DNA from: Candidatus Heimdallarchaeota archaeon
GTDB lineage: Archaea; Asgardarchaeota; Heimdallarchaeia; JABLTI01
Length of the DNA: 64,000 nt
Direction of reading: 5' to 3'
Assembly (NCBI GenBank): GCA_019058275.1
Contig: JAHLVW010000074.1
Span: forward strand, 1-64,000
Shown here: one piece after another, positions 1-64,000 of the stretch
Numbering within the stretch: position 1 is the stretch's first letter
How the letters are laid out: every line of letters starts with the position of its first letter
Notes under the pieces: model-generated
Told to the model about the DNA's origin: nothing
Database searches by the model: none
What the model saw: only the letters and a program-made list of their open reading frames with translations
Program-made: the position numbers and the translations under genes

Positions 1-664
1 ACAAATTTTGCAGCAATTTCTTTGTCTTCCTGCAAGACTTTTAATCCCTCATCTATGAATCGTCCTTCACCCTTAAGAAGGATCAGAGAATCTTTTCTAA
101 TACTGAGTTGTTCCTGACCTTCACTGCTAATACTGATATCCTCGGGATTGGCTTCAGGAGCTAATCGAAATTCATACTTCGCACCCTTAGGAGTGGCTTG
201 GTAATAAAGATCAATCCCTTTCCATAAGTCGTTATATAGTATTGCTTCGAAGCTTCTCACGTTAGTGTAAGTTCCTCGATTACCAAGAAAGTAGTTACTC
301 CTTGTTATGAGTTCTTCTACACCAATTGGTGAAATTTTTCGAGCTCCTATGAAGTTGAGAGTAATTATACTTTCCATCCCCTCCATCCAGAGCATAACTT
401 TGCTTTCACCGAAAGCTATTCTCCCATTTGGAAGTGAACCATAGAAAATTATTTCTTCGTTTCCTAATTGTCCTTGATTTTCAAGGAATGAACTTTTGAA
501 TCTTTTATTAACTTCTTCAGCTATTTCTTGCTCACTTAAAGAAACAGATTGATTATCACTATCTCTTTGAATATTTGTTCTTTCAACAAACTGTCCTCTA
601 ACAGTTACTATACTAATTAAAATCAAACAAATTAACATCATATTCATTATTCTTTTTGGCACAT
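1..664 (-). CDS. Secreted SBBP/beta-propeller-repeat-type protein, N-terminal part (runs off the window; not in the ORF track)
   Basis: Manual translation: MCQKRIMNMMLICLILISIVTVRG (signal peptide)...FLENQGQ...SNYFLGN...LWKGIDLYY...KYEFRLAPEANPEDI, the typical N-terminal domain of SBBP-repeat proteins. GGAGG RBS upstream. Confidence 0.7.
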
Positions 665-792
665 TGCTCCCTCCAAGCAATAAAACCTAAAATCAAATTT
701 CTTTGACTAAATATAATACTTCTATTATTCTCATAAAAGTTTCTGCCAATAATTGCTATTTTTCTTGTAAATTTCACGAATTAATTTACATT

Positions 793-1019
793 TTATTCCT
801 GATAAGCATAATACTTTCTAATATTTTCCATTCCCTTCTCATCTGGGTAAAACTCGTTATATCCACAATCCATACAAGTATATGCTTCAATGTTACAGAG
901 CGCCAATCGGATATCATAAAATAGACGCTTCCATGTGTGCTGCTTCTAGTCTTCAAAGGTCCAGCTATTTTTATTGACCCACACTTTGGGCATGCTCCTG
1001 TTTTTTTCATTTGATTCAT
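793..1019 (-). pseudogene. Small zinc-ribbon protein, frameshifted near 889
   Basis: CPKCGS lies in one frame. The second knuckle EAYTCMDCGYNEFY lies in a shifted frame ending at TAA 793-795. Confidence 0.7.
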
Positions 1020-1172
1020 ATTTGTTTGAGAAATACAGTTATTTAATTAAATGCAAATTCTTCCTTTCTCAATATATTACAAAAAATACTATCCATAAAT
1101 ACCAACAACTACTAAAAAGTTCTCTTTTACTAAAAAATTATATATTTGTTAGATTTGTTTTGTGAATTTGAT

Positions 1173-2432
1173 ATGACTGTAATTAAACATCATGATTTGA
1201 TTGTAAAAATAGATCCTTATTTTGGAACTTTAAGTTGCACTGATATTATTGAATTTGAAAACTTGAAGAAGGACATTGAGATATATTTAGGAAAACGCTT
1301 CAATTTTATCAATATTTACCAAAAACAAAATGAGGTTCAATACAAGGAAATTGAAGAAGGAAAAATAGCTAAAAAATATTTAATTAAAAATCTTGATACA
1401 CAACATAATAAAATAACTTTTGAATGGACAGGCAAACTAGATAGTTTTGAAGGTTATAGAGTTAGTATAATTAGATCTGATGTTGTAGAATTATCCGGTT
1501 TTTGCGGATGGTTTCCAACAATAAAACCCTCATCTCAGCTAGAGAAATTCACTTACAACATTGATATTAAACTTCCTGCTAATTGAAAGGTTATAGTTCC
1601 TGGTGAAAAAAAATCTGCAAAAACAAAAGATTTTCGAAGATTTGAATATAAGAATCGTTTAGTTCAGGATATTGTTATCTGTTCATCGCCTTATTATAAA
1701 GAGTATTCCAAAGGAAAAGTAACCTATATTGTTCCCGATTGGTCAAAAGAAGATGTTGAGATTTTACTTGATGATTACGAGAAAGTAGTAACTAAATGTG
1801 AAGAACTATTTAGTAAAATGATTCCAGGCACCGGTGGGACTGCTGTTATTTCTCCTCGAAAAGATGGTGAGGAATGGGCTTATAAGCGAGGAAACATCTG
1901 GGTTGTAGGAGATAATTTTGCTCGATATTGGTTAAAAAACAACCAAATTATCCATGGTTTAACTAAATCTTTAGCAGCTCATGAATCAATTCATGCTTGG
2001 TTTGGTATTGGAGTAGAATTTGAAGAGGATTGGTTAGCAGAAGCAATAACTCAATATTTGGAAGTAATTGTTACATCATTAATTTATGATGAGCATGATT
2101 TACCTGAGAAATATTTCAAATGGTACCAAGAAAGGGTAATGAATACATTAGAGAAGGAAGATAAAGCAATCGCTGATTTCATTATTACTGAAAATACCTA
2201 TATTTATTGGTATCTCAAAGGTTCTTGGTCATTCTGGGATTTTGAGCATAAATTTGGAAGAGCAAAAGTATTTGATTTTCTTTCATCAATCTTTAAAAAA
2301 TTTAAAAATAAGTCTATTAATTATGAAACTTTTAAAAAAGAAGCTAAATTATACTTCAATGAAGATTTAGAATCATTTTTTGATCATTGGTTCTTAAATA
2401 ATGGATTTAAACCAAAATTCCTAGCTTTTTGA
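1173..2432 (+). pseudogene. M1-family (gluzincin) aminopeptidase-like gene interrupted by an in-frame TGA at 1584-1586
   Basis: ORFs 1146-1586 and 1818-2432 are in the same frame with an open stretch between them. Motifs GWFP, LPAN*KVIVPG, AHESIHAWFG (HExxH), WLAEAITQY and YLKG. Confidence 0.8.
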
Positions 2433-2514
2433 AGAAAAATTCATCAATAAAATTCTTTTTTAATGGTAATATAATGAATTTATACTATCTTCAATTATTA
2501 GTGGTGACCTTAGT

Positions 2515-4152
2515 ATGATGGATTCAGATGAAAGAAATATTGAACTTCTTATTAAACAGTTAAAGGAAGGTGAGGAAATCGACCTTCGTTGTATTGCTGC
2601 AGAAAAGTTAGGCAACAAACAAGATCATTTTGATATTATTATTCCTGCGTTAGTTGAAGGACTTAATGATGATAATTGGCTTGTACGTGTTGAAATTGCA
2701 AAATCCCTAGGACGTCTAGGTCAGAATGCTCTTACTGCTATTGAACCATTAAAGAAAGCTATGAATGAACCTCGTAATAGAGCAAAGAGGGGACACTTCT
2801 ATGAGATTATTACTGGTTTGGAGCAGATAAAGGCTAGTGGACCCGAAATTACTCCCGAACCTGTTATTGAAGAACAAAAGATTGTTGAAGAAATTCCGGA
2901 GGAGCCTATTGAAGATAAACCAACCGAAGAGATTACTGAAAGAGTTCCAGAAGAAGAAGTTGTTGGAGAAGATATTGAAGAAATCGTTGAAGACATCGCA
3001 GACGATCTTCCAGAGGACGCAACAGATGATACAATTATCAAAGAAGCAATAGAGGAAATCACTGAAGAAGTACTTGAAGATGTCATTGAAGATTCTGTTG
3101 ATGATTCCGTAGATGAGGATGTCATAGAAGATATTGCCAAAGACATCGCTGAGGGAATTGCTCAGGAAGTTGTTGAACTTGAAAAGAAGATCGAAGAGGA
3201 AAAGGAAGATGAATCATTAAGTGATTCTGAAGAATTAGAGGTCATGGAAGAGGTTCTAGAAGAAACTATTGAAGATACACTTGAAGATCTTATAGAGGAA
3301 GTTGTTGAAGACTCTGTTGACGAAGATGTTATTGAGGAGCTTGCAGAGGATATAGCAGAAAAGGTTATTGATATAACTGAGGAAGAGGCTGAAGAAGTTA
3401 TAGAAGCACCTACATCCGATGTAGTTGAAGAACCTGTAACTGGAGAAATGACAGAGGAAATTGTAAGTGAAGAAGTTCCACTTGATGAAGTTCTAGTCTT
3501 TAAAGAAGATGAGGAAGAGGAAAAAAAAGCTCCCTCTAAACCTATAGCAAGTGATGACTTACCTGCTGAACTAGATGTTCCTATAAAGAAAATGGTAAAA
3601 ACGCTCCTAAAAGTTGTTCTTGTTGGAGATGAAGCAGTTGGAAAAACAACCCTCAGAAAGGGTTATTGTGACACAGGATTTAGTTCAGAATATAAAGAAA
3701 TTATAGGAGCTGATTTTGCTTCTAAACAACTTGAAGTGAAAGATGAGAAGTTTGTTTTGCAAGTTTGGGATATCGCTGCAAAAGAACGTTTTAGATTTAA
3801 CAAAGAACTTTATTTCAGAGGATTAATTGGAGCATTACTAGTTTTTGATGTTTCAAACAAGGAATCTTACAATAATGTTGCTAAATGGCTTGTTGATATT
3901 GTCACAGTGGAAAATAAAGAATTAGCACTGGTTCTTGTTGGTAATAAAATTGATTTACGAGGAAACATAGATTTAGAATGTACGAGTTTTAATGATGGGC
4001 AAGAACTAGCTGCAAAACTTTCAACTAAATCTGGTTTTGAAATCCCATATATAGAAACTTCTGCATTAACAGGAGCAGCTGTTGAACAATCATTTCAGAT
4101 GCTAACAGATAGAGCAACTGTAATATATTTCAAACTAAAAGATAAAATGTAG
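2515..4152 (+). CDS. HEAT-repeat / acidic low-complexity / Rab-like small GTPase fusion
   Basis: N-terminal PBS-HEAT repeats, an E/D-rich linker of about 230 aa, and C-terminal GDEAVGKTT, IGADF, WDIAAKERF, NKID and ETSA motifs. Confidence 0.9.
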   Translation: MMDSDERNIELLIKQLKEGEEIDLRCIAAEKLGNKQDHFDIIIPALVEGLNDDNWLVRVEIAKSLGRLGQNALTAIEPLKKAMNEPRNRAKRGHFYEIITGLEQIKASGPEITPEPVIEEQKIVEEIPEEPIEDKPTEEITERVPEEEVVGEDIEEIVEDIADDLPEDATDDTIIKEAIEEITEEVLEDVIEDSVDDSVDEDVIEDIAKDIAEGIAQEVVELEKKIEEEKEDESLSDSEELEVMEEVLEETIEDTLEDLIEEVVEDSVDEDVIEELAEDIAEKVIDITEEEAEEVIEAPTSDVVEEPVTGEMTEEIVSEEVPLDEVLVFKEDEEEEKKAPSKPIASDDLPAELDVPIKKMVKTLLKVVLVGDEAVGKTTLRKGYCDTGFSSEYKEIIGADFASKQLEVKDEKFVLQVWDIAAKERFRFNKELYFRGLIGALLVFDVSNKESYNNVAKWLVDIVTVENKELALVLVGNKIDLRGNIDLECTSFNDGQELAAKLSTKSGFEIPYIETSALTGAAVEQSFQMLTDRATVIYFKLKDKM

Positions 4153-4522
4153 AATGACAAGAGCTATTTCATGTAAGATATTTATCAATTAAAATAAAAT
4201 ATCTCCAGAAAGTTTCTTTGTCAATTCATTTATTTCATTTTCGATAGTATTTGATCCTCCGGAATCATCCCATTCATTTCATTTGCTGCTTTCTTTAGTG
4301 AAGCTATCAATTTTTGAAAATCCTTTTCTCGTACAAACATATGGCTGTCTTTTTTGCATTTATTTTAAAAATTTCTCGAGATAAATCCTGTTTTTGGTCC
4401 ACTTTAGTCACAACTTGTGACCTCATCTTGAGTCTCTTAGTTGAGTTCCAAAAAAGTGAATCCACTTTATATATGAAATAACTAGTATGTTATTCAAGAA
4501 CAAAACTTGGAGAAGAAAAAAA

Positions 4523-4609
4523 ATGAACAAAAAACAAGAAATCAAACAACAAATCAAGAAGGAATTCGAGCAAACCAGAATGAAATTCGCTTTAATTGCT
4601 GGTGCTTAG
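4523..4609 (+). CDS. 28-aa peptide MNKKQEIKQQIKKEFEQTRMKFALIAGA
   Basis: GGAG RBS, TATA-like TTTATATA at about 4466, and paralogy to 4689-4772 with synonymous codon divergence. Confidence 0.8.
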   Translation: MNKKQEIKQQIKKEFEQTRMKFALIAGA

Positions 4610-4688
4610 CTGGTCACAACTTGCCAGACAGGTATTATAGAGTGACCAATTATAAAGAATTACAATAACAAAAAAGGTGAAGAAAAAA

Positions 4689-4772
4689 ATGAACAAAAGA
4701 GACCTAAAGAAAAGAATTCAACAAGATAAAGAAAGAGCCAGAATGAAATTCGCACTTATCGTTGGAGCATAA
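4689..4772 (+). CDS. 27-aa peptide MNKRDLKKRIQQDKERARMKFALIVGA
   Basis: GGTGA RBS; paralogue of 4523-4609. Confidence 0.8.
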   Translation: MNKRDLKKRIQQDKERARMKFALIVGA

Positions 4773-4804
4773 TTCAACATCTATCCTGACATAAAGGGAT
4801 GGTA

Positions 4805-4851
4805 GTTCAAGATTCAGTTCTTGAACACCCAATATTCATTCTGGTTTTTTT
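4805..4851 (+). terminator. Hairpin plus T-tract after the peptide pair
   Basis: GTTCAAGA-N6-TCTTGAAC perfect stem, followed downstream by a poly-T run. Confidence 0.5.
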
Positions 4852-4873
4852 ATGTACTAGCTACTTTTACTTT

Positions 4874-5368
4874 TCAAGAAATTTTGTATCCTATTTTCTC
4901 GGTAAGTTCTCTTCGTTCCATCTTCTGTTCAGTTGTTTCAATTTTGTCTACTGCAGTTCCATCGACGACTCCTATTACTGCCCTTCCTAGGTCGGTTTCA
5001 GCTATTATTACTTCCATTTCGTTTGCTGAAGCAACAAAGATCGTGCATACTGCTGGATGATTCTTTACGTGTGGCAATACATTTAATGGAAATGCTTTTT
5101 CCATCATTATCACAAATAAATGACTTGCACCTATTGCTAATGCATTTTTAGCAGCTAATTTTTCTAATTCTGGATCATTTGCTGTTACTCTGGTTAATTT
5201 GGGTACTGCTTCATTCATTGCAACTGCACATTTTATTCCGGGAACTGTAGTTAACATCGTCATAAACAAATTATCTGTTGTAAAAATCGAGAAATTTGCT
5301 TGACCAATTATTACTTGATATTTGATTTCAGGATTTTCTATTTTTACACCCACAGTTTTTATTGTCAT
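4874..5368 (-). CDS. Adenosine-specific kinase (Ta1353/DUF355) family protein
   Basis: IIGQANF, AMNEA...RVTAND, HLFVIMM..AFPLNVL and RAVIGVVDG motifs. Confidence 0.85.
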   Translation of the reverse strand: MTIKTVGVKIENPEIKYQVIIGQANFSIFTTDNLFMTMLTTVPGIKCAVAMNEAVPKLTRVTANDPELEKLAAKNALAIGASHLFVIMMEKAFPLNVLPHVKNHPAVCTIFVASANEMEVIIAETDLGRAVIGVVDGTAVDKIETTEQKMERRELTEKIGYKIS

Positions 5369-5546
5369 TTCATATTCTCCTTTTGTTTCTTTTTTACAAT
5401 TGTTTTCTAATAATTAAATCATTTTTGCTTTTAATCGGTTTAATCGTAAGTGAAATTACTTAAGTTTATGATTATTTTATTAAGTGATGGTTTATTTAAT
5501 AAGTATATAAGATATTAATTGTTATTAGTAAGTAGAGGAATGTAGT

Positions 5547-5996
5547 ATGTCAGACGTTAATAAAAGAGAGTTTATTGCATTACCAATAGACTATTGTTAC
5601 TTTGATCGTAACAGATATGATAAACTACATTCTGACCTTCCAACTGAGATAATAAGCTATAGAAAGTATGAAAATGGTCAAATGAGGGTACATTTTACTA
5701 CAAAATCGTCTGAAAAAGGAAAAGAACCCGAAGAAAGACAACATTTATTGTGGATTCAATTAATTGAAATTGATAAAACTCAATATGTAAAATATCGATG
5801 TGATTGCAAGTATTTTGAGTATAGACAGTTACGTGTAGCCAAAAGGTTGTTTGATTTACAGGAAATCAACAATGACCTTTGTGCAGTAGTAGATCCAAAA
5901 TCCTTCGTTGAACAGAAAAGATTGTTTAACATTGACAAACATGCATTTCTTGCTTTGCAAGAGTTATTTAACATTCACATTCAAATTTCAATATAA
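5547..5996 (+). CDS. Hypothetical protein with a degenerate SWIM-like zinc finger
   Basis: YRCDCKYFEYR...IDKH pattern; GAGG RBS. Confidence 0.6.
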   Translation: MSDVNKREFIALPIDYCYFDRNRYDKLHSDLPTEIISYRKYENGQMRVHFTTKSSEKGKEPEERQHLLWIQLIEIDKTQYVKYRCDCKYFEYRQLRVAKRLFDLQEINNDLCAVVDPKSFVEQKRLFNIDKHAFLALQELFNIHIQISI

Positions 5997-6128
5997 GTTT
6001 TCACTAAATTTATATGTTTAAGAGAAATTTGCAAAATTTGACAATAAAGACAAATTAATAAAACAGAATTACTAAATTTATTTGTATTAAAGAAATATTT
6101 TGCCTTATGAAGATCTGGAAGTGAAGAT

Positions 6129-6872
6129 TTGACAGAAGACATAGAACTTGAAGTAAAGAAATTACGTATCCTAACTGCAAATAATGTACTAAACACTTAT
6201 CCATACCTTAGCGGTAAGCTTAGAGGTGTTTACAAAGTTTGTATAACAGGTAACTCTGGTAGCGGAAAAACAACCATGATTAGATGCTTTGATCCTGAAG
6301 CTCATGGAAGAGAAGTGCCTAGATATTTCTATGTTGATTATGAGATGCTTAAGAAAAACCCAGATCTTTTCCCTGAATCAAATACTGCTACTCAAACTTT
6401 TGATTTCACTGTTGTAGCCTTGTTATTAGATGGAGATAGTAAAGCAGAAATAATCAAATTTAGTGAAATATCAGAAGAAATTATAGAGCAGAAGAAAGTT
6501 AAATGGGTCACTATTTTTTACCTATTTGGTACTCCAGGACAATGGCGATTTAAAGACATTCGTGCATTTGCCGAGCGAAGATCTGATGGAGTTATCTTTA
6601 TCATCGATCCAATTGATTCTAAACTCAAAGAGAATTTTGAAGATTTCAGAGAACAAGTAATCAAAAATGTTGAGCGAAAAGTTCCAATTATCTATGCAAT
6701 TAACAAACAGGATTTACCCAATGTATTTGGTGCTAAAGAATTAACAGCTGAATTAAAGCTTTCTGAAAAAGAGCTTTTTGATATGTCAGCACTCAAATGC
6801 CAAAATATTGCTAAACCCATTATTGCTTTGATTAAGAAGATGCAGGAAGAAGAACTTGGTAAAAAGAAATAG
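6129..6872 (+). CDS. Small GTPase (MglA/Arf-like)
   Basis: GNSGSGKTT, TQTFDF, LFGTPGQWRF, NKQD and MSA motifs. Confidence 0.85.
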   Translation: MTEDIELEVKKLRILTANNVLNTYPYLSGKLRGVYKVCITGNSGSGKTTMIRCFDPEAHGREVPRYFYVDYEMLKKNPDLFPESNTATQTFDFTVVALLLDGDSKAEIIKFSEISEEIIEQKKVKWVTIFYLFGTPGQWRFKDIRAFAERRSDGVIFIIDPIDSKLKENFEDFREQVIKNVERKVPIIYAINKQDLPNVFGAKELTAELKLSEKELFDMSALKCQNIAKPIIALIKKMQEEELGKKK

Positions 6873-7021
6873 AGCTTTTTACCTTTTTTTACCCTATTTT
6901 ATTTTATGATATGTTGTTTCATTTAAACTAAGTGCTAAAATTTATTAAAACTCATGATTTAGAGGTTTCAAAAGATAATTAAAACCAGGTTGTACCGGTT
7001 ATATTAGGAGCGAAATATGAA

Positions 7022-7363
7022 ATGTCTATGGAATTCTGTGATGAATGTGGTTCAATGCTTACGCCAAAAAAAGTAGATGGTAAAGTTATTATGGATTGCC
7101 CGAAATGCGGTGAAGGAAGAGAGCTAGCTAAAAAAGACCAAGTGCTCAAACAAAAAGTGAAAAGAGAAAAAGAGGAAACAATGGTAGTAATAGAGAACCC
7201 TGATGAAATAAACACTATGCCAACAAAAAGAATGAGGTGCCCAAAATGTACCATTGTTGTTGATATACAATATTGGGCGGTTCAAACGCGCAGTGGAGAC
7301 GAAGCAGCAACAAGATTTTATCGATGCACTAAGTGCAAGCACACGTGGCGAGAATATGATTGA
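7022..7363 (+). CDS. tfs: Transcription elongation factor TFS
   Basis: Two zinc ribbons; QTRSGDE acidic hairpin; RCTKCKHTWRE. Confidence 0.95.
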   Translation: MSMEFCDECGSMLTPKKVDGKVIMDCPKCGEGRELAKKDQVLKQKVKREKEETMVVIENPDEINTMPTKRMRCPKCTIVVDIQYWAVQTRSGDEAATRFYRCTKCKHTWREYD

Positions 7364-7388
7364 TTTTTATGATCAACTAACCTTTTTC

Positions 7389-7967
7389 TTATTCATTTGT
7401 CGCTTCAGCTAATGCAATTAGTCTTGCAACACGTACTGGTTCAGGCATTCTTCCAGCAATTGTTATTTCTTTTAATAATTGAGCTAAAGCTTCTTCATTC
7501 ATATTCACGTATTGCACATAAATTGGTTCTTCATTTGATGAAGAAATCATTGGTTTTGGTGGTCCGTTTTTCATTATGATTTGATACCTTTCTTCTCCGT
7601 TTGGTAAATTCTTTAGAGCAGCATGAATAGTTTCTAAATCAGGTTCTCTATCAACGACAGATATAACAGATAAATCCGTTAAATCATTTAGCTTTGTTTG
7701 ATCGATGTAATTGAAACCTGCTATTGTTACTCCCCTTGTCATAATTAATTTTAGTTGTTGATAATGACTGCTTTGTTTTATCATTTTAGCTATTCTATCT
7801 GTCGCGTCTTCACCATCGACAGTAACTTTTGTTTTCAAAACACCTTCCAGAAGTAGTGATCCTCTATAAATTGCCCCAATTACAGTCACCAATGTATCTT
7901 TTTCTCTGTTAAATGGTGAACAAGCAATTCCAATGATTTTTATTCCCTTTTTGAATTGTTGATTCAA
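7389..7967 (-). CDS. DUF99 (endonuclease V-like) protein
   Basis: VDGEDAT, GVTIAGFN and GRMPEPVRVA motifs; usual csl4-rpoL neighbourhood. Confidence 0.85.
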   Translation of the reverse strand: MNQQFKKGIKIIGIACSPFNREKDTLVTVIGAIYRGSLLLEGVLKTKVTVDGEDATDRIAKMIKQSSHYQQLKLIMTRGVTIAGFNYIDQTKLNDLTDLSVISVVDREPDLETIHAALKNLPNGEERYQIIMKNGPPKPMISSSNEEPIYVQYVNMNEEALAQLLKEITIAGRMPEPVRVARLIALAEATNE

Positions 7968-8005
7968 AAAAACACCAATTTTAAATGCTTTTTTCTAGTT
8001 AATAA

Positions 8006-8437
8006 TTACTCCTTCATTCGTTCCATTATTTCTAACATTGCCTTTTTGAATGCCTCAATCATGGCTTCTCTTTCCACTTTTCTATCACTTAAATCTGCAA
8101 AATCAGACCGTTTTAATGTTGATTCAACAATTTCCGTCAGCTCATCTATTGTAATTAAACCATGTAAGTAACCATACCCGATTAATGCTTCAACTCCATC
8201 ACCTAAATCACCTGATGATGAATTTGATGGCATAAGCTTTCTAAGACCAATTTGCCGTAAAGATTCTGCTAGTGCTTTATCAAAAACTCTTTCACCTACA
8301 GGTTTTCCTACGACATTTGTTTTGGCTCGAGAGTATAGAAAATTCGTTAATGCGTCTCCAAATTTGGCTAAGCCATGATTTCTCATTATTCTTCGCAGAT
8401 CATTTTTTTGTGATTCAGGAGTTTTGTTATCTTTCAT
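8006..8437 (-). CDS. Archaeal RNase III-like domain protein
   Basis: GLAKFGDALTNFLYS and GDGVEALIGY motifs. Confidence 0.85.
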   Translation of the reverse strand: MKDNKTPESQKNDLRRIMRNHGLAKFGDALTNFLYSRAKTNVVGKPVGERVFDKALAESLRQIGLRKLMPSNSSSGDLGDGVEALIGYGYLHGLITIDELTEIVESTLKRSDFADLSDRKVEREAMIEAFKKAMLEIMERMKE

Positions 8438-8540
8438 TTATAGCAACTATCCCATGACAATTTAACTAGGTATTTCTCTAAAAATAATTCGAAATAATAC
8501 TACTTTAAGAGATTCTTTATAGATAAGAAATGAAAAAATC

Positions 8541-8831
8541 TTAGGCAGCCTTTTCTAAAAGTTTGTAAAAATCATTTGCAGCTTTTGTAAGGTCTCTGCA
8601 AGCAGTTCGTACAGCTTTGTCAAGTTTCTTTTTTGGAACAGCTTTTATTACAAGTTTTGCTTTTTCAACAAAAGGATGTTCTTTCATGTATCCTGCAGAA
8701 TCAACATCTTTAACGTCACTCAAGAATTCTCTTATCAAGTTTGCAAATGTATGACCTTCTCCTAGAATTTCCATTGTTAGTTCTTTATCTTCATCGTATT
8801 CCATTATTTTTACTTGCATTTTAATTGTCAC
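8541..8831 (-). CDS. rpoL: RNA polymerase subunit Rpo11 (L)
   Basis: GEGHTFANL and AGYMKEHP motifs. Confidence 0.95.
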   Translation of the reverse strand: MTIKMQVKIMEYDEDKELTMEILGEGHTFANLIREFLSDVKDVDSAGYMKEHPFVEKAKLVIKAVPKKKLDKAVRTACRDLTKAANDFYKLLEKAA

Positions 8832-8913
8832 ACCAAGCTTGTTTAGACATATTTTATAATAAATATTCTCAACTAATGCTTTCCAGTTTTGGTTAATCCT
8901 TTAGTTCTTTCGG

Positions 8914-9531
8914 TTATTTTGCTATCTTTAGACACTTTTCAATTGCTTGTTTTGGTTCAACGACCAGATTTAATCTATCTAATTCATCTTTGGTAACTAT
9001 TTTTGCTTTTTTGGCTATTTCAACAGCACTTTCAGCTGTCATATCTTTAGCTACAGCAATTGTGATGATTACATCTCTTAGGCTACTTGTAGCCACCTCA
9101 TAAGGTATTTCATTCAATGTTTTATCTAAAATTGTAATCGTTTTTATCAGGGACTTGTAATCAATTTTTGCTATTATTGAACCATTCTTTCTTGTTGATT
9201 CGAATCCTTTTATATCCAAAATTTGCAATAATGGGACTACTGGAAATGTCTTACCTGTTGTTTTTGAGAGAAATTCAATATCGTAAACATAAAAATCGTT
9301 ACTGTCAGGATACAGCATTCCACAAATGTTTTGGTGCATTTTCTTCGCAAGATCAAGTGCTTCTTTCAGATTATCTTTTGAACCCTCAAATCGAATATTT
9401 ACTTTACCTGGGAAATAATCAGCTATGATATCAACTATTTTGATTTGTTTTTGTAATGCTTCAAGAAACAGTATTGCTTCATTTGTAGTTGATACATTCA
9501 AAACCATTTCTTTTGATCTCCACCTTGCCAT
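8914..9531 (-). CDS. DUF2067-like conserved archaeal protein
   Basis: Length, N-terminal pattern and position between csl4 and rpoL. Confidence 0.6.
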   Translation of the reverse strand: MARWRSKEMVLNVSTTNEAILFLEALQKQIKIVDIIADYFPGKVNIRFEGSKDNLKEALDLAKKMHQNICGMLYPDSNDFYVYDIEFLSKTTGKTFPVVPLLQILDIKGFESTRKNGSIIAKIDYKSLIKTITILDKTLNEIPYEVATSSLRDVIITIAVAKDMTAESAVEIAKKAKIVTKDELDRLNLVVEPKQAIEKCLKIAK

Positions 9532-9566
9532 ATTATTTCTCCACCTTAAAAGAAAAAAGTTGAGAG

Positions 9567-10133
9567 CTAAAGTCTAGCTCTTCCGTAGTCTTCTGCCACT
9601 TTTCTTGGTTCAATACTACCACAGTTATCGCATTTGAGAGTTCCTCTTCTGAGGTATCTTAATCGTTCTCCACAATTGCTACATAGTGCATAAATGATGC
9701 CTAGTTCATTATAAGTTGTTGTAAATTGTAATGGAATTGTATGAGCATCCACTATTTTTCCTCTTATAATATCGCCTTCTTTAATGGCATCAAACATTGA
9801 ATCAAGATAAGATCTTGTGCATTGTGATATATGCATTATTGCAGAATATGAAGGTTCTACTGGCTGACTATTTAGGTATTTTACTGCAATAGCTGTCATG
9901 TGTTTATTTACATTTTCTGCTTGCCCTATAACTACATCGCCCTTTTTGGGAACTAATGGTTTTCTTACTTTAGGAAAGATATTTACAGTTCGTTTCTTTT
10001 TATCCATAAAAACTGTGCCAGTAACATTTGCATAAATTAATCCACTAGCTGCATACGTTCCTTCTCCAGGCAATGCTTCTTCGATATTACAAATGTTATC
10101 TCCTGGAAGAAGAAATTCGCCATTGCTTAACAT
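9567..10133 (-). CDS. csl4: Exosome RNA-binding subunit Csl4
   Basis: LPGD..EEALPGEG, S1 domain, C-terminal CSNC...CDNC zinc ribbon and RKVA. Confidence 0.95.
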   Translation of the reverse strand: MLSNGEFLLPGDNICNIEEALPGEGTYAASGLIYANVTGTVFMDKKKRTVNIFPKVRKPLVPKKGDVVIGQAENVNKHMTAIAVKYLNSQPVEPSYSAIMHISQCTRSYLDSMFDAIKEGDIIRGKIVDAHTIPLQFTTTYNELGIIYALCSNCGERLRYLRRGTLKCDNCGSIEPRKVAEDYGRARL

Positions 10134-10428
10134 TCTACTATATACCGTCCTTTCATTTCGTACTTATTATTGACCAAAACTACTAACATTTAAATCTAGT
10201 TCTAATATTGATAACTTTTCACTATTTTCTTTGTAGTTTGGTTATCGTTTTCTTTACTATTTTTCTATCTTTATCTAGCAAATCCTATCTCTTGTATGTT
10301 TCTCTTCGTTTCAAGCTATATTATTTTTCTTTTTATTACATTCGTAATTATTATTCCTTCTGTTCTTAGATACCTTACCAACTAAAAGTTATTAATCTTG
10401 ACTTAGAAAGTAAAACTAAAAAGCTATA

Positions 10429-12084
10429 ATGATTCGTTTCAGTTATGCTACATACGAAGGAACAATAATGAAGAATAATGCTCTGAACATTGTTGTGGTT
10501 GATGCAACAGCTGCAGGGAAAGGTCGTAGAAGATTTACTCGAGATGCTATCGGTATTGGTGTTAGAAGTGTATGTGGTGTTTTTGAAAAGCATTCCATTA
10601 AATCTAGGATTTTTTTAGCGGAAAAAGTTCTTGACAATGGATTCCAAGGAAAATTCTCACATTTATTTATTAGTGGTATGTCCATGGATAAAATCGCTGT
10701 TAATAAAATAATCAAATTATGGCGAAAGAATTTTTCTGGTAAAGTTGTTGTAGGTGGTCCTATTACTTCAGAACTAGCTGATTCTCTTATTTCTACTAAA
10801 GCTGATCTAATCGTCATTGGCGAAGGAGAATTTACTCTTGAAGAATTGATTAGAAATAACTACCTTTCATCTAATGGTAATATTGCTAATATTGAAACTA
10901 TAAATGGTATAGGGTATTTTGATGAGGATAATGAAGTTGTAATTAATAATTTTAGGAAATACTCGACTAGAGAAGAATTCCATTCATTTAAAGCATCAAC
11001 TGAAAGTGTACTTGATTACCCCAATTATTTCTCAGCAAAGGTTTATGTGGAATGTGTAAGAGGATGTTCAAATTTTGGAGGAACTAGGTTAAAATTAAGT
11101 GATGGTCGTGAATGCTCTGAATGTGGTTATTGTGAAAGCGATTGCATAGATGATAGAGCAAACTGCCCAGCTAAAATTCCTCCGGGTTGTGGTTTTTGTA
11201 GTGTTCCAAGTCTTTTTGGTCCTGCAAAAAGCAAGACTGTTAATCATATTGTAAACGAGATCAGTCAATTACTAGACTATGGTGTGAAGAGAATTATATT
11301 AAGTGCACCTGATTTTCTTGATTTTGGACGTGATGATTTAGTCGCCCCAAAACCTTTGTTTCACCCTACTAATCCTAAAGCAAATGTTGATAGGATTGAG
11401 GAATTGCTTTCAAAAATATGCTCATTAGAAAAGGTATCATCTGGAAGGGCTTGGATTGAAGTAGAGAATATCAAAGCAATACTTTTCACAGAGGAAATAG
11501 CTAAAATATTATCTAAATATCTACCTAACACACCTTTTTCGATTGGTTGCGAAACTGGTAGTGAATCTCATGCAAAACTATTAGGTAGACCTAGTGGACC
11601 TAATGATACACTAAGAGCTGTGAAGATTGCTCATAAATATGGATTGAGAGCACATGTTTATTTCATTCACAGTCTACCAGGGCAGAATATGGAAACTACA
11701 AAAGAAACTGCTAAATTAATAAAAAAACTGGAACCTTATATTGAGAAAGTAACTATATACCGTTTTAGACCATTGCCATTTTCTGCTTTTGGTGATTATC
11801 CCGAACCACAACCTGCTGTAAGAAACCCCGAAAGTAAATTGATATCAGAAGCAGCAAATCAAGTAAATCTTTCTAAAAAGAAAGATCTTGTTGGTGAAAC
11901 TGTTAGAGTTGTTATTAGTGAACCAAATTATCGTGACGAAAATGGAACCATTGCTTACATTCTTGGAGGGGGACCTATGGTTGCTGTTGAAAACTCTCGA
12001 GATAAAATTGGTGAAATACTTGAAGTTCAGGTTATAAGAGCTCTTTCTGACAAATTAATTCTCGGAAAAATTAGAGCTTCATAA
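10429..12084 (+). CDS. B12-binding radical SAM protein with a C-terminal TRAM-like domain
   Basis: VVGGP...IGEGE, RGC...CGFC, IGCETGS motifs and a TRAM-like C-terminus. Confidence 0.85.
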   Translation: MIRFSYATYEGTIMKNNALNIVVVDATAAGKGRRRFTRDAIGIGVRSVCGVFEKHSIKSRIFLAEKVLDNGFQGKFSHLFISGMSMDKIAVNKIIKLWRKNFSGKVVVGGPITSELADSLISTKADLIVIGEGEFTLEELIRNNYLSSNGNIANIETINGIGYFDEDNEVVINNFRKYSTREEFHSFKASTESVLDYPNYFSAKVYVECVRGCSNFGGTRLKLSDGRECSECGYCESDCIDDRANCPAKIPPGCGFCSVPSLFGPAKSKTVNHIVNEISQLLDYGVKRIILSAPDFLDFGRDDLVAPKPLFHPTNPKANVDRIEELLSKICSLEKVSSGRAWIEVENIKAILFTEEIAKILSKYLPNTPFSIGCETGSESHAKLLGRPSGPNDTLRAVKIAHKYGLRAHVYFIHSLPGQNMETTKETAKLIKKLEPYIEKVTIYRFRPLPFSAFGDYPEPQPAVRNPESKLISEAANQVNLSKKKDLVGETVRVVISEPNYRDENGTIAYILGGGPMVAVENSRDKIGEILEVQVIRALSDKLILGKIRAS

Positions 12085-12236
12085 ACTTTTTATCAAAAGT
12101 GATAACTAAAAACTGACCCGAAATTTTTAAAATAGTGATAATAGAAAGTTACGAAGTATAAAAACGAAGAAGTTAAAAGAATATTTACTGCATATTTAAT
12201 AGGAAGTGTTGAATTACCTAGAAAGGAGGACAAAAA

Positions 12237-12983
12237 ATGACTCTCAAAATGGTTTTAGCAGACGCAAAAATTTGGAAGAATATTGTTGAATCACTCACTT
12301 TATTAGATGAAGCTAACTTTATCGCATCAGAAAGAGGTATTGAATTACGAGCAATGGATCCCAGCAGAGTTGCTATGGTTGACTTTTTCCTACCAGCAAA
12401 TGCTTTTGAGGAATATGAGTGCTCGGAGGTTACTCGTTTGGGAATCAATCTTGATGAAATGACTCAAATTATGAGACGGACTGGTACCTTAGATGAACTT
12501 GAGATGGAATTAGAAGGAACAGCAAAATTAGTTATGACATTTAAAGGTCAAAACATTCGAAGTTTTGGTATCAGCTTACTTGATTTAGGTGAAACTGAAT
12601 ATCCTGCACCAACAATTGATAGTAAAGCAAAAATCAAACTTACAGCTGAGGCTTTACAACAAGCAGTTAAAGATGCTGAAATTATTGGTGATCATATACG
12701 AATTGTTGCTGATGACAATGGAGTAACACTCTCTGCCTCAAGTGAAACGAAGGATGTTAAAATTTTCATTGAAAAGGACAGCGACGTAATCGCAGAATTT
12801 AATGTTAAAGAAGAATCAAGCGCAATGTATTCTCTTAGTTATTTAACTGAAATGACTAAAGCCATTAAGGCAAGTGAATTGGTTATGCTAGCCTTTTCAG
12901 CAAGTATGCCCATTCAACTAGAATTTCCAATTATTGCTGGAGGAAAATTAACCTATTATCTTGCACCAAGAATTGAAACTTGA
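12237..12983 (+). CDS. pcn: PCNA sliding clamp
   Basis: LRAMDPSRVAMV, YSLSYL and YYLAPRIE motifs. Confidence 0.97.
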   Translation: MTLKMVLADAKIWKNIVESLTLLDEANFIASERGIELRAMDPSRVAMVDFFLPANAFEEYECSEVTRLGINLDEMTQIMRRTGTLDELEMELEGTAKLVMTFKGQNIRSFGISLLDLGETEYPAPTIDSKAKIKLTAEALQQAVKDAEIIGDHIRIVADDNGVTLSASSETKDVKIFIEKDSDVIAEFNVKEESSAMYSLSYLTEMTKAIKASELVMLAFSASMPIQLEFPIIAGGKLTYYLAPRIET

Positions 12984-13169
12984 GCAGTTTCTGTCTTGTT
13001 TATTGGTAATTTATTACCAATACCTTCTTTCTTTAACACCGACAGTTTGGAAAAAATTGGAGTTGTGGTAATAACAACTTACTTTAGTGAGAAGCAAAAG
13101 TAAGTGTATAGAAAAAAATAGCAATGAAGGACACTCTGCAGTTAAAGCAGTGAGGTTGTTGTATAATAA

Positions 13170-13772
13170 ATGGCAAAGGATGACCAGTATAAGCAAATAT
13201 TTCAACTTTGGAGAAGTGAAAGAAAATCAAACAAATTACTTGAAATAAAAGGTGGTATGTATTCCACTATTCGACAACAAATTACTTCTCTTGAAAAGGA
13301 ATTAGAAAAAATAGATTCAAAAGATAAAGCATCAATCCAAGTTATTAGCGCCAGGATTGAACGATTAAATAAAATTCTACGTGATTTATCAAAACTTAGA
13401 ATGCATAAAATAATCCATGATTTATTTGATAGTACCTTAAATAAAAGTGGACTAGCGGCAGAAGAAGTTGATTTAGTTAAGAGTCTCGAGAGAATTTTCG
13501 ACAATCATCATAAGAAGAGCGTTTTAGGGGAAGCAATTCCTGAAGTAGGTAAGGATTTTAATTTAGTTAAAGACGATGAAAGCAGCTTCAGTTTGATAAC
13601 TGTTAGGATACTAAAGGATATTCCTGAAATAGCAGATGCTTCAGCTAAAGGTAAAACTAAAAGGTCATTTGGACCTTTCAAAAAAGAAGACGTTGTTAGG
13701 TTACCTTTTGCTTATGCACAAACCTTGATAATGAAAAATGCTGCAGATAGGATCGATCTCCCTGATCTGTGA
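13170..13772 (+). CDS. gins15: GINS subunit (Gins15/51 type)
   Basis: Helical A-domain with RMHKI; B-domain VRILKDIP...GPFKKEDVVRLP; follows PCNA. Confidence 0.85.
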   Translation: MAKDDQYKQIFQLWRSERKSNKLLEIKGGMYSTIRQQITSLEKELEKIDSKDKASIQVISARIERLNKILRDLSKLRMHKIIHDLFDSTLNKSGLAAEEVDLVKSLERIFDNHHKKSVLGEAIPEVGKDFNLVKDDESSFSLITVRILKDIPEIADASAKGKTKRSFGPFKKEDVVRLPFAYAQTLIMKNAADRIDLPDL

Positions 13773-13796
13773 AATTTAATTCATTTTTCATTTGAA

Positions 13797-13994
13797 TTAT
13801 TCTTTCTTTTCAGGTTCTACAATTTTACCAAGAATCTTGCATTTTCCACCAGCTGGTTTTGCTAAAAGACAATTGCAAACAAGGCATTTTACTTCTGTGG
13901 AAGCATGATTGAAGACTCTTTGTACTTTATTACAATCTGGACATTCTACTTGTAAGAATTCTGATTTTGGTCTTGGAATTACTGGTTCAGACAC
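13797..13994 (-). CDS. rps27e: Ribosomal protein eS27
   Basis: PKSEFLQVECPDC...VFNHAS..VKCLVC...PAGGK. Confidence 0.95.
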   Translation of the reverse strand: MSEPVIPRPKSEFLQVECPDCNKVQRVFNHASTEVKCLVCNCLLAKPAGGKCKILGKIVEPEKKE

Positions 13995-14124
13995 TGTTAA
14001 TACATACTCCTAAGTATCTAGTTTTATTGTTTTGACAAACCCAAGGTTCAGCATTTAAAACTTACTACAAGTCACTTTTATTTGTGTAAACTTGTTCATC
14101 TAAGAAATTTTGAATCATTTTGTG

Positions 14125-14823
14125 TTATTTGAGAACGTATCCACAATTAGAACAATATTCCCTATTTGGTTCAAAGAGATTGTTGCATATTGGGCAAATT
14201 CCTTGGGCTAATTTTTCTTCTCTTTCCCTCAATTCTTGAGCACTTGCCCTTCTATCCTCAGGCATCGTTGATTCGCTTTTTGCAGGCATTTTCTGGATTA
14301 ACACATAATCATCTTCAATAATAAAATTCGAATCTTCTGCAAGTATTTCAATTACACTTTCAATAGGAATCATTGTAATAGTACTTATCCACTGTAGGCT
14401 GGTTTTTTCCTTATTACTCACTAGTTCTTTGATTTTTATTTTCTTTCCTTCTTTTGACTGAAAATCTATTTCTCTTAACTCCTCAGGTTTTCTGTATTGC
14501 TGAATTTTTGATTCTTTTGTTTTTTCTTCGTTCAAAATTTTCTTTCTTGTTTGTTTGATTATTCGTTCATCTGTGCGTTGTTTAGTTCTAGTATATTCTG
14601 ATTTCTCGTAGGGATCAACATCAGCATCTTTATAACGATAATCTCTATGAGCTCGGATTTCAATTGGAAGAGAACCATTTTGAGTGTCTTTTTTCATCAA
14701 GAAAACATCCCCTCTTCCTTCTCTTCTTAGTCTTCGAGCAAATAGGACTATAAAACCAACAATTCCCAAGATTAAAATAAAGATCGCTATTCCCGCCATT
14801 ATCCAACTAAATAAGCTCGCCAT
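14125..14823 (-). CDS. Membrane-anchored protein with a C-terminal double zinc ribbon
   Basis: N-terminal TM helix; CPIC...CSNCG. Confidence 0.75.
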   Translation of the reverse strand: MASLFSWIMAGIAIFILILGIVGFIVLFARRLRREGRGDVFLMKKDTQNGSLPIEIRAHRDYRYKDADVDPYEKSEYTRTKQRTDERIIKQTRKKILNEEKTKESKIQQYRKPEELREIDFQSKEGKKIKIKELVSNKEKTSLQWISTITMIPIESVIEILAEDSNFIIEDDYVLIQKMPAKSESTMPEDRRASAQELREREEKLAQGICPICNNLFEPNREYCSNCGYVLK

Positions 14824-14979
14824 TCAAATACACAATTAATAATTTCGTGAATGACTATTTATAGCTTTACAATCCAAATGGTTATGGTTTGTATAGAAAA
14901 TATTCAAAACACAAGTCACAAAAAATATTAAATAGAGAAAGATTTTCATTTACAACAGCTAATAATATTTTATTCTCAT

Positions 14980-15087
14980 AGGCCCGTAGTTCAGCCCGGA
15001 TAGAATGCTCGGCTTCGGAAGCACTCTCATGCGATTGTGCTGAAGTAACCGAGAGGTTCGGCGGTTCGAATCCGTCCGGGCCTGCCA
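14980..15087 (+). tRNA. tRNA-Arg(TCG) with a 29-nt intron at 37/38 (15019-15047)
   Basis: Acceptor AGGCCCG/CGGGCCT-G-CCA; anticodon stem CTCGG/CCGAG; BHB helix CTTC/GAAG; T-loop TTCGAAT. Confidence 0.93.
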
Positions 15088-15115
15088 TTTTACTTGGAAA
15101 TTCGTTTTTTAGTTA

Positions 15116-15322
15116 CTAATCTGGTGGCTTTATATCCTTCCGGGACTCTGATGCTGGTTTACCATCAATACCCCAATGTGTTTTTGGAGTTTCATGAATA
15201 ACTATATGGACAGCTTGAGGAGGAATATCCATATCCACAAAAACTTTTGTTATTCCTTCAATAACTTGTTTTATTTTTTCTTCACCAAAACCTTTCCAAA
15301 GATGAACATGTATTATAGGCAT
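15116..15322 (-). CDS. 4-oxalocrotonate tautomerase family protein
   Basis: N-terminal Pro (MPIIHV); VHIVIHE.PK.HWGIDG. Confidence 0.9.
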   Translation of the reverse strand: MPIIHVHLWKGFGEEKIKQVIEGITKVFVDMDIPPQAVHIVIHETPKTHWGIDGKPASESRKDIKPPD

Positions 15323-15531
15323 AAATTTGCACCATATGCATTATGAGTTATAATTTTAAATATTTTTTTAACTTCATTTAAAGGAAGATCTTAAGGTAAT
15401 AGTTGAGAAAGAACAGATACGAGTAAAGAAGATTGTATTTTAAGAAAAATTTCACTTTAAAACTCTATTACTAAAAACTTAATAGTAGTAATTATACAAC
15501 ATATAATTATTATAACTTCAAGGTGTATCGA

Positions 15532-15651
15532 ATGGCTTTAACTTGGTGGGCAATTTTACTAATTGTTCTTGGAAGTGTTGTTGGTTTTATAGCAATACTG
15601 GTTATTGGTTATATGGCATTTCTTGCTATTACTGCTGATTCGCGGCAGTGA
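15532..15651 (+). CDS. 39-aa single-TM membrane peptide (MALTWWAILLIVLGSVVGFIAILVIGYMAFLAITADSRQ)
   Basis: AGGTG RBS, long hydrophobic run, downstream GCGCCAC/GTGGTGC hairpin with a T-tract. Confidence 0.65.
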   Translation: MALTWWAILLIVLGSVVGFIAILVIGYMAFLAITADSRQ

Positions 15652-15722
15652 GTTGTATCATTATACTAGCTTATCTATAAAACGCATTGTTGCGCCACTG
15701 TTTGTGGTGCTTTCTCTTTTTA

Positions 15723-17300
15723 TTATCCGATAATTTTAGCTATTTCTTTGTTTACGTTTTCAGCAATGTTTTTCTTTTCATCTTTCTCTGATTTTCCTAG
15801 CCCTATTTCTGAAAATACCTTCGTGTATCTTCCTGTTCCACTTGGTCTTATACTCACTATCAACATGTTTTCTTTTGAGTCTTGTAATATCAAGTTCTGT
15901 CCATCTAAGGTTGAGTGGTAAATCACTTGAAATTGTTTTTTGAAAAATTTGATGATGTCATCTGTTGACTTTAGAACCTTTTCTAGTCTTTGTGGATAAT
16001 TCAACTCCAGCATATCTATCTGTTTTCTTGCAACCTCAACAGATGGATACTTTGGTAAATCTTCATTCTTTGTGAACAAATGCATTAGCCACAGTGCTTG
16101 CTGAAATGGTGATTTCATGCATATCGGGTGTGTCTTACTGAAGTAAATATTAGTATAATCTGCTCCTGAAATTCTTTTCATCTTTGGGTTCTTATTGATT
16201 AGTTCCGTTACCCCTAAAAAGAAAGCAGGTTCTCCTTGAGCTGTAGCATATACCCTAGGAGTCAAATCTGCTAAGGCAGTTAGCATTATTAATGAAATTC
16301 TCTCTTGTACCAAAATATACTCTTCAGGTTTTCTCACCTTTGATTCAGCTATAAGCCCTGTTGTAAATGATTCTTCTTGATTTGTTACTATTCTTTCTCG
16401 ACCCTTTCCAGGTAATTTCAACAGAAATGTTCTGTCAGCATCCGCATCATGATCAAAAACTGCCTTAGTTTGATTGTAGTATTTTTCTGTTAATTCATCC
16501 CAAATTTCACGTGGATCTCTATCCAGAGCAATTGGGTTTAGTTTATTGTTATGTAGTTCTATCTCTGCATTTGTTTCGCTCTTAATTAAGTTCCATACTT
16601 CGCCTGCCATACTATGCCTACAATCAACAATGTATTCCCCTTCAATTTTATCTAATGGAGTTACCTTCTTTATTGAAGAGAAAAAGTACTCTCTCATATC
16701 TTTGGCAGCTATTTGCTCACTTTTTCCAATATCTTTTGGATGAACCATTTTATCATTATCTAGTGTTTTTTCGATTACTGGTGCAAGTGTTCTTGGTAAA
16801 AAGCCGTAAATTTTATCCATTTCAGCTTTATTTAGGCTTTCTATGTTTGCTCCATTTTTTTCTAGTAATTCCAAAGCGTTTCTTGCACTTATCACTAATT
16901 TCAATCCTATGTATTGTTGCGGATTATGACTTCTTCCAAAGAAGCAACCTGGTATTCCTAGCTTATAACAAGAATACATGAATTCTGGTACAGTTACTGG
17001 TCCATCTAGTTCTTTGATACTTATACCACAACGTCTCAAATACTCTCTAGCACTTTTAGATATTGATTGATGTACACGACTCCCATCATACCCTAATAGA
17101 ATCTCACTCTCAAGTGTCTTTGCAAATGATGCTGCATATTTTTCGAAGAAATCAACATTATATGCTAAATAAAGATCTCTCGGACCATTTGTGCCTGTTT
17201 TTTGCGCTAATTCTATATTAAAATTATATTCTGATACATATCCTGGATTGGAAGTGCTTAGTTTTAGAGGAACTAGTTCTGGGAGAATCATCAAACCCAC
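15723..17300 (-). CDS. Alpha-D-phosphohexomutase family (PMM/PGM-like), divergent
   Basis: GYDGS, RSHNP..YIGLK, DADADR and IRPSGT motifs. Confidence 0.85.
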   Translation of the reverse strand: MGLMILPELVPLKLSTSNPGYVSEYNFNIELAQKTGTNGPRDLYLAYNVDFFEKYAASFAKTLESEILLGYDGSRVHQSISKSAREYLRRCGISIKELDGPVTVPEFMYSCYKLGIPGCFFGRSHNPQQYIGLKLVISARNALELLEKNGANIESLNKAEMDKIYGFLPRTLAPVIEKTLDNDKMVHPKDIGKSEQIAAKDMREYFFSSIKKVTPLDKIEGEYIVDCRHSMAGEVWNLIKSETNAEIELHNNKLNPIALDRDPREIWDELTEKYYNQTKAVFDHDADADRTFLLKLPGKGRERIVTNQEESFTTGLIAESKVRKPEEYILVQERISLIMLTALADLTPRVYATAQGEPAFFLGVTELINKNPKMKRISGADYTNIYFSKTHPICMKSPFQQALWLMHLFTKNEDLPKYPSVEVARKQIDMLELNYPQRLEKVLKSTDDIIKFFKKQFQVIYHSTLDGQNLILQDSKENMLIVSIRPSGTGRYTKVFSEIGLGKSEKDEKKNIAENVNKEIAKIIG

Positions 17301-17375
17301 CTATTAGTTTTATTAGTCAAAACTAATATTAATCAATATATTAAGTTCTTCTCCCTTAATTGTGTCGGTGATACT

Positions 17376-17777
17376 TTGAAATCCTTGAGTTTAGGTGGTA
17401 TTTGTTCTGATTTCTCATGTGCTTCGTGTTGTAAAGATACACAGATGATTCTATCCCTTAAAGATATTGAACATATTAAGAATGTGGGATTTAAAGAAGA
17501 GGAATTTTGTTTCAAGGATGAGGATGGTTACCATAAGCTCAAAAATGTTGATGATGTATGTTTCTTTCTAAAAAACAACAAATGTACAATCTATGACCAT
17601 CGTCCTCGAGGTTGTAAATTTTATCCTATTGTTTTTGATATAGATAGAAATAAACCAGCTCTTGATGAGGATTGCCCATTAATAGACAAAATATCAGATA
17701 AAATAGTCAAGAGCTTCGAAAAAGATCTTTTGAAATTTGTTAGAGTGATAAAGAAAGAGAAAACATCTAACATTTGA
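17376..17777 (+). CDS. YkgJ-family CxxCC zinc/iron-chelating protein
   Basis: CASCC...CFFL...CTIYDHRPRGCKFYP. Confidence 0.9.
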   Translation: MKSLSLGGICSDFSCASCCKDTQMILSLKDIEHIKNVGFKEEEFCFKDEDGYHKLKNVDDVCFFLKNNKCTIYDHRPRGCKFYPIVFDIDRNKPALDEDCPLIDKISDKIVKSFEKDLLKFVRVIKKEKTSNI

Positions 17778-18537
17778 TTTTATCTTTTTTAGTTGCCAAT
17801 TTTTTAGCTAATTGTGATTCTCCTATGGATTCAAGTATTTTTATTGCGTTTACGTATTCCTTTTCAGCAATTTGCTTGCAATCAGAATCATTCATCTCGA
17901 GATAATACTTAGCTAGTTTTTCGTGTGCAAAAGCTTTGTTCTTTTTAGAAAGATATGTACTTTTATTTACATTCTTTTTCTCTTCTAGTAATGATTGTTT
18001 AAATGCTTCATCGATATCTTTCTTATCTACCAAAATTATATCGAATAGGGTTGATATTTTATCATATACATTACTTATTCTATCGAACAAGTGTATGGCT
18101 GTTTCATAATCTTTCTTCTCCATTGCATCTTTACTTAATTTTTCAAAGTATTTTACAGACGATTCTAAACAGCTTTTTGCTTTATCATAGCTTTGTATTA
18201 AACTATAACCTAAACCTGCTTCTTCGTAATTTGCAGCGGTTTCTTTTAGATCTTTATCTTCTTCTGCTTTCTTAGCAACTGATTCAAATCCCAGTGCTGC
18301 TTTCTTTAAACTTATAATGCCAATTGCTTGATATAGACGATTAATTCTTGGTTCTTTATCAAGTAAATATTTCCAAGCTCGCACTGCAGCGATAGCAAAT
18401 TCGATTGCTTGCTCTAAATCGTTGTTATCTTGTGCTAAACCAACAAGATGCTCATAGGTTTTTGCGGAATCTTCCCACCTACTTGCATTATAGTTTGCTT
18501 CAGCCTCAGATTTTAGTTGATTTATTTGAGATTTCAT
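17767..18537 (-). CDS. TPR/alpha-SNAP-like helical repeat protein
   Basis: Repeated A..YE.AG..Y...KA helical pattern. Confidence 0.65.
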   Translation of the reverse strand: MKSQINQLKSEAEANYNASRWEDSAKTYEHLVGLAQDNNDLEQAIEFAIAAVRAWKYLLDKEPRINRLYQAIGIISLKKAALGFESVAKKAEEDKDLKETAANYEEAGLGYSLIQSYDKAKSCLESSVKYFEKLSKDAMEKKDYETAIHLFDRISNVYDKISTLFDIILVDKKDIDEAFKQSLLEEKKNVNKSTYLSKKNKAFAHEKLAKYYLEMNDSDCKQIAEKEYVNAIKILESIGESQLAKKLATKKDKIKC

Positions 18538-18650
18538 TCCCAGCCAACCATTGATTTTAACATTAATTCTTAAATGGTTTAAGCTCTTTAAATTCTATGG
18601 TATGATACAATTCGAAAAAAAAGAAAAAAGGGATTGATGAGTAATGTTCA

Positions 18651-20420
18651 TTACTCAGTCTCTTCTTCTTCAACAGCTTCATCTGTTTCGTATTCTTCTA
18701 AGTCAACTTCTGATTCGTCTTCTTCTACTTCTTTAATATCATCTTCAACAGCAGTCTCAACTTTATGTGTTCTAACTACTTTAATATAGAAGAATGTTAA
18801 GGCGACAATTCCAATAGCAATAGATATGACATAGCTAATTATGTAGGGTATTGGTACAGGTAATGGGTCTGCTTCTGCAGTAAAGATTTCAACATAGATA
18901 TCATTAGTGATGTTATAACCATGCCCTCTTTTATGCGATATCACGTTAATATAAACAGTTCCTCTTCTTATTCCTTCAGTTTCAATTGTGCCTTCAAAGA
19001 AGGAATTGTTGACAGGATTCAAGTATAAAGTATGTTCAATTTTTTCAGTTCGCCAGACTTTTAGTGTGACATTTATTGAATCAACGACAGTTTTATTTTG
19101 AGCAGTCAATGATAGGTTTGCTTCTAATAAATCCCCTCTATTAAGGGATAGAGTACTTAATTGAAAGTCGTCACTTTGAATAACAGCATACATTTTTCCC
19201 ACCCATTGTATTATTCTTTGAAAGAATGCATCATTGAAGGAATATCGTCCAACCATTGTGTTATTGAATATGTCAGCTGAACCAATTCCAACTATTCGTC
19301 CATTTCTTGAGTTCTCTGATGCAACAATAAATGTATTATTGACTCCAATGGTTTCATTTATTCCTACAGTAATATCGTGATCTATGTCACCAAAAATCGT
19401 TTCATTTCCATTAGCAAAAACATAACTATCAATTATCATAATATCATCTGTTAAGTTAGTTTTCACTCGATTTTCTTCAATCCAAGATACATTATAATTT
19501 AGAAGAGTTCCAATATATTTCAACTTACTAACAGTATCATCTGTAAGTGGCACGTATTGATTTTCGGTGGTTATCGGATGGTCAAGTAAATCAGTTATCA
19601 AGAATTCTGATAGAGTATTGTTCTCACCCACAGGATCACTTAGATCTGTGGAGTTGATAAACCTCGCAGTGGCATTACTGAATTCAAATCCGAATGGTCG
19701 CGTAAATTCATACGCATTTGTATATGCTGTATCGTATGATCCTGCAATTACTAAACTTCCACCATTATCAAGATATTCTTGAATAACTATAATTTCATTA
19801 TCTGTAAAGTCTACATCAGGTTCAAGTATAACTAAGATATCTGCCCCTTCTAAACCATCAGCTGTAATGAAATCAGCATGGTTTATTCTTACTTCAAAGT
19901 CATTATCAGTAGCTGTCCAATTTCCTATAGATGAATATTTTAGATTAGTATATGTTGTATTTGTATTATGCCTGAAATCAAAGAAGATATTGATATCTTC
20001 TGGTCTTGGCATGTCAGGTACGTAAGGGTCTTCAATATACATTGTACCTGTTTCTGAGCAATTTAATGATGAATAAGTAAATGATCCTAATTTATTAGCT
20101 TCAAATTCTACTGTTTCAGTAGCTAAAGCTGCAATTGTTACATTAATATCGTACTCTAGAATGTAGAATGTATGATCTAAATCTGCACTTTCTATTGTTA
20201 TGTTTACAGTTGCACTTTCTTTCACTGTAAATTCAGCTGGAGTAAATTCTGTTTCAGATACAGTGATGTCAATATAAACTGTTCCAATATGAAATAGATC
20301 CGGTGTTATTTCTTCATTAATATCTTGATATTGTACCGCATTTATTGCTAAGCTATTTCCAAGGATAATAAATGCAATAATAGATATTATCCAAAGTAAA
20401 TTTCTTGTCTTCATTTGCAA
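18651..20420 (-). CDS. Type I membrane protein: cupredoxin-like + GIFT domain + Ig-like + TM (WBP1/OST48-like)
   Basis: Signal peptide; FTPAEFTVK...DLDHTF; ILEPDVDFTDNE..YLDNGGSLVIAG; GRIVGIGSADIF..NDAFFQRIIQWV; C-terminal TM and acidic tail. Confidence 0.7.
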   Translation of the reverse strand: MQMKTRNLLWIISIIAFIILGNSLAINAVQYQDINEEITPDLFHIGTVYIDITVSETEFTPAEFTVKESATVNITIESADLDHTFYILEYDINVTIAALATETVEFEANKLGSFTYSSLNCSETGTMYIEDPYVPDMPRPEDINIFFDFRHNTNTTYTNLKYSSIGNWTATDNDFEVRINHADFITADGLEGADILVILEPDVDFTDNEIIVIQEYLDNGGSLVIAGSYDTAYTNAYEFTRPFGFEFSNATARFINSTDLSDPVGENNTLSEFLITDLLDHPITTENQYVPLTDDTVSKLKYIGTLLNYNVSWIEENRVKTNLTDDIMIIDSYVFANGNETIFGDIDHDITVGINETIGVNNTFIVASENSRNGRIVGIGSADIFNNTMVGRYSFNDAFFQRIIQWVGKMYAVIQSDDFQLSTLSLNRGDLLEANLSLTAQNKTVVDSINVTLKVWRTEKIEHTLYLNPVNNSFFEGTIETEGIRRGTVYINVISHKRGHGYNITNDIYVEIFTAEADPLPVPIPYIISYVISIAIGIVALTFFYIKVVRTHKVETAVEDDIKEVEEDESEVDLEEYETDEAVEEEETE

Positions 20421-20703
20421 ATTTCACACCTCTGGATTGTGAGAGTACGAGTAATTCTTTTCTGTTTTAACTCAAAGTTAAACATTACTGTTTTTGCATT
20501 AAATTATGATTTAAAATCTTTTCTTCAGCTTTTTTTACTAAAATCATCTTTAAATATGATTATAAGTTGCTTTTTTGTCTGTTACATAAAATTTTAATCA
20601 GCATTTATTAATTAATTATTTATTAGTTGGGATTAGATAAATGCATATATGCAAAAAGATATTTAGTATACTAATCTGAGACATGCAAAAGTGTGTGCGA
20701 ATC

Positions 20704-21072
20704 ATGGCATCAAGAGTTGAACAGATACATAATATATTAACTAAGCTTAAAGCAGGTCATGATGGTGTTGAAGGCTGTCTTTTAGTTACAGCTCAAGGTT
20801 TACCAATTGATTCTGCTCTAGATAGTAAAGCTGATGAAGATCTTATTTCAGCAATGACTGCAGCTATTTCTTCAGTTTCAGAAAGAGTTACTCAAGAAAT
20901 GGGAAAGGGTCAGATTAATAATATTTCAATTCTCGGTGACTATGGTTATATAATATTACTTGATGTTGCTGCAAGGGCAGTATTAACAGTACTTGCGAAA
21001 ACAGATGCTAACCTGGGTTTAATTTTTCTACTTGCAAAGAAATCTTGTAATCAACTTGCAGAATTGATTTAA
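20704..21072 (+). CDS. Roadblock/LC7 domain protein
   Basis: LVTAQGLPIDS, ISAMTAA and NLGLI motifs. Confidence 0.92.
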   Translation: MASRVEQIHNILTKLKAGHDGVEGCLLVTAQGLPIDSALDSKADEDLISAMTAAISSVSERVTQEMGKGQINNISILGDYGYIILLDVAARAVLTVLAKTDANLGLIFLLAKKSCNQLAELI

Positions 21073-21083
21073 GTTTATTTCTC

Positions 21084-21383
21084 TCATAAACTAGTTCCAT
21101 CTAAATCATCATCTGATGGAGTCAATTTTTTTAATCTTTTAAACAGCTCTAAGAATTCTACGCCATTTGGTGAAATTCTGTAAATAGTCAAACCTTCATC
21201 TTCATCTTCAAAAATCAGATTTCTAGCAAGTAAAAATAATAGAATTGGTTTTGCTCTATCAACTGGTAGGTTAGCTGCTCTTGAAATTCTTGTTAATGGC
21301 AAATCTGATTGATAATAAATAATATTTAAAATTTCATTGTAAATCTCATATTTTGATCTTCTTAAGCTTGATCTTCTAGACAT
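21084..21383 (-). CDS. Winged-HTH protein
   Basis: RRSKYEIYNEIL...TRISRAANL...YRISPNG. Confidence 0.8.
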   Translation of the reverse strand: MSRRSSLRRSKYEIYNEILNIIYYQSDLPLTRISRAANLPVDRAKPILLFLLARNLIFEDEDEGLTIYRISPNGVEFLELFKRLKKLTPSDDDLDGTSL

Positions 21384-21505
21384 AAAGCAACACTACACAG
21401 TTTTGTTTCTTTTTTATGAAATAGCTTTATTATACTATAAATATTTTTTATCATTATTGAATGGTGCTCTTAGGATGATTCGGGTAAATTTCAGGTGATT
21501 TTGCA

Positions 21506-21781
21506 ATGAAATTCTTTGTTTATATGGTTACTTGTTCAGATGGAACAATTTATACTGGTTATACAAAAGACATAGTGGAAAGAATTTCTCAGCATAATAA
21601 AGGTAAACATGGCGCTCGATATACAAGAACTAGAAGACCTGTAAAACTCGATTATGTTGAAATATTAGATAATCAAAAAGAAGCTATTTTTAGGGAACGT
21701 GAAATCAAGAAATTGTCTCGAGATAAAAAACTTGAATTAATCAAGCAGTATAAAGAAAATTCTCATACAAGTTCAAGCTAG
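21506..21781 (+). CDS. GIY-YIG nuclease (UPF0213)
   Basis: FVYMVTCSDGTIYTGYT, R..HN.G.GARYTR.RRPV and REREIK motifs. Confidence 0.92.
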   Translation: MKFFVYMVTCSDGTIYTGYTKDIVERISQHNKGKHGARYTRTRRPVKLDYVEILDNQKEAIFREREIKKLSRDKKLELIKQYKENSHTSSS

Positions 21782-21798
21782 CAATATTTGGTTTATTT

Positions 21799-22425
21799 TT
21801 ATTTTATTATACGATACAAATCAACCACTGTCATATGTTTCTCTTTTTTATGGAATTCAAATTGATGTTTTATTTCAAAATCCATTTGGATTATTTTATC
21901 AATTTCAGCATCAAATTCCTTGCAAAATTCTTTGAAAAACTCTCGAGTTTTATCTGCATAAGGAATAATTGTGTAAACTATTTTTGTTAAACTCAATGCT
22001 ACTTCGATGAAAGTTCGATCTCTTGAAATACTTTCTTTTCGCATCCCAAAGGGTGGATTCATAATTACAGTATCAATGTTTTTTAATTTGCAGTTTTCAA
22101 CATTCATACAGATCCAATTACATTTGTCTTCCAAACTAAAATTTATGCTGTTTCTTTTAGCGATAATTATTGAATCACAATCAATATCAACCCCAGTTAC
22201 TTCTTTAGCTCCCATATAAGCTGCACCTAAGGCTAAAGTACCAGTTCCACATCCTAAATCAAAGATTTTTTTTCCTGTTATATCATCATTTTCAACACCT
22301 GCAAACCAGAGCATGTTTGCTGCTACTCGAGAAGGTGTAGGATATTGCTCTAATTCTAATTTTGGTTCAGTTACTTTTTCTAATTGTTCAAGAAATATCT
22401 CGAGATCTTTACGTTTTACTCGCAA
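21799..22425 (-). CDS. METTL5-family RNA methyltransferase
   Basis: LELEQYPTP, DLGCGTG, MNPPFG and FHKK motifs. Confidence 0.92.
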   Translation of the reverse strand: MRVKRKDLEIFLEQLEKVTEPKLELEQYPTPSRVAANMLWFAGVENDDITGKKIFDLGCGTGTLALGAAYMGAKEVTGVDIDCDSIIIAKRNSINFSLEDKCNWICMNVENCKLKNIDTVIMNPPFGMRKESISRDRTFIEVALSLTKIVYTIIPYADKTREFFKEFCKEFDAEIDKIIQMDFEIKHQFEFHKKEKHMTVVDLYRIIK

Positions 22426-22506
22426 CTAAACCACCCATAATTATACAAGTTGAAGTATTAAATAAAAGGAATTCTTAAGGGGTTTGTAACCCTTTAAGAA
22501 ACTAAA

Positions 22507-23832
22507 TTATATGAATTCTTTGAATCCAGTTCTGAAATTTATACCAGCATAAACTGCTTTAGAACCTAACTTATCTGAAATGCGAAGTAATTGGTTATAC
22601 TTTGCAGTTCGTTCCCCACGAGCAATTGAACCTGCTTTTATCTGACCATTACAAAGACCAACAGATAAGTCCGCAATGCTTGTATCTTCGGTTTCTCCAC
22701 TTCTATGTGAAACTACTACTGAATAATTGTTATCCCAACACATTTTCGCAGCAGCTATTGCTTCTGTAATTGTACCAATTTGATTTATTTTGAGAAGTAG
22801 TGAGTTTATTGATTCCTTTTCAATTGCTATTGCTAAACGCTTTGTATTGGTAACTGTAAGATCATCTCCTACAATTTGTACTTTGTCATCAACTTTCTTG
22901 CGTAATTCAGCAAAACCAGAAAATGATTCTTCGTCAAATGGATCTTCAATACTAACGATAGGATATGTTTGAATCAAATCATACCAATAGTCTACAAGTT
23001 CTCCTTCTGATAAAATTTTATCGTCAATATGATACTTCCCATCCTTAAAGAACTCAGCAGCTGCAGGATCTAGAGCAAAGCATATCTCATCTTTTACCTT
23101 ATAACCTGCTTCTTTGGTAGCACCTACTAGTAAGTCCATTGCTTCTTGACTAGTATCGACTGGTGAACCAAAACCTCCTTCATCTCCAACATTTGTCACA
23201 GAAGGACCATATTTCTTTTTGAGTATTTTCTTGAGAACTTGGTAAATCTCAGAAATAGAACGTAAAGCTTCACGAAAGTCTGTAAAACCTAAGGGCATTA
23301 TCATAAACTCTTGTGGAGCGAGTTTTCCACCAGCATGTTTTCCTCCATTAATGACATTGGCCATTGGTGCTGGTAATTGAAATTTTGTTCCTTTTTTATT
23401 ATAAGCAAGAGTAAAGAGTTGCTCATACAAAGGGATGTCTTCTATTTTTGCTGCTAATTTACAGCAGGCTAAAGATACACCTAAAGTAGCGTTAGCTCCC
23501 AATTTTGCTTTATTTGGAGTGCCATCTAATTCTAGCATGAGCTTATCTAGAGTATGGACATCACGAACATCCTTACCTTTCAATAGAGGTAGAATTTTCT
23601 CTTGGGCATTTTTGATAGCTTTAAGAACTCCCTTACCAAGAAAGCGATTTCTATCCTTATCTCGTAACTCGAGAGCTTCATTACTACCTGTACTAGCTCC
23701 TGAAGGAACTAATGCACGTGCCTTATATTTAGAATCAGTATGCACTTCTACCTCAATTGTAGGATTTCCTCTCGAGTCAAAAACCTCTCGAGCAACAATT
23801 TTTTGAATTTTACAAATGTCATCAGAACTCAT
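22507..23832 (-). CDS. eno: Enolase
   Basis: DSRGNPTIEVE, VPSGASTG, VGDEGGF and SHRSGETED motifs. Confidence 0.98.
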   Translation of the reverse strand: MSSDDICKIQKIVAREVFDSRGNPTIEVEVHTDSKYKARALVPSGASTGSNEALELRDKDRNRFLGKGVLKAIKNAQEKILPLLKGKDVRDVHTLDKLMLELDGTPNKAKLGANATLGVSLACCKLAAKIEDIPLYEQLFTLAYNKKGTKFQLPAPMANVINGGKHAGGKLAPQEFMIMPLGFTDFREALRSISEIYQVLKKILKKKYGPSVTNVGDEGGFGSPVDTSQEAMDLLVGATKEAGYKVKDEICFALDPAAAEFFKDGKYHIDDKILSEGELVDYWYDLIQTYPIVSIEDPFDEESFSGFAELRKKVDDKVQIVGDDLTVTNTKRLAIAIEKESINSLLLKINQIGTITEAIAAAKMCWDNNYSVVVSHRSGETEDTSIADLSVGLCNGQIKAGSIARGERTAKYNQLLRISDKLGSKAVYAGINFRTGFKEFI

Positions 23833-23886
23833 TTTTGTTATCACCAATAAATACCCTTATTATTTTATCATTAGTTAAGAAAAATA

Positions 23887-24024
23887 TGGTGCGGAGGGCG
23901 CGATTTGAACACACGTACCTCTACAGGAGTGGATTTCCTATAAATTCTGGCCCTATGGAGTACCTAACCTACTTGATCAGGGATCTTAAGTCCACCGCCG
24001 TTGACCTAGCTGGGCTACCTCCGC
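23887..24024 (-). tRNA. tRNA-Leu(TAA) with a 50-nt intron at 37/38 (23935-23984)
   Basis: GCGGAGG/CCTCCGC-A-CCA; GTGGA/TCCAC stem; long variable arm; BHB helix CTTA/TAGG. Confidence 0.92.
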
Positions 24025-24238
24025 ACGAGTTTTTGGTCATTGGCATTTACTTTTTGTAAGCTCTTTTGTTTTAAAGTTTTGTGTTTTATAGCGATTATTC
24101 AGCAAGTTTTACATTTCCAGTAAGTATTTCGATCATGTGGCCGGTAAATGTGGTCTTCCCATGTAATAAGAAACTAATAATAAACGAGAAAAGAATTATA
24201 TTAATAAAAATGAATAGATGAAAACTCACTTGAAAACT

Positions 24239-24350
24239 ACTGGAGTAGCCTAGCCTGGCAGGGCGGTGGTCTCGAAATTCGTTTTTCAAACTACTCGAGA
24301 TAACCACTGCGTGTGAACGCTCGGGGGTTCGAATCCCCTCTCCAGTACCA
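24239..24350 (+). tRNA. tRNA-Ser(CGA) with a 25-nt intron (24277-24301)
   Basis: ACTGGAG/CTCCAGT-A-CCA; GTGGT/ACCAC stem; BHB helix CTCG/CGAG; variable arm GCGT-GTGA-ACGC. Confidence 0.9.
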
Positions 24351-24496
24351 TTTACTCTTTTATCTCAAGATAAAAACTGTCTAATATTAAATCCTTATTA
24401 TAAATTAGAAAAGGAGTAGTATCGCAAGCAGAAGTTCACCAAACTTTGCTTTACTTGCTTGGGTTTTGGGATTTTCGAATAAATAACTTCAGCGGG

Positions 24497-24811
24497 TTAT
24501 CGTGACAACTCTATTTCCACATGAATGTCTTCTGGCATTTTTACACGCATAATTTGCTTTAGTGTGCGTTCCTCTGCATCTATGTCTATGAGTCTTTTAT
24601 GTATTCTCATTTCATAGTGTGCAAAAGTTTGTGTTCCGTTTCCACAAGGAGACTTTCTTACTGGAACTGTGATTATTTTTGTTGGTAGAGGGATTGGTCC
24701 AGACATTCTTACACCAGTTCTTTCTGCAATTTTACTTACTTGACCACATATTCGAGCTAATGATTCTTTGTTTTGACCGCTTAGTCTTATTCTTGCACGT
24801 TGTGCGGACAT
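24497..24811 (-). CDS. rps10: Ribosomal protein uS10
   Basis: [17 protein letters not shown] and [10 protein letters not shown] motifs. Confidence 0.97.
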
Positions 24812-24987
24812 TTTCTTAAATTCCTATATTTTTGGTATCTTCTTCTGCTTTTCTTCTCTTTTAAAAAATTTTGCATTAAAATTATACTGTTGTTTGATTT
24901 TTTTCTAAAATTATATCAGAAAATTTCACTTTTCTGTGTTTTTTAAGAAAATTACTATTTTATTAAATTACTTTTCTCCATAATACT

Positions 24988-26796
24988 ATGGAGTTAATTA
25001 TGATAATTGATAATGTCATGAAAAATAAACATACTTTAAAATGTCAAAGTTATGACTATACTATCAAAAGAATTGTTTCTGCCTTTGATAAAATGGGTAT
25101 AAATCTTCGAATAAAAAAACCAATAAGAAATTCAAAAGTAAATTCTTATTACTATAAAACTGATTTACCTGAACTTAATTTTACTACTCACGGAAAAGGA
25201 ACTACAAGAAAACAGGCATTAGCATCAGCTTTGGGTGAAATGGTTGAGAGGTTTTCAGCTAATTTACATTTCAAATTTTTTTATCCCGACTATAATTTGA
25301 TAGACAATGAACTAATTTTACAGTTTGTAAATGGCAAACACTTGCATGGATACATTAACATACATCAAAATAAATTGAAAGATAAAATTTCTATTGAAGA
25401 TCTCTTTAGAAATTATAAAGGCGACTTATCTGAAAACCAGATAAACAAAATTAAAAACATGGATATGGCACAACACTGGGTAGATGGCTATTCTTTACTA
25501 TCAAATAAAATTGTAAAAGTACCTATCAGATTATTAAAAATTCTAAATACATCAAATGGATTAGCTGCTGGGAATATGATCATAGAGGCAATTGTTCAAG
25601 CTTCATGTGAGATATTTGAACGGTATAGTTTGATTGAGATTATAAAGAACAAACTTATTCTGCCTACTTTTGATAAAAATACCATAAAAGACAAAACTAT
25701 AAATAAAATGATAAAGAATTATGAAAAAAATAACATAAAAATAATGGTTAAAGATTTTTCACTTGATAACCTGTTACCAGTAGTAGGCGTTATTTTCATT
25801 AATGAAAATATTCAAGATAAGAATTCATTAAACTATCAATTTGAACATATAAGATTGAGTTTTGGGGCTTCGTTTAATTTACATGAAGCAATTAAAAGAT
25901 GTTTTACTGAAAGAATTGCAGGTTCTACCTTATTTTCCCTTAAAAGGGGTCATACAAGAATATTTGAGAAAAATCTCATAAAAGGATTAAAACCTGAAAT
26001 TACAATTAAAGAATCTTATGGTGAGCTATTAAGAAAAGCTCGTTATAATGGTGATAAATCTTTTTTGTGTGAAGGACCAATAATTTCATTTCCTAGATAT
26101 AATGAAGATTATAACTTCCTAACAAATATTGAAAATATTAAAAGAATTTGTAGAAAATTGAACACAGATTTTGTTGTAATAAACCATACACATCCAACAT
26201 TGCAGTTTCCAACAGTAAGAGTAATAATACCAGGATATTCTGATGTTTTAAATTATTATGATTTCAGATTTAATGATTTAATTAATGTTTTAAAGTATGG
26301 AATTACAAAAAGTAAATTAATTAAATTGTTTACCAGAAATGATTGGGTTGATGATAAGGAAAATCTTGAAATTTTAGAGAATACTATTTTGGATAGTTAT
26401 ATTCGAAATTGTGAAATGGATTTGATTACTAAAAGTAATGAGTTGAACAGTTTAAAGAAAGGTATACTGATTTTAATTTCGATTTATTATAATGCTAAAG
26501 ATTTTGAGAAATTCAAAGTTGCTACAAAATTTGCTTCTATTAGTCTAAATAAAAAGCTGAGAATAAAATTCCGATATTTGTATTATTTGATAAACTATTA
26601 CTTAAAAACTAGAGATGCAGATGTGTTAACCCTTATTGATAATTATTATAAAAAATTGAAAGGGTGTGAAAAATATCTTTATTCAATCCCCAAGAAGAAT
26701 CCTTTTGTGACATGGTGCGATGAAGAATGTGAAAGGCAGTGTGAAAAGAGATATTTATCTACTCTGAATGAAGTATTACAGAGTTTTTTTGTATAA
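24988..26796 (+). CDS. YcaO-family ATP-dependent amide-modifying enzyme with a C-terminal extension
   Basis: GKGTT..QALASALGEMVER, SNGLAAGN..EA...CEIFER, RCFTE and VRVIIPGYSD motifs. Confidence 0.92.
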   Translation: MELIMIIDNVMKNKHTLKCQSYDYTIKRIVSAFDKMGINLRIKKPIRNSKVNSYYYKTDLPELNFTTHGKGTTRKQALASALGEMVERFSANLHFKFFYPDYNLIDNELILQFVNGKHLHGYINIHQNKLKDKISIEDLFRNYKGDLSENQINKIKNMDMAQHWVDGYSLLSNKIVKVPIRLLKILNTSNGLAAGNMIIEAIVQASCEIFERYSLIEIIKNKLILPTFDKNTIKDKTINKMIKNYEKNNIKIMVKDFSLDNLLPVVGVIFINENIQDKNSLNYQFEHIRLSFGASFNLHEAIKRCFTERIAGSTLFSLKRGHTRIFEKNLIKGLKPEITIKESYGELLRKARYNGDKSFLCEGPIISFPRYNEDYNFLTNIENIKRICRKLNTDFVVINHTHPTLQFPTVRVIIPGYSDVLNYYDFRFNDLINVLKYGITKSKLIKLFTRNDWVDDKENLEILENTILDSYIRNCEMDLITKSNELNSLKKGILILISIYYNAKDFEKFKVATKFASISLNKKLRIKFRYLYYLINYYLKTRDADVLTLIDNYYKKLKGCEKYLYSIPKKNPFVTWCDEECERQCEKRYLSTLNEVLQSFFV

Positions 26797-27047
26797 CCAT
26801 ATTACTAAGTAGTTAACTATAAGCATTATACATAGCTTTAAGGTTACAATATAGCTAAAAAATTCAATCAAATAGTAACAAGTTTAGTTATAAAAGTAAA
26901 ATTTCTCTGAAAAGATTCATTATTTGTTAATTTTCTTTCAACATAAAGGAAAAGCTTTTATGAGCATTCTTAGGAAAGCAGAAACCCAGCGGTATAGTCC
27001 TATGTTAAATACCGACTACTATCTAAAAAAATTTAGAAGGCTTTGAA

Positions 27048-28043
27048 ATGGGTCATCGTAAAAAAAATGCGCCACACCAAGGTTCACTCTCCTTCAGAAG
27101 AGTTCGTGCTAAAACTCAGAAGGGGAAAGTTCGTTCCTGGCCTACCTGGGATAGCAACCCCAAGCTTTTAGGATTTGCAGGGTTCAAAGCCGGCATGACG
27201 CACGTTACTGTTATTGAAAACAGAAAGAGCAGTCCAATGTTCAATCAAGAACGGATTGTTCCTGTAACTATTTTGGAATGCCCTCCTCTCAAAGTGATTG
27301 GTATTCGTGGGTATTATTATACCTCAGAAGGTCTTCAAATTGCTGCTGAAGCACTTATTAAAGATCTTCCTGAAGAACTTGCTAGGAAAATGATTATTCC
27401 TAAGAAGTATAAAGCCACTTCACGCCTAAAAACCCTACAAGAGCGTCTAGGGTCAATTTATGAATTGAGAGTAATAGCAATTACGAATCCTAAAGAAGCA
27501 AAACTTCCTCGTAAGAAACCTGATATCCTCGAGATAAAAGTAGGTTCTAAAGATATGAAGGAAGGTTTTGAATTCGCTAAGTCCCTGTTAGGGAAGACTG
27601 TTACTGTTGATACAGTCTTTGAAACAGGCGAATTTGTGGACACAATTGGTGTAACCAAAGGTAAAGGCATACAAGGGCCTGTAAAACGTTTTGGAATTAA
27701 GATCTTGTCCCGTAAGACAAGAGGTGTTAAACGTAAACCTGGAGCACTTGGTCCATGGCGTCCGGCTAGAACTATGTATACCGTAGCACATCAAGGTCAA
27801 CATGGTTACCATCAAAGAACTGAGTACAACAAACTTATTTTGAAAGTTGGTACTAAAGAGGAGAATATTACTCCTGCTGGTGGTTTCAAAAAGTATGGTT
27901 TTGTTAATAATGACTTCGTTCTTATGAAAGGCAGTGTTCAAGGACCTGCTAAACGACTTATTACTTTGCGAAATCCAATCAGAGGTAAGAATAAGACTTC
28001 TGTCCCTGAAATTGTACAGATTTCTTTGACTAGTAAAATGTAG
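27048..28043 (+). CDS. rpl3: Ribosomal protein uL3
   Basis: GFAGFKAGMTH, TKGKGIQGPVKRFG and GQHGYHQRTEYNK motifs. Confidence 0.98.
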   Translation: MGHRKKNAPHQGSLSFRRVRAKTQKGKVRSWPTWDSNPKLLGFAGFKAGMTHVTVIENRKSSPMFNQERIVPVTILECPPLKVIGIRGYYYTSEGLQIAAEALIKDLPEELARKMIIPKKYKATSRLKTLQERLGSIYELRVIAITNPKEAKLPRKKPDILEIKVGSKDMKEGFEFAKSLLGKTVTVDTVFETGEFVDTIGVTKGKGIQGPVKRFGIKILSRKTRGVKRKPGALGPWRPARTMYTVAHQGQHGYHQRTEYNKLILKVGTKEENITPAGGFKKYGFVNNDFVLMKGSVQGPAKRLITLRNPIRGKNKTSVPEIVQISLTSKM

Positions 28044-28057
28044 GAGGATGCAATGGA

Positions 28058-28882
28058 ATGAAAACTAAAATTTATGGAGCAATAGGTTTAGCTAAGAAAG
28101 CAAGGGTTAATCTTCCCGGAGTTTTCGAAACAACTTATCGTCCGGATCTCATTAAAAGAGCTGTTTTGGCTGTCCAAAGTACAAAAAGACAACCAAAAGC
28201 TACTAAATACCAAGCTGGTTGGTCAGTAGCTAGTAGCTGGGGTACGGGTAGAGGTGCTGCAAGAACTCCAAGAACTCACGGAAGAAGAACTCATCATTCT
28301 CAAAGAGGTGCTCTTGTTAATTATACCGTTGGTGGTAGAGTTGCTCATCCACCTAGAGCTGAAAAGCGTATTGTTGAAGGTATAAATAAGAAAGAGCGTA
28401 GATTTGCAATCCGAAGTGCTATTGCTGCTACTTCTAACAAAGATTTAGTTGTAGGCAGAGGCCATCGAGCTGAGAATTTTGAATTATTACCCTTAGTCTT
28501 TGAAGATGCAATACACGATAAGATAATAAAAACAAAAGACGCTGTTGAATTGCTTACGAAAATTGGCTTAATTACTGACATCAACCGAGCTAAAGATGGA
28601 AGAAAAATACGAGCTGGCAAAGGTAAAGGTCGTGGTAGGAAATACAAACAACCTGTAGGACCATTGATTGTTATTGATAGACAATCAAGCTTTTGTAAAG
28701 CAGTTAGAAACCTTCCTGGGGTTGAAGTAGTTCATGTGAAGTATTTAAATTCAGAAATGCTCGCACCTGGTACACATGCAGGTCGGTTAACAGTTTGGAT
28801 GGAAAAAACTATTGATGAGATTGATTCCATTTATCCAGCTAAAACCAAAACTGCAACCAAGAGAACTACTGCTACAAAATAG
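28058..28882 (+). CDS. rpl4: Ribosomal protein uL4
   Basis: SWGTGRGAARTPR, IRAGKGK.RGR and LAPGTHAGRLT motifs. Confidence 0.98.
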   Translation: MKTKIYGAIGLAKKARVNLPGVFETTYRPDLIKRAVLAVQSTKRQPKATKYQAGWSVASSWGTGRGAARTPRTHGRRTHHSQRGALVNYTVGGRVAHPPRAEKRIVEGINKKERRFAIRSAIAATSNKDLVVGRGHRAENFELLPLVFEDAIHDKIIKTKDAVELLTKIGLITDINRAKDGRKIRAGKGKGRGRKYKQPVGPLIVIDRQSSFCKAVRNLPGVEVVHVKYLNSEMLAPGTHAGRLTVWMEKTIDEIDSIYPAKTKTATKRTTATK

Positions 28883-28895
28883 GAGTTGAAGTTAC

Positions 28896-29165
28896 ATGAG
28901 TGAAGAAAATCTTTACAAGATTATTTTGGCACCTTATAGTAGCGAAAGAATTTTTGAGCTAATTGAAAGCCAAAACAAATTAGCGTTTATTGTTAATTTG
29001 AAGGCTAACAAGACTACGATCAAGCAAGCTATTGAGAAGTTGTATAATGTGAAGGTTATCAAAATTAATACTATGATAACACCTTCAGGTAAGAAAAAAG
29101 CAATTGTAAGATTGGACCCAACAAATAGTGCAGTCGATCTTGCAACTGCGCTCGGATTAATGTAA
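28896..29165 (+). CDS. rpl23: Ribosomal protein uL23
   Basis: NKLAFIV..KANK..IK.AIE.LY.VKV..INT and GKKKAIVRL motifs. Confidence 0.97.
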   Translation: MSEENLYKIILAPYSSERIFELIESQNKLAFIVNLKANKTTIKQAIEKLYNVKVIKINTMITPSGKKKAIVRLDPTNSAVDLATALGLM

Positions 29166-29176
29166 GGTGGTAAACA

Positions 29177-29899
29177 ATGGGAAAAAGAATTTTAGTCCAA
29201 AGAAGAGGACGCGGTGGTCAACAATTTAGAGCAAATACCCACAAACGAAGAGGTCCTGTAAGGTACCCACAATTAACGGCAGAGGATTACAAGAAAGACG
29301 TCATTGAAATGGAAGTCATCGAATTACTCCATGATCCAGGTAGAGGTGCTCCTGTTATGAGAGTCAAAGAAGCAGATGGATCAAAGCATCTATTGTTAGC
29401 TCCTGAAGGAATCCAAGTAAGTCAAACCATTTACAAAGGACCAAGTGCTCCAGTACAAATTGGAACAATAAAACCGTTGAAGAATATACCAGATGGTACT
29501 TACATTCACAACATTGAACTTAGACCCGGTGATGGAGGAGCAATGGTACGCTCATCAGGCGCTTTTTCAACAATTGTATCACATAGTCGAAAGAAAGTTT
29601 TTTGCCAAATGCCAAGTGGTGAATTGAAACAATTTAACCCAAGATCTCGAGCAACTATTGGTATAGTTGCTGGTGGTGGTAGAATTGAAAAACCATTCCT
29701 CAAGGCAGGTGCAAAACACCATAACTTAAGGGCAAAAGGTCGTAAGTATCCAATAGTTCGAGGAAATGCTATGAATGCTGTCAGCCATCCTCATGGTGGT
29801 GGCAGTGGCACAAGAACTGTCTCGAGAAACGCACCTCCAGGTGCAAAAGTTGGATTGATAGCCGCAAGACAATCTGGTCGTAAAAGAGGAAGAAAGTAA
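29177..29899 (+). CDS. rpl2: Ribosomal protein uL2
   Basis: MGKRILVQRRGRG, HDPGRGAP and VRGNAMNAVSHPHGGG motifs. Confidence 0.98.
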   Translation: MGKRILVQRRGRGGQQFRANTHKRRGPVRYPQLTAEDYKKDVIEMEVIELLHDPGRGAPVMRVKEADGSKHLLLAPEGIQVSQTIYKGPSAPVQIGTIKPLKNIPDGTYIHNIELRPGDGGAMVRSSGAFSTIVSHSRKKVFCQMPSGELKQFNPRSRATIGIVAGGGRIEKPFLKAGAKHHNLRAKGRKYPIVRGNAMNAVSHPHGGGSGTRTVSRNAPPGAKVGLIAARQSGRKRGRK

Positions 29900-29975
29900 T
29901 TCTTACCCTCTTATTTTCTTTTATTTTTTCATTTAAAACTATGTAGGAAATGAATTTGAGATAATAAAAACGAGA

Positions 29976-31089
29976 AACTCGTGTGGGGGACGCGATTTGA
30001 ACTCATGTAGAGTGGTAAAAAAAATAAGTAATGGTTTTTTTCATATTAGAGAGAACGCATTCTTAATAAATGGTAATACGTCTTATGATATTATGAAAAT
30101 CAATGTAGAGCATATCTCTAGATTGATTAAAAAAAAATGAGGGGAAAGAATGAAAATAGAATCATGTAGATTTTTTAGTGCAGAAGCAAAATTAACCTTA
30201 TTGAATTTATGAAAAGTAATTTTGAGCAAACTGATTCAGTAATTAAGTACTTCAACAAACTAAAACCAAACAAATTAGGTAAATACTTACTAGGTTTTCA
30301 AAAAAGATTAAATGATGAGATAAAAGATTTCCAAATCGATATTGAGTTCTTTAATATTGAAACAATTGAACAAAATCTATCAATACTGAATAAATATCCT
30401 GAACTTGAAAAAGCAATTATTAGTTTTATATGCAAGTTACTTGAATTCCCAATAGGTCTGAATACTACAGAGGAAGAAATTGAAATTCGATATTTTAATA
30501 TCCGTAAAGCATCAAGTCATCTCTCTTATTATAGAGTCAAAGCAATTGAAAATATATTTGAAAAAGAAGAAGCTACCAAATTATACAAAGAAATTGCCAA
30601 ATATTTAATTAAAGAAAGGAAAGAACAAAATCCCCCGGAAATACCCAAAGACCCCAGAAAAGTAACGAGAATTGAATCGAGAGAACGTATTATGAAGTAA
30701 TATCGAGAGTTAGGAGTAGGAGACTTTACAATTGTTATTTATGATGATTACAAAGAATTTTACAAATTTGATAAATGTGTTGTTCATGAAGTTCTCAAAG
30801 ATCTTAATGATCCTGACATCGCTTATCTTAGCTCTTGTTACAGTAGAGATGATCCAAGTAATAACGAGGGATATATTATTTATATGAGAAGAACGCAAAC
30901 ACTCCATCATGGTGATTTTTGCGATGAGCTTTATTGGAATAATGTTGTACATCCTAATGCTGAGCAACCATCTTTAGAGTTTACAAAAAAATTAGGAAAA
31001 GAAGACCCACATAAGCTCGTTGAGGAATATAAAAGAAATTAGCTTCAAAGAAAGGATAAATTAACTGGTGCGGGGGACGCGATTTGAAC
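29976..31089. mobile_element. Decayed island integrated at the 3' end of tRNA-Leu(GAG), with an att-like duplication
   Basis: AACTcGTGtGGGGGACGCGATTTGAAC (29976-30002) matches the tRNA 3' end and flank at 31063-31089 at 25/27 positions. No integrase remains. Confidence 0.65.
30150..31042 (+). pseudogene. L-2-amino-thiazoline-4-carboxylate hydrolase-like domain gene with a 5' frameshift and an in-frame TAA (30698-30700)
   Basis: The frame stays open after the TAA: FDKCVVHEVLKDLNDPDIAYLSSCYSRD...MRRTQTLHHGDFCDELYW, ending at TAG 31042. Confidence 0.7.
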
Positions 31090-31181
31090 GCGCGGACTCC
31101 TGCGAGATGAGGTCCTCATCCTCACGCCTGTAATCGTCTATTTCACGAATGACAAGACATTGACCACTTGGCTACCCCCGC
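31066..31181 (-). tRNA. tRNA-Leu(GAG) with a non-canonical 30-nt D-loop intron (31130-31159)
   Basis: GCGGGGG/CCCCCGC-A-CCA; TGAGG-ATGAGGA-CCTCA; removing the intron restores GGTCAA-AGGC; BHB-like GGTC/GATT helix with 3-nt bulges. Confidence 0.88.
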
Positions 31182-31355
31182 TATTGTGTAGGGTACTATT
31201 TCTCGTAGCAAATTGTCTTTTTAATGTTTTGTTAGGAAATCAAAATTAACATTTTTTGATAGAATATTACTTTATGGAATATGAAGATGTCATCTGGAAA
31301 AACCGTATTTTTATGTATTTCTTATTAAGATTATCATTTGCAGTGGTGTCTCTCA

Positions 31356-32066
31356 ATGATAAATAATGATGATAACGCTAAAGGAATTTTTGTGTTAAAT
31401 GGTCAAATGTTCTCAGTTAATGATTTAATTAATGTGATGCGTCGTCATGGTTTAAGAATAGATATGACAAGAAATGGCTTAGCAATTGATGGTGAACAAA
31501 TTACATCCATTTCTAACCTTGATGGCAATAAATGTCCTTTAGCTGGAACTTGTGAAAAAAGAATTGCTTTGGTTGAATTTTTGAAATTACAAAAAACTCA
31601 GGGAACCAGAGATCAAAATTATGATTTCATTGAACCACCTTATTTACAATCATCTCAACAAAGTTCACAATATGAGTATCGTAGCAAAGAACCTAGAAAT
31701 GACTTCATTAAACCAAATAATCATGATCTTTTTGAGGGAAATGTTTCTCAATCACGTGGATTATTTGATGAACCTGAGGTAGAGACAGAAATGAGAGGTT
31801 TGTTTGATGAACCTGATTTTTATTCCGACTCAGAGGAACCATTATTTGAAGGTTCATTATTTAATGAAAGCAATAACCAAAATAGAGATTTACCTCGAGA
31901 TAGACAATTCTCTAATTCCTCTAATTACAATGAAACTCACACTGTTGAAAACAATTATTGTAACAAATGCGGTTTTGACTTGAATCCCTCATGGAATTCT
32001 TGTCCAAATTGTGGTCAAAGGATTACTCAAAGAAGCAACAGAAATAATAACGATTATTTCTACTAA
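31356..32066 (+). CDS. Hypothetical protein with a disordered LF-acidic repeat region and a C-terminal zinc ribbon
   Basis: RGLFDEP twice; CNKCG...CPNCG. Confidence 0.75.
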   Translation: MINNDDNAKGIFVLNGQMFSVNDLINVMRRHGLRIDMTRNGLAIDGEQITSISNLDGNKCPLAGTCEKRIALVEFLKLQKTQGTRDQNYDFIEPPYLQSSQQSSQYEYRSKEPRNDFIKPNNHDLFEGNVSQSRGLFDEPEVETEMRGLFDEPDFYSDSEEPLFEGSLFNESNNQNRDLPRDRQFSNSSNYNETHTVENNYCNKCGFDLNPSWNSCPNCGQRITQRSNRNNNDYFY

Positions 32067-32177
32067 TATTAGCAAAAAAGGTTCCTTCTTAAATCGTAAC
32101 AATTAGGAAGCGACCGAATTTTTTTTAATCTCGAAAAATTTCTTACGAATTAGAAAAGCCCGGAAGGAGATATTAAT

Positions 32178-32627
32178 ATGTCAACAACCACAACACCAAA
32201 ATGGATTTTTAATAAAGAACTCGCAGATTTAAAAGGAAAATATATTACTGTAGTTTCCATCTCTGGTAAGTCTTTTAATGGTATGTTGAAAGCTTGGAAC
32301 CCAGATACTTTTGATATATGTTTAGCCAATGTTAATGAAGCTAAAAATAATTATTTCAAAGTTTTTCTTAGAGGTCCGACTATCTCTGAAATTTTAATTT
32401 CTGAACAGCCTTTTAATTTACATGCTTTAGCTTTAGAATTAAGAGAACGTTTGAATTTATTGGAAGCAGATGTCAAGGTTTTCGATGATGCACGAATAAT
32501 CCAAGTTTTGAACAAAGTAAAAGTTAATGAGAAAGGAGTTGAAGGCACTGGACCTGTTGCTGATAGGGTTCGAGCTGTTTTTGATTCGTTTATGGAAACT
32601 TTAGAAGAAGAAAAGAAAGAAGAATAA
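32178..32627 (+). CDS. Sm-like protein with a C-terminal domain (SmAP3-like)
   Basis: Sm fold (GKYITV...FNGML...L.NV...VFLRG) plus VLNKVKVNEKGVEG.GP.A.RV. Confidence 0.85.
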   Translation: MSTTTTPKWIFNKELADLKGKYITVVSISGKSFNGMLKAWNPDTFDICLANVNEAKNNYFKVFLRGPTISEILISEQPFNLHALALELRERLNLLEADVKVFDDARIIQVLNKVKVNEKGVEGTGPVADRVRAVFDSFMETLEEEKKEE

Positions 32628-32663
32628 CTTATTTTCATCTTCTTCCTACTTTTATTTTAGATA

Positions 32664-34271
32664 TTGGTGAAACTCTTGTTTGAATTAACTGCAAGTGATT
32701 TGCTTGGTAGAAATGGTATAATACATACAAGTAAAGGTAAAATCAGAACTCCTTGTTTTGTTCCTGTGGTTCATCCTGAGCCTACTAAAAATTTGGTGAA
32801 TGTAAGTGAGTTCTCTAGTGGATTTGATGTGGAATTCATTATTACCAGTTCTTATATTCTAAAAAAACGATTTGATGATACTATTACGGATCTTCATAAA
32901 TTAACAGAATTTCAAGGTCCAATTATGACTGATTCTGGTGCTTTCCAATCACTTGTCTATGGTGAGATTGAGTTTACACCTGAGAGTGTTATTAAATTTC
33001 AAGAGGGCATTGGTTCTGATTTTGCTGTACCTTTGGATTTACCTATCTCTAAACTTGATTCATATGATTTAGCTAAGTCTAAGGTTGATGAAACAATAAA
33101 ACGATGTCAAGAAGTTCCTAATTTAATTAAATCACTAAAAACACTGTGGGTAGGTCCCATACAGGGTGGAAAATATCTTGATTTGGTTGAAAAATCATCT
33201 ATTGCAGTTTCTGATATAGATTCCTTTGATATGTTTGCTATTGGTAGTGTTGTTGAATTAATGAATGATTATCAATATGATACACTTATTGATATAATTA
33301 TTACAGGGAAAAAGAACCTAAATTCTGGAAAACCTCTTCATTTATTTGGTGCAGGTCATCCTTCAATGTTTGCTTTAATTGTTGCTGCAGGCTGTGATTC
33401 TTTTGATTCAGCTGCTTATTCATTATATGCTCAAAAAGATCGATACTTAACTGTCAATCAAACTTTTCAACTTGAAGAGCTAGAAGAGTTTCCTTGTAAC
33501 TGTCCTGTATGTGTTCAAATAACTCCTGCTGAACTTCAAAAGAAAAAGAAGAAGGAAAGAATGAAGTTATTGGCAAGTCATAATTTGTATGTTTGTCAAG
33601 CTGAAATAAAGAATATTAGAAATGCTGTTTCAAATGGATTATTATGGAATTTGATTGAAACTAGATCTAGATCTCATCCAAATTTAAGAAAGGGTTTCGA
33701 ACGGTTAATTAGTTATTCCAAACTGCTTACTACTAGTTCTCCTTCAACTAAAAAGAAAGGAATCTTTCTAACTTCAGAGTCAGATTTGTTTAGACCTGAA
33801 ATCATCCTACATTCAAAGAGATTAAAAAATCTGACTTTTAATGAAAGAAAAAAACTTGTTCTAATATCACTTTTGAATGTTGATATAAATGAAATCTATA
33901 GTCTTGTATCAAAAATTAGATCACAAGTTAAAAACGATAGTAAACTTACTCGAGATTACGAAATCTGGTTAATTGATCCATATTTTGATATTGTTCCTTT
34001 AGAAATCGCAAATGTTTATCCTTTAACACAGTTTGTTTCTATCAAAAATATATCAAGTATTATAATTCATGAGAAAATAAATCTACTAATTGATTTTCTA
34101 ACAAAATGCAAATTCAAAGAAATAGTTCTTATTGGTGATATTAAAAAGCTAATAATGTTGGAAAAAAGCTATTTATATTTTGCTAATTTGAAAGTAAAAT
34201 TATCAACTTTTGGTTTGAAAATCTCTGAGAATCGCTTAAAAGATATTGAAAAGGTTCTTGAGTTTCTCTAA
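32664..34271 (+). CDS. tgtA: Archaeosine tRNA-guanine transglycosylase (no obvious PUA domain)
   Basis: MTDSGAFQ, LDLP, PIQGG, HLFGAGHP, DSFDSAAY and CNCPVC motifs. Confidence 0.95.
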   Translation: MVKLLFELTASDLLGRNGIIHTSKGKIRTPCFVPVVHPEPTKNLVNVSEFSSGFDVEFIITSSYILKKRFDDTITDLHKLTEFQGPIMTDSGAFQSLVYGEIEFTPESVIKFQEGIGSDFAVPLDLPISKLDSYDLAKSKVDETIKRCQEVPNLIKSLKTLWVGPIQGGKYLDLVEKSSIAVSDIDSFDMFAIGSVVELMNDYQYDTLIDIIITGKKNLNSGKPLHLFGAGHPSMFALIVAAGCDSFDSAAYSLYAQKDRYLTVNQTFQLEELEEFPCNCPVCVQITPAELQKKKKKERMKLLASHNLYVCQAEIKNIRNAVSNGLLWNLIETRSRSHPNLRKGFERLISYSKLLTTSSPSTKKKGIFLTSESDLFRPEIILHSKRLKNLTFNERKKLVLISLLNVDINEIYSLVSKIRSQVKNDSKLTRDYEIWLIDPYFDIVPLEIANVYPLTQFVSIKNISSIIIHEKINLLIDFLTKCKFKEIVLIGDIKKLIMLEKSYLYFANLKVKLSTFGLKISENRLKDIEKVLEFL

Positions 34272-34335
34272 ATTAACACTGTTGTTTGGATTGTTGAGTT
34301 TTTATCTTGTAAACTAAATTATCTATTGGAGTAAA

Positions 34336-34650
34336 ATGATCCAAGATTTACTATTAATTGATATAACAAGAAATTGTTTTAGTACTTATAGTTCTAGATT
34401 TATTTTTACGTTAATATCTAAAATTGATTTTTGTACTAGAAATGAATTAGTAAAATGGACCGGATTTTCCAGTATAACTATCTCGAGATATCTCCATGAG
34501 TTTAGTAAAGCAGGCTTAATTAAAAATGCTCCTGGAATTATGTTTTTATCTGTTTTAGGGAAGAATGTTTTTAATTCTTTAGGTGATTTATTTCAAAAAG
34601 AAATTAAAATTGCTAGTGAAATAGATTTAGATGACCTATTTACTGAGTAA
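34336..34650 (+). CDS. Small winged-HTH protein
   Basis: TRNELVKWTGFSSITISRYLHEF..AGLI. Confidence 0.7.
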   Translation: MIQDLLLIDITRNCFSTYSSRFIFTLISKIDFCTRNELVKWTGFSSITISRYLHEFSKAGLIKNAPGIMFLSVLGKNVFNSLGDLFQKEIKIASEIDLDDLFTE

Positions 34651-35077
34651 TTAGTTTAGGAATCTTTTCTCGTATTTCCTTTCTCAGTTTATACTTTCTT
34701 TCATTTCGAGTTCCTGTTCTCTCAAGATACCCTTCTTCATATAATCTTGCTAGATAAGTACTTCCTGTTGTTATTTTTAATTGAGTAGAAAATAAATCTT
34801 GATATGATTCGCATAAGTCATTTGTTGTAAAGTAAGAACCCATTCCATAAGCAGTAGAAATAAGTAATTTTACACGATCATAAACAGATAAATCCAATGC
34901 ATCTTCTATTGGAATATCTGGTGAACCTTCTAAATCACTTGTTCTTTTTCCTAAAATATTATTGGCAGAAACAATTAAAGTTTTAAGGCTTTTTTCATTT
35001 AATGTGCCTTCAAATGTTATTGTGATTTTGTTTTCTTGATCGTCACTCATTTCAACTTTAACTTTTCTCTTACTCAA
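34640..35077 (-). CDS. Conserved hypothetical protein with a C-terminal winged HTH, origin-adjacent
   Basis: N-terminal beta-hairpin KVKVEMSDD..KITITFEG; STYLARLYEEGYLERTG. Confidence 0.75.
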   Translation of the reverse strand: MSKRKVKVEMSDDQENKITITFEGTLNEKSLKTLIVSANNILGKRTSDLEGSPDIPIEDALDLSVYDRVKLLISTAYGMGSYFTTNDLCESYQDLFSTQLKITTGSTYLARLYEEGYLERTGTRNERKYKLRKEIREKIPKLITQ

Positions 35078-35351
35078 TAGCTATATCTCCAATAGATATA
35101 AGGGTAAGTTTACTTATAATTAGTTCTAATATATAGATATTACGAAGATATTTTTGTATAATTATTACCTGTTATTGTATTTTATCTTAGACCCGTTAAT
35201 TTCTATTGGAAAAAAATGCTTTATTATTTTTAAAAATGTTTATTTAAATAGACAAAAGATTAATATATTAAAAAGAATCTTAGGTACCAAACTGAAATTT
35301 GTTAGTATAATAATTATTAAAGAAATTATTACTATAGAAAAAAAATCTCTT

Positions 35352-35537
35352 CTCCATTAGAAGAGAAGGGGAGATTAAGAAATAGGTTCATTTTTATGTA
35401 AATAGTTCTATAAATTGTGAATATCTTTACTTTATAGATCATTTTATTTGAATTATAGTGTTAATTACTCAATCTCTCAATGAAAATACTATTCATATCT
35501 TTAACGTTTTTAAAACCCCTTAATTTCCACTGGAAAA
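35352..35537. promoter_or_regulatory. Probable replication origin: inverted ORB pair flanking an AT-rich DUE
   Basis: Minus-strand TTTTCCAGTGGAAATTAAGGGG (35516-35537) and plus-strand CTCCATTAGAAGAGAAGGGG (35352-35371), with G-strings facing inward. Confidence 0.75.
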
Positions 35538-35858
35538 CACATAGCAGATTGGATATTAGTTGTTTTGTTCACATATTCACAGAAAAGTTGTGAATTCACG
35601 CGAAATAAGGAGAAAATTGTTATTTTGTGAAAAGAAGGAAGGAGAATCCTTCTTTTTCATTAAAAATAAATTAGATTTTAGTTATTTACCTGTATCTTTA
35701 AGCTATTTACCCAAAGAATAATTTTTTTATAAAAGAAAATTGTTAATTTCTTAGGTAATTATCCATATATAAGAGACATTTTTATTTGTTTATTCAATAA
35801 AATAAGCTATTTTTTTTGAGTTTTTGCTTTCTTTTTATTCATATTTCACAATTTCACT

Positions 35859-35928
35859 TGTAAATATTGTGTTCTTTGTGTATACTGTATATACTGTGTT
35901 CATGTATTTACTGTAAATCTGTGAATAT
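35859..35928. repeat. Tandem array of 8 degenerate TGT-N5/6 units
   Basis: TGTAAATAT TGTGTTCTT TGTGTATAC TGTATATAC TGTGTTCA TGTATTTAC TGTAAATC TGTGAATAT. Confidence 0.6.
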
Positions 35929-36035
35929 ATACACAGTTTTCTATTAAATCTTATGTGGGAAATATGTAGATAATAACACTTCTTATGTTCTAAATTTGAA
36001 ATAAATGAATTAGACTTAGTAATGGAGGACTACTT

Positions 36036-36650
36036 ATGTCTTTAAGTTGGATACAGAAGATCCTTACCAGGAAGAAAAAGAAAGATGTTAGACTTGCTTT
36101 TTATGGTGAGGTAAATGCAGGAAAAACAACATTGGCAAATAAAATTGCTAATGATCTTGGCTACGCTGATCTTGGTCCGGTTTCTGAAATTCCACATGAA
36201 ACTCGAAAAGTCTTAAAGTTGGAAAATGCTCAACTTGAAAAAGATGGTGTTGAGGTAAATTTTACTTTATTGGATATGCCAGGCATTGCATCAACAGTTG
36301 ACTATCGAAATTTCGTTAAATTTGGATTAACAGAATCTGAAGCAATTCAAAGAGCTAAAGAGGCTACTAAAGGTATTTTAGAAGCAATAAAAATGATAGA
36401 TCAAGTTGATATTGCTTTAGTAATTTTAGATTCCACTAAAGTACCTTTTGAACAAGTTAATTTAACGATACTCGGAAATTTGCAATTACAAAACATACCG
36501 CTTATAATTGTAGCAAATAAAATTGATTTACCTGATTCACGACCTGAATTGGTTCGACAAACTTTTTCAGGACAGACAACTGTTGCTGTTTCAGCAAAAA
36601 CTGGTGATAATGTCGACGAATTATATGATGCTATTATCAGGAGTTCATGA
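36036..36650 (+). CDS. oapA: Era-like GTPase, OapA-type origin-associated protein
   Basis: YGEVNAGKTTLAN, SEIPHETR, DMPG, RAKEATKG, ANKID and SAK motifs. Confidence 0.85.
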   Translation: MSLSWIQKILTRKKKKDVRLAFYGEVNAGKTTLANKIANDLGYADLGPVSEIPHETRKVLKLENAQLEKDGVEVNFTLLDMPGIASTVDYRNFVKFGLTESEAIQRAKEATKGILEAIKMIDQVDIALVILDSTKVPFEQVNLTILGNLQLQNIPLIIVANKIDLPDSRPELVRQTFSGQTTVAVSAKTGDNVDELYDAIIRSS

Positions 36651-36660
36651 GGTGCAAAAA

Positions 36661-37023
36661 ATGAAGTATTATATTGATTATATTACCAAAACTGCTACAG
36701 ATAAATTAACCACTTTTGAGAAAATCAAGATGATTATTCGTCTTGTAAGACAAAATAGGGTTTTAATTATTGAAAGTGGATTATCTCCTGAGGAAGAAGC
36801 TGAATTAATTAAACAAACTATGATGGTTATTGATTTCGATGATTTTATTGGAGTAGATTTCTTTAATTGGGATCGCAATTGTAAAGAATCAAAACGATTT
36901 TTTAAGAAATCACCTCGAGTAAACGAATCTCGTTATACTGTGGTTGCTCCATCAGCACATGTTAAAGTTATCGAAAATAGTGAAGATTTACTATCAATTA
37001 GATTTGAGCCTCCTGCTCAATGA
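36661..37023 (+). CDS. oapB: DUF2073 / OapB-type protein
   Basis: EKIKMII..V....IIESGLSPEEEAELIKQTM..ID.D.F.G; follows oapA. Confidence 0.85.
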   Translation: MKYYIDYITKTATDKLTTFEKIKMIIRLVRQNRVLIIESGLSPEEEAELIKQTMMVIDFDDFIGVDFFNWDRNCKESKRFFKKSPRVNESRYTVVAPSAHVKVIENSEDLLSIRFEPPAQ

Positions 37024-37085
37024 TTTAGTAAATTTTCTTTTTTTCTTTCTAAATAGTAATATATTCCTTTTGTAGCTGTATTCCT

Positions 37086-37604
37086 ATGAATAAATCTTTG
37101 TTACCTAAAGTTATCCTTATTTCAGGTACACCTGGTGTAGGGAAAACTACTATTAGTGATTTACTTCGTAAACAAGGATATCAAGTATTAAGTTTAAATG
37201 AGTTTATATTAGCAAATGGTTTGTTTTTTGGATTAGATTTATCTCGAGATAGTGTAATTGTTGATGAAGAAATTTTACAATCAAAATTACTTGAAGAAAT
37301 TAAGTGTTTTAGTGATTTACTTTTCATTGAGGGCCATAATGCTGAACTTGTACCTTCTAATAGTATTGATAGTGCTTTTGTTCTACGATGCAACTCAGGT
37401 ATTTTAAGAGAACGATTGGAATCCTCTCGAGATTACTCAAAAAATAAGATTGAGGAGAATATCAATGCTGAAATTATGGATGAATGCCTCTTAGCAATAA
37501 AATATCATCATTCATCAACCAAGGTTTTTGAAATTGACACGACTACTTTAACTCCTCATGCTATTGTTAATAAAATCCTTAATTATATAACAGAAAAAAT
37601 TTAA
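37086..37604 (+). CDS. Adenylate kinase AK6/Fap7-type
   Basis: SGTPGVGKTT, FIEGH, VLRC..L.ERL..R.Y..KI.EN..AE motifs. Confidence 0.9.
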   Translation: MNKSLLPKVILISGTPGVGKTTISDLLRKQGYQVLSLNEFILANGLFFGLDLSRDSVIVDEEILQSKLLEEIKCFSDLLFIEGHNAELVPSNSIDSAFVLRCNSGILRERLESSRDYSKNKIEENINAEIMDECLLAIKYHHSSTKVFEIDTTTLTPHAIVNKILNYITEKI

Positions 37605-37671
37605 AATTGTCCTAAGCGTATATTGATATATTTTAATGTTTATATTTTATTATTAGTCAGAAGGTGGTTTT

Positions 37672-39597
37672 TTGTCACAAAAGAAAAGAATACCCCAATC
37701 TTCATCACCAGATAAGAAAGCTGGTAATAAATCACCTGTGAAAAAAAGAAAAATTTTCACAAAAGCCAATTTTACAAAGATATTTCTGCCATCACTATTA
37801 TTAATTGCCATTATTTTAACACCAGTACTTTTTGAGGTATTTAGTACCCGACATCAAAAAATTGATGATGTAATTGAAAACAGATATGGCGATGACTTTA
37901 ATCCTGATGATGATCGAACACCATTTATCGATATTTTTATTGATGCTGATTTAAATGATTCAGACGGTATTTTAGATGACTTTACAAATGGTATTGATGA
38001 TCCTAATAGAATCTTATTCAAGATATCTCCTACAAATGAGTATCTTTATTGGCGATTAGAAACCTATGATACTTACACCATGGATAATTGGGATAAAAAC
38101 ATCACTGTTACTGAAATATCGGGTTATTCCAGCCTTCCCAGCTTTGCTGATGGTGAATTAGAAATTAGTGCAGAACTTTTATATTCTGATGGATCCTTAG
38201 TTGGTTACTTTCCTGCTCCTTATCATTATCAATACGGTGAAAGTTTTTCAAATGATATTTCATTTGATCCTATTAATGATTGGACAACTACTAACTTATA
38301 CGAAGACATGTACAATTGTAAATTAATAGAAGCACAGTTTGATAGTGATATCGGAAATACTACAGTGGACTATAATGTTTCTTATACTCTTCAAGATAAT
38401 GAGTATATTAAGAACAATAGTCAAGGTTTCAGTACATTAAATTCCATTGTTTCTTCTAATCAAGTATTAGAAGATAGATACCTTCAAATTCCTCAGGATT
38501 ATTCACTTTATGCGCCCTATACAACACAAATCGCTAACTCTTTGCTAGATACTTCCAATACAATTTACGAACAAGTTTTTCGTAATATGATTTGGCTCTC
38601 GAGTAATTGCAGTTATGACATTGAAATGCTATTTGGGAATTCTGATGATGCACCTGCAGAAGATGAAGATTATGTTGAATGGTTTTTAAATAGACGATCA
38701 GGAACTGCTGCTCATTTTGCTGCAGCACTAGCAATGATAAGTAGAATTCAAGATATCCCATCACGAATGGTTGTTGGATTCTCTTCAGGTGATCTTATAG
38801 GTTCTGAATTTGTTGTACGTGCACAACATATTCACTCTTGGGTAGAGGTATTTATTCCCTTATCTGGTACTATGGGTTACTGGGTAGCTTTTGACCCTTC
38901 ACCTCTGATACCCAGTATTAGAGATCAATACGGAGAAAATACTATTGGTTTTCAACCAGTATTTTATTGTACAAATGAATTCTTTATTTCACCATTACAT
39001 ATGATTCCCCAACCTTCTTATCCTTATTTTGTTCCCAATCCCTTATCTGATGCTTGGTATAATGATCCATACGATCCCTCAAATTGGTATGGTCCTTATG
39101 TTAACCGATCAGATTCATTTGATATTTTTGCTTTTTTAGCTAATGGCAAAGATGAGGATTTCTTCCAATATTTATTAACAGGTGATCCAGGTGGTTTGGA
39201 ATTCGTTGAAGATGAACAAATCACATTTATTGATACTACTACTGATACAATTATGGGATCTGCTATAACTAATGCAGATGGAAGAGCACAACTAAGTTAT
39301 AACTATTCAATTTCAGACCCAAGTGGATTACATCTCATTAGTGCTGAGTGGTTAGGTATTCAGGTTCCTACTTATGATCTTCGTTACTTCCCTGTAAGTT
39401 TAATTGAAACAGGTGTAATTGTTACAGGTAGCGTGAATATTAGTTCATATCTTCCACAAGAGATGTATGAAGCAATGCAAATTCTGACTGTTCCTCAGTT
39501 AAATAACTCTTATCAATATGATTTGATTACAAATAATATTAACTTCCTAACTAGTGATTTTCTAATTTGTTCCTATTATACGAAAAAACCTATCTAA
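37672..39597 (+). CDS. Membrane-anchored transglutaminase-like (TgpA-type) protein lacking the catalytic Cys
   Basis: YWR..TYD.Y; GTAAHFAAAL...IPSRMVVGF; HSWVEV; FDPSP. Confidence 0.85.
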   Translation: MSQKKRIPQSSSPDKKAGNKSPVKKRKIFTKANFTKIFLPSLLLIAIILTPVLFEVFSTRHQKIDDVIENRYGDDFNPDDDRTPFIDIFIDADLNDSDGILDDFTNGIDDPNRILFKISPTNEYLYWRLETYDTYTMDNWDKNITVTEISGYSSLPSFADGELEISAELLYSDGSLVGYFPAPYHYQYGESFSNDISFDPINDWTTTNLYEDMYNCKLIEAQFDSDIGNTTVDYNVSYTLQDNEYIKNNSQGFSTLNSIVSSNQVLEDRYLQIPQDYSLYAPYTTQIANSLLDTSNTIYEQVFRNMIWLSSNCSYDIEMLFGNSDDAPAEDEDYVEWFLNRRSGTAAHFAAALAMISRIQDIPSRMVVGFSSGDLIGSEFVVRAQHIHSWVEVFIPLSGTMGYWVAFDPSPLIPSIRDQYGENTIGFQPVFYCTNEFFISPLHMIPQPSYPYFVPNPLSDAWYNDPYDPSNWYGPYVNRSDSFDIFAFLANGKDEDFFQYLLTGDPGGLEFVEDEQITFIDTTTDTIMGSAITNADGRAQLSYNYSISDPSGLHLISAEWLGIQVPTYDLRYFPVSLIETGVIVTGSVNISSYLPQEMYEAMQILTVPQLNNSYQYDLITNNINFLTSDFLICSYYTKKPI

Positions 39598-40339
39598 AGT
39601 AATCTCTTTCCTCCGGTCTTATTAATGCTTTTGCTGATATTTCCTTTTGCTTAAATTTCAATCCCCTTATAACTATGACTGCATTTCCTTCATCTGATTC
39701 CCCCATAACTAATCCTGCAGCAGAACACAATTGATCAGCTAGAGAAATCGACGATGATTTCAATTTGTATCCGAACAAGTCCGTTTTATTAATATAATTT
39801 TTTACTGGATCAATTCCCGAACATCCTATTGCTATATTAATAGCTCCAAGTCGAAATGGTCTATTATGAGTATCAGAAATTAATACAGCTATCTTCTTCT
39901 TGCACCTATTTTGAATGTACATTCTGATTTCTTTTGCTGATTTATCAGGATTTTCCGGTAATAGAGATATTGTGTTTTCTCCCGGAACATTTGATCTATC
40001 GATGCCGCTATTTGCGCATACAAAACCATGTTTTGTTTCCGTTATTAGAACTCCATTTCGATTTTTGCAAATATTCTTTGCTTCTCTTAAAATCATCTCT
40101 ACATATTTTGGGTCTTTCTTACCTTGGTTTGCTATTTCTACTGCAAATTCTGATGGCTCAACCTCATCTAAGTTAATAATTTGCCCTTCTGCTCTCGAGA
40201 TAATGGTTTGAGCTATTATTATAATATCAAAATCTTTGATTTCAGTAGCATTATTTTCAATGCCTTGTAGTATTAGCTCAGCTAAATTATCATCTTTTTT
40301 TATGATTGGAAAATTATTAATGGGGAAAATCTTCAACAT
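39590..40339 (-). CDS. cofE: Coenzyme F420:L-glutamate ligase
   Basis: ISRAEG, ANSGIDRSN, LLPENPD.SA, ISDT..RPFR.G and MGES motifs. Confidence 0.92.
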   Translation of the reverse strand: MLKIFPINNFPIIKKDDNLAELILQGIENNATEIKDFDIIIIAQTIISRAEGQIINLDEVEPSEFAVEIANQGKKDPKYVEMILREAKNICKNRNGVLITETKHGFVCANSGIDRSNVPGENTISLLPENPDKSAKEIRMYIQNRCKKKIAVLISDTHNRPFRLGAINIAIGCSGIDPVKNYINKTDLFGYKLKSSSISLADQLCSAAGLVMGESDEGNAVIVIRGLKFKQKEISAKALIRPEERDYFR

Positions 40340-40412
40340 TTTTTATCAACACAATTCAAAATAAAAAAAATAAGATAGGATTCTGATTTAACAGAATCTA
40401 GAAATTTATCTC

Positions 40413-41348
40413 TTAGACTGTAATTTCTATACCTAATCTTCTAACTAGTTCTTTGTATCTATTTCGTACAGTGACTTCAGTTACTGTTGCAGTTTCCGCT
40501 ATTTCTCTTTGGGTTCTTCTTTCACCTTCAATAATTCCTGCAATGTAAATTGATGCTGCTGCTAATCCTGTAGGATCCTTTCCTGCTGTAAGACCATTCT
40601 CTTTTGCTTGATCTATGATTTCAATCGCTCTCTGTGCTGTATGTCCTGATAACCTAAGTTCTGCACTAAATCGAATAATGTAATCATTTGGATTAGCTAA
40701 TGGAATTCTTATTTGTAATTCCCTTATTATCAACCTATAACATCTTCCAAGTTCTTTTTTGGAAATTCTGCTATTCTTGGCAATTTCATCTAAAGTTCTA
40801 GGAACTCTTCTTATTCGTGCTGCAGCATAAACTGCTGCTGCGATCATTGCTTCTATGCTTCGACCTCGAATTAGATGTCTTTCAATTGCTTTACGGTAAA
40901 TAACTGCTGCAGTTTCTTTTACAGTTCTTGGTATACCAATTTGTGAACTTAATCTGTCTAATTCACTCATTGCATAAGCAAGATTTCTATCCATTGAAGA
41001 ATGAACTCTAGTTCTAATTTGCCATTTCCTTAATCTATAAATCTGTGCTCTTCTTCTAGGTGACAATTTCTTCCCGTAAACATCTCTATCTTCCCATCCG
41101 ATTTGTGTTGCAAGTCCTTTGTCATGAACGGCAAAAGATGTTGGTGATCCAACTCTACTTCTTTTATTACGTTCTTCTGAAGTAAAAGCTCTCCATTCAG
41201 GTCCTTCATCAATTATATGTTCATCAATGACAGCTCCACAATTAGTACAAATTCGTTCTCCTCTTGTTGAGTCACTAATTATATCAGATGATCCACATTC
41301 AGAGCAAGCGACTTGTGCTTTATCTTCTTTTAAATCTTCTTTAGACAT
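40413..41348 (-). CDS. tfb: Transcription initiation factor IIB (canonical)
   Basis: Zinc ribbon, GPEWRAF B-reader, cyclin repeats and VTEVTVRNRY. Confidence 0.98.
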   Translation of the reverse strand: MSKEDLKEDKAQVACSECGSSDIISDSTRGERICTNCGAVIDEHIIDEGPEWRAFTSEERNKRSRVGSPTSFAVHDKGLATQIGWEDRDVYGKKLSPRRRAQIYRLRKWQIRTRVHSSMDRNLAYAMSELDRLSSQIGIPRTVKETAAVIYRKAIERHLIRGRSIEAMIAAAVYAAARIRRVPRTLDEIAKNSRISKKELGRCYRLIIRELQIRIPLANPNDYIIRFSAELRLSGHTAQRAIEIIDQAKENGLTAGKDPTGLAAASIYIAGIIEGERRTQREIAETATVTEVTVRNRYKELVRRLGIEITV

Positions 41349-41684
41349 TCTCTAACAAACCACTCCAAATTTTGATTGTTTTCAATTATTTGTTATTTTT
41401 TACTTTCTATTAGCGATGATGTTAAATATTAGTATTATCTAAATGAACATAAAGAGCAAGCTGTGAAGAAGACTATGTCTTCTTGTTGCTAATAAAATGG
41501 CCCCACAATGTTTTTTAGTTAGTTTTTAATCGCTTCGGGAAAGATTTTTATATTACTTCTAAAGTTTTTGTTAGAACTTCATATATAAATGTTTCGAAAA
41601 AATATTTATCTAAATAATGTTTTTCCTTATAAACTACTTAATTTTAAAATTTTTTGATAGGAATTTTGGGGAAAAAGATAAAGT

Positions 41685-41704
41685 ATAGACGCCGTAGCGT
41701 CTAT
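41685..41704. terminator. Hairpin downstream of the ABC permease genes
   Basis: ATAGACGC-CGTA-GCGTCTAT. Confidence 0.55.
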
Positions 41705-41720
41705 TTATATGTTAGATTTT

Positions 41721-42758
41721 TTATTTCAGCTTTGGATCTAAAGCGTCTCTTAAAGCATCTCCCATGAGGTTAAACCCAAGGATTGTAATGAATATCATTG
41801 TTGCAGGCCAAGTAGGCATCCACCAATATGTAAGCAAGTTATCACGGTGATAAGCTAAATCATCGCCCCATGAAACTGCAGTAGCATCACCTAAACCGAA
41901 GAAAGCCAACGCTGCAATAAACATCAAAGTATTTGCTATACCTAATGTTGTAATAACAATAACAGGTGATAGTGAATTTGGTATAACATGTCTAAAGATA
42001 ATCCTCGAATCTTTTGCTCCTAACGCTCTTTCCGCTTCTATAAATTCCGTATTTTTCAGCGATAAAATCGTACTTCGTACAATTAGACTGGTTCCGCCCC
42101 AGCCAATAAGTGCGAATATCGTTATTACGATCATATAGATTCCACCTGGAACAGATCCTGCTATATCTCTGAAGATAGCAACTATAAAGATAAACAAGAT
42201 AAAACCAGGCATTGCAGAAATAACTTCATTTATCCTTTGTACTATGGTATCAAAAGCTCCACCATAGTAACCTGAAAATGCACCAATTATCATTCCCAAA
42301 ATACTTGTTGTCATTTGCCCAACAAAACCTAAAACGAGTGATAATGTTGAACCAAAGAAAGTTCTAGAAAGAATATCATATCCTCTTGTATCTGTTCCAA
42401 AAGGATACTGTGCATTTGGTGGCAGAATTTGATCTCCAGGTATAATGTATCTTGGATGTGCAATTAAACGTAGATACTTTTCTGTTCCAGGTATCCATAA
42501 TTCAATATAGTAGTTATTTTGGTCCCATGGATCTGCTGTTGGATTATTCAACCCAAATAATGCATCATATTGCTGGATAAGAAAGGCGATGATTGCAACA
42601 GCAACTAAGAAGGTAACAATATAGAAACCGAACATTCCCATCTGATCTTTACGCATTCGTCTCATAACGAGAGCCCAGAGATTAGAACCCTCTACTAATT
42701 TTATTTCTTCAAGGATTCTTGCTTCTCTATCGATGCTTGTTTCATTTACAGTAGCCAA
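41721..42758 (-). CDS. dppC: Peptide/nickel ABC permease (DppC/OppC)
   Basis: FGTDTRGYD, EFIEAERALGA..RIIFRHVIPN and GDALRDALDP motifs. Confidence 0.92.
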   Translation of the reverse strand: MATVNETSIDREARILEEIKLVEGSNLWALVMRRMRKDQMGMFGFYIVTFLVAVAIIAFLIQQYDALFGLNNPTADPWDQNNYYIELWIPGTEKYLRLIAHPRYIIPGDQILPPNAQYPFGTDTRGYDILSRTFFGSTLSLVLGFVGQMTTSILGMIIGAFSGYYGGAFDTIVQRINEVISAMPGFILFIFIVAIFRDIAGSVPGGIYMIVITIFALIGWGGTSLIVRSTILSLKNTEFIEAERALGAKDSRIIFRHVIPNSLSPVIVITTLGIANTLMFIAALAFFGLGDATAVSWGDDLAYHRDNLLTYWWMPTWPATMIFITILGFNLMGDALRDALDPKLK

Positions 42759-42774
42759 TTCTTTATCATCTCCT

Positions 42775-43827
42775 TTAGTATCTGATTCTTGGATCGACTA
42801 GAGCATAGCTCAAATCTACCAACAATCGAAAGACTAAGAATAATCCTCCAAATATGAAGTTCGTAGCCATCATCATAGGCTGGTCTCTTTGAAGAGCACT
42901 TGTTAAGAACACACTTCCTAATCCTGGCCAACCAAAGACGCCCTCAGTCATGACAGCTCCGGCAAGCAATCCAGGTAATGCCATACCAACTACTGTTACA
43001 ATTGGTAGGAGTGCATTACGAAATGCGTGCTTGTAAATGACTGATCGTTCAGCTAAACCTTTTGCTCTAGCTGTAGTAATATAATCTTGTCTTAATATAT
43101 CTAGTAATTGTGACCTCGTTAACCTTGCCAAAAACACTAATCCTGTCAAAACTAATGTCAATGTTGGGAGTATTAAGAAAACATAAAATGTACCATTAAG
43201 TATAAACGGTTCCCGGAATGCCTCACCTTGCGTTGCTCCTGTAAAGTTGAACATATAAAATGACGCCAACATTACCAGCTTAGCCAGCCAAAACGTCGGC
43301 ATTGAATACCCTATTAGTGAAGCAATAGTTACTCCTTTGTCCCAAATTGAGTATTGTCTTGTCGCTTGAACAACTCCAATTACCGTTGCTAGTATTGTAC
43401 TAATAATAAATGCTGGTGTTGTTAAGAAAAGTGTATACCACATTCTAGAGACTATAATGTCTGTTATAGGCTTTCCTTGTTTTCCATCTTCAGACCAATA
43501 CCACGATCGACCAAAATCTCCTTGTAAGATTCCACTTCGTATATAATCATTATTTTCATAGGACCATCTTTTCATAAGTCCAAGCCATTGGAAATAGCGT
43601 ATAACTGAATTGATTTCTTCACCATCTGCATCAAGAATTCCGATTTCAAAACCAATTTCATCATATAATATATCATAGTCTGCTTGTTCTCCTTTAAACA
43701 GCCCCATCCGTATCTGAATAGGGTCTCCAGGAGATGCTGCTATTAGTGCGAAACTTACGATCGATATACCTAGTATAGTAGGAAAGATGTATATGATTCG
43801 CCTCATTGCATAATTTCTCAAAGACAT
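42775..43827 (-). CDS. dppB: Peptide/nickel ABC permease (DppB/OppB)
   Basis: PGDP, GDFGRS, DYITTARAKGL, KHAFRNA and DPRIR motifs. Confidence 0.92.
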   Translation of the reverse strand: MSLRNYAMRRIIYIFPTILGISIVSFALIAASPGDPIQIRMGLFKGEQADYDILYDEIGFEIGILDADGEEINSVIRYFQWLGLMKRWSYENNDYIRSGILQGDFGRSWYWSEDGKQGKPITDIIVSRMWYTLFLTTPAFIISTILATVIGVVQATRQYSIWDKGVTIASLIGYSMPTFWLAKLVMLASFYMFNFTGATQGEAFREPFILNGTFYVFLILPTLTLVLTGLVFLARLTRSQLLDILRQDYITTARAKGLAERSVIYKHAFRNALLPIVTVVGMALPGLLAGAVMTEGVFGWPGLGSVFLTSALQRDQPMMMATNFIFGGLFLVFRLLVDLSYALVDPRIRY

Positions 43828-44006
43828 TTTTTCAACATCTCTTATTTGATTTGCTTTTATAATGAAAATTTTTCATTCATAATGATTTTTAAATTTTTAT
43901 TTGTCTACTAATATATCTCTTTGCTCATATATAGGTGTTGCGACAGATGACTAAATTTAACTTTTTTATAAATTTTTAACAATTTTTGAGTTATTTTCAT
44001 TTATTT

Positions 44007-45848
44007 TTATTCCCATTTACCTTTATAGTATTCAACTATTCTTTCAGCAATTTTCCTATCAATTCCCTTTACCTTTTTCAGCTCTTCAATACTTGCTTTC
44101 TTTATTTCTTCAATGCTTCCAAAATGCTCAAGCAACAGATTTATTCTCTTTGTTCTAATATTTGGTATCTCCTCAAGTGAAGACTTAATCATTTTTTTAC
44201 TTCTTCTTTGTCTGTGAAAACTTACAGCAAATCTGTGCGCTTCATCTCTTATGCGCTGTAATATTTTTAGAGCCTCAGATCTTTTATCTAAAATTAATGA
44301 ATCTCTATTATCTGGAAAGTGTATTTCCTCAAATTCCTTTGAAAGTCCAATAACTGGAATTTCAAGTAAATTCTCATTTAAAACGGAAATTACTGAACTA
44401 ATCTGACCTGGACCTCCGTCAATTAGAATTAAATCAGGTTTTTCTTCTTTGCTTCCTAAACTTCCAGTAAATCTTCTTTTTATCATTTCTTTTATTGAAG
44501 CGAAATCATCTTGTCCTTCAATTGTTTTTATTATAAATTTCCTATAATCCTTTTTCTTTGGTTCTCCTTGTTCAAATACAACGCATGAACCTACTGTGTT
44601 TGTGCCTTGTAAAGTTGATACATCATATCCTTCTATTCTTCTAGGAATTTCTTTAAGATTTAAGATTTTTTTCAATTCAGAAAGCCCTTTAGAAGTTCTC
44701 TCTTCTTTGATTTTCTGAAACTTTTCAATTGTACTTAGATTAGTTTTTGCATTAATCAAAGCTAAATTAATAAGTGATTTTTGCTCCTTTGTTTTTGCTT
44801 TAGTCAATACAGTAACCTTTTCTTCTGTTCCTTGCTTTGAACTCAACCACTCATTTATTACATTTTCATCTTCAATTTCAATCTGTATTAGAATCTTCTT
44901 TGGTATAAAATCAGTCTTTGAATAATATTGTTTAATAAAGGATGTTAATATTTCAAATTCTTCAAGAGCAAATGGTAAGTTCATAATAAAGTGCTTTTGT
45001 TCAATAATTCTACCTTGTCTCATTAACAAAATTTGTGCAATAGCCATTTTTTCTATCACTATTACTCCTATTATATCATACTCAGCATCTTTATTTTTAG
45101 AAACAATTATTTGTTTTTGAATAATTTTTTCTAAAGCAGAAATTTTATCTCTTAAGATAGCAGCTTTTTCATAATTCATCTGATTTGAAGCTTCATTCAT
45201 TTCTTCTTTAAGTTCTATAATTAAATCCTGCTGTTTTCCCTCAAATAATTTAATGAAATGCTTCATTGCTTTACTATAATTCTCTAGACTAATTTTATTT
45301 ACACAGGGTGCTAAACATCTATCTAATTGGAAAAATAAACATGACCTATCAAATTTTTCAATTTTAATTTCTTTTTTACATCTGGCTATTGGAAAAATAG
45401 TTAATGCTTTTTTTAAAGCTGCTCTTAATGCTTTAACATCTGTATATGGACCAAAATAAACATCTTTATTTTCAGTTCTCTTTCTTACTATTTCTACTCT
45501 TGGAATTTCTTCACTTGTTGTTATTTTTAGGTAAGGATATGTTTTGTCATCTTTTAATCTAGCATTCAGTTTAGGTTTATGAACTTTAATGAGATTGTTT
45601 TCAAGAATTAATGCTTCAATCTCTGAATTTGTGATTATAAATTCCACATCTTTTGCTTCATCATTTATATCCCTTGTTTTTCTATCAGTTGCACTTTTGA
45701 CGAAATAGGAGCTTACTCTCTTTCGAAGCGACTTTGCTTTACCAACATAAATAACCTTTTGATTTTCATTCTTAAATAAGTAAACCCCAGGTGAATCAGG
45801 AAATGATCTAACTAATATTAGTAAATTTTCATGTATCATATTTGGCAA
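44007..45848 (-). CDS. uvrC: Excinuclease ABC subunit C
   Basis: PGVY..YVGKAKSLRKRV, RIEGYDVS, LIDGG.GQ, RDEAHRFA and an HhH motif. Confidence 0.97.
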   Translation of the reverse strand: MPNMIHENLLILVRSFPDSPGVYLFKNENQKVIYVGKAKSLRKRVSSYFVKSATDRKTRDINDEAKDVEFIITNSEIEALILENNLIKVHKPKLNARLKDDKTYPYLKITTSEEIPRVEIVRKRTENKDVYFGPYTDVKALRAALKKALTIFPIARCKKEIKIEKFDRSCLFFQLDRCLAPCVNKISLENYSKAMKHFIKLFEGKQQDLIIELKEEMNEASNQMNYEKAAILRDKISALEKIIQKQIIVSKNKDAEYDIIGVIVIEKMAIAQILLMRQGRIIEQKHFIMNLPFALEEFEILTSFIKQYYSKTDFIPKKILIQIEIEDENVINEWLSSKQGTEEKVTVLTKAKTKEQKSLINLALINAKTNLSTIEKFQKIKEERTSKGLSELKKILNLKEIPRRIEGYDVSTLQGTNTVGSCVVFEQGEPKKKDYRKFIIKTIEGQDDFASIKEMIKRRFTGSLGSKEEKPDLILIDGGPGQISSVISVLNENLLEIPVIGLSKEFEEIHFPDNRDSLILDKRSEALKILQRIRDEAHRFAVSFHRQRRSKKMIKSSLEEIPNIRTKRINLLLEHFGSIEEIKKASIEELKKVKGIDRKIAERIVEYYKGKWE

Positions 45849-46110
45849 TTAATTTCACTTGCGTATTTTGTAATTGTAATTATAGATTAATTCTAAAGAT
45901 TATTATTTTATCTTACCAGTTGATTTATCTTTTATTATTTAATTCAATAAATTTCCATAATTTCAGCTGCTAATAAGCCTTCATTTGGTGTTTTTATAGT
46001 TCATTTTTAACTAATTTATGGTCGATTAGCTCGTAAAAGATCGATTTCTATGCCTATCAAAAAATTATGCAGGCATACATAGAGAAATGAGAAGAGGCCT
46101 ATGATCATCT

Positions 46111-47604
46111 ATGTCAGAGCAATTGTTCGATAATTTAAAATTATTAAGTGATAATTCAAATCTATCAAATGTCTTTGAAAAGACGATGATTAAATTCTAC
46201 CCTAAAGTTAAGGATATTAATCAACAGATTGCTTTGGACCTGGGTTTTCTCTATATTTTCAGACAATTAGAAAATGATGATGATAAAGATGAACTTGTAA
46301 ATTTTTGGCAAGAGAATTCAGAACCTAAGATTATACAACTCCCAATGGGAGAATTTCATTATAGACCATATATTGATTTTATTTTTTTAGATAAAATTAT
46401 GAGTGGATTATTTATTGAGACAACATTAGAACAAATGTCGAAATTTGATAGTCTAACCTTTTATGAATCATGTGCTATTCTTTTTGATCTCGAGCGATAT
46501 TTTATTGTGCCTTTATCTGAAATGGACGTAAAAATCATAGAAGCTATTAGGGGTTTTATTGGAAAGGATAAGTATTATAATAATGATTTACTGTCGAAAA
46601 AACTCAAGGTTAGATCAAATTACATAAGTAGAAGAATTGGTTACCTGCGTAATAATGCTTATTTTCGAGTAACAGGAACTGTTAACTTTCCGATGATTGG
46701 TTTGAATTTATACATTATCCTAATAGAGTCGTCTCCTGCTTATTACGATGTTATACCTCAGTTATTTTCATCTCCATATACAAGAACAATTCGACGATGC
46801 CCAAATCAACGGTTTGATTATATTGTGTCATTAACAATCCCAAAGCAATATGAACAAAATCTCTTTGATTATCTGCAGAGATTAAATAAACATGAGAAAA
46901 TTCGATCATACTATTGTGACGAAGTAAAGGAAATAGCAAATAATCTTAACTTTTCATATTATACCTATTCAAAAAGACCTTCGGTTTTATCTGCTAATAA
47001 ACCAGGATTTTGTATCGATTGGTTTAGAGAAAGAATATTGAGCTTATCAAAAAATACAGAAATAGGTGATAATTCAAATTTTCACAAGTTTCCCTTTGAG
47101 GGAAACCAAGTTGATTTCTCTATCATGGATCTCAAAGTTATGACTCTGTTTAGAAGAGATCTTGATAGTTCAGTTCGAACAATAGCAAAGAGATTAGCTC
47201 TCACTTGGGATGATACAAATTACCATTTGGAAAGAGCTAAGAAGCTTCTATTCCCAATGATATTATTGTATTACATGGGATTGAATCAAACTGCTATCTT
47301 GTTCTTTGAGGAGATTTCTAAGAAACAGATCCTTCAACTACAAACTATTCTGACTCGAATGCCACAAACGTTTTCATACTCTTTTAAAAATAAAGGAGCC
47401 ATCGTAACTGTTGATTTAATGAATGGTTCACATCGTCTAAATGATCTAATTTGTGAAACATTGCCAGAACTAAAAAACACACAATTCTCTTTAGCATCTA
47501 AAACTAGTGGTATTTTTAGACCGATTCCTTACAAATATTATAATGAAGAGGGGAAGTCTTGGATTTTTCCTGAAAATTTCTTTCTTCTTAATGATTTAAA
47601 ATAA
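46111..47604 (+). CDS. Large regulator with tandem Lrp/AsnC-like HTH modules
   Basis: Two LSE.D.KI..HTH..GL repeats, each followed by a ferredoxin-like segment. Confidence 0.6.
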   Translation: MSEQLFDNLKLLSDNSNLSNVFEKTMIKFYPKVKDINQQIALDLGFLYIFRQLENDDDKDELVNFWQENSEPKIIQLPMGEFHYRPYIDFIFLDKIMSGLFIETTLEQMSKFDSLTFYESCAILFDLERYFIVPLSEMDVKIIEAIRGFIGKDKYYNNDLLSKKLKVRSNYISRRIGYLRNNAYFRVTGTVNFPMIGLNLYIILIESSPAYYDVIPQLFSSPYTRTIRRCPNQRFDYIVSLTIPKQYEQNLFDYLQRLNKHEKIRSYYCDEVKEIANNLNFSYYTYSKRPSVLSANKPGFCIDWFRERILSLSKNTEIGDNSNFHKFPFEGNQVDFSIMDLKVMTLFRRDLDSSVRTIAKRLALTWDDTNYHLERAKKLLFPMILLYYMGLNQTAILFFEEISKKQILQLQTILTRMPQTFSYSFKNKGAIVTVDLMNGSHRLNDLICETLPELKNTQFSLASKTSGIFRPIPYKYYNEEGKSWIFPENFFLLNDLK

Positions 47605-47703
47605 AATGCTGTATTTCTTTGCTTTATTAATAACAGTCCATTTATACATGCAATAAGTTAATAATTAATTAGTTATAGAACTTGCATATTTGAGGAAAAC
47701 TAA

Positions 47704-50025
47704 TTGAAATCTCGAGTCAAAGTCATTTGTAGAGGTATAGTTCAAGGTATAGGTTTCAGACCCTTTGTTTATAGATTTGCAAAAAAATTAAACTTAACAG
47801 GCTTTGTCAGAAATCAAGGTGATGCAGGTGTTCAAATTATTGCAGAAGGTCCAAAGGAGGACCTTGACAAATTTGTTAATTTTCTTAAATATGACAAACC
47901 TTACCTCGCTAAGTATGAAGATTTTCAAGTAATGTGGGAATCTTTTCAAAATGAATTCACTAAATTTGAGATTTTATCAAGCTCTGTGAAAAAAGTGGGT
48001 GGAGTTTCATATCTTCCTCCTGATATTTCAATTTGTGTTGATTGTTTAAAAGACATGCAAAAAACTGATAATGATCGGTTTAATTATGCTTTTACTTCTT
48101 GTGCAATTTGTGGTCCAAGATATACAACCATTACAAGCCTACCATATGATAGACCTAATACAACAATGATAGATTTCCCATTATGTTATATGTGTAAAAG
48201 TGAATATGATAATCCATTAGATCGAAGACATCATGCCCAAACAACATGCTGTGCGAAATGTGGACCAACATTAACTTTACACAATAAAAATGGAAGTAAA
48301 ATCAAAACTAAGGATTTGTATAATGAAATTGTTAAGTTAATTTCAGAAGGAAACATAATTACAATTAAAGGAATCGGAGGAACACATCTAGCTTGTTCAG
48401 CTGTTGATGCAGAGCCAATATTACGGTTAAGGACACGTAAAGGAAAAAGAAAACATAAGCCCTTTGCAGTAATTTCTAAATCCATAGATGAAATAAGGAA
48501 ATTTGCTTCAGTTAATGCTATTGAAGCGCAATTACTAGTAAGTCATCGTAGACCAATTGTTTTGTTGGAAAAGAAGCAACCATTTCCTTTATCTGAATGG
48601 ATTGCTCCTGAATTGTTCAATATAGGAGTAATGTTACCATATTCAGGGATTCACTCATTAATATTGGATATGTTGAATGATCCTGCTTTAATTCTTACAA
48701 GCGCCAATCCTTCAAATGTTCCAATGTATATCAAAAACAAACAAATATTATCAAATGTAGACGATCTTGCTGACTATATTCTTTTACACAATAGAAGAAT
48801 ACACCAACGTGCTGATGACAGTGTTATAAGATTATCAAATGATAATCCTGTATTAATAAGAAGATCTAGAGGTTGGGTTCCAGAACCTATAAATCTGCCA
48901 TTTAACCTGAAAGATTATGTTTCACTAGGCGTAGGTCCACTTTTAACCTCAACTGGAGCTATTGCAATGACAAATCGTTGTTTTCCAACTCAATATATAG
49001 GTAATGTTGATACACTAGAAACATTAGATTTTCTCGAATCAGCCATTAATCACTTAGGATCATTATTAGGTGTAGATTCATACAAAATTATTGGATACGA
49101 TTTACACCCAAATTTCTTTTCAACAAAATTGGCTAAAAAATATGCAACAGAAAATAATGCTGATTTATTACAAATACAACATCATCATGCACATGCAGCT
49201 TCCTTAATGATTGATAATCAATTACCCATAGAAGAGGAGATTGTTGCGATTATTGCTGATGGGGTTGGATATGGAATCGATGGTGTAATTTGGGGAGGTG
49301 AAATATTTCATACAACCTATAAAGGCTTTAAAAGGATAGGGCACCTTGAAGAACAACCAATGATTGGTGGAGATAGAGCTACTTATTATCCAATAAGAAT
49401 GGTTGCTGGAATTCTTTCAAAAATACTATCTGAGGATGAAATTTACAGATTACTAACAAAGAATTATCCTGATAGTCTACCGGGCGGGGATAATGAAATA
49501 CGTGTATTACTCACTCAACTAGAAAAAAACATTAATGTGTCTAGTACAACAAGCACAGGTAGAATTCTCGCTACAGTCAGCGCATTGCTTAAAGCTTGTT
49601 ATGAAAGAACTTACGAGGGAGAGCCTGCAATTATATTAGAATCATTAGCATATAATGGGAATCCCAAAGGAGTTTCTTTTAAAATACCGGAAGCAGATAA
49701 TGGTATAATAGATACAACATCATTAATTCATCAAGCATTAGAATTCTATAATTCTGGTGTAAGGCCTGCCAATATTGCAGCTGCAGTACATTCCGAAATA
49801 GCAAATCAATTTGCTAATGCTGCCATCAAATATGCAAAATCTAATTCAATTAGAAAAATTGGTTTTACAGGTGGAGTGGCGTATAATGATATGATCTCGA
49901 GACAAATTTTTAAAAAAGTAAAAGATGCAAAACTTGAATTTTTACAACATAAATCATTGCCTTGTGGCGATGGTGGAATAAGTAGTGGTCAATCAGTGAT
50001 TGCAGCTCTAAGTAAAAATGAATAG
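47704..50025 (+). CDS. hypF: Hydrogenase maturation carbamoyltransferase HypF
   Basis: GIVQGIGFRPFVY, CxxC zinc fingers, QHHHAH and GDGGISSGQ motifs. Confidence 0.98.
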   Translation: MKSRVKVICRGIVQGIGFRPFVYRFAKKLNLTGFVRNQGDAGVQIIAEGPKEDLDKFVNFLKYDKPYLAKYEDFQVMWESFQNEFTKFEILSSSVKKVGGVSYLPPDISICVDCLKDMQKTDNDRFNYAFTSCAICGPRYTTITSLPYDRPNTTMIDFPLCYMCKSEYDNPLDRRHHAQTTCCAKCGPTLTLHNKNGSKIKTKDLYNEIVKLISEGNIITIKGIGGTHLACSAVDAEPILRLRTRKGKRKHKPFAVISKSIDEIRKFASVNAIEAQLLVSHRRPIVLLEKKQPFPLSEWIAPELFNIGVMLPYSGIHSLILDMLNDPALILTSANPSNVPMYIKNKQILSNVDDLADYILLHNRRIHQRADDSVIRLSNDNPVLIRRSRGWVPEPINLPFNLKDYVSLGVGPLLTSTGAIAMTNRCFPTQYIGNVDTLETLDFLESAINHLGSLLGVDSYKIIGYDLHPNFFSTKLAKKYATENNADLLQIQHHHAHAASLMIDNQLPIEEEIVAIIADGVGYGIDGVIWGGEIFHTTYKGFKRIGHLEEQPMIGGDRATYYPIRMVAGILSKILSEDEIYRLLTKNYPDSLPGGDNEIRVLLTQLEKNINVSSTTSTGRILATVSALLKACYERTYEGEPAIILESLAYNGNPKGVSFKIPEADNGIIDTTSLIHQALEFYNSGVRPANIAAAVHSEIANQFANAAIKYAKSNSIRKIGFTGGVAYNDMISRQIFKKVKDAKLEFLQHKSLPCGDGGISSGQSVIAALSKNE

Positions 50026-50060
50026 GAAAGTTCCGTAATACATGAAATACAAATAATACT

Positions 50061-50573
50061 CTAGCTTGATTTTGAAAGAGCAGTTTGCTTCTTAAGATTT
50101 TGAACATTATCAAAAATCATTTTTGTATAAACCTTAATCCATTTTTCTCTTTCTTCAGGTGATTGATTTTCCAGATTATTTATAGTAATTAAATCTAGAA
50201 AATTCTGTGATAATTCATTAAAATCTGATAGTCTAGGTGAATCTATTATATTTAATACTGCAGCTACCATGAGAGTAAAAATGGCTTTAATTAAATTTAA
50301 TCTAGCTTGTTCCAGAGTTCTATAGAATGCTCGTTTTGTTACATTTCTAATTTTACCACGTTCAAGATATCCTAAATCTGGATTTATCTCATCTGTTATT
50401 ATGTCAACAACCAACGTTTCCAATTGTATTTTCGTCAAATTTGTCCATACTTTAGATCCCTTAATTGATGAATCATTATTTTCATAAAATAATTTAATTA
50501 CTGGATTGTTTAGTATATTATTGACTTGTTGTTTAATCTGTTTTATATCGCTTTTATTCATTTGATGCACCAA
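50061..50573 (-). CDS. Conserved hypothetical HTH-containing protein
   Basis: TNLTKIQLETL...RGKIRNVTKRAFYRTLEQARLN (sigma-4/LuxR-like HTH pattern). Confidence 0.7.
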   Translation of the reverse strand: MVHQMNKSDIKQIKQQVNNILNNPVIKLFYENNDSSIKGSKVWTNLTKIQLETLVVDIITDEINPDLGYLERGKIRNVTKRAFYRTLEQARLNLIKAIFTLMVAAVLNIIDSPRLSDFNELSQNFLDLITINNLENQSPEEREKWIKVYTKMIFDNVQNLKKQTALSKSS

Positions 50574-51673
50574 GTATACAATATTATACGACTGTATGTC
50601 ATCATTATAAAATGTTTCCGATTAGTGTCAAAAAAAGCCAAAGTGTCAGAAATAATTAATTTTTATGACATTATGTTATATATTCTTATATATTTACAAC
50701 ATATACTTTTTGCTGTTTTTTGACCTTTTTTTCACTATTTACCCGTACATCTGTATTATTTGTAATACAAATAATACTGAACTACTAATTTATAGAAGAT
50801 TTCTACTGAAAATCGCTAAAAGAAACATAAAACAAGATACTTTACCTGAAGATTCAAAGGTTGACAGTATTTTTATCAATTAAACAAAGATTAAATAAAA
50901 AATGAGAAAGAATGTTGTGTATCTATAAAAAAGGACAATTTTTCTATGTTACTTTCTATCTTTTCGCTTAAAATAACATTTAGATCACTATTTTATTATC
51001 TCTATTATCCTTTTTTTGTAAAAAATTGATTATTTCTACTGTAAAATTGTGTTTTATTTAGTATTAAATTGATATAAAATAAGTAGAACCTGAATTTGTA
51101 ATATTTGTATTACAAATAATACTTACATTTCTTTTTTGAATAATTTGCTAATCTTCTTACGAACTACAAATATAACAAGAACATTATCAGAGTATTTGAG
51201 ATGTGATCTTTAATGTAATATTCTTATCAAAAATGGCAAAGCAAATTCCATTGGTGGAAAAATATAAGATTTTCTTTCATTTATTAATTATTTCTTTTAA
51301 TACATGTATTAAAAGCAACACAAGTCACATATTTATTACATATAATTCAAGTAATACAAATATTGCACATATTGCTTATAATATTCACAAATTTACATAT
51401 GTTTAATTATCTACAAATGATCTTTTATCTATCTACATTTGTCATCTAATTGTGTTCTATCTCCACTTTGTATTATATGTAATACATATATTACTTTAAA
51501 ACATCCCGTATGTACATTTATAATAGTATTATAGATAATTATTTCCTAAAAAAATTTCTTTTCATATAAAGTGAATTTTTTTCTCTAATTTTAGATCAAA
51601 ATCATCAAAATTAATATGAGAGAAACAACCTAAAACATGAATTTTGTATTGCATGTAATACATGCAATATCAT

Positions 51674-52003
51674 TCAGAAATGATATTTAGATGCAATATC
51701 TGGAAATTCAACTTTTATTGTTCTTTTTAAAGCATCTTCAATAAACTTTGATCTATTTAGATATTTTTCATCTGTTAAATCATTTAATGCTTCAACGAGG
51801 TCCGAACTTACAGTTGCAGAAATAACTGGTCTACTCCTTAAACCAGGAACTTTATCGATTTCTCTCTTAGCTTTTCTTACAGTAGGTTTTGGTGGTAATA
51901 GCTTTTTTTCTTCCTTTTTCTGTGGTGTAGCTTTAATACCTTTTTCTTCTTTAGAAGTTGTTTTTCTTGTTTCTTCTTTCCTGTATTTTTGTAATAGACT
52001 CAT
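51674..52003 (-). CDS. Ribbon-helix-helix DNA-binding protein with a long Lys-rich N-terminal tail
   Basis: PVISATVSSDLVEALNDLTDEKYLNRSKFIEDALK. Confidence 0.85.
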   Translation of the reverse strand: MSLLQKYRKEETRKTTSKEEKGIKATPQKKEEKKLLPPKPTVRKAKREIDKVPGLRSRPVISATVSSDLVEALNDLTDEKYLNRSKFIEDALKRTIKVEFPDIASKYHF

Positions 52004-52067
52004 GTTTAATTCCCTTTAATCTTGTAATTAATACATGTAATACATGAAATATAAATATTACTTTCAC

Positions 52068-53021
52068 TTATACTTCAGTTAAAAATTCTTTATAGTAATT
52101 AGATACTAAATTTGCGATTTCAAAATCAATTTTTCCTTTACCTTTTTTTCGGTTGAGCCCGTCAGCAGCAACACTTACAGTAGCTCTACATAATAATCTT
52201 AAATCTCTAGGAATTCCTTGTGAATTTTCAAATAGAATTTTAGCTGCATTTTCATTAAATGGTTCTATTGAAAAATTGTCAATATCAAAACTAGAAATCT
52301 CACCTTTTGCATAAGCAATTCTTCTACCAATAAATTCTCGAGAGTGCTTCCATTCAAATCTTGGTACGTCAATTGGCTCACATCTATCAGCGATTTGAGG
52401 TAATACTGCAGCTAATGCTTGAAAATATTCTGTTGTGCCAGACATGATTATTGTAGCTATAGGTTCCTCAGCTTCCTCAGCGTATAGATCAGCTAAATAT
52501 TGTAATTTACTAAATATCTCATGTTGATTTTCACTTATGTCTTCTGCTAATAAAACAGATCTAACTTTTTCTTTTGTATATTTTTCAATTATGTCTTTAC
52601 CAACAGAATCCATAATTTCATCTGAATCATCAGTTTTGTTAAATTTAACATTAAATCCTATTGCACAAAGTCTTGCAAATTGTCTTGCATGTAATCCCGA
52701 TCTATCGATATATGCTGTTCTAAATGTATTATTATTTAGATCCTTCAAATCTCGTATGTCTCTTCTAATTAAAATTAAATGAGTAGATTTACCTACACCT
52801 ACAGGTCCTCTTATAAAAATAGCAGGTCTTTCATTTGAAACTACTATATCAACTAAAGACTCAAGAAATTCCGACATTTCAACTAATAAATCAGGATTTG
52901 GTAAAGTAAATCCTAAAAATGGATTTCTTTTAAATCCCATTTCTTTTATCCATGATTCTAGTATTTCTTTTCTTGCTTCAAAATGTTTTGAAAATGGTGA
53001 CATTCTGTTGGTTTTAGACAA
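52068..53021 (-). CDS. ExeA/GspA-like AAA+ ATPase
   Basis: GFKRNPF; Walker A GPVGVGKST; atypical Walker B VLLAED; IADR; sensor-2 GIPRDL; no C-terminal winged helix. Confidence 0.85.
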   Translation of the reverse strand: MSKTNRMSPFSKHFEARKEILESWIKEMGFKRNPFLGFTLPNPDLLVEMSEFLESLVDIVVSNERPAIFIRGPVGVGKSTHLILIRRDIRDLKDLNNNTFRTAYIDRSGLHARQFARLCAIGFNVKFNKTDDSDEIMDSVGKDIIEKYTKEKVRSVLLAEDISENQHEIFSKLQYLADLYAEEAEEPIATIIMSGTTEYFQALAAVLPQIADRCEPIDVPRFEWKHSREFIGRRIAYAKGEISSFDIDNFSIEPFNENAAKILFENSQGIPRDLRLLCRATVSVAADGLNRKKGKGKIDFEIANLVSNYYKEFLTEV

Positions 53022-53213
53022 TTAATTCACCTAATTTGTAATACAAGTATTTCGTATATATTTCTGATAATTTAGTTTAGATGTCTTTTTTCATAAAAAA
53101 GTGTCGGTAAAAGTTAGTAAATGATATAATTTTTGTTCCAGTAAAATGTTTAAATAACAACAAATAATAACTAAAACTCCATATTTTTTGTTATAACAAA
53201 ATAACGAGTTGAT

Positions 53214-53801
53214 ATGATGTCTAGTGAAGATGATATTTTCTTGAAAACTTTTACTCAGATGATAGAAATTTTGAAGACCATGAATACTTCAATTGATTTG
53301 ATTAGAAAATCTGTAGAAGTTATCCAATTATCTATTGATGGTTTAGGAACTGGTCTTACAAATGTCAATGCACAACTTGACAAACTTAACAATAAATTTG
53401 ATGATTTATCAAACAAATTAGAAAGTACTCCTGTTCATACACCAACTAAAGTAACGGAAACAAAAGCAACAGCTACTCCAACAAAGAAGAAAGAAACTAA
53501 AGCTGTCAGCCCAGGACCTGCAGTTTCATCACCAATGCCACAAAGCAGTAGTGCTCAACATCCGATATTCATAGATTTAGTTAAGAAGATAAATGAAACT
53601 GCTAAATTTAAAGAAGTTGGAGAAGCTCTAATAGAATCTTTAGAGCAGATTGAATCTAGTTTTTCATTCAGCCGAGTGTTTTACGAAATTCGTAGAATTG
53701 CTAATAGTCTAATTCGTAAAGGGGATAATGATTTTCCTCCTAATGATAGATTGGAATTAGTAGAAAAAATACTGGACTGGGAACAAAGATTAGCTGAATG
53801 A
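53214..53801 (+). CDS. Hypothetical coiled-coil protein
   Basis: Heptad N-terminus, P/T/K-rich linker and helical C-terminus. Confidence 0.75.
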   Translation: MMSSEDDIFLKTFTQMIEILKTMNTSIDLIRKSVEVIQLSIDGLGTGLTNVNAQLDKLNNKFDDLSNKLESTPVHTPTKVTETKATATPTKKKETKAVSPGPAVSSPMPQSSSAQHPIFIDLVKKINETAKFKEVGEALIESLEQIESSFSFSRVFYEIRRIANSLIRKGDNDFPPNDRLELVEKILDWEQRLAE

Positions 53802-53880
53802 TTTTCTTTCCCACTTCTTTTTTTGTACATATAACGAAAATCATATATTTTACATTTTTTTAATAGGAGAAATAATACTC

Positions 53881-54084
53881 ATGACACTAGAAATTCCACT
53901 TGCACCATTAGATCATTTACTGCAAAAAACTGGTGCAAAATGTGTAAGCTCATCAGCTGCAGGTGCTTTAAAAGAGATTCTTGGGAATGTAAGTAATCAA
54001 ATTGCAACACGAGCATTAGAACTCTCTAAGCATGCTAATAGATCAACAGTAACAGAGGACGACATCAAATTAGCTTACAGGTAG
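53881..54084 (+). CDS. Archaeal histone (divergent variant)
   Basis: EIPLAP...GAK.VS..A..AL...A.E..KHA.R.TV..DDIKLA histone fold. Confidence 0.9.
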   Translation: MTLEIPLAPLDHLLQKTGAKCVSSSAAGALKEILGNVSNQIATRALELSKHANRSTVTEDDIKLAYR

Positions 54085-54132
54085 TGGTTAGCAAAGCATT
54101 AATAGCATATCTCTGTAATAAAATAGAAATGA

Positions 54133-54210
54133 GCCCCGATAGTGTAGTTCGGTCAATCATCACGGCCTCTCGAGTCGTGGACTCGGGTTCAAATCCCGGT
54201 CGGGGCACCA
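54133..54210 (+). tRNA. tRNA-Glu(CTC), no intron
   Basis: GCCCCGA/TCGGGGC-A-CCA; ACGGC-CTCTCGA-GTCGT. Confidence 0.96.
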
Positions 54211-54264
54211 GTTTTTTTCAAAAGGGGTGTTTTTATTCTAAAATTCTTTAATATTGATGAGGAA

Positions 54265-54465
54265 ATGTACATGAAAAAGAAACGAGTTTCCTTGAGAAGA
54301 TTAAAGAAGGACCAACGTGCATCACCATTAATAGAAGAAGGTATATTGATTGGCTTAGCATTATTTGCTTTTGTACTTCTAATGGCAATAGTCTCTGATA
54401 TTCTAGGTTTTACTCAAGACATATTTCAAGACGTATCAGAGAAATTGAGAGGGTTAAATCCTTAG
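54265..54465 (+). CDS. Short Flp-like type IV pilin (class III signal peptide)
   Basis: Basic leader ...KKDQRA|SPLIE (Glu at +5) followed by a hydrophobic helix; upstream of a pilus ATPase. Confidence 0.8.
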   Translation: MYMKKKRVSLRRLKKDQRASPLIEEGILIGLALFAFVLLMAIVSDILGFTQDIFQDVSEKLRGLNP

Positions 54466-54527
54466 GTTGTTTTAAGCAAATTTCTGACCTTTAAGAAAAT
54501 TATTATTCTTTATTATGTAATTATATT

Positions 54528-54599
54528 TGTTGGGCATGATGGGAAGGCATTTGGAAGAGCAACCCTTGCTATGACCTATTTGTTAAAACTGACCCAACA
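54528..54599 (+). ncRNA. Putative C/D-box sRNA
   Basis: Terminal stem TGTTGGG/CCCAACA; C box ATGATGG; D box CTGA; internal GCAA/TTGC stem; two guide regions of about 11-12 nt. Confidence 0.7.
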
Positions 54600-54774
54600 T
54601 TTCTTTGATTTTTTTCTAATACTTTCGGTAATCTTCCCCACATATGGGTATTGAATTGTAAGATTAAATTAGTATATAACAGATTTAAAAGTCGATTATG
54701 TAACATTAAACCCATATTTCTTCTTAAGAAGCTAAAAGATATAATTTTGAGGTGATTAAATTGGTGTTCTTAAA

Positions 54775-55833
54775 TTGGAAAAAGAAAATGGATTATGTAA
54801 ATACTGCAATGGTGTTTTAACTCAAACAAGAGGCGAACTTGTTTGTACAAACTGTGGGATTGTTAACAATTCAATTTACATTTCAGAAAACAGTAGTAAC
54901 CAGATTCCTTGGGATCATGAAATGTCACCAGGAAAAAGAGTACATATTGTTGATGGTTTAGGTAGCTATATTGGATATCATAACGATGGTTATTTCCATG
55001 ATGGAAAAGGAACCACTTTATCTTCAAAAAATCAGTATAAATTTAGAAAACTGAAACATAAATATAATCTTCGGATAAAAATTGGAAATCATGAGACTGA
55101 TTATAGATCATTAATGAGTCTAAATCGAGTATCAGGCTTTTTGGGAATTTCTGATAGTGTAAAGAAAAGAGCTGCATACTTGTACAAAATAGTCACTACA
55201 GCTGAAACTAATAATAAAATAGCAAAGATTTCCAATCACATTGTTTTAGTTGCATTATGTTTAATGGTTGCAATAAGGGAATCCGCATCAAATGCTCCGA
55301 TAAGACTTAGTGAAATTGTAAGTATTTTCAAGGATTTAGGTCATCGAGTAAGTGGTAAATCAATTGTTAAACTTGCACAGACACTCCCAAATGATTTAGG
55401 GTTTTCACTAAAAATACGTAAAAGTGAAGATTATTTACAGAGAATCATTTCATCAATAATAGAGGTCCCTGAAGTAGCTGATCGATTAAAACAATTGAGG
55501 TTCTCAAAAAAGGAGTATGAAAACAAGTTGTTGCGATTCTCTCGAGAGATTCTTAGTGAAACTAATCTTAGGTCACGTGGTGGAAGAAATCCATATATTT
55601 TTGCAGTTTCAGTCGTTTACTGTGCTGACAGAATTATTGGGAAAGTAAGAAACCATAGACAAATTCTTACACAAAAAACACTTGCTGATATATGTGAAGT
55701 TGCAGAATATTCTATTAGAGATCATCATAGGACAGTTTTGAAAGAAAAAATGAACGATAAGCTGAAAGATCTTGTTCCTCATAAAAATATTGAGCTAGAT
55801 GAAAATGATTCCAAATTTCCTATGTTTTTTTAG
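54775..55833 (+). CDS. Divergent TFB paralogue
   Basis: CKYC...GELVCTNCG zinc ribbon, two cyclin folds, GRNP..FA..VY and TQK.LA.ICEVAEYSIR. Confidence 0.85.
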   Translation: MEKENGLCKYCNGVLTQTRGELVCTNCGIVNNSIYISENSSNQIPWDHEMSPGKRVHIVDGLGSYIGYHNDGYFHDGKGTTLSSKNQYKFRKLKHKYNLRIKIGNHETDYRSLMSLNRVSGFLGISDSVKKRAAYLYKIVTTAETNNKIAKISNHIVLVALCLMVAIRESASNAPIRLSEIVSIFKDLGHRVSGKSIVKLAQTLPNDLGFSLKIRKSEDYLQRIISSIIEVPEVADRLKQLRFSKKEYENKLLRFSREILSETNLRSRGGRNPYIFAVSVVYCADRIIGKVRNHRQILTQKTLADICEVAEYSIRDHHRTVLKEKMNDKLKDLVPHKNIELDENDSKFPMFF

Positions 55834-55864
55834 TTTAATACATAATATCTAAGGAGGAATATCC

Positions 55865-57358
55865 ATGACTCTACAAGAAAAATATCTAGTTCCTCCTTAC
55901 TACATTAAAATTTTTAAGGATACGAAAGATAGACAAATATATTCAGCTGAAGTAGCTTTCGATTCATCAAAATATCATACATTAACAAATACGATTGAAA
56001 AGCAAATTATTAATGAAAAGGGATTTTTAGATATAGAATTGCTAAAATTTCAATCTTTGTTAAATTCTCTAAATGGTTCTGTTGAAGAAAAACTAAAGGA
56101 TTTTATATCTGTGAAAAACAAATCTCTTAATTTCATTCGTGACTGGATAATCTATAAGATTATAGGACTAAATCAATTAATGCCATTATTAATTGATGAT
56201 AGAGTGCAAGAAATTTATCTAGATAAACCTAATACACCATTATATTTAGATCATCAAGATTTTGGTAGATGTGTTACAAAGATTATTTTATCTGAAAGAG
56301 AGCTTGAGCAATTTAAAACCCGATTATGTCTCGAGAGGAATGCGGTTATTAATTATCTTAACCCATCTCTCAAAGTGGAATTAAAAACTCAGAAGTTCCA
56401 TGTTCGTGCTGCTATAGACATTCCACCATTAGCAGTTGATGGAATGAGTATGAATGTTCGAAAACTTCGTAAGAAGATCTGGACTTTACCTGAACTTGTA
56501 GCTAAAAATATGTTATCTATAGAATCAGCTGCTTATCTACTTTTTATATTGAGAAGAAGAAATAATATTACAGTAATTGGCGAACCTGGTTCAGGTAAAA
56601 CAACTCTTGCAAATGCTATTGACTTCTTAACCCCAACAGAATGGCGAAAAATAACTGTTGAGGATGTTATCGAAAGCATCGAACAAACACAATATAATAA
56701 ATTTCAAACTCGTTATTCAGTTTCAACATTTGAATCTCAAAACAATAGTAATTCAAAAAGCCAAGAAATCATTAAGCTTCTTCACAGATCACCAACGTGG
56801 GTATTTCTTGGAGAAATTCAAACTGCTGAGCACAGTAAAGCTTTATTTGAAGCATTAAGTGCAGGATTGGTTGGTATACAAACATGTCATGGACGTTCAG
56901 CTGAATTAATGATTTTAAGATGGTTAAATCAACATGGTATTCCATTATCAAGCATTCTATCTTTAGATGTTTTAATTGAGAATTCTTACACATTTAGCAA
57001 TTGGAGAATTACAAGAAATGTATTTAGAATTATTGAAGTATCGAAAACCCCTCTAATTAATCATCAAATTATAGATTCGTTTAATGATTTGCAACTCGTT
57101 GAAATCTTTAGATTTAATATTAAGAAATCATGTTTAGAAAAAAAAGTTGATTTATTCGAAACTCCAATGCTTAAGTTGATAAGACAAAAAGAAAAAATTA
57201 GTAAGATTGCTTTTGAGAATGAGATGAACTTACTGATGAAGAAATTAAATTATCTTATACTCAACAAGATGTTTGAACCAATAAATGTCTTAAACTATCT
57301 AAATCTGCAAAGTAATTTAGGTATCTCCAGTAAAACAAAAATTACAAAAACAAGTTGA
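55865..57358 (+). CDS. Type IV pilus / Tad assembly ATPase (TadA/VirB11 family)
   Basis: PLLIDD.VQEI, GEPGSGKTT, TVED..E, LHRSP...LGEI and TCHG motifs. Confidence 0.9.
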   Translation: MTLQEKYLVPPYYIKIFKDTKDRQIYSAEVAFDSSKYHTLTNTIEKQIINEKGFLDIELLKFQSLLNSLNGSVEEKLKDFISVKNKSLNFIRDWIIYKIIGLNQLMPLLIDDRVQEIYLDKPNTPLYLDHQDFGRCVTKIILSERELEQFKTRLCLERNAVINYLNPSLKVELKTQKFHVRAAIDIPPLAVDGMSMNVRKLRKKIWTLPELVAKNMLSIESAAYLLFILRRRNNITVIGEPGSGKTTLANAIDFLTPTEWRKITVEDVIESIEQTQYNKFQTRYSVSTFESQNNSNSKSQEIIKLLHRSPTWVFLGEIQTAEHSKALFEALSAGLVGIQTCHGRSAELMILRWLNQHGIPLSSILSLDVLIENSYTFSNWRITRNVFRIIEVSKTPLINHQIIDSFNDLQLVEIFRFNIKKSCLEKKVDLFETPMLKLIRQKEKISKIAFENEMNLLMKKLNYLILNKMFEPINVLNYLNLQSNLGISSKTKITKTS

Positions 57359-57434
57359 ATTTGCTTATAAAAATATAGTTGTTTAAATTTCTAAATTCTT
57401 TATTACTCTATATAATCATTCTTTTAGGTAAACT

Positions 57435-58262
57435 GTGAGAAAAATGATAGAGAAAATCCTTACTAAATTGGCTAGGTCACAATTTTGTAGAAGGATAAAT
57501 TTTGATAAACTTCTTACTGATATTCCTAATAGCTTTTTTATTGATAATTATAATGTAAAAAGAAAAGAGTTTAATGGTGCTATATTAATTTCATCTTGTT
57601 TATTTGCAATGATAATTGCAAGTTTAGTGACTATATATGATGTTATTTTTGGTTTCTTGGTTTTAATCATAATTTGCTTGACATCAATTCTTTTCATGGT
57701 AAGAAGAATAAGAAAATTATATCTAAAAGAAATACTTGAAGTCGAACAATATTCTGACCTAATTTGTAGAGAGATAATGCTTATACTTAGTACTACAAAC
57801 TCATTACCTATGGTCATTGAATTTCTCTCTAAGGGATCATATCCAATAATTTCACCTATGATGGATCAACTGATCAAAAAAATGAATATGGGATCATCAC
57901 CAGTAAATTTATTAGAAGATTTTGCAAAAAATCAACCCTCTGAAACTATAAAGGAATTTATCTTTGAAATAGTAATTCCTTATGCAAAGGGACAACTTAA
58001 ACAAGGTAACACAATAAATTATGAAGCTCAATGGAGGATCAGAAATAATTTTGATTCTTATGTTAACCAGTTAGAGGGTAAAATTAGCATTTTCCTAGCA
58101 ATTACGACAATTATACCAGTAACAATTTCAATGTTGTTGGTAATGCTTGGTTATATAAATATAAATCTAATAATTTTTCTCCCATTAGTATTCTTTGTTT
58201 TTGACTTAATCGCGATAGAAATTTTTAATAGTGGAAAAGTTGAATTGCTTGGAGGGCTTTAA
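57435..58262 (+). CDS. TadB/TadC-like pilus platform membrane protein
   Basis: TM pairs flanking a T2SSF-like helical domain (GYP.IS...MNMG.SP...L). Confidence 0.75.
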   Translation: MRKMIEKILTKLARSQFCRRINFDKLLTDIPNSFFIDNYNVKRKEFNGAILISSCLFAMIIASLVTIYDVIFGFLVLIIICLTSILFMVRRIRKLYLKEILEVEQYSDLICREIMLILSTTNSLPMVIEFLSKGSYPIISPMMDQLIKKMNMGSSPVNLLEDFAKNQPSETIKEFIFEIVIPYAKGQLKQGNTINYEAQWRIRNNFDSYVNQLEGKISIFLAITTIIPVTISMLLVMLGYININLIIFLPLVFFVFDLIAIEIFNSGKVELLGGL

Positions 58263-58265
58263 AAT

Positions 58266-58910
58266 ATGATTTTATCTAATGATGATGTGATATTATTATT
58301 GAAAAGTTTAGGTAATAATTTATTATTGGGTAGAAATGTAGAAAATAGCATCTATATTTCATTAAAAAATTTACAAAACAAGGATTTCCATAAAGATAAA
58401 ATTATAAAATTAATGAATTTAGGAACTGGGTACAAGGAAATTTTCAGAGAGCTTGCACTACTTACGAAAGATGATTCCATTTCGCGAGTATGGACACTAT
58501 TATCTAAAACCTCAATAATCAGCTCTCATGAAACTGGTGAAAAAATCATAGAAATAGCTGAAAATCTGGAAATTAATAAAAAGCTTACTGAAAAAAGAGA
58601 TACTTTGATTAAATCTCAAAGATATAAAATTTTATTTCTAGGATCAGCGACATCAATTTTCCTTGGAATAATTGCAGGATTAGCACCTTTATTTGCTACA
58701 TTCATTTCCATATTTAGAAATATGGAGATTTCTCAAACAGCTCTAAATATTGTACCTTTTTCTCTATACATCATCTCAGCATTTTCTATTTATTTTCTTT
58801 CAGATATTGGATATGGAAAGTTTAATTACAAAACATTTCTTTTTTCAACAATTGTTTATGTTTTATCATATTTTATTGCTAAAGGTATCTTGATTTTACT
58901 ATTAAAATAA
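58266..58910 (+). CDS. TadC-like pilus platform membrane protein
   Basis: LLLGRNVENSI, a T2SSF-like domain and three C-terminal TM helices. Confidence 0.7.
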   Translation: MILSNDDVILLLKSLGNNLLLGRNVENSIYISLKNLQNKDFHKDKIIKLMNLGTGYKEIFRELALLTKDDSISRVWTLLSKTSIISSHETGEKIIEIAENLEINKKLTEKRDTLIKSQRYKILFLGSATSIFLGIIAGLAPLFATFISIFRNMEISQTALNIVPFSLYIISAFSIYFLSDIGYGKFNYKTFLFSTIVYVLSYFIAKGILILLLK

Positions 58911-58922
58911 AATCAAGAAATG

Positions 58923-59651
58923 TTATATGTACAAACTTTTAGTTCCTCGTTCTTTTTCATCTACATCTTGTTCTTTTGTTTGTGTAATCATATCTTGTAT
59001 ATTATGCTCAATTAGCTCAGCATCTTGTATAAGTTTGTTAACATTTACGTCTATATTCGCAAGCTTGTTTATTGCTTTAATTGCAATTGATGCTGCAAGT
59101 GGATCTGCCCTCGAGCTTTCAGCATACGGCAATAAAGCTATAGCAGGATAATCATATACTTCATACAATGCCAAAATAATAGCAATAGGTCCGGTAACAA
59201 AAAGCCCATCTTCAAGAATTGGCAAAGAAATCTTATTTTTCTCTAAATATGCTGATGTAGCAACAGCACGTATTTTATCATCTTCATTTTTCTTCAATCG
59301 AGCATCTAATCCACCAATTAGTATGGTTTGTTGGAATTTCGAATTAATTGTCCATTCAACAATTTTATCAGCAAAAGCTTTATGTTCATGTCTATATGGT
59401 TGAAAATGTGGAACTAGTATAATATTATCCTTTTCTCGAAAAAGCTCAAATGGAAGTGAAAGCTTACCATCTTTCGTTGTTACAAATGGTGGAAGAAAGT
59501 CACTTAATATTGTACCAATTTTAACTGCATTTAATTCATTTGTTATATATTTAGCTGCAATAAAACCAGTAGTTCCTATTCCATGAAATCCTGTTATTAG
59601 AGTATTATCTTTGAAATTTTTATTACCAGATATTTGCAATGTTATAGTCAT
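58923..59651 (-). CDS. Proteasome assembly chaperone (PAC2) family protein
   Basis: ITGFHGIG.TGFIA, LIGGLD, VTGP.A and DPLAA motifs. Confidence 0.88.
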   Translation of the reverse strand: MTITLQISGNKNFKDNTLITGFHGIGTTGFIAAKYITNELNAVKIGTILSDFLPPFVTTKDGKLSLPFELFREKDNIILVPHFQPYRHEHKAFADKIVEWTINSKFQQTILIGGLDARLKKNEDDKIRAVATSAYLEKNKISLPILEDGLFVTGPIAIILALYEVYDYPAIALLPYAESSRADPLAASIAIKAINKLANIDVNVNKLIQDAELIEHNIQDMITQTKEQDVDEKERGTKSLYI

Positions 59652-59855
59652 TTTATTCACTAATACTTTTTTCACTATGTAGTATTTAAAAAGTGATATT
59701 ATGTAGAAGTATTTCAATATTGTAAGTTAGGATTTTTGAGTTTTGATCAACTATACACTAAATTAGCTGGTGTTTTTATATCTATTTTTTAATTAATTTA
59801 TGAAATCGCAGTTTAATTTCATTGTAAATTATTTCTTGAATTGAGTTGAAGCCTA

Positions 59856-62729
59856 ATGAAACAAACTAGTAATTTAGCTATAATACTTATTTCGTTTTTG
59901 TTATTTAGTATAGTGTTTCCATTATATACCGATTCAGAGGAAATTAATGATCTTATAAAACCAAGAGATAGCTCATTTTCAATTCAAAATTCATTATTAG
60001 ACTTAAAAGATTCTTTAAATCAGGGAGAAATTTACAATGAAAATTCTTGGAATGCAGTTGAAAATAGCACAATTGAACGTTCATTTCACAATAACAATTC
60101 AATTAATGAAACCTCTAATTTAGTATCTATAGATAATTGTGATGATTGGTCATTAGATAGTAATTTTAATTTTACAAATATAAGAGAGGAAAAAATTACT
60201 AATGGGGATGCTGAAACAACTGAAACATTATGGACAGATTATATACCCTCTCATTATGATGGTAATGTTACAAGAGAGAGCAATCCTCCGAGTGGTGAAG
60301 TAATAAATGGCAATAATTCCTGGTATTTTGACATAATTTCTGATGATCATACAACGATAGTTGGATTTGATGATCCAATAAACGTTTCAAGCAATTCTGT
60401 GGTATTTAGTTTCTCTTATTCTTTATTAAGAAATAATCTAGACACAAGTTATGATTCTAATATATGCATTCGTTTATTTTTCCAATTTGATATTTACATT
60501 TTCATTTGGTTTGATGGTAATCTAGGTGTATTATCAAATGTTACAGGACCGGGTGGATATGCTGATCTATTAGTGAACGAAGCCACATTTGATGGTGCGA
60601 TTCATGAATATATGTTGAATGTAACTGCATTGGGATTAGAGCTATTTAATCAAGAACCAGATCAATTAAGAAGTTTAGCAATTCAAACATGGGGTGAAAT
60701 TCAATTTGATATGGAATTTATAATGGATGATATATCATTAACAGATCAAGTTTCCCCCTTAAGTGTTGGAATGCAAATTAATTCCATTCCAGTTATTGGT
60801 ACAGAGGGATTTGGTTTTATTCAACTATCAGATAATCCAGCACCTCAAGTAGATTATTTGATTCAATTTACAACACAAGATACAATACTATGGGATTGTA
60901 GTTATACAATAATAGGTTCTGGAAAAAGTAATAGTCAAAGATTACTAGGATTTAGAACTTGGGATGAAGTACTGTGGAGGGAGACCATAAATGACACAAT
61001 TCTATTACCGTTAGGTTTGAATAATATAACAATTACAAAGTGGATTCCAACTGATTGGATTATCGATCAAGTCTTGGTAAATGAATTAAGTCAAAGTTAT
61101 TCCATTTCTGAAACAAATTCCACTCACAAAAACGTACAATTCTATAGTTCATCAATAAGTGAGATTGAGTATCGCTTGATATCTACAAATCTAATGGATA
61201 ATATTATACTTTCAGATTATCAGATAACACATGATGATAGTTTTAGCATTTATGTTGAATCAAGAATATATAGCGAATTGATTGATTTATACATTTTATC
61301 GCCCCAAGAAGATATAGTATTTTTCACATCAAATATTTCAGAAAGCAACGGTAATATTGTCTATTCAGACATTAAATTGAGTAGTGATTTATCAAGAGGT
61401 AATTATACAATCATAGCAATTTGGGAATCATCAGACGAAGCAGGCATTAGTACGATAGAAATTGAACTAACTTCAATTTCTACAAATACAATGCCAACAG
61501 AAAGCAATATTACAATTAATTACCAACAAAATTTCATCATAGAAATTGATTACATAAATTTAGAGGATAATAGTTCAATTGATCAAGCACAAGTTTCATA
61601 TTCTTGGGATTTGGGATCAGGGATTTTACTCCAGAAACCTAATAAAAAATATTCTACTGAAATAATAGACTGTGATGCAGATCCCAATGTTTATACACTA
61701 AATATTATTTGCAGTAAAAATGGTTACGCAACATCAATGCTCGAGATTAATATTACAGTTGTATTCAGAGATTTTGCTTTATTAATTATAAGTCCTGAAA
61801 TTGTAATTCCAGGAGAAGTGGTTACAATAAATGCTTTTGTTGAAGATAATTTATCATCTCCAGTGCCAAATTTAGAAGTACAAGTTGAAATAAATGATGA
61901 ATTATATATAAAAACTTGGACAAATGACTCAGGTTATGCTTTAGCAGTATATTACATTTCACCAATTTATTCCTTTAGTACATTAAATATTAGTTGTTCA
62001 ATTATTTTTGATGATATCGAGTATTTGAGTTCCGAAAAAAATATTTCAATAAACTTATTTGAAGCACCAAGAGCAGTTAATTTAGGTTCACCAAATCATC
62101 TAACATCAATTAGAGATAATGAATCAGTTTATTTTAGCTTTCAAATAAACTATCCATCAATTGGTAAGAGTTGGTATATTGATATTCCTGTTGGTTTTAA
62201 GCCAATTTCTGCACTCGTAGTTTCAAATGAAAATAATATTAGTGCAACAATTTCCCCCTTTGGAGTAATTACTTGGACAAAAGAAATTATTAATTCTTCT
62301 ATAGACTATGATATACTCTTAATTGAAATAGAGAAACCTCACCCTGTATATAGTTTTAAACCCCTTAATTCTGAATTAATAATAGAAATAACAATAGACG
62401 TAAATCAAGTTCCTTATAATGGCTTAGAAATAGTAATTCATCGCGATTCAGATTGGTCAATTTATGATAATTGGAATTTGTATTTAAACAATGCAATAGT
62501 AACCGAAGAATGTAATCTAGTAATCGAAGATGAGCTCTTTACTTTCAAAGTTTATTCAACTAGTGAAATTGATTCTATAACCTATCAACTGAAAGGTACA
62601 AATCAAGGTATTGTTCGAATTGAGCCATCAACCATTATATTGGGTATAGGAATTGCTATTTTAACAGTTACATCAACTATACTGTTATTTAAGAAAAAAT
62701 CTGATGTTTCACTTGATGTCCAATTATAA
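59856..62729 (+). CDS. Large cell-surface glycoprotein with Ig-like domains and a C-terminal TM
   Basis: Signal peptide, many N-x-S/T sequons, beta-rich sequence, C-terminal TM followed by KKK. Confidence 0.8.
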   Translation: MKQTSNLAIILISFLLFSIVFPLYTDSEEINDLIKPRDSSFSIQNSLLDLKDSLNQGEIYNENSWNAVENSTIERSFHNNNSINETSNLVSIDNCDDWSLDSNFNFTNIREEKITNGDAETTETLWTDYIPSHYDGNVTRESNPPSGEVINGNNSWYFDIISDDHTTIVGFDDPINVSSNSVVFSFSYSLLRNNLDTSYDSNICIRLFFQFDIYIFIWFDGNLGVLSNVTGPGGYADLLVNEATFDGAIHEYMLNVTALGLELFNQEPDQLRSLAIQTWGEIQFDMEFIMDDISLTDQVSPLSVGMQINSIPVIGTEGFGFIQLSDNPAPQVDYLIQFTTQDTILWDCSYTIIGSGKSNSQRLLGFRTWDEVLWRETINDTILLPLGLNNITITKWIPTDWIIDQVLVNELSQSYSISETNSTHKNVQFYSSSISEIEYRLISTNLMDNIILSDYQITHDDSFSIYVESRIYSELIDLYILSPQEDIVFFTSNISESNGNIVYSDIKLSSDLSRGNYTIIAIWESSDEAGISTIEIELTSISTNTMPTESNITINYQQNFIIEIDYINLEDNSSIDQAQVSYSWDLGSGILLQKPNKKYSTEIIDCDADPNVYTLNIICSKNGYATSMLEINITVVFRDFALLIISPEIVIPGEVVTINAFVEDNLSSPVPNLEVQVEINDELYIKTWTNDSGYALAVYYISPIYSFSTLNISCSIIFDDIEYLSSEKNISINLFEAPRAVNLGSPNHLTSIRDNESVYFSFQINYPSIGKSWYIDIPVGFKPISALVVSNENNISATISPFGVITWTKEIINSSIDYDILLIEIEKPHPVYSFKPLNSELIIEITIDVNQVPYNGLEIVIHRDSDWSIYDNWNLYLNNAIVTEECNLVIEDELFTFKVYSTSEIDSITYQLKGTNQGIVRIEPSTIILGIGIAILTVTSTILLFKKKSDVSLDVQL

Positions 62730-62741
62730 TTTCAAAAATTG

Positions 62742-63095
62742 CTATTCCCATATTTCGAAAAGCTTTTTCAAAGATTTTGCTTTCAAATTTTCTATTCGAA
62801 ATCTGAAGATTTTTATTCTTCCGAATCTTTTCTCTTGAACAAGACCAACTTTAGTTAAGAATTCTAAATGCTGTGTCGTTGTACTGTGATTTAAATTAGC
62901 AAATCTAGCAATAGCTGAAATATTGAGTTCTTCCATTTCAGCTAGTGTTTTTAAAATTAGTACTCTTCCTTTTGATGATAATACATCTTCAATGCCAAAA
63001 TCTATGAATTCTATATCATTTTCTTGGAATTTTGATTCATTATCTTCCAAAGAACTATTTTTTTCACTTATTTTACTCGTTGGGGGTCTATACAT
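62742..63095 (-). CDS. ArsR-type winged-HTH protein downstream of cdc6
   Basis: SSKGRVLIL...ELNISAIAR..NLNH....HL..L...GLV.EKRFGRI. Confidence 0.85.
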   Translation of the reverse strand: MYRPPTSKISEKNSSLEDNESKFQENDIEFIDFGIEDVLSSKGRVLILKTLAEMEELNISAIARFANLNHSTTTQHLEFLTKVGLVQEKRFGRIKIFRFRIENLKAKSLKKLFEIWE

Positions 63096-63133
63096 ATAAC
63101 TAATTTTCCTCTCCTTTAATCAACAGTTCAGAA

Positions 63134-64000
63134 TTAATCGATATGTTTTTCAAGTTGCTCTCTAATTGCTTTTTCAATTTTTTCAGCAGAAACATCTGGT
63201 AATCCAATTAACGTTGTTTGCCCTCTTTGCCCCTTACTACTAGGTTTAGTTGTAATTACATCACAATTTTGTAAATATTGAATATATTCCCAAACTTGCG
63301 TATGACTTCTGGTCGGTAAATTGAATTCTTCACATAATCCTTTGTATATTTCCTCTGCCTCTCCTATAGTTGCATATGCTTTTTGGGTTGTTCTTAGTTT
63401 AATAGCTATTGCCAATAGAACTAATTTCTGTTGTGATGTTAAATCCTTTACAATTTCTTGTCTAATTACTGGATGTATTGATGCATTAGCATAACGCACA
63501 TGTTCTGGTAGTACTTTTAAGGACTGTCTGTGATCAGCGTGTATACCAGCACGTTCTAATAATTCAATTGCGTATCTTGCATCACCATTTTTTGATACAA
63601 TATCAGCTATTAAATCAATTGCTTCCTGTGAAACAGTATCCTCGAAGAATGCCTCCTTAACTCTATCTGCTACAATATCTCTAAGCTGATCTTCAGTATA
63701 TGGTTCTAATAAGATTGTATTTTGTCTTAATGTACTTAATGTGCTCTCATCAAGCATAGTTCTAAATGCGATATCCCTTACAATTGTAATCATTGATACT
63801 CTTTCTTTCATATCAATTTCATCATCTGTTAATCTCGTAAGATCATACAGAAGGTCTGGACCATCTTTTCTAATGACAAAATCAATTTCATCCAAAGTAA
63901 CAATTAGGAATAATCTTTTTCGGTTTAAGATCTCAGTTAACATATTCAGAATTTCTTCTGGGGAAAATCCTCTTACAGGTATATGAGGATTAAATTTTCG
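63134..64000 (-). CDS. cdc6: Orc1/Cdc6 replication initiator (5' end beyond the window)
   Basis: IVTLDEID, LYDLTR, PYT.DQL.DI...R, GDARYAIELL and a C-terminal winged helix. Confidence 0.95.
   Translation of the reverse strand, partial: RKFNPHIPVRGFSPEEILNMLTEILNRKRLFLIVTLDEIDFVIRKDGPDLLYDLTRLTDDEIDMKERVSMITIVRDIAFRTMLDESTLSTLRQNTILLEPYTEDQLRDIVADRVKEAFFEDTVSQEAIDLIADIVSKNGDARYAIELLERAGIHADHRQSLKVLPEHVRYANASIHPVIRQEIVKDLTSQQKLVLLAIAIKLRTTQKAYATIGEAEEIYKGLCEEFNLPTRSHTQVWEYIQYLQNCDVITTKPSSKGQRGQTTLIGLPDVSAEKIEKAIREQLEKHID

Follow-up and report, generated by a model that had tools for sequence, protein, structure and literature searches.

A lineage-restricted family of small basic proteins in Heimdallarchaeia, with recurrent operators and a predicted fold-back mRNA

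Stress-induced small proteins of bacteria are shorter than 50 aa, have their own promoters and terminators, probably form a single helix and bind larger proteins. In the RRNPP systems a peptide is paired with a receptor, as in Rap-Phr and Rgg-SHP. Archaeal activators usually bind 5' of the BRE/TATA elements while repressors overlap them (PMC5937170), and aCPSF1 binds terminator U-tracts via its KH domains (PMC8716108). Heimdallarchaeia are close relatives of eukaryotes, and their small proteins and regulons are almost unstudied. The locus described here offers a peptide motif conserved in about 60 variants, two operators, one of them with a candidate regulator, and a covarying mRNA helix that includes a likely U-tract terminator.

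The two genes and their protein family

The locus lies in a window of 64,000 nucleotides, the whole stretch of DNA that we analyzed. Two ORFs form a cassette flanked by an upstream HEAT/Ras-GTPase gene and a convergent downstream adenosine-kinase-like gene. Its features are as follows.

4407-4461, + strand: box D array, with a GTCACA-N3-TGTGAC box at 4407-4421 and two more boxes at a 13-bp period
4456-4461, + strand: GTGAAT half-site of the D array, directly before the TATA box
4466-4473, + strand: TATA box of ORF1, TTTATATA, 57 nt 5' of the ORF1 start codon
4509-4522, + strand: Shine-Dalgarno sequence of ORF1, GGAG (4509-4512), and A-rich spacer
4523-4609, + strand: ORF1, 28 aa, alpha subtype, net charge +4
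4611-4648, + strand: site E, TGGTCAC-N24-GTGACCA (arms 4611-4617 and 4642-4648), candidate operator-promoter
4633-4640, + strand: TATA-like tract inside site E, 56 nt 5' of the ORF2 start
4676-4688, + strand: Shine-Dalgarno sequence of ORF2, GGTG (4676-4679), and A-rich spacer
4689-4772, + strand: ORF2, 27 aa, beta subtype, net charge +6
4731-4747, + strand: 5' strand of the predicted long-range mRNA helix, in ORF2 codons 15-20, around the conserved Arg-Met
4761-4778 (its loop holds the stop codon), 4781-4802 and 4805-4826, + strand: three inner hairpins of the predicted multiloop
4835-4851, + strand: 3' strand of the predicted long-range mRNA helix, including the U7 tract at 4845-4851

The original prediction described two micro-ORFs with ribosome-binding sites, A-rich spacers and a TATA-like box, and all of these lie where it placed them. 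A Shine-Dalgarno-like site and an A-rich spacer also precede nearly all other members of the family. Comparative sequence evidence indicates that ORF1 and ORF2 are real genes for small basic proteins. Their last nine codons differ from each other by four synonymous and two non-synonymous changes; across 131 family pairs, which are not independent of one another, dN/dS is 0.30 and the differences by codon position are 612/304/928.

The upstream neighbor (2515-4152 of the window) encodes a 545-aa protein in which a long acidic repeat linker joins HEAT repeats at the N terminus to a Rab-like GTPase at the C terminus, and its position upstream of the cassette is conserved. A contig labelled Hodarchaeum mangrovi (L081), which is possibly misbinned, shares the adenosine-kinase neighbor (82% identity) and carries no peptide pair, forming an empty site. 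Close second copies of the cassette, complete with both operators, both ORFs and the terminator, lie at unrelated sites in two genomes (L061/L062 in G007 and L052/L053 in G009), which suggests recent duplication of the whole unit.

A profile search yields 11-12 family matches in this genome, spread over about eight sites, and 2-15 matches in each of the 11 genomes of genus JABLTI01, which we take to be the 'Gerdarchaeales' lineage. The same search of 291 other Asgard genomes sampled gave a single weak match, within a long frame. A probable divergent member occurs in the sister genus (E 0.45) under promoter D, the promoter of the window pair, and the peptides are limited to one family-level lineage. 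Its 57 representatives among 1.8 billion proteins are mostly 27-33 aa long (44/57), and none is a domain of a long protein. There was no match in Pfam (above cut-off), PDB sequences or the ESM Atlas, nor above cut-off in an Rfam search at the locus; solved structures and the long proteins of this genome likewise yielded no segment resembling the peptides, and the family is absent from the literature searched. Together with the recurrent operators described below, the copies in all genus genomes and the low dN/dS bear out the regulated small-protein family that was first proposed.

Members share a helix rich in Lys, Glu and Gln that has two Ile positions in the consensus and is followed by R-h-K-h-A-L-h-x-G, zero to three further residues and the stop codon. 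Arg-x-Lys/Arg is present in 46/58 sequences, and the final residue varies, with GR, GA, GC and GQ endings. Net charge ranges from +3 to +10, there is no membrane segment, and the best 15-residue hydropathy is 0.08 and -0.11 for the two window peptides, with a family median of -0.22. We infer that the peptides are cytoplasmic, basic and helical. The residue four positions before the conserved Arg marks two subtypes, being hydrophobic in alpha and polar in beta; in paired genes alpha usually comes first, and the second position is beta in 14/14 cases.

Several functions had been suggested at the outset. A membrane-type type I toxin conflicts with the hydropathy values, and a secreted signalling or antimicrobial peptide with the polar helix and the lack of an export signal. 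A leader/core precursor is contradicted by the absence of a modifying enzyme near 47 loci and by the C-terminal nine residues, which are under at least the same constraint as the remainder (dN/dS 0.22 for the last nine codons vs 0.39 elsewhere, again from non-independent pairs). Among these options the likeliest is a putative docking tail.

Known short motifs (MIM1, PIP box, APIM, HbYX and lipobox) do not fit the consensus. A tmRNA tag or ssrA degron was also rejected, given the genes' own Shine-Dalgarno sequence and ATG, the Rfam result and the variable last residue. Other basic micro-ORFs, related or analogous, have a YY-x-DG-type tail (G000 C55:178714-178812, C96:50153-50248, C61:~255270-255390 and C84:~14425-14535); some are arrayed, others adjoin ArsR-type genes or operators, and the family profile misses them.

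Operators, regulons and candidate regulators

The palindrome at 4407-4421 is present as first noted. Palindromes of the 7-1-7 type are not rare alone, numbering 16 in the window and 4-15 in shuffled sequences, and this one takes its meaning from recurrence, as it opens an operator array found again at other promoters. In this genome the D array marks 11 promoters scoring 35-74 bits, with the next best at 18. The pattern occurs in 12/12 genomes of the same family and in 0/71 other Heimdallarchaeia, and the reversed control gave 0. Across 24 aligned promoters the TATA box of ORF1 keeps the same position. Besides the window pair, D promoters in this genome serve two more family loci, one divergent peptide and genes for two further bactofilin-like proteins (three in the regulon), an ABC-2 exporter, three beta-lactamase-family (serine) hydrolases and a DUF1028 protein. 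The array lies upstream of the TATA box, yet extends to the BRE position. Promoter D probably drives ORF1, presumably through a protein that binds the array. A D site was sought upstream of 28 HTH_20/PadR genes, as expected of a self-regulated D regulator, and none was found (best 4.5 bits); there was likewise no GntR match for such a regulator. At G000 C1:115818-116003 (L211, L127, L129, L131, L132 and L149) promoter D drives a divergent ORF of 28-33 aa, which in five genomes sits 5' of deoxyhypusine synthase.

The stems that had been predicted to follow each ORF as hairpins are both present in the sequence, but the first of them (4611-4648) behaves as a DNA site, which we call site E. A conserved RNA hairpin can be rejected here: the arms show no covariation, the inner pair is broken in 4/8 orthologues and the spacer is always 24 nt. 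The 11-mer shared by this site and the D palindrome does exist, but orthologues keep the GTCA/GTGACC cores only. This genome contains six E sites with at most one mismatch at spacer 24 and 0-1 at any other spacer from 3 to 40. Site E is found in 10/10 genus genomes and 25/31 genomes of family f2 (reversed control 0); overall it occurs in 36/83 Heimdallarchaeia genomes, all within two families (f1 and f2). The spacer is oriented, and its internal C and A are retained in 18/19 held-out sites where 2.1 would be expected. Site E is a palindrome of fixed geometry, at a fixed distance from the TATA element and start codon, that recurs before unrelated genes. Since the fixed, oriented spacer holds a TATA-like tract at a distance from the ORF2 start that matches the TATA box of ORF1 to within 1 nt (56 vs 57 nt), site E is very probably a separate promoter for ORF2. 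This gene is probably also transcribed by read-through from D.

Among the targets of E are paired TldD/PmbA genes, a nitroreductase gene, MFS and GNAT genes, further small basic ORFs and, at C5:35050-36511 (G000, L182), an operon of three genes. This operon encodes a 101-aa helical protein, a 120-aa membrane protein and a 165-aa helical/winged-helix protein, all without a Pfam match. When modelled, the product of the last gene shows long helices in its N-terminal half and a winged helix, with weak fold matches (E at least 0.01). Site E lies 5' of the operon in 10/12 genomes, and within the class this candidate regulator is found in f1 and f2 only, the two families with site E. Site E would most likely be bound by this putatively self-regulating protein. 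The candidate's gene is also present in other Asgard classes. In f2 genomes (L158, L159, L161, L166-L170, L172, L173 and L175) another multicopy family is driven by E; its proteins are 40-42 aa long and end in an aromatic-x-G-H/Q-hydrophobic tail.

The E regulon bears on whether the peptides are unstable substrates or decoys of proteases (TldD/E, PAN or Lon), or precursors of a modified peptide. TldD/PmbA genes belong to this regulon and are numerous, with 19 matches in this genome and 9-21 per genus genome vs 0-13 in other Heimdallarchaeia, and the hydrophobic tail is reminiscent of C-terminal degrons. However, the TldD excess is confounded by kinship and the last residue of the peptides varies widely. 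A modified peptide would call for an enzyme of which the neighborhoods of 47 loci show no sign; YcaO occurs in 5/12 genomes and never beside a family member. We regard this account as distinctly improbable. The window's own YcaO gene (24988-26796), rejected as a modifying enzyme because it is unlinked to the family, is a stand-alone gene for a 602-aa protein between those for ribosomal proteins S10 and L3; in other genomes YcaO has different contexts.

We consider exported signalling or antimicrobial peptides the least credible of the alternatives, very improbable even though the peptides are cationic and about 30 aa long and the D/E regulons include an ABC-2 exporter and an MFS gene. The sequences have neither a signal nor a double-glycine leader, the helix is mostly polar, and no transporter or receptor is fixed beside the genes at 47 loci.

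Other copies of the family are found under different control. Some are divergent from PH1932-like ArsR genes under TCTCA-N5/6-TGAGA, some lie 5' of a 350-aa ArsR-type gene under TTACA..TGTAA, and others lie 5' of bactofilin-like and GNAT genes or beside AbrB and DUF7347 ArsR regulators. The family thus falls under at least four operator types or unrelated adjoining regulators. Beta genes are found with operators of types A, D and E and alpha genes with types A, B and D among others, so that subtype has no one-to-one match to regulator. On the peptide tree, which is poorly resolved, operator class changes 14 times vs 21.9 when shuffled; this clustering leaves room for cognate pairing. The best fold match of the PH1932-like regulator is PDB 1ULY (E 2e-8). 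A profile search did not support a resemblance between the peptide and the helix at the N terminus of the 350-aa ArsR-type protein. In family f17 a conserved ORF of 40-45 aa with an ALGCRNP motif lies 3' of a PH1932-like gene (L108:~1910-2048 and L115:~2400-2520).

These neighborhoods raise the prospect that the peptides act inside the cell as feedback ligands of cognate winged-helix regulators, either as co-repressors or as anti-repressors, with the window pair tuning the D and E regulators in trans. At many loci an ArsR-type gene is divergent or shares the transcript, each of the six best type-A operators of this genome is followed by a small basic ORF, operator labels cluster on the tree, and the helical C-terminal domain of the PH1932-like regulator could accept a helix. 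Against this, a single motif would need to fit unrelated regulators, including one of AbrB fold, and the same subtype appears under different operators. Moreover, PH1932-like genes are widespread in Asgards, and 21 loci checked outside the genus have no such peptides. We consider feedback ligands rather unlikely, if still worth weighing.

The fold-back mRNA helix

The stem at 4805-4826, the second of the predicted hairpins, is retained as an inner hairpin of a larger predicted structure that the original prediction missed, in which a 17-bp helix between 4731-4747 and 4835-4851 closes three hairpins (MFE -46.4 kcal/mol, z -4.4). As an operator this stem was ruled out, given that the rest of the genome shows no enrichment of its motif. 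A strong helix is present in 15/32 beta genes and 0/27 alpha genes, with the register chosen by score, leaving about half of the beta genes without one; z ranges from -3.7 to -7.3 in the strong cases. RNAalifold predicts the helix independently on an unfitted alignment of 17 loci. The covariation of these 17 related loci was reached in 0/500 shuffles and exceeds all slid controls, although kinship may overstate it. The pair that involves the third position of the Ala/Thr codon appears as C-G, A-U, U-A or U-G and is broken in 0/17 rows. Frequent G-U pairs assign the helix to the peptide strand.

Inside the helix synonymous divergence falls from 0.41 to 0.25. The conserved Arg codon is AGA/AGG in 31/32 beta genes, and in alpha genes it is AGA in 19 and CGA in 11. 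Since alpha genes, which lack the helix, have a dN/dS of 0.24 (0.41 in beta) and mixed AGA/CGA codons, while beta genes show the synonymous drop and the AGA/AGG bias, these sequence patterns indicate that selection acts on both protein and RNA. The protein-level selection first claimed from synonymous differences therefore stands for the family as a whole, but around the Arg-Met codons of ORF2-type genes conservation is partly RNA-level and not protein-level alone.

The helix is confined to genes that are last in their transcript, most of them followed by a convergent, non-conserved gene, and operon-heading genes lack it. The start codon and A-rich spacer are unpaired and the pairing falls 42-58 nt into the ORF; in the predicted fold of the window locus a single local 4-bp stem touches the Shine-Dalgarno sequence of ORF2. 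Blocking the Arg codons gives an alternative predicted fold in which the 3' strand pairs close to the start of ORF2. The terminal motif of the cassette recurs at two other family loci in this genome, and the U7 tract at 4845-4851 is likely a terminator.

A stable, covarying fold-back on multicopy small ORFs, and the nearly identical cassettes that two genomes carry at unrelated positions, recall type I toxin modules such as hok and aapA, in which mRNA folding controls a growth-inhibiting protein. The proteins here have no hydrophobic membrane helix, alpha genes have no fold-back, and no antisense gene is seen. The conserved helix is also predicted mid-ORF with the start codon unpaired, unlike the pairing that sequesters the Shine-Dalgarno sequence in aapA3 (PMC6733600). 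We think a toxin-like module quite unlikely.

Alternatively, the ORFs could encode cis-acting leader peptides, with a ribosome stalled at Arg-x-Lys/Arg opening the helix and permitting read-through (attenuation). The invariant Arg lies at the center of the helix, the Arg-x-Lys/Arg motif is common in the family, and alpha genes often head operons. However, it is the operon-heading genes that lack the helix, and a co-oriented gene to be controlled is missing after the window pair, where the adenosine-kinase-like gene is convergent, and at most helix loci. Attenuation is accordingly improbable in our judgment.

Proposed role and relation to described systems

The reading that we favor, tentatively and without putting it above an even chance, is that the microproteins are a cytoplasmic docking helix, a shared output of several regulons. 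ORF1 and ORF2 would be separately regulated genes whose products act in trans, docking via the conserved R-h-K-h-A-L-h-x-G end of the C-terminal helix. All copies would have one conserved cytoplasmic partner rather than each its adjoining regulator, and the regulons served may be of stress or detoxification type, judged by gene names alone. One conserved motif under many unrelated regulators makes a single common target the simpler explanation. The absence of a membrane or export segment and the selection on alpha proteins even without the RNA helix argue for docking; the many copies that adjoin regulator genes and the clustering of operator classes on the peptide tree argue against a common partner.

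In the finished mRNA the U-tract would fold back onto the Arg-Met codons, a pairing that the covariation supports. A ribosome would have to open this helix, so that translation may expose the U-tract and an untranslated mRNA may hide it. Since aCPSF1 binds U-tracts (PMC8716108), the state of the helix could tie 3'-end formation or decay to translation. If it does gate termination or decay, this would be a simple coupling of translation to 3'-end formation in archaea. A bolder combination, in which the codons mask the U-tract from aCPSF1 as a translation-sensing 3'-end switch and the family is the several regulons' shared effector on core machinery, be it the ribosome, a protease or basal transcription, seems to us unlikely.

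The cassette resembles hok and Helicobacter aapA3 in its ORF of about 30 codons, its several chromosomal copies and the conserved pairing that joins the 3' end of the message to a segment further upstream; it differs in that the partner is mid-ORF and not the Shine-Dalgarno sequence, the 3' strand is an archaeal U-tract and the protein is polar (PMC6733600), and in that no antisense RNA is seen. As at aCPSF1/FttA terminators, a U7 tract lies shortly 3' of the last stop codon, but here it is predicted to pair with coding sequence and close a multiloop, an arrangement that the available part of PMC8716108 does not describe. Palindromic operators beside a TATA box are shared with PH1932 (PDB 1ULY) and archaeal ArsR-type regulators and follow the logic of TFB-RF1 (PMC5937170). 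The PH1932-like regulator adjoins other copies of the family and its operator differs from those of the window pair; the searches run gave no named match for operator D, operator E or the candidate regulator.

With RRNPP pairs the family shares an arrangement in which, at some loci, a small peptide gene adjoins a regulator or diverges from it, but there is no export signal, the C-terminal hydrophobic run being only about 7 residues, no TPR receptor, as the neighbors are PH1932-like, other ArsR-type or AbrB regulators or none, and no one-to-one pairing. The family has no sequence relation to the stress-induced small proteins of bacteria and differs from them in having about a dozen paralogues per genome under several regulons. 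Undescribed in the literature and databases searched, it belongs among the regulated prokaryotic microproteins, here with a fold-back mRNA.
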